A stretch of 24,000 bases of DNA from Chitinophagaceae bacterium (GCA_965246785.1 CBDFFM010000029.1:20428-44427); one strand, 5' to 3'; shown: positions 1 through 24,000, numbered from the stretch's first letter. Made by a program: numbers and translations. The notes: generated by a model not told the origin, from the letters alone.

Positions 1-47
1 ATGCGCTCAAGCTATGAGTCGGCTGCCGCCGACCATTGATTAAGATT

Positions 48-1040
48 TTAACGCAGCCGCTCGTACTCAAAAAGCGGCGTACCCTTCTCGCCCGCTGTGT
101 TGTAGAAGCTCTTAAAGTGTAGCTTGTAAAGCTGCTCCTTGCGCGTGCCGAGCAGGTAACACTTCCGGGGATTGACGGTGAATAGGGCACCACCGCCGCC
201 GAGGTCAACGGACTTCCAGTCGTAGCCGATCGCATTGCGCCGGGGACTTAGGGGCGCTGCGCCGGCCATGCTCAGATTAATAGCTGCGAAATCATGAATG
301 CTGTCCGCAGCAGCATTGGTGCGGCAGGGATTAAGCAGAACGCCGGTTACGGAGTAAGGCACCCATACCTGCCTGCTGTTGTCATACACTGAATCCAGGT
401 AGCGGGTAAACACCACATCCCAAGTGCTCTTAACCGGCTCCAACTGCATAGCGCCTTTGCTGAAGGAGAAGTGGATGAAATTGTAAGCCGTGTCTTTAGC
501 CACCTGTACGCGCGTGGGCGAGCCGCTGCTGCCCAGAGGCATCCACTCAAAGGCGTAGCCCATATCGCCCGCTGAAATCATGCGCAGCTTCTGAAAGCCG
601 CCGTTGCTGAGCTGGATGAGATATACCTCGCCTTTTGTGCGCTTGCTCCCGTCCATCCATTCGCCCATCGCAGTGCCATTAGGGAAGCCGCTGGGATTAT
701 CCCAGCGCCAGCCGGGGTCAGTACTGGCCGGCACGCTCTTCACGGCAGCCATGTCCGTCTGATGCGTGTTGTAGGCATACATGATTTGGCCGCAATTCAG
801 GAATGCGTGATAGCCATCGCGGGAGGCTTCAAAGGCGATGTCCCAGGAGCGCGGGTCGGAAGTGTAAACGGGCTGTCCGCTTTCAAAATCAAAGAAAACC
901 TGCTTGTCATAGTTCGGCCCCATTGTTACGGATGCGGAGCGGGAAGTGCCAGGCGGCGGCAGCACAATGGCATCTTCGCTCTTCTCACAGGAAGAGAGGA
1001 GCCAAAGCATAGCCAGCAGTGGAAGGAGAAGGCCGCGCAT
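48..1040 (-). CDS. HmuY-like lipoprotein (putative haem-binding family)
   Basis: ORF 48..1064. The in-frame ATG at 1040 gives a lipoprotein signal MRGLLLPLLAMLWLLSSC. 'VFFDFESGQPV..WDIAF' and C-terminal 'YKLHFKSFYN..FEYERL' resemble HmuY-family lipoproteins as I remember them; not searched. Confidence 0.5.
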   Translation of the reverse strand: MRGLLLPLLAMLWLLSSCEKSEDAIVLPPPGTSRSASVTMGPNYDKQVFFDFESGQPVYTSDPRSWDIAFEASRDGYHAFLNCGQIMYAYNTHQTDMAAVKSVPASTDPGWRWDNPSGFPNGTAMGEWMDGSKRTKGEVYLIQLSNGGFQKLRMISAGDMGYAFEWMPLGSSGSPTRVQVAKDTAYNFIHFSFSKGAMQLEPVKSTWDVVFTRYLDSVYDNSRQVWVPYSVTGVLLNPCRTNAAADSIHDFAAINLSMAGAAPLSPRRNAIGYDWKSVDLGGGGALFTVNPRKCYLLGTRKEQLYKLHFKSFYNTAGEKGTPLFEYERLR

Positions 1041-1061
1041 ATATTCCGGTGATAAGCGGCG

Positions 1062-1069
1062 CAAAGGTA
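1062..1069 (-). promoter_or_regulatory. Bacteroidota-type -7 box TACCTTTG (TAnnTTTG) for the HmuY-like gene
   Basis: Plus strand reads caaaggta, 22 nt upstream of the ATG at 1040. Confidence 0.35.
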
Positions 1070-1122
1070 GCCCCGGCGTTGTCAGTAGCGCGTCAATAGC
1101 TACGGCTCCGCGCGGCGTGGCT

Positions 1123-1130
1123 TACCTTTG
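1123..1130 (+). promoter_or_regulatory. -7 box TACCTTTG for the TlpA-like gene
   Basis: Exact TAnnTTTG match only 7 nt before the ATG at 1138, which would imply a near-leaderless mRNA. Confidence 0.3.
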
Positions 1131-1137
1131 GCGCGCC

Positions 1138-2295
1138 ATGAAATTCTCTTACGTCTATCGCCTTTTCATACTCTCCATCGTGCTGCTCTTGGCTGCCTGC
1201 GGCCGCGACAAGCGCTTCACCGTCATTGGCAACTTTACCAATCTGCCCCAGCAGAAGGTGCGCCTCCAGGAGCTGCGCATTGACGATAAGATGATAGTGG
1301 TGGACAGCAGTCGCACCGATGCCGATGGCAAGTTTGAGCTAAGCGCCGAAAGCACGGGGCCCGGCCTCTACCAGCTCATCTTCGAAGGCGGGGTTTACGT
1401 TATTCTTTCTCAGGATGAAGGCAACATCCGCCTTTCCGGCGACTGGCGGCAGATGCCGGCCTACACCGTGCAAGGCTCACCAGCATCGCACAGTATTCAG
1501 GGCTTCCTGCAGGTGGTCAACGAGCACATCCGCGATATCCAGACGCTGGACGGCGTCATACGTCAGCTTCATGCCGCGGGCCGCGACTCTTCCATTGCTT
1601 CCGCGCAGGGTGAACTGTCCAATACCACGTCCGGTCTCACGCACTACATAGAGCAGTATGCGGACACCACGAAGTTTCTGCCCAATGCGCTCTTTGCCGT
1701 GCGCATCCTCAATCCCGCTTCTGAAGGCCCTTACATGGCCGGCTTTATTCAAGGCCTGAACCGCCGATTTCCCGGCGCGGGGCAGGCTAAAGAATTTGAG
1801 GCTCGCTGGAATAAGATGCAGGCGCAGCAAACCGCCGCCGCGAATGGCGGGGCCAGTCAGCAGTTTACCGGCGGGCCGGTAATGGGCGCAACGGCTCCGG
1901 CTATTGCGCTGCCTGATCCGCAGGGACAGACGATATCGCTCGCTTCTATGAAGGGCAAGTATGTGCTCGTGGACTTCTGGGCTTCCTGGTGCCGCCCCTG
2001 CCGGATGGAGAACCCGAATGTGGTAGCGGCCTTCAATAAGTACAAGGACAAAGGCTTCACCGTCTTCGGCGTATCGCTGGACGATGATAAGGGGCATTGG
2101 CAGGAAGCCATTCAGGCAGACGGCCTCGCCTGGTCGCATGTGAGCGACCTAAAGCGCTGGGAAAGTGTGGCCGCCCGCGACTATGGGGTAGAAAGCATCC
2201 CCACCAATTTCCTCTTGGACAAAGAAGGCCGCATCATAGGCCGCGACCTGCGCGGCGTGGCGCTGGAGGCGAAGCTTGCCGAGGTACTGAAGTAG
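1138..2295 (+). CDS. TlpA/AhpC-TSA family thiol:disulfide oxidoreductase lipoprotein with DUF4369-like N-terminal domain
   Basis: Start moved to MKFSYVYRLFILSIVLLLAACG (lipobox LAAC) inside ORF 946..2295. Thioredoxin-fold motif 'VLVDFWASWCRPCRMENP' (CxxC). N-terminal 'FTVIGNFTNLP..GKFEL' is typical of DUF4369. Confidence 0.85.
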   Translation: MKFSYVYRLFILSIVLLLAACGRDKRFTVIGNFTNLPQQKVRLQELRIDDKMIVVDSSRTDADGKFELSAESTGPGLYQLIFEGGVYVILSQDEGNIRLSGDWRQMPAYTVQGSPASHSIQGFLQVVNEHIRDIQTLDGVIRQLHAAGRDSSIASAQGELSNTTSGLTHYIEQYADTTKFLPNALFAVRILNPASEGPYMAGFIQGLNRRFPGAGQAKEFEARWNKMQAQQTAAANGGASQQFTGGPVMGATAPAIALPDPQGQTISLASMKGKYVLVDFWASWCRPCRMENPNVVAAFNKYKDKGFTVFGVSLDDDKGHWQEAIQADGLAWSHVSDLKRWESVAARDYGVESIPTNFLLDKEGRIIGRDLRGVALEAKLAEVLK

Positions 2296-2321
2296 TCGCA
2301 AAAGGGCGCGATGTTTTAAGG

Positions 2322-2966
2322 ATGATGGCTGCATTTATGAATCCCGAAACCCTCATTCCCGAACAGCGCGAAGGCGTTGCCAAAGAGCTGCATCACACTA
2401 ATGACGCCGACAGTGAGGCGGAAGCGCAACGCATTTTTGAGCGTGCGAAGAAGTGCCTCCTGCAACCCGCCATGTGGGCATCAACCGCCGAGGGCATCTC
2501 TGCGAAATTTCTCCTGTACGCTGCCAATGGGGAGACCATCCCCGGCCGCCCGGCACAAAGTGGAGACCTTGTGCGTATAGACCTTCCCGGCCCGCATCGT
2601 GCCTCCGCCGGCGGTTACGATTGGGTACGTTTGGAAAATGTAGTTGAAGGCATCGACGATGGCGGCGCATCCTGGATAAGCCTCACCACCCGCCCCATTG
2701 CCGACCCGGAGGCAGCGCATGAAGGCACCGCTCATTTCTTCGCTGCCGGCTCTACCGGCACCTTTATTATCCGGCTATTGGGCAGTCGCGTCGAAGGACA
2801 TCATTATGGGCGCAATGAATTGCCGAATACAGAAGGCGGCACCCTGCTGGATAAAGCCCGAGCCGTTCTGGTAACGGCGGGCGCTTACCTCGGCCTGAGC
2901 GATGTGCAGTGGGGCAATCTGGTGAAGGGATTGATTAGTGCTGACGCTTCCACAGCATCTGCATAA
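2322..2966 (+). CDS. hypothetical protein (214 aa)
   Basis: In-frame ATG at 2322 (MMAAFMNPETL..) within ORF 2097..2966. The upstream part of that ORF overlaps the TlpA gene and is Arg/Pro-rich. No motif I recognise. Confidence 0.5.
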   Translation: MMAAFMNPETLIPEQREGVAKELHHTNDADSEAEAQRIFERAKKCLLQPAMWASTAEGISAKFLLYAANGETIPGRPAQSGDLVRIDLPGPHRASAGGYDWVRLENVVEGIDDGGASWISLTTRPIADPEAAHEGTAHFFAAGSTGTFIIRLLGSRVEGHHYGRNELPNTEGGTLLDKARAVLVTAGAYLGLSDVQWGNLVKGLISADASTASA

Positions 2967-2969
2967 AGC

Positions 2970-3392
2970 CTAAAAGCTCCGCCCTTCCAAAGCTGCCACC
3001 TGCGCCCGCAACTCCGCCGGCAGCGGATACTTCTCAGCCCTGCGGTAATCATACAGCACTACTATATCGTAGCCTTCCGCAGCCAGCTCGCCGCGCTCAT
3101 TCATTATCTGATGGTAGAGCGCAAAGGAAGTTGTCCGCATTTCCGTCACAGACACCTGTACCGTAATCTTGCCCGGATAATGCAGCGCCTTGCGGAACTC
3201 GCAGCGCGTGGAGGCAAGCAGCGGGCCGATGCCTTTCTCTGCATACCAATTCGTAAGGCCCAGCCGCTCCCAGTAATGCAGCCGGGAGGCTTGCAGGTAT
3301 TTGAAGTAAGAGACGTTGTTGATGTGGCCGAAGAGGTCAAGCTCGCTCCAGTCAAGGCGTAGCTCCAGGCGGGATGGGAAGGCGTGTTCCAT
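2970..3392 (-). CDS. hotdog-fold acyl-CoA thioesterase (4HBT/YbgC-like)
   Basis: 'DWSELDLFGHINNVSYFKYLQASRLHYW' matches the 4HBT thioesterase N-terminal catalytic Asp region. 140 aa is a typical size. It starts 22 bp downstream of the ABC ATPase gene on the same strand. Confidence 0.8.
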   Translation of the reverse strand: MEHAFPSRLELRLDWSELDLFGHINNVSYFKYLQASRLHYWERLGLTNWYAEKGIGPLLASTRCEFRKALHYPGKITVQVSVTEMRTTSFALYHQIMNERGELAAEGYDIVVLYDYRRAEKYPLPAELRAQVAALEGRSF

Positions 3393-3414
3393 TTGCCTGC
3401 AAAGGACGCAAAGC

Positions 3415-4089
3415 CTACGCTAAGGGATGCCGCCGCTCTTCCACAATGGCCCCATCCCGCATCACGAGCGTTCTATCTGTGCGGGCGGCGAGGGCCTCAT
3501 TGTGGGTAATGAGTATGATGGTCTGCCCCATGTCCGTTCTCAGGGAAAGAAAGAGGTTATGAATGGCCCCGGCATTGGCCGTATCCAGATTGCCCGTAGG
3601 CTCATCGGCCATGAGGATGGCGGGCTTGCCAACGAGCGCCCGCGCAATGGCCACGCGCTGCGCCTCTCCGCCGGACAGCTCCGACGGCTTGTGGCTGCCG
3701 CGCGCGCCGAGGCCTACGCGCTCCAGCATTTCCGCCGCAGTATTAAGCGCCGCTTTACGGCCTTTGCCGCCTATCCATAGGGGCATCGCCACATTCTCTA
3801 AAGCCGAAAACTCGGGCAGGAGATGGTGCTGCTGAAATACGAAGCCCAGTTGCTCATTGCGAAAGCGCGCCTGCTTACTTGAACCGAGGCCAAACACGTC
3901 CGTATCGCGGATGCGAACTGTGCCTTTATCGGGCTTGTCTAACGCTCCTAATAGATGCAGCAGCGTGCTCTTGCCCGCGCCGGAAGGCCCGATGATGGCC
4001 ACCATCTCACCCTCTGCCACGTCCAGCGATACGTCGCGCACGACGGTAAGTTTATCGTAGGATTTGGTGAGGTGAGAAGCGCTAAGCAC
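3415..4089 (-). CDS. ABC transporter ATP-binding protein, LolD/MacB-type
   Basis: Walker A GPSGAGKST, signature LSGGEAQRVAIARAL, Walker B ILMADEPTGNLD, and 'FRNEQLGFVFQQHHLLPEFSALENV'. The start codon is GTG. Confidence 0.9.
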   Translation of the reverse strand: MLSASHLTKSYDKLTVVRDVSLDVAEGEMVAIIGPSGAGKSTLLHLLGALDKPDKGTVRIRDTDVFGLGSSKQARFRNEQLGFVFQQHHLLPEFSALENVAMPLWIGGKGRKAALNTAAEMLERVGLGARGSHKPSELSGGEAQRVAIARALVGKPAILMADEPTGNLDTANAGAIHNLFLSLRTDMGQTIILITHNEALAARTDRTLVMRDGAIVEERRHPLA

Positions 4090-4118
4090 AATACGTTATC
4101 CGGGTCGGCGGCACAATT

Positions 4119-4162
4119 TCCAACAATTGTCCAACAACTGTCCAACAATCGTCTAACCACCA
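4119..4162 (+). repeat. three and a half tandem copies of an 11-bp unit TCCAACAAYTG
   Basis: tccaacaattg / tccaacaactg / tccaacaatcg / tctaaccacca, read directly. Located in the divergent intergenic region between the ABC ATPase and DUF2795 genes. Confidence 0.8.
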
Positions 4163-4211
4163 TTACGCGGCACAAGATTTTTTACCCGCTTTCGCGGAAA
4201 CCCTTTTCCCC

Positions 4212-4219
4212 TACATTTG
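4212..4219 (+). promoter_or_regulatory. -7 box TACATTTG for the DUF2795 gene
   Basis: Exact TAnnTTTG, 36 nt upstream of the ATG at 4256. Confidence 0.4.
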
Positions 4220-4255
4220 CCCGCATTCTCTAAAAAAATACCTGACAATTAAAAT

Positions 4256-4477
4256 ATGTTCTGGACCCTTGAACTGGCCTCGCATCTTGAAGAAGCGCCC
4301 TGGCCTGCCACCAAAGACGAGCTGATTGACTACGCCATCCGCTCCGGCGCTCCGCTTGAGGTTGTAGAAAATCTTCAGGAGCTGGATACTGAAGACGAAA
4401 TCTACGAAGGCATAGAAGATATCTGGCCCGATTATCCCACTCAGGAGGACTTCTTCTTTAATGAGGATGAGTACTGA
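4256..4477 (+). CDS. DUF2795 domain protein (73 aa, acidic)
   Basis: 'LEEAPWPATKDELIDYAIRSGAPLEVVENLQELD' fits the DUF2795 consensus as I recall it (fPa.kdeLi..A...ga...v...l). Confidence 0.75.
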   Translation: MFWTLELASHLEEAPWPATKDELIDYAIRSGAPLEVVENLQELDTEDEIYEGIEDIWPDYPTQEDFFFNEDEY

Positions 4478-4498
4478 GCCTTCCCTAAACCATTAAAT

Positions 4499-4527
4499 AA
4501 ACCCCGCTGCGATGCGGGGTTTTTTGT
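4499..4527 (+). terminator. rho-independent terminator
   Basis: aaaccccgc-tgcgat-gcggggtttttt: GC-rich stem followed by a T-run, 22 nt after the DUF2795 stop. Confidence 0.8.
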
Positions 4528-4556
4528 TGGAAGCGCTGCCATTATTGCCGGAAGCT

Positions 4557-4615
4557 GCCGTTTTTGCCTTCGCACCGAGCATTTACGGTCTTACACCGGG
4601 CGTTTACGCACTTTG
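4557..4615. repeat. 21-bp tandem repeat array, left part (about 3 units, the last cut by the IS)
   Basis: Units start at 4557 (degenerate), 4578 (agcatttacggtcttacaccg) and 4599 (ggcgtttacgcactttg, 17 nt, then the IS end). Confidence 0.8.
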
Positions 4616-5690
4616 AACCTGAGTTCGGTTTAAGCGGCGATTAATAATTGCTGTTGTTGTTGGAAAGCGGCGATGAGCTTTGGGTTTGTTTCCTCGATAT
4701 CTTTTCTGATAGAAGGCTTCTTGGGAAAGAAAGAATAAGCGGCTATGGCGCTCATCAGGTTCAGCAGAAAGCCGTTCAGAGAACGGTGCCTTGTATGCTC
4801 TACCTGGCAGATATTCTTTAGCTCGTCATTGACCGTTTCTATCACTGAACGCTTGCGCAAGAGCAGCTTCTCTTCATTGCTCAGTGCCTTATCCTTCATG
4901 TTCCTTCGCACTGCAGTTATAAGCTGGATGCCGTTGCCAAAGAGCATATCGGTAAGCGCTTTTGAGATGTAGCCCTTATCGCCGAAGAGCTTGCCAAACA
5001 GCTTCTCCGTAAGGGTAGTAATAGCCTTTGCATTCCGGTCATCTACATTGGCTTTACTCAGGTAGAAAGACAGAATCTCTCCCTTATCATTGATCACCAG
5101 GTGCAGCTTGAATCCGTAGAACCAGCCCATAGTGCTCTTGCCAATTTTAGCTATGCCAGCAAAGGTTTTGTTGCGGCGGATGCGCTTGTTGTGACATACC
5201 CGAAGAACGGTAGAATCAATAAAGGAGATGCCGGTGCATTCGCCCCGGCAGCAGTGATGGAGAAAAAGCATAAAGGCCACTGCGCAGCGGTGGCTGAGCT
5301 CTACAAAGCGGTTGTAGGAGACAAGGTTGGGGAAGCTGTCTTTGAGATGAACGCAGGCGTATTGGGTGTAGAAGAACTTGAAGTTTCTGAATCCGCCGGA
5401 ATGAAAAGCAATGAGCATGGAAATGATTTCAGAATCGCACAGCGATGCTTTCCGGTTGCGGGTTTTGGTTCCATTCGAATGGTCGAGGAGCAATTGATGG
5501 ATGGGGTGTTCGAAAAGCAGGCAGAAATCATCTACGGCAACGAAAATTTCGGTTACTTTGTCAGCGAATAGCGGTGTGTTCATTTTTGATGTGAGTTGTT
5601 TTTAGTCAATCACCTATACATCAAAAACAACGCCGCTATTCGCTTTTTAAGCCACTACTTTTCCACAACTTCTTATCCCGAACTCAGGTT
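4616..5690 (-). mobile_element. IS982-family insertion sequence (1075 bp)
   Basis: 13-bp perfect terminal inverted repeats: aacctgagttcgg (4616-4628) and ccgaactcaggtt (5678-5690). Partial matches continue inward. It encloses one DDE transposase gene. No target duplication could be resolved. Confidence 0.85.
4630..5583 (-). CDS. IS982 family DDE transposase (317 aa, intact)
   Basis: 'IDSTVLRVCHNKRIRRNKTFAGIAKIGKSTMGWFYGFKLHLVINDKGEILSF', 'LFGDKGYISK' and 'RSVIETVNDELKN' match the IS982 D..D..E pattern. Confidence 0.9.
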   Translation of the reverse strand: MNTPLFADKVTEIFVAVDDFCLLFEHPIHQLLLDHSNGTKTRNRKASLCDSEIISMLIAFHSGGFRNFKFFYTQYACVHLKDSFPNLVSYNRFVELSHRCAVAFMLFLHHCCRGECTGISFIDSTVLRVCHNKRIRRNKTFAGIAKIGKSTMGWFYGFKLHLVINDKGEILSFYLSKANVDDRNAKAITTLTEKLFGKLFGDKGYISKALTDMLFGNGIQLITAVRRNMKDKALSNEEKLLLRKRSVIETVNDELKNICQVEHTRHRSLNGFLLNLMSAIAAYSFFPKKPSIRKDIEETNPKLIAAFQQQQQLLIAA

Positions 5691-5886
5691 TACACCGGGC
5701 ATTTACGCTGTTACACCGGGCGTTTACACTCCCGCACCTGGCATTTACACGCTCGCACCTGGCATTTACGCTCATGCATCTGGCATTTATGCTCCCGCAC
5801 TTGGCATTTACGGTCTCGCACTGGGCATTTACGCTCCCGCACCGGGCGTTTACGCTCCCGCACCGGGCATTGTATGCTGCGCAATG
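5691..5886. repeat. 21-bp tandem repeat array, right part (8 good units + 1 degenerate)
   Basis: Consensus ggcatttacgctcccgcaccg. Units start at 5698, 5719, 5740, 5761, 5782, 5803, 5824, 5845 and 5866, preceded by the 7-nt remainder tacaccg (5691-5697). Confidence 0.9.
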
Positions 5887-5993
5887 GCGGGTGTGAAGGG
5901 CGCAATGCTAAGTGAAAAGCCCAACAGACTGACAGCCCCCGAGGAGTGCGACGCAACGGCTGCTTAATAGCGCGCCGCAGCCGGCTAAAAAGT

Positions 5994-6020
5994 AAAACCG
6001 CCGCGAATAGCGGCGGCTTT
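5994..6020. terminator. bidirectional hairpin terminator candidate
   Basis: aaaa-ccgccgc-gaata-gcggcgg-cttt. The 7-bp GC stem has A-run/T-run flanks, so a U-tract follows it on either strand. It sits in the convergent gap downstream of yidC. Confidence 0.5.
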
Positions 6021-6064
6021 GGGGCAGATTACTCAATCAGGCCGTTTGAAAACCTCCCGTCTTG

Positions 6065-6127
6065 CCGAACTTGTTTCGGCATCTATCGTGCAAAGCGCCT
6101 CTTTTATAGACCCCGAAACAAGTTCGG
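6065..6127. repeat. 15-nt perfect inverted repeat pair (ccgaacttgtttcgg / ccgaaacaagttcgg), 33 nt apart
   Basis: Read directly. Each arm is also a small hairpin on its own (ccgaa..ttcgg). Located 27-90 nt downstream of the yidC stop. Confidence 0.6.
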
Positions 6128-6153
6128 GGTGACGGGATACTGTGTAATTGTTG

Positions 6154-7956
6154 CTATTTCTTGCCTTTGGCCTGCACCGTCTTCATCCGCTCGGCCTGGC
6201 CCTGCTGAAGCTCGGCCATCTTGGCCTGCCACTTGCTTGGGGCGGCCGGCTTCAGACGCGCCTCCTTGATGCCGCGGTGGATTTTCTCTTCGTTGATGAT
6301 GAAGTTCTGGATGATATACTGCTGCGCAATGGTCACCATGTTGGAGAAGAAGTAATAGAAGGTAAGGGCCGCCGCCATCTTGTTGAACACGCCGAGGAGC
6401 ACGAAGGGGAAGATGTAGGGCATGTACTTCATCATAGGGTTGTTGGGGTCTTGCGGCGTCATGTTGCGGTTGTAAAGCGCAAGGAAGAGCGAGGAGGCCG
6501 TCATCAGCAGCGTGAAGAGGGAGATGTGGTCAAAGAAGGAGAAGGGGAGGCGCGCGATGGAATCGTAGGTGGAGAGGTCAGAAGCCCAGAGGAAAGACTT
6601 CTGGCGGAAGTCAATGGCACTTGGGATGAACGAGTACATAGCCATAAGAAATGGCAGCATAAACAGCGTGGGCAGGCAGCCGCCCATCGGGTTGACGCCC
6701 GCTTCGCGGTAAAGCTTCATCTGCTCCAGGCCCATCTTCTGCTGGTCGTCGCCAATCTTGGCGCGCAGCTCGTCCAGCTCCGGCTTCAGCACGCGCATCT
6801 TGGCGGAGGAGAGGTAGCTTTTGTACGTGAAGAAGGAAGTGAGCAGCTTAATGAAGATGGTGAGCAGAATGATGATAAGCCCGTAGTTGGAAACGAAGCG
6901 CGTGAGCACATCAAACACAGGCACAATAAGCCACTTGTTGATGTATCGCGTAAACGCGAAGACGCCCACGCCCATAGGCACCATCTTATCCAGGCCGATG
7001 TCGTAATTCTTGAGCGTGCGGTAATGATTAGGGCCGATGTACCAGCGCATGGAGCCCGTGCCGTCGCCCTTAATGGGCAGCTCCGCGAGGGCAGTCTGCG
7101 AGGCCACGGTACTGCTGTCGCCGGGCCTGAATGATGCAGAAAGCTCGGGGCGGTTGAAACCCTCATCGGCTATCAGAGCGGTGGTGAAGTATTGGTTGCG
7201 GAAGCCCATCCAGTGCAGGGGGCTTTCGGAAGGGGTCTTCTTAATCCCGTCGCTCTTCACGGTGAAGTAATCATGCTCGCCGCCCTTGTACTTGTAGTGC
7301 ATCTGGGCATTGATGCGCTCCGTGTTGATGTCGCGCTCCGTGTGCTGCGCAGCTACATTCCAGCGCAGCGGCAGACTGTTGGCGGGGATGCCCGTGAGGC
7401 GTACATCGCACTGCATCATATAGCCGTCGGCAGGCAGGGAATATATAAGGTCAACACGCTTGCCGCCGCCGAGGTCGGCGGTGAAGTCCACCTTCTGCGG
7501 GCCTTGCTGCTGCGCAGTAAAGGAAAGCTCCGAGGTAGCGGCAGGCGCAGCGCCGGGAATGGTGAGGGAGAGCGCATTGCCAGCGCCGTCAAAGAAGGCC
7601 AGGGGCTTACCGCCGTAGGTCTTGTAATCCTTGAGCGTAGCGGAAGCAGGGTAAGCGCCACGCGTAGAAAACTGCATGCGGACGTTCTTATTCTCCAGAG
7701 CCACCGGCTGCCCCGGCTCTTTGCGGAAGGCGGGCGCAAGCGTGGCATTGGCCGCAGCCTGCCCGAGCGTATCCTGTACGGCGACGGCCTTCAGCGCTGC
7801 CGTGTCTGCCAGGGCCTTTGGATGCGCCTTTGCATAAGCAACGCTATCGGCAAGACGCTTGGTTTCGTACTGCTGATGGGAGTAGTTGTTGTACCAGAAG
7901 TAAGTAATGACGAGCACGGCCAGCAGGGCGAAGCCGGTAAGGGTATTGCGATCCAT
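6154..7956 (-). CDS. yidC: membrane protein insertase YidC (Bacteroidota long form)
   Basis: N-terminal TM 'MDRNTLTGFALLAVLVITYFWY', a large periplasmic domain, and a C-terminal core 'KMRVLKPELDELRAK..QMKLYREAGVNPMGGCLPTLFMLPFLMAMY'. Start set to the ATG at 7956 inside ORF 6154..8013. Confidence 0.9.
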   Translation of the reverse strand: MDRNTLTGFALLAVLVITYFWYNNYSHQQYETKRLADSVAYAKAHPKALADTAALKAVAVQDTLGQAAANATLAPAFRKEPGQPVALENKNVRMQFSTRGAYPASATLKDYKTYGGKPLAFFDGAGNALSLTIPGAAPAATSELSFTAQQQGPQKVDFTADLGGGKRVDLIYSLPADGYMMQCDVRLTGIPANSLPLRWNVAAQHTERDINTERINAQMHYKYKGGEHDYFTVKSDGIKKTPSESPLHWMGFRNQYFTTALIADEGFNRPELSASFRPGDSSTVASQTALAELPIKGDGTGSMRWYIGPNHYRTLKNYDIGLDKMVPMGVGVFAFTRYINKWLIVPVFDVLTRFVSNYGLIIILLTIFIKLLTSFFTYKSYLSSAKMRVLKPELDELRAKIGDDQQKMGLEQMKLYREAGVNPMGGCLPTLFMLPFLMAMYSFIPSAIDFRQKSFLWASDLSTYDSIARLPFSFFDHISLFTLLMTASSLFLALYNRNMTPQDPNNPMMKYMPYIFPFVLLGVFNKMAAALTFYYFFSNMVTIAQQYIIQNFIINEEKIHRGIKEARLKPAAPSKWQAKMAELQQGQAERMKTVQAKGKK

Positions 7957-7976
7957 CGTAAGTATTAAAACGGGCG

Positions 7977-7984
7977 CAAAGGTA
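7977..7984 (-). promoter_or_regulatory. -7 box TACCTTTG for yidC
   Basis: Plus strand reads caaaggta, 21 nt upstream of the ATG at 7956. Confidence 0.4.
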
Positions 7985-8052
7985 GCCGGATTAAACTGCG
8001 AGGCGGACGGCACGCTATCATTTTAGACATTTCAATTCCCGAAGGGTGTGTT

Positions 8053-8060
8053 TACATTTG
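8053..8060 (+). promoter_or_regulatory. -7 box TACATTTG for the T9SS cargo gene
   Basis: Exact TAnnTTTG, 29 nt upstream of the ATG at 8090. Confidence 0.4.
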
Positions 8061-8089
8061 GTTAACTATAACCTTCCAAATCCTTTTCT

Positions 8090-11000
8090 ATGAAGAAAAC
8101 CTTACTTGCTGTTCTGCTGCTCTTCCCACTTTGCGCAGAAGCGCAGTTGCGCTGGGCAGATACCGTGCAGGCCTTCAGCTCGCAGTACACAAGCGCGAGC
8201 TGGGCTGCTTACCAGGCGCTCGGCACGCCCAATGTCTATCCAAGTTGCGGGGATATTACCGCGGCCTGGGCCTCGGCCAGCGCAGACGGCCAGCGGGAAT
8301 ATCTGGAGCTTGTGTGTGGCACGCCCGCACCGGTCAATACTATCCAAATCTATGAGACCAACGCGCCGGGCGCTATAGACACGGTATATCTCTGGAATTC
8401 CGGCACCTCGGCCTGGGTGCAGGTCTATAGCGCTGCGGCTGCGGCTAACGCTACCTGTCCCAACATCCTGACCATCCGCTTCGCGACCACGGGCTACAGC
8501 ACTAACCGCATCCGCATCGCGATTAATTCTCCCGCTGTTTCTTCCTGGAATGAGATTGACGCGGTGGGCATCGGTATAGTAGGCAATGGCGGTGCGGTGG
8601 GCGAGAGCCAGCAGCTTTGCGCCACCGGCGGCACGCCGGCCCCTTTCGTAAGCTGGACGCGCGCTTTCCGCGACAGTACGGGCACGCCGGCCTATCAATG
8701 GCAAAGCAGCTCTGACGGTATAGCGTGGGCGGATATTTCCAGCGAGACGGGCAGCGGCTACGCAGCGCCGGCTATCAGCAGCCCGGATACGCTGTATTAC
8801 CGCCGCCGTGGCATTCTGAATACCGATACAGCCTATTCCAATATCGCGACTATCTCGCTGCCGTTCAATAGCATTAATCCGGCCGTTCCCGGGGCTGGCG
8901 TCTGGAATATCTACGGCTTCAATGGCACCGATATCAACCTGAACCCAGCTAATGTCAATCCGCGGGGCTTCTACATTGATTCCACGCTCGGGTTCAACAC
9001 CACAGTGGACTGGAACAGCGGCGGTTCCCCGCAAAGCGCGGCCAACTGGCAGGGCTGCTCCATCGGCGCGGATTACTTCTCTATGACGGCAAAGCGCAAG
9101 GGCTTCCCGCCGGGCTTCTACACCTTTCAGATGCCCTATCACGACGACCCCGGCACGGCGTTTAAGAACGGGCAGCAGATTTTCTATACCGGCGGATGCT
9201 GCGGTACCGGCACCGTCTTTAACATCGGGCACCTTGGCCCGAATGATACGCTGGACGCGCGCTTTGTAGAGTACGGCGGCGGCGCAGGGATGCAGGTGGT
9301 GCTGACGCAGGCGTCATTGACGGGTGGCAGCATATCGGCGGCCAATACCGCCCTTTGCCTCGGTGACTCGGTGTTGTTTTCCAGCGCTGCCGGCGCAGCG
9401 GGTGGGCAGGGGGATATGTTTGGCTCGGCCTATCATTACCAATGGCAGGACAGCGCCTCCGGCGGAAGCTGGATGGCTATTGCGGGCGCAACCTCTGTTA
9501 CGTTCCAGTCGCATCCGCTTGCGGACACCGCCCACTATTACCGCCGGAAGGTGACAGACGATAGCGCCTATACAGCTTACTCCAACATCATCCGCATCAG
9601 CGCGGATACGCTGCGCGGCAATCCTGCTGTGTGGGGCATTAATCAGTGGCGCTTCTATGCCTACAATGGCTTAGACATGAGCCTTAACCCGGCCAACGCG
9701 CAATACCGCGGCTACTACACCGACACGGCACTGAACTTTAATACGCAAAACGACTGGAATGCCTACGCATCGCCCTCCACAGCGGCCAATTATCGCGGAT
9801 GCCCGGTGCAGTATGATTACTTCACAATGTCTATCAAGCGCGTTGGTTTTTCCACCGGGCCTTACGTCGTTTCCTTTCCTACGCACGACGACTATATTCA
9901 GGTGTATCGCAACGGCGTGCTGATGCTAAATACCGGCTGCTGCAATCAAAATCCATTTGTATCACTCGGCGGGCTTAATGCCACGGATACGCTGGAGTAC
10001 CGCTTCGGCGAAATCAACAATCCGGCTTATTTCTCCACCTTTCTGCGGCAGCAATCCATAGATGGCGGCACCATCGCAGGCGAGGAAATAGTATGTGCCA
10101 ATGAGCAGCCTGCTATCATCAACAATACCGGAGGGCCTTCAGGGGGCTATGCACCGGCCACCTACGCCTATCAATGGCAGGATAGCCTGTGGGGCAGCGG
10201 CATCTGGGTAAACAAGACGGGCGCAACGGCCATTAGCTATACGCCGGATACGATTCATGCCAGCCATGCTTACCGCCGCAAGGTTACGGACAGCACGATG
10301 GCCTTTGCGTATTCCAACATCATTCAAAAGATTCACGCTAATGTGGCCGGTAATCCCGCCGATACCGGTAATGGCGTGTGGAATATCTATGGATGGCAAG
10401 GCTCGGACATCACGCTGGCCACGGACGTGTATAAGGGCTACTACATTGACTCGGCGCTAAACACGTTTACCACGAACTTCTACTGTAACGGCTGTGCCAT
10501 GAGCAATGCCTCTAACTGGCAGGGCTGCCCTATCGCCCCGGATTACTATACCTCCGTTTTCCGGCGCAGGGGCTTCCCGGCGGGCGTCTATACCGTCAAT
10601 GTATATCATGATGACGACCTGAAAGTGCTGAAGAACGGCACGCAGCTTTATTATGTCGGCTGCTGTCCTTCCAACAATATCAACGTCGGCTTCCTCAATG
10701 CGGACAGCGTGATAGAGATGCGCCTCGTGGAATATTATGGCGGCAACTTCCTGCAAGCCACGTTCACGAAAACCGACAGCGGCATCGCGGCTTTCCGCAA
10801 CACGAATTGTAACACCTACAGCCTTGTAAACGTAGCGGGCAATAACTGGTGGGATTTTACGGATGACAGCGGGCGTGTGGTGGCTTCCCTGAATCCGGCC
10901 GGCAATAACCTGGGCACGGTGACGCTCAATATGAAGCACTACGGCGTGGACTCTGCCTCCATTCCGAAGACTTCCGTATCCGGTATTAAGTACATGGCGC

Positions 11001-11854
11001 GGTACTACAACTGGGAAAGCTCGGCCTATCCGAGCGGGGTGTTTCCGACACCCGTTTCTGTGCGCGTTTATTACAAGCAAAGCGAGCTGGATACGTACAA
11101 GAAAGCCACTTCGCAGCCTGGCCTTACCGCCGCCAATCTCCGCATCTATCACTACGATGGCGTGAATGAGGATTGCAGCATCAATAACAACGTGGGCGGC
11201 TCTACTTCGCGCGTTACGACGACCAACACCTTTACGTCCACAGGCTTTTACCTTCAGGCAACCATTCCGTCCTTCTCCGAAATAGGTGTGAGCGGCGGTA
11301 ACCAGGCGCTGCCCATCACACTGACGGATTTTGAGGCGAGGCGGGCCGGGGCGGTGGCGCAGCTTTCCTGGAAGACGGCTACCGAATATAACTGCAAGGG
11401 CTTTGAGGTGCAGCGCAGCAGGGATGGCGCTGAGTTTACCACCATTGGCTTTGTGAATGGTGGCGGCAATAAGACAACCCCATCATTCTACACCTATACT
11501 GATGCCCAGCCGCTGGTGGGTAAGAACTACTACCGCCTTCTGCAGACGGACGCCGGCGGCCGCTACGATGCGAGCGCGGTGCGGGTGGTGGATATGAGTA
11601 ACGGCGTGAGCGCGGGTGAGGTTTCTTTCTACCCTAACCCGGTGAGCAATGAGCTGTTTGTGCAGTTGCCGCTTACCAGTATAGTCAGCATACGCATCTC
11701 TACCGCTACGGGCGCTACGGTACATGAGGAGACTTATGCCGCTGCCAACGATACGCGTGTCATCAGCACGGCGGCATTGCCGGCGGGCATATACCTGGTG
11801 CAGGTGCACGATGAGCAGGGTAATCACTGGCAGCAGACGGTAACGAAGAAATAA
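8090..11854 (+). CDS. large T9SS-secreted surface protein with three tandem (Ig-like + PA14-like) modules
   Basis: Signal peptide MKKTLLAVLLLFPLCAEAQ. Three ~245-aa modules. The domain 'LPITLTDFEARR..LSWKTATEYNCKGFEVQRSRDGAEFTTIGFV..NYYRLLQTD' is common in Bacteroidota secreted proteins. The C-terminal sorting domain 'SFYPNPVSNELFVQL..LPAGIYLVQV' (nt 11621-11851) is TIGR04183-like. Confidence 0.85.
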   Translation: MKKTLLAVLLLFPLCAEAQLRWADTVQAFSSQYTSASWAAYQALGTPNVYPSCGDITAAWASASADGQREYLELVCGTPAPVNTIQIYETNAPGAIDTVYLWNSGTSAWVQVYSAAAAANATCPNILTIRFATTGYSTNRIRIAINSPAVSSWNEIDAVGIGIVGNGGAVGESQQLCATGGTPAPFVSWTRAFRDSTGTPAYQWQSSSDGIAWADISSETGSGYAAPAISSPDTLYYRRRGILNTDTAYSNIATISLPFNSINPAVPGAGVWNIYGFNGTDINLNPANVNPRGFYIDSTLGFNTTVDWNSGGSPQSAANWQGCSIGADYFSMTAKRKGFPPGFYTFQMPYHDDPGTAFKNGQQIFYTGGCCGTGTVFNIGHLGPNDTLDARFVEYGGGAGMQVVLTQASLTGGSISAANTALCLGDSVLFSSAAGAAGGQGDMFGSAYHYQWQDSASGGSWMAIAGATSVTFQSHPLADTAHYYRRKVTDDSAYTAYSNIIRISADTLRGNPAVWGINQWRFYAYNGLDMSLNPANAQYRGYYTDTALNFNTQNDWNAYASPSTAANYRGCPVQYDYFTMSIKRVGFSTGPYVVSFPTHDDYIQVYRNGVLMLNTGCCNQNPFVSLGGLNATDTLEYRFGEINNPAYFSTFLRQQSIDGGTIAGEEIVCANEQPAIINNTGGPSGGYAPATYAYQWQDSLWGSGIWVNKTGATAISYTPDTIHASHAYRRKVTDSTMAFAYSNIIQKIHANVAGNPADTGNGVWNIYGWQGSDITLATDVYKGYYIDSALNTFTTNFYCNGCAMSNASNWQGCPIAPDYYTSVFRRRGFPAGVYTVNVYHDDDLKVLKNGTQLYYVGCCPSNNINVGFLNADSVIEMRLVEYYGGNFLQATFTKTDSGIAAFRNTNCNTYSLVNVAGNNWWDFTDDSGRVVASLNPAGNNLGTVTLNMKHYGVDSASIPKTSVSGIKYMARYYNWESSAYPSGVFPTPVSVRVYYKQSELDTYKKATSQPGLTAANLRIYHYDGVNEDCSINNNVGGSTSRVTTTNTFTSTGFYLQATIPSFSEIGVSGGNQALPITLTDFEARRAGAVAQLSWKTATEYNCKGFEVQRSRDGAEFTTIGFVNGGGNKTTPSFYTYTDAQPLVGKNYYRLLQTDAGGRYDASAVRVVDMSNGVSAGEVSFYPNPVSNELFVQLPLTSIVSIRISTATGATVHEETYAAANDTRVISTAALPAGIYLVQVHDEQGNHWQQTVTKK
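8580..10780 (+). repeat. three tandem ~735-745-bp coding modules inside the T9SS cargo gene
   Basis: The Tyr codon of the Y-Q-W-Q motif sits at 8693, 9437 and 10169 (744 and 732 bp apart). Each module repeats YQWQ..YRR, GxWNIYG/WRFYA, NWQGC/NYRGC, HDD..NG and VEYGGG-like motifs. Conservation is at protein level only; the DNA has diverged. Confidence 0.8.
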
Positions 11855-11874
11855 GGGACTCACTTTTAATAGAA

Positions 11875-11905
11875 AGGCCTGCGACGTTTATCGCAGGCCT
11901 TTTTC
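11875..11905 (+). terminator. rho-independent terminator
   Basis: aggcctgcga-cgttta-tcgcaggcct followed by ttttt, 21 nt after the stop at 11854. Confidence 0.85.
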
Positions 11906-12421
11906 TTTTAGCAAGGGCTGACAGGGCAAAGTGGGAGTATGTCATACTCCAGATGGGGAGGAAACTATAAGGAGGTATGAAGGAGCTATGGAGGAAGGGC
12001 GCCGGATTTGACCTTTTCTGCCTGACTGATGCCGGGGGGTTCAAGACGATCACCGTCTTTACCGGCCCCATTTTTCGTTGTAAGATTTTTCCCGTGCATC
12101 GGCCTCGCGGTGCATCTGGTCGTACATCTCCTGGTCGCGCTCGCGGGCCGTCTTTTCGGGCACCTTGTCGTAAACGACCGGCTCTTTTGAGCCTGCTGCG
12201 GGCGGCTGCCGGCTCGTAAGCAGTAAGCTTCAATTGCTTACCAGCCCGTTCAGGTCTTTTTCTGCCAGGCAGTTCTTGAACTGCTTGTTTTTCATGCAGG
12301 AATATGCGGCGTATCGGCGAAACAAGATATGGACGTGGCGGCAAAAAATCGTAAACGGAATGCGCTGCCACTCGGCGAGAGCAATACGGGCACCGGCCCG
12401 ATTTTGTTTTTTAATGATGCT

Positions 12422-12691
12422 ATGGCAGATGTGCACAGCAAGGCGACGCGGAGCTATAACATGAGCCGCATAAAGGGGAAGGATACGAAGCCCGAAATGC
12501 TGGTGCGCCGCTACCTCCATGGGCAGGGCTTCCGCTACCGGCTGCATGTGAAAGACCTGCCGGGCAAGCCGGATATTGTACTGCCCAGATACCGGACGGT
12601 GATTTTTGTGCACGGTTGCTTCTGGCACAGGCATGAAGGGTGCAGATACTTTGTCGTGAAGGAGACGGTACATTTAAGCATCGCTATATAA
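12422..12691 (+). pseudogene. vsr: 3'-truncated very-short-patch repair endonuclease (vsr) remnant, 89 codons
   Basis: 'MADVHSKATRSYNMSRIKGKDTKPEMLVRRYLHGQGFRYRLHVKDLPGKPDIVLPRYRTVIFVHGCFWHRHEGCRYF' aligns with the first ~78 residues of E. coli Vsr (MADVHDKATRSKNM..HGCFWHHHHC). Similarity then ends (VVKETVHLSIAI*). The ~60-70 C-terminal residues, including the last zinc-ligand Cys region, are missing. Confidence 0.75.
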
Positions 12692-12709
12692 ATTCTATTT
12701 CTTGGCCTG

Positions 12710-14686
12710 ATGCAACGATTCTTCTACAGTAATTCTATTGCTGATTTCAAAACACAATCAGACGATGAAATTTTAGGCATTCTCAGCCGAGAAAATTCTT
12801 TTTCACTTGAACAGCTTCAACGCGATGCTTGGTTACGTCAAATAAGTGTTCTCAAACGATGCTTACAAGGCATAGAAGGGCAACTTTATCTTGAGTATTC
12901 CATTCCGCGTATGGGAAGGCGTATTGATGCGCTATTGCTTGTCAATGGCGTAATAGTCGTTTTGGAATTTAAGGTTGGTGCCACGCAGTATTTACAAGCA
13001 GACTATGAGCAGGTTTGGGACTATGCGCTTGATTTGCGGAACTTCCATGAAACAAGTCACACAGTTCCAATTCTCCCGGTTCTCATTGCAACATCAGCAC
13101 AGCCGGTAAGCATTGAGATAGTTACTACGCCACAGCATACTGGCATTTATTTTCCGGTAAAATGCAATGCCCAAACATTGCATTTACTGTTTCAAAACAT
13201 CATATTCACGGCAGGTGAAATCAGCATAGACCCGGCGCATTGGGAAGCCGGGCGATACAAGCCAACGCCTACAATTATTGAAGCTGCGATTGCCTTATAT
13301 AGTCAACACTCTGTCGCAGACATTACGCGAAGTGATGCCAGCGCTACTAATCTTTCTGAAACAAGCGGCGCGGTCTTGCAAATCATTGAGGATGCAAAGG
13401 CGCATAGTAAAAAGTCTATTTGCTTTGTAACAGGAGTACCGGGCGCAGGGAAAACGTTGGTCGGCCTTGATATTGCCACCAAGAACATTGATAAAGAAGT
13501 AGGAAGCCATGCAGTTTTTCTTTCCGGAAATGGGCCACTGGTTGCTATACTTAGAGAAGCTTTAGTGCGAGACAAAGTAGCGCGCGAGAAGGAGAAGAAC
13601 AATCGCATTACTAAGAGCGAAGCCGGCAGAGGCGTAAAAGCCTTTATCCAAAACGTCCATGAATTTCGTGATGAGGGTTTGCAGGATAAGGTCAATCCGC
13701 CAGAGGAGCACATCGCCATTTTTGATGAAGCACAGCGTGCATGGAACAAGGTTCAGACGGCGACGTTCATGCAGCAAAAACGAGGTGAAGAGAATTTTCA
13801 ATTATCAGAACCAGCCTTCCTAATCTCGTGCTTAGATAGGCACCAAGATTGGTCAGTTGTGGTGTGTCTTGTCGGAGGCGGGCAAGAAATAAATACTGGC
13901 GAGGGCGGTATTGCCGAGTGGTTGAATGCCTTGAATGAGCATTTCCCAGAGTGGCACATTTACATCTCATCACGCCTGCAAGACACAGAATATTCATCAG
14001 GACAAGCTTTACAGCAATTAGAAGGCAAGCCGAATGTGTCTTTAATGGATGAGCTTCATTTGTCCGTATCAATGCGCTCGTTCCGCGCAGAGCATTTAGC
14101 CGCTTTTGTAAAAGCTGCATTGGACTTAGATGTAGTAGTTGCGCGCGAACATTATAAAAGCATACAGGATGCCTATCCAATAGTAATTACCCGAGACTTG
14201 ACCAAGGCAAAGCGCTGGCTAAAAAGCAAAGCAAGCGGCAGTGAGCGGTATGGATTATTAGTTTCCTCGCAGGCAGTGCGGCTAAAGCCACATGCCATTG
14301 ATGTCCGTTATCAGATAGACCCTGTAGTTTGGTTTTTGAATGATAGGGACGACATACGTTCCTCCTATTATCTTGAGGATGTAGCTACTGAGTTTAAGGT
14401 GCAAGGGCTTGAGTTAGATTGGACGTGTGTAACGTGGGACGCAGATTTCCGCTATAATGGCAATGATTGGAAGCACTTTTCTTTCCGCGGTAATAAGTGG
14501 CAGCGTGTATTAAACGAGGAGCGGAAGAAATACTTGAAGAATGCCTATCGCGTTCTTCTAACCCGTGCCCGGCAAGGGATGGTGCTTGTTGTGCCCGAAG
14601 GCGATGCAGAAGATGTTACCAGAAGCTCTGAATTTTACGATGGAACGTGGGAATATTTGGTAAACTTGGGCCTGCAAATCATTTAA
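12710..14686 (+). CDS. DUF2075-family protein: N-terminal PD-(D/E)xK-like nuclease core + P-loop SF1-like (Schlafen group-III-type) helicase domain
   Basis: 'GRRIDALLLVNGVIVVLEFK' (D73..E86-x-K88). Walker A GVPGAGKT (nt 13433-13456). Walker B 'IAIFDEAQRAW', then 'LVGGGQEINTGE' and C-terminal 'YRVLLTRARQGMVLVVPEG'. GC is markedly lower than in the flanks. Confidence 0.85.
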   Translation: MQRFFYSNSIADFKTQSDDEILGILSRENSFSLEQLQRDAWLRQISVLKRCLQGIEGQLYLEYSIPRMGRRIDALLLVNGVIVVLEFKVGATQYLQADYEQVWDYALDLRNFHETSHTVPILPVLIATSAQPVSIEIVTTPQHTGIYFPVKCNAQTLHLLFQNIIFTAGEISIDPAHWEAGRYKPTPTIIEAAIALYSQHSVADITRSDASATNLSETSGAVLQIIEDAKAHSKKSICFVTGVPGAGKTLVGLDIATKNIDKEVGSHAVFLSGNGPLVAILREALVRDKVAREKEKNNRITKSEAGRGVKAFIQNVHEFRDEGLQDKVNPPEEHIAIFDEAQRAWNKVQTATFMQQKRGEENFQLSEPAFLISCLDRHQDWSVVVCLVGGGQEINTGEGGIAEWLNALNEHFPEWHIYISSRLQDTEYSSGQALQQLEGKPNVSLMDELHLSVSMRSFRAEHLAAFVKAALDLDVVVAREHYKSIQDAYPIVITRDLTKAKRWLKSKASGSERYGLLVSSQAVRLKPHAIDVRYQIDPVVWFLNDRDDIRSSYYLEDVATEFKVQGLELDWTCVTWDADFRYNGNDWKHFSFRGNKWQRVLNEERKKYLKNAYRVLLTRARQGMVLVVPEGDAEDVTRSSEFYDGTWEYLVNLGLQII

Positions 14687-14698
14687 CCAAGAACTATA

Positions 14699-14923
14699 AT
14701 GGAAGATTACAAACTTCTTGAAACCCTCACTGACCTTGCCTTTGCCGCAGGCAGCTCCGGCTATTATTCCGGCGATAGCCGCTCTGATATGGAGTCAATC
14801 ATTTGGCTTGCAAAAGAATTTCAACAAGTTCACCAGTCAACAGACTGGCATGAGCAAGACTACATTTCTACTGTAGATGCTTTTGCAGAGCAGCATTTAC
14901 GAACAGCAATTCTACGTAGCTGA
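14699..14923 (+). CDS. small acidic hypothetical protein (74 aa)
   Basis: ATG 12 nt after the DUF2075 stop, on the same strand and with the same low GC. 13 Asp/Glu versus 5 Lys/Arg. Its last 12 nt overlap the 3' end of the convergent Fic gene. No recognisable motif. Confidence 0.5.
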   Translation: MEDYKLLETLTDLAFAAGSSGYYSGDSRSDMESIIWLAKEFQQVHQSTDWHEQDYISTVDAFAEQHLRTAILRS

Positions 14924-16057
14924 AAACAACTCCGTGTACCGCGAAAACACAAACAACCTATTCCGGCTCCGCCCCGTAGCTTCGCCCACAATCCCCGCCT
15001 GCTCAAAAGTATCCATCAGCTCACCCGCCGCTTTCTTGCTCAGGCTGCATGCTTCCTGCACATCCTTAATGTTCACTACCGGATGCTGAAACAGGCGGTT
15101 GAGCAGCAGCAGCGCAGGCCGGGCGCGCCGGCCCCAGCCCGCCTGTATTTCCCCTTCCAGCTTTTGCTTCAACAGCACCACCTCCGATAAGGTAGCCACC
15201 GCCTGCGCCGCCGTCTGCTCCACGCCGGTCAGGAAATATCTTAGCCACTGCGCCATGTCGCTGGTCTTACGCACGCGGGTCAGGTTGTCGTAGTACAGCG
15301 ATTTGTTCTTCTCAAACCATGCGGAGAGGTACAGCAGCGGCTTGCTCATGATGCCCTTATCCATGAGGAAGAGCGTAATAAGCAGCCGCCCGATGCGGCC
15401 ATTGCCATCCAGAAACGGGTGGATGGTCTCAAACTGGTAATGCGCAATGCCGATGCGAATCAGCGCGGGCACATTGAGCTTGTCGTTGTGCAGAAAATTC
15501 TCCAGGTCGCCCATCAGCTCATTCAGGTGGATGTGCGACGGCGGCACAAACACCGCATCCGCCGGACTGCTGCCACCAATCCAGTTCTGACTGCTGCGGT
15601 ACTCGCCCGGCAATTTTTCCTGACCCCTTACACCTTCCATCAGGTAGCCATGCGACCGACGCAGCAGGCGGGATGACAGCGGCAGATTGTCAAGGCTTTT
15701 TATGGCATCGTTGAGGGCGTGCGTGTAATTATTGACTTCCTTCCAGTCGTTGCGGCGTTCAGGCAGTATCTCCTCTTCCGGCAGCATCGCTTCCTGAATA
15801 TTTGTCTGCGTGCCTTCTATCCGGCTGGACACGACGGCTTCCTTCGCTACGTGCAGCTCAATAAACAGGTCTATATTGGGCACCAGATGCGCATAGGCAT
15901 TCAGCTCGCCGAGGCGGATAGAGGCGCGCTCCAATAAAGTATTCAGTTGCGCATCATTCCATTGCCACTGGTCATTTATTTTGGAAGGAACGAAGTATTT
16001 GTATCCGCTGCCGGGCTGCCAATGGCCGGAAGAATACTTTTCAAGTTGAATGGCCAT
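14912..16057 (-). CDS. Fic family protein (class II, auto-inhibited AMPylase type) with Fic_N and C-terminal winged-helix region
   Basis: Fic motif 'HPFLDGNGRIGRLL'. N-terminal inhibitory-helix motif [ST]xxxE[GN] as 'SSRIEG'. C-terminal 'VNIKDVQEACSLSKKAAGELMDTFEQAGIV' is wHTH-like. Start set to the ATG at 16057; the track start at 16078 is a TTG. Confidence 0.9.
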   Translation of the reverse strand: MAIQLEKYSSGHWQPGSGYKYFVPSKINDQWQWNDAQLNTLLERASIRLGELNAYAHLVPNIDLFIELHVAKEAVVSSRIEGTQTNIQEAMLPEEEILPERRNDWKEVNNYTHALNDAIKSLDNLPLSSRLLRRSHGYLMEGVRGQEKLPGEYRSSQNWIGGSSPADAVFVPPSHIHLNELMGDLENFLHNDKLNVPALIRIGIAHYQFETIHPFLDGNGRIGRLLITLFLMDKGIMSKPLLYLSAWFEKNKSLYYDNLTRVRKTSDMAQWLRYFLTGVEQTAAQAVATLSEVVLLKQKLEGEIQAGWGRRARPALLLLNRLFQHPVVNIKDVQEACSLSKKAAGELMDTFEQAGIVGEATGRSRNRLFVFSRYTELFSAT

Positions 16058-16074
16058 GGCGGTTTTATTCTGCT

Positions 16075-16146
16075 CCAAAAGTAAACTAAGGAAACCGTTA
16101 GTTTACTTTCAGCCCCAAAAGTAAACTAACGAAAATCATAGTTTAC
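16075..16146 (-). promoter_or_regulatory. duplicated promoter/operator module upstream of fic
   Basis: 15-nt direct repeat ccaaaagtaaactaa at 16075-16089 and 16115-16129. Each copy holds a -7 box TACTTTTG on the fic strand (plus caaaagta at 16076-83 and 16116-23). Each -7 box overlaps one arm of a palindrome GTAAACTA-N10-TAGTTTAC (16081-16106, extendable to 12-bp arms at 16078-16109; and 16121-16146). Confidence 0.55.
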
Positions 16147-16176
16147 CTAAGTAACCTTACGATCCCTCCGCTTCGT

Positions 16177-16203
16177 AAAAAGCCGCCCATCGGGGCAGCT
16201 TTT
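16177..16203. terminator. hairpin terminator candidate (U-tract on both strands)
   Basis: aaaa-agccgccc-atcg-gggcagct-ttt: 8-bp stem with one G:U pair. It lies between the 58-aa minus-strand ORF and the fic promoters. Confidence 0.45.
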
Positions 16204-16222
16204 CAACAATGCTTATCACGAT

Positions 16223-16399
16223 TCAAGACCCCGGAAACTCATGCGGCTTATCATCGCCCTCATGCCGCACCCCCGCATCCACAATATTCCTTGCCGCCTT
16301 GTAAGTGCCTACAAACTCCGGCGCATCATCGCGGTACAGGCCCACCAGGTCGTGTATAACTTGCAGTACCGCTTTGCCGCGCTGTATCGCCTGCGGCAT
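16223..16399 (-). CDS. possible small protein (58 aa), below the ORF-track cutoff
   Basis: Hand translation gives MPQAIQRGKAVLQVIHDLVGLYRDDAPEFVGTYKAARNIVDAGVRHEGDDKPHEFPGS. The composition is protein-like and the 16177-16203 hairpin follows it. No homology recognised. Confidence 0.3.
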   Translation of the reverse strand: MPQAIQRGKAVLQVIHDLVGLYRDDAPEFVGTYKAARNIVDAGVRHEGDDKPHEFPGS

Positions 16400-16647
16400 T
16401 GTAGCCGTCAGTGTCTTGCGGCCGGATATAGCCCGGCGCGGCCTTGCTGAATGCCTAAATCGCCGTAGCCGCCATATCGCCCCTTGTTTAGACCCTGCTC
16501 GGCATAGGCTATGCCTACGTTATGCTATGCTGTAGCCTAATGATGTTGCATAATCAAACGAAGCCACAAGGCTTAGCTTAACTGTTACTAAGGCTTAGTG
16601 GCTATCTTGTCCCGAAAATTAAACAGCACACCCCCAACCTAAATCCC

Positions 16648-17097
16648 ATGCCCAACAACAATGTTTCCTTACACCGCGTCTTGAAAGCAGCGCCCGAAAA
16701 AGTGTATCAGGCATTCACCAACCCGCTGGCTATGGCTGCCTGGCTGCCGCCCTACGGCTATCTGTGCGCCGTACAGGAGATGGATGCGCGTGTGGGCGGG
16801 CACTATAAGATGTCGTTTACCAATTTCTCCACAGGCAAGAGCCATTCGTTTGGCGGCGAGTACATAGAGCTGAAGCCGGGTGAATTCATCAAGTACACGG
16901 ACAGGTTTGACGACCCGAATCTGCCGGGGGAGATGACTACTACGGTGCGGCTGAAAAAGGTGTCTGTAGGCACTGAGCTGACGATAACGCAGGAGGGCAT
17001 ACCGGCGATGATACCGGCGGAAATGTGCTACTTAGGCTGGCAGGAGTCGCTGGATAAGCTGATGCGGCTGGTGGAGCCTTCCATTCCGGATGCGTAG
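16648..17097 (+). CDS. SRPBCC superfamily protein (AHSA1/Aha1-like START-fold)
   Basis: 'VSLHRVLKAAPEKVYQAFTNPLAMAAWLPPYG..ARVGGHYKMSF..HSFGGEYIELKPGEFIKYT..TELTITQEG' fits the AHSA1-type SRPBCC pattern. 149 aa. Confidence 0.8.
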   Translation: MPNNNVSLHRVLKAAPEKVYQAFTNPLAMAAWLPPYGYLCAVQEMDARVGGHYKMSFTNFSTGKSHSFGGEYIELKPGEFIKYTDRFDDPNLPGEMTTTVRLKKVSVGTELTITQEGIPAMIPAEMCYLGWQESLDKLMRLVEPSIPDA

Positions 17098-17102
17098 GAC
17101 TT

Positions 17103-17681
17103 ATGCCGGTATCTATTAAGCAGCGGACGTATGGCAAGGCGGACATCAGCGGCGCGCGCTTAGAAAAGGGCGTGTACGAGGGCTGCCGCTTTGATGGCTG
17201 CGATTTCTCTAATGCGGATTTGTCGCAGTTCCGCTTTATTGACTGCGCGTTTACGGATTGCAACCTGAGCCTTGCGCGGCTGGACGACACGTCTTTCAGA
17301 GACGTAAGATTTGTTGCCTGTAAGATGCTGGGGCTGCGCTTTGACAAGTGCGGCGGCTTTGGACAGTCGTTCCATTTTGAGCGCTGTATCCTTAATGATT
17401 CCTCTTTCTACAAGGCAAAAATCAGCCACACGGTTTTTAAGGATACGCAACTGCGGGATGTTGATTTTACGGAGGCTGATCTGACCGGGGCTACGATTGC
17501 GGGCTGCGACCTGGCGGGCGCCGCCTTTGGACGGACGATACTGGATAAAGCGGATTTGCGAACGTCTATTAACTATGCGATAGACCCGGAGGTGAACCGG
17601 CTGAAGAAAGCGAAGTTTTCGCTCTCGGAAGTGGAGGGTTTGCTGGGTAAGTACGGGATTATTGTGGATAGATTTAGCTAA
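17103..17681 (+). CDS. pentapeptide-repeat protein (Qnr/MfpA-like fold)
   Basis: Continuous A(D/N)LXX-type pentapeptides: 'CDFSNADLSQFRFIDCAFTDCNLSLARLDDTSFRDVRF..', 'VDFTEADLTGATIAGCDLAGAAFGRTILDKADLR'. It starts 5 nt after the SRPBCC stop, so the two are probably co-transcribed. Confidence 0.85.
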   Translation: MPVSIKQRTYGKADISGARLEKGVYEGCRFDGCDFSNADLSQFRFIDCAFTDCNLSLARLDDTSFRDVRFVACKMLGLRFDKCGGFGQSFHFERCILNDSSFYKAKISHTVFKDTQLRDVDFTEADLTGATIAGCDLAGAAFGRTILDKADLRTSINYAIDPEVNRLKKAKFSLSEVEGLLGKYGIIVDRFS

Positions 17682-17827
17682 GCTGCCGGCAATCAAAAAG
17701 TCCGTTCTTCCGGCTGTTAGCGCAGCGCATCCGGAAGTGGAATAGAACCGCTCTCTGAGCGGTGCGGTTCCGAGAACAGCTTCATTCACTTTTTCGCCAC
17801 ATCACCCGGAACAATAGCATTACACCC

Positions 17828-18190
17828 TCACGATGCCAAAGGCAAAAACACCTCAGCAGGCAAATTAAAGAACACCCTGAGCTTCCGCGCCATCTTCAGC
17901 GTCAGCTCCCGCTTGCCCGAAAGTATGGCCGATACATGGCCTTTGCTGCCAATCACCGACTCCAGGTCTTTGGCCTTCAGGCCGCGTTCCTCCATCTTCA
18001 GCTTAATGATGTCTAGGGGATTAGCCGCAGGCAGCGCATAATGCCGCCCGTCGTAATCCGCCACCAGTACAATGAGCAGCTCCAACTCTTCCCCCTCCGG
18101 CGTGCCCTGCGGGGCATGGAAAATATCCATCAGCCTGCCTGTAGCCGCTTTGTAATCTTCTTCGGTTTTCAATACTTTCCAATGGCGCAT
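17828..18190 (-). CDS. higA: HigA-type HTH antitoxin / XRE-like regulator
   Basis: C-terminal 'LESVIGSKGHVSAILSGKRELTLKMARKLRVFFNLPAEVFL' parallels E. coli HigA '..EIGSKSMVSRVLSGKRKLTLEHAKKLATRFGISPALF', with an N-terminal helical extension as in HigA. Confidence 0.8.
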   Translation of the reverse strand: MRHWKVLKTEEDYKAATGRLMDIFHAPQGTPEGEELELLIVLVADYDGRHYALPAANPLDIIKLKMEERGLKAKDLESVIGSKGHVSAILSGKRELTLKMARKLRVFFNLPAEVFLPLAS

Positions 18191-18192
18191 GG

Positions 18193-18288
18193 CTAAGGCT
18201 TTTTAAAGTTGTTGATGCTGGTATCGTAGGTAATGGTAGCGGCATCTATGCGGTTATACGCTGCCAGCACGTCCACACCGGCACCCAT
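18193..18288 (-). pseudogene. higB: probable relic of the C-terminus of a HigB-family toxin (31 codons)
   Basis: Hand translation gives MGAGVDVLAAYNRIDAATITYDTSINNFKKP*. 'AAYNRIDAATI' resembles the HigB C-terminal consensus '..GTHAEYDKIDA.TI' as I recall it. The stop lies 2 nt before the higA ATG, a typical higBA junction. The frame closes with TAA 12 codons upstream of the ATG, so about 60 N-terminal toxin residues are absent. Confidence 0.45.
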
Positions 18289-19025
18289 TAATTCTTCACC
18301 GCAGGCCCTTCGGAGCCGTACATCTTAGTGATGTCGGTAATCAGTTGACAACGTTTCGCAAACTCATTCCATACGGCGTATTGAAGGCGGATTTCCTCCA
18401 TTAGCGTATTGTAGTTCACAATTATATCGTTGCGGTATTGTATGGCGTGCTCCCACCGCTCGCGATGGAAGCTGAGGGTTCCACGAAACCGCTCGTCCGC
18501 ACGGTCAAAGCCCAAAAAGTCTATGGAGTGTCGCCCAGCCTCGGCATAGAGGAGGTGCTTATCGTCTCTCACGGCATCCCATAGCGTATCGTCGTCGCTG
18601 TACAGGCGCTCCCGGAATTCTTCATGCACCTTGCCCTTCGCGTTAAGGTCTGCCGACAAGATGCCGAGTGTCTCTTCAAATGCGGCTATAGCGTCACGCG
18701 CAGCATTAAAGGCATCTGCGAAGGCATCGGCAGGGCCGGTAATCTTGAGCCGGAAGGCAGGCAGCACGGCTTCTGCCGCTTGCTGCGCTGCGGCAATAGC
18801 CGGCGCCACGGTACTGCTGAGGCTGGAACGCACTTCGCCCACATGCTTATCAAAACGGCTAAAGGCGTCGTAAAGGGCACGCTTAAGCTTGTCCATTTCC
18901 ACAATCTCGTCATGCAGCTTGCTGAAGTTGCTGTACAGCCGCTCATCCACCTCAGACCAAGGAATGCTTTCGTCGTACTCAAACCAGTTGGCTACCAGTG
19001 GCTGCCCGATTTCCTTTTTGCTCAT
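18288..19025 (-). CDS. hypothetical protein, 245 aa, apparently all-helical and acidic (orf245)
   Basis: Clean ORF with its own TAnnTTTG box. Its stop TAA overlaps the ATG of the higB relic (TAATG). No TM segment, signal peptide or catalytic motif I can recognise. Confidence 0.65.
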   Translation of the reverse strand: MSKKEIGQPLVANWFEYDESIPWSEVDERLYSNFSKLHDEIVEMDKLKRALYDAFSRFDKHVGEVRSSLSSTVAPAIAAAQQAAEAVLPAFRLKITGPADAFADAFNAARDAIAAFEETLGILSADLNAKGKVHEEFRERLYSDDDTLWDAVRDDKHLLYAEAGRHSIDFLGFDRADERFRGTLSFHRERWEHAIQYRNDIIVNYNTLMEEIRLQYAVWNEFAKRCQLITDITKMYGSEGPAVKN

Positions 19026-19050
19026 TACGCTTAGAATTGAATGGCTGCTG

Positions 19051-19058
19051 CAAACTTA
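19051..19058 (-). promoter_or_regulatory. -7 box TAAGTTTG for orf245
   Basis: Plus strand reads caaactta, 25 nt upstream of the ATG at 19025 and preceded by a T-run. Confidence 0.4.
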
Positions 19059-19119
19059 AAAAAGATGCGCAGGTTGCTTCACTACGTTCGTAATGACGGA
19101 CAAGCTGGTACTCACCTAT

Positions 19120-20085
19120 TCACCCCCGCTCCACCAGCCACACACTCCAGTCCCGCCCCCAATGGCTTACCAGCCAGGCCCGCTCCTTCCCCTCCGGCCA
19201 GCCGGATACTAAGCGTGCAAATGCTACCGCCACATCTGTGCCCCAAGCGCCCGTGCGCTGCCGGTAGCGGGTGCCGCCGTCTAAGGGAGCGGTGTATGCC
19301 CCTTCCGAGTGCACATCGCCATAGCTGCCCGTCCATAGCACATCGCCATCGCGCAGGCCGCCCTTTGCGGCAATGATATCCGCTATGCGCACGCCCGCTG
19401 CTTCCGAAGAGTGCTCTGTAAACAGGGCCAGCCCGCTGATGCGCGCCGACGCGCCCGCAGCATCGGCGCTCAGCAGGAGAAAGCCTGCACCCTCGCCCGC
19501 CACCGCCCCGCGATGCGGCCCCGCCACATCATCCGTGGCATAGGGCGTGGTGGTGTAAACACCGATACGCTGCAGGAGGCCCAGCACCGTATCCGTCAGC
19601 TCATCCACCCCGCCGCAGAGGATGCGGTGGCCGGGATGCTCCGCGAGGTAGAGGGCGGCGCTCATCACTGCGCCCTCAAAGGAGTGGCCGCGCTGCACCA
19701 GCGTATTGTTGTAGCCCCGGCAGCCGGTGGCAAGGGCTATTTGCCCCGCAACGGTATTGTGCGTGCTTTGAATAAAGGCCGTCGGCGTCAGCATCTGCTC
19801 CGCTCCCTCCACGAGCTTTTTCAAAAAAACCTCCGTATCGCCGATGCAGCCCAGCGAGGTGCCTACGGTAATGGCATCCGGCTTTTCCAGCCCCGCCGCG
19901 GCGAGGCATTCCCGCGCCGCGCCGATGCCCATGCGCACGGCCTTGCTCATGCGCCGCAACTGCATGGGCGGGATGAAGGCCGAGTAATCCGGCTCCTTCG
20001 CACTCAGCCGCAGCACCTCCTCACCGCTTCGGGCTTCCGGCGCAATGGCCGCTGCGGCGTGTATGTAGAGGTTAAGGCTCAGCAT
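19120..20085 (-). CDS. beta-ketoacyl synthase-like protein lacking the active-site Cys (chain-length-factor-like)
   Basis: KS N-terminal-like 'RRMSKAVRMGIGAARECLAAAGL..DAITVGTSLG', 'STHNTVAGQIALATGCRGYNNTLVQRGHSFEGAV' (His where KS has the Cys). No HGTGT motif. Its start overlaps the upstream KS stop by 7 nt. Confidence 0.8.
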   Translation of the reverse strand: MLSLNLYIHAAAAIAPEARSGEEVLRLSAKEPDYSAFIPPMQLRRMSKAVRMGIGAARECLAAAGLEKPDAITVGTSLGCIGDTEVFLKKLVEGAEQMLTPTAFIQSTHNTVAGQIALATGCRGYNNTLVQRGHSFEGAVMSAALYLAEHPGHRILCGGVDELTDTVLGLLQRIGVYTTTPYATDDVAGPHRGAVAGEGAGFLLLSADAAGASARISGLALFTEHSSEAAGVRIADIIAAKGGLRDGDVLWTGSYGDVHSEGAYTAPLDGGTRYRQRTGAWGTDVAVAFARLVSGWPEGKERAWLVSHWGRDWSVWLVERG

Positions 20086-21275
20086 TTGGAGAAGATGAGT
20101 GAGGAGCAGGCCCCGCCGAAGCCGAATGAGTTGGAAAGCACATGCCGCACATCCACCCCGCTGCGGGCTTCGCGCACTGGTGTAAACGATACATCCGGCA
20201 TCTGCGCCTCCCAGCGAAGATTGGGAGGGATAAAGCCCTCGCAGATGGAAAGAAGGGAGAACACCGCCTCCACCCCGCCGGCAGCGCCGAGCGCATGGCC
20301 GGTAAAAGCTTTTGTAGATGAAGCAGGAGGCACAGCAGCGCTGAAAAGCTTTTCAATGGCTGCGCCCTCCGCGCTGTCGTTATTCTCCGTGCCGGTGCCG
20401 TGGAGGTTGATATAGGAAATGTCTTCAGGCTGCAGGCCGGCTACAGACAGCGCGCCTTCCATGGCCAAAGTATTTCCGATACCATCGGGCGAGGAGGCGG
20501 TCTGGTGATAAGCGTCATTCGCATTGCCCCAGCCGCTAACGGTGGCGATAGGCGCTGCGCCGTAAGCTTTTAATGCCTTCTCGCTCATCAGCAGGAGATA
20601 GCCCGCGCCTTCGCCGAGGTTCAGCCCACGGCGGGCTGCGTCAAAAGGCTGGCAAAGCTGCCGGTCAAGGATGCCGAGGGTATTAAAGCCGTTGAGCGTG
20701 AAGCGGCAAAGCGCATCGGCGCCACCGGCAACGGCTACGTCCGCCATTCCGGCGCGTATCATCTGCGCAGCCATCATGATGCTGTTGGCGGATGAAGAGC
20801 AGGCGGTGGAAACAGTGGTGCGGTAGCCGTCAAGGCCGAGCTGTCGCGCGGCGAGGTCGGTAACGGCCCCGCATTCGTGGTAGATGAAATCGGCGGGCGA
20901 GCCGCTGGCCCTGTTCTTCTGCAGTGCGCCGAAAAAGGCTTCGGTCTTATCCATGCCACCGACGGTATTGGCGGAAAGGAAGGCTATCGGAAAATGCTTT
21001 TCCAGCCCGGCAAAGGGCTTCCAGGCCTCGCCCGCCGCAATGGTGCTGAGCATGGCTGTGCGCGGCAGATGGCGCGGCATATTGGCTATTGCCGCCAGCT
21101 CTTTATTGGTCTTCTTTATTTCCCCTACGGGGATGGTGTCTGCCCAATGGCTTTGCAGCACTTCGGCCCTGCCAATGCCACTGCGACCCTCTTTAAGGCT
21201 TTGCAGGCACGCTGCTGTATCGCCGCCTATGGCGGTAATGATTCCAGTGTTGACTATGAAAACAGGTGCGGGCAT
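20079..21275 (-). CDS. beta-ketoacyl-ACP synthase II-like (FabF-type KS) with complete Cys-His-His triad
   Basis: 'TVSTACSSSANSIMMAAQMI' (Cys), 'INLHGTGTENND' (His), 'TKAFTGHALGAAG' (His), 'SNSFGFGGACSSLIF'. Start set to the ATG at 21275 (MPAPVFIVNTGIITAIGG); the ORF-track extension to 21332 looks non-native. Confidence 0.9.
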   Translation of the reverse strand: MPAPVFIVNTGIITAIGGDTAACLQSLKEGRSGIGRAEVLQSHWADTIPVGEIKKTNKELAAIANMPRHLPRTAMLSTIAAGEAWKPFAGLEKHFPIAFLSANTVGGMDKTEAFFGALQKNRASGSPADFIYHECGAVTDLAARQLGLDGYRTTVSTACSSSANSIMMAAQMIRAGMADVAVAGGADALCRFTLNGFNTLGILDRQLCQPFDAARRGLNLGEGAGYLLLMSEKALKAYGAAPIATVSGWGNANDAYHQTASSPDGIGNTLAMEGALSVAGLQPEDISYINLHGTGTENNDSAEGAAIEKLFSAAVPPASSTKAFTGHALGAAGGVEAVFSLLSICEGFIPPNLRWEAQMPDVSFTPVREARSGVDVRHVLSNSFGFGGACSSLIFSKC

Positions 21276-21548
21276 CCGGGGTGCGGCGAGGCCGTGGATG
21301 CAAAGATAGCGCGGCGCTGAGGGGCGCGGCATTTACGCCCGGGTGTGTATGGTGTGGCGCAGCGGGCGAGGCTTGCTCCGTGGCGCTCTGCAAGCGCGGT
21401 AAGATCGGCAACCGGCTCCATCATAATGGCGGCAGGTGCGGCGGTAGCATCCAGCTTCAGGCGTACGGTAGGCAGCCGCCAGGGTTTTAAAAGTTTCAGC
21501 TTCTTCATGGAAAATCTGCGCTCTTTTCGCGGCAACAAAGTAGAGCAC

Positions 21549-22178
21549 TTAACGTGCCGCAGGTAGTGTAGTGATGTGAAGGGCTTGTAATTGCTGTACC
21601 GACAGGCTTTCAATGCTCTGCCGGTCTGCCCAGAAGAGGCTTACGTCGTGATGTGCGCCCACGGCATCGGCCCAGCCGAAGAGGCAATGGTTAGCGCCGC
21701 GATGTTCCAGCAGGTCGCGCACCCAGAAGAGGAGAGCTTCGGCATCAAAGTCGTCGGCCACTTCACAAAGCTGCTCGCCGGTAAAGCCGTGGCGGATGCA
21801 GATTTCGCCGAGGGCGATGTTGGGCAGGGTATAGACGAACACGGCGGGCGATGGAATGGTCTGCATCGTTTCCGCGTAGCGGTGGTCGGTTTCCAGGCAG
21901 CCATCGCGCGTAGCTATTACTACGGCAATGTGCTGCTTGTCTAGGCCATCATACAGCCAGCTTTCTCCCTGACGCAATAGGGCTTCCGCGCCGAGCCAGG
22001 CCCATTTGCAGAGGCTGTCCATCTTGAAAAACTTAGCGTAGCTGCAGCCGAGGGCGCGGTACATATCCGCGGGTTCGGTTGTGCCGGTGGCGGCCAGTTG
22101 TACGCCATTGCGCAGCAAGGTGCCGCCTACGATGCGTACGTGTTGAAGGCCGTTTGTATATATGGATGCTGCCGCCAT
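21549..22178 (-). CDS. short KS N-terminal-domain-like protein (209 aa from ATG 22178; alternative start 22295)
   Basis: 'SPAVFVYTLPNIALGEICIRHGFTGEQL' and its overall size resemble the small KS-like proteins in Bacteroidota flexirubin/aryl-polyene-type clusters. No catalytic Cys motif seen. Confidence 0.65.
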   Translation of the reverse strand: MAAASIYTNGLQHVRIVGGTLLRNGVQLAATGTTEPADMYRALGCSYAKFFKMDSLCKWAWLGAEALLRQGESWLYDGLDKQHIAVVIATRDGCLETDHRYAETMQTIPSPAVFVYTLPNIALGEICIRHGFTGEQLCEVADDFDAEALLFWVRDLLEHRGANHCLFGWADAVGAHHDVSLFWADRQSIESLSVQQLQALHITTLPAAR

Positions 22179-22353
22179 TCCAGGAATGCCTTGGTGAGGC
22201 TTGAACAGCGTCGTGCCGTTCTGTGGGGCGACCAAAGTAGGGTGCGGGGCTTTGCTGTGCAAGATTTTGGGTGGTAAAAGTTTTCCACCGGCCATCGCTC
22301 AAGTTCCCGTTCCGGGATGACAAAAGATTGGGAGACAGCCTACAAGGAAAAGA

Positions 22354-22379
22354 CCTTCCGGATTTTGAAATCCGGAAGG
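22354..22379 (-). terminator. rho-independent terminator after the response-regulator gene
   Basis: ccttccggatt-ttga-aatccggaagg: 11-bp perfect stem. On the minus strand it is followed by tcttttcc. It lies 30 nt past the stop at 22409. Confidence 0.7.
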
Positions 22380-22408
22380 CCTTTAGGAAAAACTCTTAGG
22401 CGGCAGGC

Positions 22409-23137
22409 TTATGCTTCCGCAGCCGTTTCCGGCATCACCAGGCGGAAGCCGTTGCCGTGGATGTTCACGATTTCCACCTGCGGGTCTTCGCGGAGGTATT
22501 TGCGCAGCTTGGCAATGTACACGTCCATGGAGCGGCCATTGAAATAGGTATCCGAGCCCCAGATGCGCTTAAGGGCAGCTTCGCGGGGGAGGAGGTCGTT
22601 TTTGTATTCGGCGAGCATGGTCAGCAGGGCGTTCTCCTTTGGCGAGAGGGTGCTGCTGGCGCCATTATGAGTCAGTTGGCGGAGGCGGCTGTTGAAGTGG
22701 TAGGAGCCGATTTGAAACTCTACCTGCGCGTGCTGCTTTTCCTGCAATTCCTGGTTGCGCTTCATTACTGCCTTGATTTTCTGCAGCAGGATTTCTGAGT
22801 CAAAAGGCTTGGTGATGTAGTCATCCGCGCCCAGCTTGTAGCCGTTCAGGATGTCTTCCTTCATGCTTTTGGCGGAGAGGAAGAAGAGCGGAATATCCGG
22901 GTCAACGTTGCGGATTTCCTCGGCGAGGGTGAAGCCGTCCATGTTGGGCATCATCACGTCCAGCAGGCAGATGTCGTACTTCTCGCGGCGGAAAGCGGCG
23001 AGGCCGAGTATGCCATCGCGGGCCAGCTCTACTGCGAAATCATTCAGCTCAAGATAGTTCTTGAGCACGGTGCCGAAGTTGGTGTCGTCTTCTACGAGGA
23101 GGACTTTGTTGCGTTGTGGTTGTTGGTCTTGCGCCAT
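22409..23137 (-). CDS. OmpR/PhoB-family response regulator (receiver + winged-helix), no adjacent histidine kinase
   Basis: 'KVLLVEDDTNFGTVLKNYL', 'DICLLDVMMPNMDGFTL', 'LSAKSMKEDILNGYKLGADDYITKPF', and C-terminal 'LSPKENALLTMLAEY..LLPREAALKRIWG....RSMDVYIAKLRKYL...VEIVNIHGNGFRL'. Confidence 0.9.
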   Translation of the reverse strand: MAQDQQPQRNKVLLVEDDTNFGTVLKNYLELNDFAVELARDGILGLAAFRREKYDICLLDVMMPNMDGFTLAEEIRNVDPDIPLFFLSAKSMKEDILNGYKLGADDYITKPFDSEILLQKIKAVMKRNQELQEKQHAQVEFQIGSYHFNSRLRQLTHNGASSTLSPKENALLTMLAEYKNDLLPREAALKRIWGSDTYFNGRSMDVYIAKLRKYLREDPQVEIVNIHGNGFRLVMPETAAEA

Positions 23138-23147
23138 TTGGGGAAAC

Positions 23148-23190
23148 GTTGGAGATGTTGGATGAGGTTGAACGGGTTGAACAAGTTGAA
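23148..23190 (-). repeat. five phased direct repeats of TYCAAC (TTCAAC x3, TCCAAC x2) immediately upstream of the response-regulator ATG
   Basis: Plus-strand gttgga at 23148 and 23157; gttgaa at 23167, 23176 and 23185. Spacing is 9, 10, 9, 9 nt. The ATG is at 23137. Confidence 0.7.
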
Positions 23191-23288
23191 CGGATTTAAA
23201 TCACTCGCCTCTCACTATTCACAACTCACTATCCACCGCTCACCGTCCCGCCGTTGGCTAAAATAACGTGCCGTACTGCTAACTGTTG

Positions 23289-24000
23289 TTAAAAACGCGG
23301 ACACATAAAGGCCCTGCGCCTTGCCGCACCATCGTCATGATACATGCCTTGCCAAACGAGGCCGATTTCTGCAGCGCCGTTGTGGTTAATGTACTGGCCC
23401 AGGTTGGAGATGGTGTAATCATAAGAAGTCATCACCCGCAGCCCCTTCCATTCATAGCCGAAGGCAATGACTACTGCATCATTCATCCGGTGGTAAGCGC
23501 CGAGTAGGATATTATTGGTTGTGCCGGTGCCCTGCCCCGCCTTGATGATGAACAGCGAGCCGTATAGCAGCTCCGATGCCGACTTCTGCTGCGTATAAAG
23601 CACGGAGGGATTAATGATGAGATAATCGCCGACGCGCGCGGTGATGTCTATATTGCCGATGGGCCGGATTCCGATTGTATTCTCGCTGCCGAGAAAAGTT
23701 TCCTTTGGCTGATTGATGTGGGTAGCTGCGGCGCTTATTTTGATGTAAATGAACTCATTGGGCGAGTAAGAATAGTTGATGCCTGTGCTCACGTCCACGT
23801 AGGTTGTTTTGCTCAGCATGTCCTTTTCGTTGGTCGTCTTGCGCGTATCAAAGGCAAAGCCGTCCCACTGCGCATCCCAGGTAAACTTGCTGAAGTCAAT
23901 GGAGCGCTGCACGTAAGCCACGGAGCCGCCGGCAGAGATGAGGCTCTTCTCACCAAGCTGCACATGGTAGGCTACAAAGCCTTCATAGCGGTTCATGGCC
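23289..24000 (-). CDS. PorP/SprF-family T9SS membrane protein (partial; N-terminus beyond window end)
   Basis: The frame is still open at position 24000. 'YVDVSTGINYSY', 'PSVLYTQQ', 'LLGAYHRMNDAVVIAFGYEWKGLRVMTSYDYTISNL' and 'GAAEIGLVW' fit the PorP/SprF beta-barrel family as I recall it. Confidence 0.7.
   Translation of the reverse strand, partial: AMNRYEGFVAYHVQLGEKSLISAGGSVAYVQRSIDFSKFTWDAQWDGFAFDTRKTTNEKDMLSKTTYVDVSTGINYSYSPNEFIYIKISAAATHINQPKETFLGSENTIGIRPIGNIDITARVGDYLIINPSVLYTQQKSASELLYGSLFIIKAGQGTGTTNNILLGAYHRMNDAVVIAFGYEWKGLRVMTSYDYTISNLGQYINHNGAAEIGLVWQGMYHDDGAARRRAFMCPRF

Follow-up and report, generated by a model that had tools for sequence, protein, structure and literature searches.

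A probable Nhi-like nuclease-helicase gene abutting a truncated vsr gene in a Chitinophagaceae bacterium, and the association of its family with cytosine-5 methylation modules

Genes of the locus and limits of the foreign segment

The window analyzed herein, a 24,000-nt stretch of DNA from a Chitinophagaceae bacterium, contains a gene for a 658-aa protein situated between the remnant of a vsr gene and a small gene, orf74, which is itself followed by fic (Table 1). The fic gene is convergent with orf74, with a 12-nt overlap, and resembles host genes in composition (GC at third codon positions, GC3, of 0.70). It matches the PADLOC SoFic profile (E = 2e-115), but its score of 165 falls short of the curated cut-off of 550 for the NCBIfam model NF046030. 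The vsr ORF is homologous to Vsr over codons 1-79 only and continues to position 12691 with 10 foreign codons and then a stop. The stub covers positions 1-71 of 74 in the Pfam Vsr model and 1-73 of 119 in TIGR00632, and it is 85-94% identical to intact Vsr proteins of the Chitinophagaceae and Sphingobacteriales; the intact host-type protein has 137-139 residues, and full-length Vsr proteins have ~137-156.

Table 1. Features of the locus, in window coordinates.
Feature	Coordinates	Strand	Evidence
vsr stub, codons 1-79 of host-type Vsr	12422..12659	+	Pfam, TIGR00632, DNA homology, GC3
Foreign leader, 50 nt, from left junction to Nhi-like ATG	12660..12709	+	End of homology with intact vsr genes
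Probable Nhi-like / PADLOC PDC-S41 nuclease-helicase gene, 658 aa	12710..14686	+	PDC-S41 profile, Pfam, BLASTP
N-terminal PD-(D/E)XK nuclease core, ~aa 35-130 (E62, D73, E86, K88)	12812..13099	+	Alignment, AF2, Foldseek
DUF2075 / SLFN group-III helicase, aa 235-629	13412..14596	+	Pfam, invariant motifs, Foldseek
Spacer, 12 nt, holding the right junction of the insert	14687..14698		L001 blastn homology from 14699
orf74, small acidic protein, pI 4.45	14699..14923	+	Codon-position differences from L001
fic, SoFic-like	14912..16078	-	Pfam Fic_N and Fic, PADLOC SoFic

The low-GC break described in the initial annotation was confirmed by a GC computation on the window, which gave 0.39-0.48 over positions ~12600-14850 and 0.52-0.62 in the flanks, and GC3 is 0.43 in the gene for the 658-aa protein versus 0.64-0.78 in host genes and 0.75 in the vsr stub. 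As had also been stated, the shift begins where vsr homology ends, and DNA comparison with the intact vsr genes of relatives places the left junction at base level between 12659 and 12660, in agreement with the start initially given, the homology of the window to loci L188-L190 stopping at 12657-12659. On the right, blastn homology resumes at the ATG of orf74 with a related 1.9-kb contig (L001) that carries orf74 and fic behind a different upstream gene. The insert with the DUF2075 gene therefore ends near 14698 and not, as had been thought, at the fic stop codon, and of the proposed 2.2-kb cassette the foreign nuclease-helicase gene stands while its unity with orf74 does not, the two being separate units.

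The repeats that had been offered as recombination scars, an imperfect CATTTA..AATTCTA pair, are indeed present (12671-12697 on the + strand, and 14894-14914), but the right copy is 200 bp past the actual junction and occurs unchanged in L001, a contig lacking both the insert and vsr, and so it is not a scar of recombination. Direct or inverted repeats flanking the gene do not exceed the control level across the family. An inverted repeat of 14 nt, its arms placed exactly on either side of the ORF (12692-12705 and 14687-14700), was dismissed, as 8.5% of random flank pairings score equally well and the family has no surplus of terminal repeats. A search for an empty site gave no true pre-insertion site, the relatives with intact vsr (L188-L190) sharing only vsr with the window.

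In close relatives vsr is the first gene of an operon that continues with a controller, a C5 methylase and an endonuclease (vsr-HTH-DNA_methylase-R), in which R is an MvaI/BcnI-type or HNH enzyme. The restriction-modification neighborhood implied previously was not borne out, as no R-M system was found elsewhere in the 24,000-nt window. Likewise, the description of the gene as inserted into vsr is correct in that it abuts a truncated vsr, and incorrect if a simple insertion preserving both halves of vsr is meant. By analogy with these relatives, the gene appears to have replaced everything past vsr codon 79, probably the whole vsr-C-M-R operon; the genes lost are named by analogy because the flanks of the relatives in which vsr is intact do not match those of the window. 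The possibility that the stub was co-inherited with the nuclease-helicase gene was rejected, since stub-bearing loci are scattered over the family tree, the genes of the closest relatives stand in unrelated genomic contexts, and both the sequence and the GC3 of the stub resemble those of the host.

The nuclease-helicase protein and its relatives

The 658-aa ORF is intact and keeps every invariant residue. All of the motifs cited in the initial annotation were found (D73, E86, K88, GVPGAGKT, FDEAQ, GGGQEI, and LLTRARQG), with Walker A at aa 242-249 and Walker B at aa 339-342, and E62, D73, E86, K88, K248 and D339-Q342, along with the GVPGAGKT and DEAQ motifs, are invariant in a 22-member alignment of the family. 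The AF2 model of the predicted nuclease core has an alpha-beta-beta-beta-alpha-beta topology (pLDDT 66-92), and by Foldseek the best structural match of the N-terminal domain is McrC (probability 0.98-0.99). Pfam has no match, including none to AlbA_2, over aa 1-237, and it identifies the helicase region as SLFN-g3_helicase/DUF2075 (PF09848; E = 6e-81). The Foldseek matches of the latter domain are to the SF1B helicases RecD, nsp13, Upf1, Dna2 and IGHMBP2. The helicase part of the model is of low confidence, and the E-values of the Foldseek matches are weak (0.002-0.05). By Pfam, which matched nothing beyond the helicase domain, the protein contains no modified-base reader (SRA, PUA/EVE, DUF3427, McrB-N, or DpnI_C). 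Such reader domains were found only in neighboring genes at other loci of the family.

Family assignment is based primarily on the PADLOC profile PDC-S41 (PDLC05014), which aligns with residues 1-656 of the protein over profile positions 1-651 of 657 (E = 2.5e-285). Nhi-like (SG141) of Bacillus cereus FSL H8-0482 is an experimentally verified, single-gene anti-phage defense system (Millman et al., 2022), and BLASTP gave a collinear match to it with 29% identity (E = 2e-41), the 611-aa B. cereus protein being compared as a 399-aa fragment and the alignment spanning aa 37-408; tblastn against Bacillus plasmid copies aligns the window protein over aa 37-652. The Nhi-like sequence in the supplement of Millman et al. 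is 96% identical to a Bacillus thuringiensis plasmid protein that also matches PDC-S41 (E = 6e-114). Moreover, the homologues of Nhi-like listed in Table S17 of Millman et al. (2022) include scaffold 5 of Parapedobacter luteus DSM 22899, which is one of our loci (L038) and encodes a 659-aa protein of the same clade as that in the window. Members of the family are known from at least 598 species in over 15 phyla, with 55-62% identity to the query, and the family comprises 5,112 representatives at 50% identity. Neither NCBIfam nor PHROGs offers a model for the 658-aa protein or orf74, a full-text literature search for "PDC-S41" gave no match, and no recurrent neighbor of the family gene was seen among 183 loci.

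We consider it quite probable, as a joint proposition, that the protein belongs to the validated Nhi-like family of nuclease-helicases, that positions 12660-14698 are a horizontally acquired and essentially single-gene foreign segment, and that this segment overwrote a resident operon. The earlier proposal of a single-protein nuclease-helicase from a defense family, gained by horizontal transfer, is supported. Horizontal acquisition is indicated by the foreign GC3, by the spread of the family over many phyla, and by the unrelated contexts of the closest relatives. What was not upheld is the implication that the system is uncharacterized, since both its architecture and its family have been validated (as Nhi-like) and catalogued (as PDC-S41), and the window hence represents an additional member. 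It adds a Bacteroidota-type Nhi-like protein and a clean case, at base level, of one defense gene overwriting another.

The window protein and the Bacillus Nhi-like share the PADLOC model, collinear homology, an N-terminal PD-(D/E)XK domain followed by a DUF2075 helicase, and a single-gene organization, and the homologues listed by Millman et al. include a Bacteroidota protein from the 658-aa clade. They differ in length (658 versus 611 aa) and in the phylum of the host, and as they are only 29% identical, their specificity and trigger may differ; phage protection is known from the Bacillus homologue, whereas the clade of the window is known here from sequence. Nhi of Staphylococcus epidermidis (SERP2475), a single protein that nicks and unwinds phage DNA (Bari et al., 2022), likewise combines a PD-(D/E)XK nuclease with an SF1B-like helicase overlapping DUF2075, but the PADLOC Nhi model (PDLC02372) matches the window protein only over a stretch of ~30 residues that includes the P-loop (231-263; E = 7e-7), and the specificity of Nhi hinges on the phage SSB rather than a methylase. 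The eukaryotic group III Schlafens (SLFN5, 11, 13, and 14) have the SLFN-g3_helicase (DUF2075) domain and an antiviral theme in common with the window protein, the N-terminus of which is, however, PD-(D/E)XK and not the Schlafen AlbA_2 core. At one family locus (L125), AlbA_2 occurs in the product of a distinct gene that neighbors the family gene.

Linkage to 5-methylcytosine modules and proposed mode of action

The association with vsr extends beyond the window. Vsr or C5-methylase sequences lie within ~3 kb of the family gene in 26 of 183 loci, and the matches are concentrated close to it, 30 of 31 being within 2 kb and none at 3-6 kb (p about 5e-6). In 12 of the 26 linked loci, as in the window, vsr or dcm is truncated directly at the Nhi-like gene or close to it, and the gene occurs in either orientation relative to dcm-vsr remnants (L080). 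An intact C5 methylase adjoins the family gene in 10 loci, the arrangements being vsr-dcm-gene (L054 and L144), dcm-gene with the two 38-48 nt apart (L090, L094, and L096), and gene-dcm throughout one clade (L073, L111, L140, L178, and L122). This linkage of Nhi-like genes to Dcm/Vsr modules, whole or broken, appears to be unreported. It fits the published phenotype of phage escape, in that SPbeta escapers of the Bacillus Nhi-like have loss-of-function mutations in mtbP, the cytosine-5 methylase of the phage, and it could explain how foreign DNA is discriminated from that of the host.

We propose that the acquired segment replaced the distal portion of a type II 5-methylcytosine R-M operon already resident there (vsr, controller, C5 methylase, and endonuclease) and that the promoter upstream of the 79-codon vsr stub probably now drives the new gene by read-through. 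A promoter scan of the leader gave no convincing sigma-70-type promoter, with fewer matches than in shuffled sequence. The nuclease-helicase protein would act alone and, by analogy with characterized relatives, would couple ATP-driven translocation or unwinding to the nicking or cleavage of phage DNA. In this reading, orf74 is a separate gene that was located beside fic before the acquisition event. As phages escape the Bacillus homologue by loss of the methylase, recognition is probably promoted by m5C-modified DNA in a type IV-like manner. McrBC and other type IV (modification-dependent) enzymes resemble the window protein in that a PD-(D/E)XK nuclease is driven by an NTPase motor, and McrC is the best structural match of its N-terminal domain; the escape from the Bacillus homologue by loss of a phage cytosine-5 methylase is a further parallel. 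However, McrBC consists of an AAA+ GTPase and a separate nuclease, while the window protein is one polypeptide with an SF1-type helicase and lacks a recognizable m5C reader domain. Taken together, the linkage, the truncation pattern and the escape by methylase loss tentatively suggest that the family as a whole may comprise m5C-sensing, type IV-like nuclease-helicases, the establishment of which often coincides with, or selects for, the destruction of a resident C5-methylase operon. We regard this broader generalization as a possibility rather than an expectation, and the intact C5 methylases adjoining the gene in 10 loci argue against a simple incompatibility with m5C.

Alternative explanations and the orf74 family

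The same linkage might be taken to mean that the protein is the R component of a classical m5C V-M-R module, blocked by cognate methylation and orphaned here by deletion of dcm. The intact gene arrangements described above and the clustering of vsr and dcm within 2 kb are what such a module would give, yet neither a methylase nor vsr is near the gene in 86% of the loci, and a classical R on its own would kill its host. In addition, the validated homologue protects alone, phage escape from it involves the loss and not the gain of a methylase, and the orientation of the gene relative to dcm-vsr remnants varies, all of which makes this interpretation very improbable. A nuclease-helicase with a housekeeping or repair function, or a decaying passenger with no defensive role in its present host, would accord with a conservation that is unusual for a defense gene (655-660 aa and ~60% identity across phyla) and with the many ordinary genes among the neighbors. 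Against it are the patchy phylogenetic distribution of the family, the foreign composition of the gene, the copies on plasmids and viral contigs, the enrichment over the family of R-M components, HNH_2, Fic, toxin-antitoxin genes and DUF3427 as neighbors, the experimental verification of a homologue as a defense gene, and an intact ORF in which all of the invariant residues are kept. We therefore consider a non-defensive role to be very unlikely.

The remaining alternative, which the initial annotation had raised, is that the DUF2075 protein and orf74 constitute a two-gene defense module, with orf74 as a regulator, immunity factor or sensor. In its favor, orf74 begins 12 nt past the stop codon of the DUF2075 gene in the same orientation, and its divergence from the L001 copy is that of a coding sequence, with 5, 2 and 22 differences at the first, second and third codon positions and 18 synonymous versus 7 nonsynonymous codon changes. 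In addition, relatives of orf74, though distant, are found close to the family gene in L150, L105 and L125, far above expectation for a family so rare that it is almost invisible in a database of 5.8 billion proteins. On sequence grounds, orf74 (GC3 0.39) is indeed a real coding gene, one that lies outside the Nhi-like insert. However, no more than 4 of the 183 loci carry an orf74-like gene, its position relative to the family gene varying (+12, +476, -77, and -2600 nt), no small downstream ORF is conserved next to the family gene (the largest cluster comprises 3 of 169 loci), and the presence of orf74-like genes tracks vsr (3 of 17 loci versus 1 of 166; Fisher p 0.0025). Furthermore, in L001 orf74 follows an HNH_2 gene after a 2-nt spacer, beside fic and with no DUF2075 gene in the contig, and the validated Nhi-like system is a single gene. 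An obligate DUF2075-orf74 pair is thus largely refuted, and a two-gene module of any kind seems very improbable, which returns us to a nuclease-helicase that would act alone.

By its distribution, orf74 instead belongs to a rare family found on phages and in genomic islands and is not a conserved partner of the nuclease-helicase; its relatives are in L150, L105, L125, L191 and L192, two of them, besides those at the family loci, being on phage contigs (one phage homologue at L191:4950-5207). The structure prediction for orf74 (pLDDT 59) was too poor for use. This small acidic protein family, common to these islands and to phages, provides a second lead, and it could modulate, or act as an anti-defense factor in, methylation-linked immunity. 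One of the phage-borne relatives is located directly 3′ of a gene encoding an NPPY methyltransferase motif.

Family and domains of the 658-aa protein

The low-GC segment carries a nuclease-helicase defence system that consists of one gene and was acquired horizontally, as the initial annotation had correctly flagged, and the family to which this system belongs has already been validated and catalogued. The combination of a nuclease with DUF2075 is a validated anti-phage design, represented by Nhi of S. epidermidis and by 'Nhi-like' (Millman et al., 2022). Residues 235–629 of the window protein match the Pfam family SLFN-g3_helicase (DUF2075; E = 6e-81), the PADLOC model PDC-S41 covers the entire protein (E = 2.5e-285), and the PADLOC Nhi and AbiO models match it at the P-loop only. 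The supplement of Millman et al. (2022) yielded 399 residues of the verified Nhi-like protein (B. cereus FSL H8-0482, 611 aa). They share 96% identity with a plasmid protein of B. thuringiensis, which itself matches PDC-S41 (E = 6e-114). The window protein is collinear with the recovered sequence (29% identity, E = 2e-41), and Bacillus plasmid copies align by tblastn to its residues 37–652. Parapedobacter luteus DSM 22899 scaffold 5 is among the Nhi-like homologues in Table S17 of Millman et al., and this is the same genome and contig as our comparison locus L038, whose 659-aa protein is 59% identical to that of the window. The PDC-S41 match, the homology to Nhi-like and the Table S17 listing together place the window protein in the Nhi-like family as defined by Millman et al.

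All of the motifs listed in the initial annotation were found in the 658-aa protein, and aligning 22 homologues showed no variation at E62, D73, E86, K88, K248 (the Walker A lysine) or D339-E340-A341-Q342. The AlphaFold model, for which 22 sequences were used, averages a pLDDT of 67, with the N-terminal 130 residues mostly at 73–92. The predicted N-terminus comprises a helix (35–51), three strands (58–64, 71–78 and 81–88), a helix (96–112) and a strand (121–127), D73 falling on strand two and both E86 and K88 on strand three, and in the model this fold is a PD-(D/E)XK core. Foldseek searches of the PDB matched the N-terminal domain to McrC (probability 0.98–0.99, weak E-values) and the motor part to RecD, nsp13, Upf1, Dna2 and IGHMBP2, all SF1B helicases, with weak E-values and coherent matches. 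In McrBC, an m5C-dependent enzyme, McrC is the PD-(D/E)XK subunit. Pfam gave no match to residues 1–237 and no Schlafen AlbA_2 core in the window protein. At the comparison locus L125, the gene for a Schlafen AlbA_2 + HATPase_c_4 protein precedes the DUF2075 gene by ~0.8 kb, so that both halves of a eukaryotic group III Schlafen are present there, split over separate genes.

Boundaries of the foreign segment and the probable lost operon

The compositional break was borne out, as GC is 0.39–0.48 over ~12600–14850 versus 0.52–0.62 in both flanks (sliding-window profile), and GC3 is 0.43 in the 658-aa ORF, as against 0.64–0.78 in the genes around it and 0.75 in the vsr stub. The low-GC cassette previously drawn at 12660–14925 is therefore real, but its right-hand limit was misplaced, the insert ending at ~14698. 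On the left, the profile match of the Vsr-like ORF is confined to the N-terminal half of Vsr, and its closest relatives (85–94% identity) are intact 137–139-aa Vsr proteins of Taibaiella, Flavipsychrobacter, Pedobacter and related bacteria. DNA homology to three intact vsr genes (76–85% identity) stops at 12657–12659, where the stub protein reads ...CRYFVV and then diverges from intact Vsr. This relatedness and the end of homology show that the stub is native to the host lineage and that the left junction is at 12659/12660. On the right, the contig L001, which holds the sole database homologue of orf74, is 80% identical in DNA to the window from 14699 (the orf74 ATG) through fic, and upstream of orf74 it carries an HNH_2 nuclease gene. 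Since vsr homology ends and L001 homology resumes at these points, the foreign segment spans about 2 kb, as listed in the table.

In intact relatives vsr is the first gene of an operon and is followed by an HTH controller, a C5 DNA methylase and a restriction enzyme, the last being of the MvaI/BcnI type in L190 and of the HNH type in L189, and there is no methylase within the 24-kb window. The simplest reading is that all sequence 3' of vsr codon 79 was replaced; on this reading the event is the replacement of an m5C R-M operon and not the simple insertion into vsr that had been proposed. The pair CATTTA..AATTCTA exists, but its interpretation as recombination scars does not hold, as the right copy is found 200 bp beyond the junction and recurs unchanged in L001, a contig without the insert. 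A 14-nt inverted repeat bracketing the ORF was at chance level and was rejected, and flank-to-flank inverted or direct repeats showed no excess over a shuffled-pair control in 178 loci.

Features of the window and of comparison loci (positions without prefix refer to the window)
Feature	Location	Strand	Remarks
DDE transposase (DDE_Tnp_1_3, E = 3e-73)	4630–5583	−	7 kb upstream; IS element without evident link to insert
Stretch without convincing gene	11855–12421		~560 bp between T9SS-cargo gene and vsr stub; strong hairpin after the former
Terminator-like hairpins	12266–12287, 12387–12400
vsr stub	12422–12659	+	codons 1–79
Foreign segment	~12660–14698		roughly 2,040 bp: 50-nt leader, 658-aa ORF, 12-nt spacer
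Nuclease-helicase gene	12710–14686	+
orf74	14699–14923	+	small acidic protein
orf74/fic overlap	14912–14923		convergent, 12 nt; arrangement kept in L001
fic	14912–16078	−
HigA-like HTH_3 protein	17828–18190	−	beyond fic
245-aa protein	18288–19025	−	beyond fic; no family match
L001 orf74	L001:534–755		in-frame TAA at codon 51
AlbA_2 + HATPase_c_4 gene	L125:552–2222
DUF2075 gene of L125	L125:3004–4977
orf74 relative	L150:2675–2911		+476 nt from family gene
orf74 relative	L105:5670–5927		−77 nt from family gene
orf74 relative	L125:208–399		−2.6 kb from family gene, directly after vsr 3' end
orf74 relative	L191:4950–5207		viral contig; directly after gene encoding NPPY methyltransferase motif
orf74 relative	L192:4758–5255		viral contig; C-terminal half of 165-aa protein

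Distribution, neighbours and the dcm/vsr linkage

The family is large, with >8,000 clusters scored at 90% identity and 5,112 representatives at 50% clustering (E ≤ 1e-3), and it occurs in at least 598 GTDB species of >15 phyla, including CPR/Patescibacteria. Members of the 658-aa clade are 655–660 aa long and 55–62% identical to the query, a uniformity across >15 phyla that is unusual for a defence protein. The family gene has an average GC of 0.44, its flanks 0.50, and gene GC tracks the host (r = 0.88). Copies are found on IMG/VR viral contigs, on Persicobacter and Bacillus plasmids and in one phage record, and the nearest relatives of the window protein (64–67% identity) adjoin HigBA or a UvrD-like helicase; in the nearest, L185, HigB and HigA are directly upstream. 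The spread across phyla, the plasmid and viral copies and the differing contexts of the nearest relatives indicate that the lone gene has often moved by horizontal transfer, and no linked mobility genes or terminal repeats accounting for such movement were found family-wide.

The neighbours are highly heterogeneous, with 144 Pfam families among 148 upstream ORFs and 129 among 148 downstream. The C5 DNA_methylase family recurs (4 upstream, 3 downstream), as do HNH_2 (4), RE_HpaII (2), DUF3427 (3), Fic (3 of 148 loci, immediately downstream) and a second DUF2075 (SLFN-g3_helicase) gene, a tandem paralogue immediately upstream in 4 of 148; no N6 or N4 methylase family is in the top-25 neighbour list on either side. 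HNH_2 (PF13391) genes akin to that of L001 lie beside Nhi-like genes in L111, L122, L116, L165, L154, L132, L104 and L126, the last with HNH_2 fused to a DpnI_C methyl-DNA-binding domain.

With locally built profiles, Vsr sequence was detected in 17 and C5-methylase sequence in 14 of the 183 family loci, together 26. These matches lie <2 kb from the gene in 16 of 17 and 14 of 14 cases, respectively, with none at 3–6 kb in comparable sampled flank (binomial p about 5e-6). The dcm gene is truncated in L008, L011, L080 and L091, the family gene of L080 being opposite in orientation to the dcm-vsr remnants. Eight loci hold a vsr stub only, and in six (the window, L067, L114, L136, L137 and L141) it is N-terminal, upstream and on the same strand, ≤180 nt from the gene start in five and 578 nt in L136. 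A truncated dcm or vsr abuts or lies near the gene at these ten named loci and in L022 and L028. Loci with a stub are dispersed over the family tree, so they are independent events.

Stokar-Avihail et al. found that SPbeta escapes Nhi-like when its cytosine-5 methylase, mtbP, is inactivated by mutation, and took this to mean that methylation probably makes phage DNA more sensitive to Nhi-like. A type IV-like, m5C-promoted action and a conflict with resident C5 methylases would fit the mtbP escape, the McrC-like nuclease and the genomic linkage alike. Simple incompatibility is countered by the 10 loci in which an intact methylase is adjacent, in the order vsr-dcm-gene (L054 and L144), as dcm-gene with 38–48 nt spacing (three viral contigs) or downstream of the gene (one clade). 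Generic turnover in R-M-rich islands is a live alternative to m5C-promoted action, as the linkage was measured in Nhi-like loci alone. We found no published report of it in the literature searched, and it represents a modest, testable lead.

The orf74 family

The small gene orf74 is coding now or was so until recently, and its differences from the L001 counterpart number 5/2/22 at the three codon positions, the altered codons being 18 synonymous and 7 nonsynonymous. With a GC3 of 0.39 it is foreign compared with fic (0.70), and its composition resembles that of the L001 HNH_2 gene (GC 0.44), the stop codon of which precedes the orf74 ATG by 2 nt. Pfam, PADLOC, NCBIfam and PHROG gave no match to orf74, and the predicted fold is three helices at low confidence. 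An iterated profile search of 190 loci retrieved relatives in L150, L105 and L125 (31–37% identity), and the family consists of rare small acidic proteins of islands and two phage contigs with the common pattern …SR……WA(K/Q)EF……W…Y. The proposed two-gene module is not upheld: because an orf74 relative is present in only 4 of 183 family loci and none of the small downstream ORFs is conserved, orf74 is not a fixed partner of the nuclease-helicase gene. The orf74-like genes instead track vsr (3 of 17 vsr loci vs 1 of 166 others; Fisher p 0.0025) and may be part of methylation-related islands generally, also a modest, testable lead. Seven codon differences lie beyond the in-frame stop of the L001 copy, and six of them are synonymous; this stop may reflect an assembly error, a site of read-through or a nonsense mutation of recent date.
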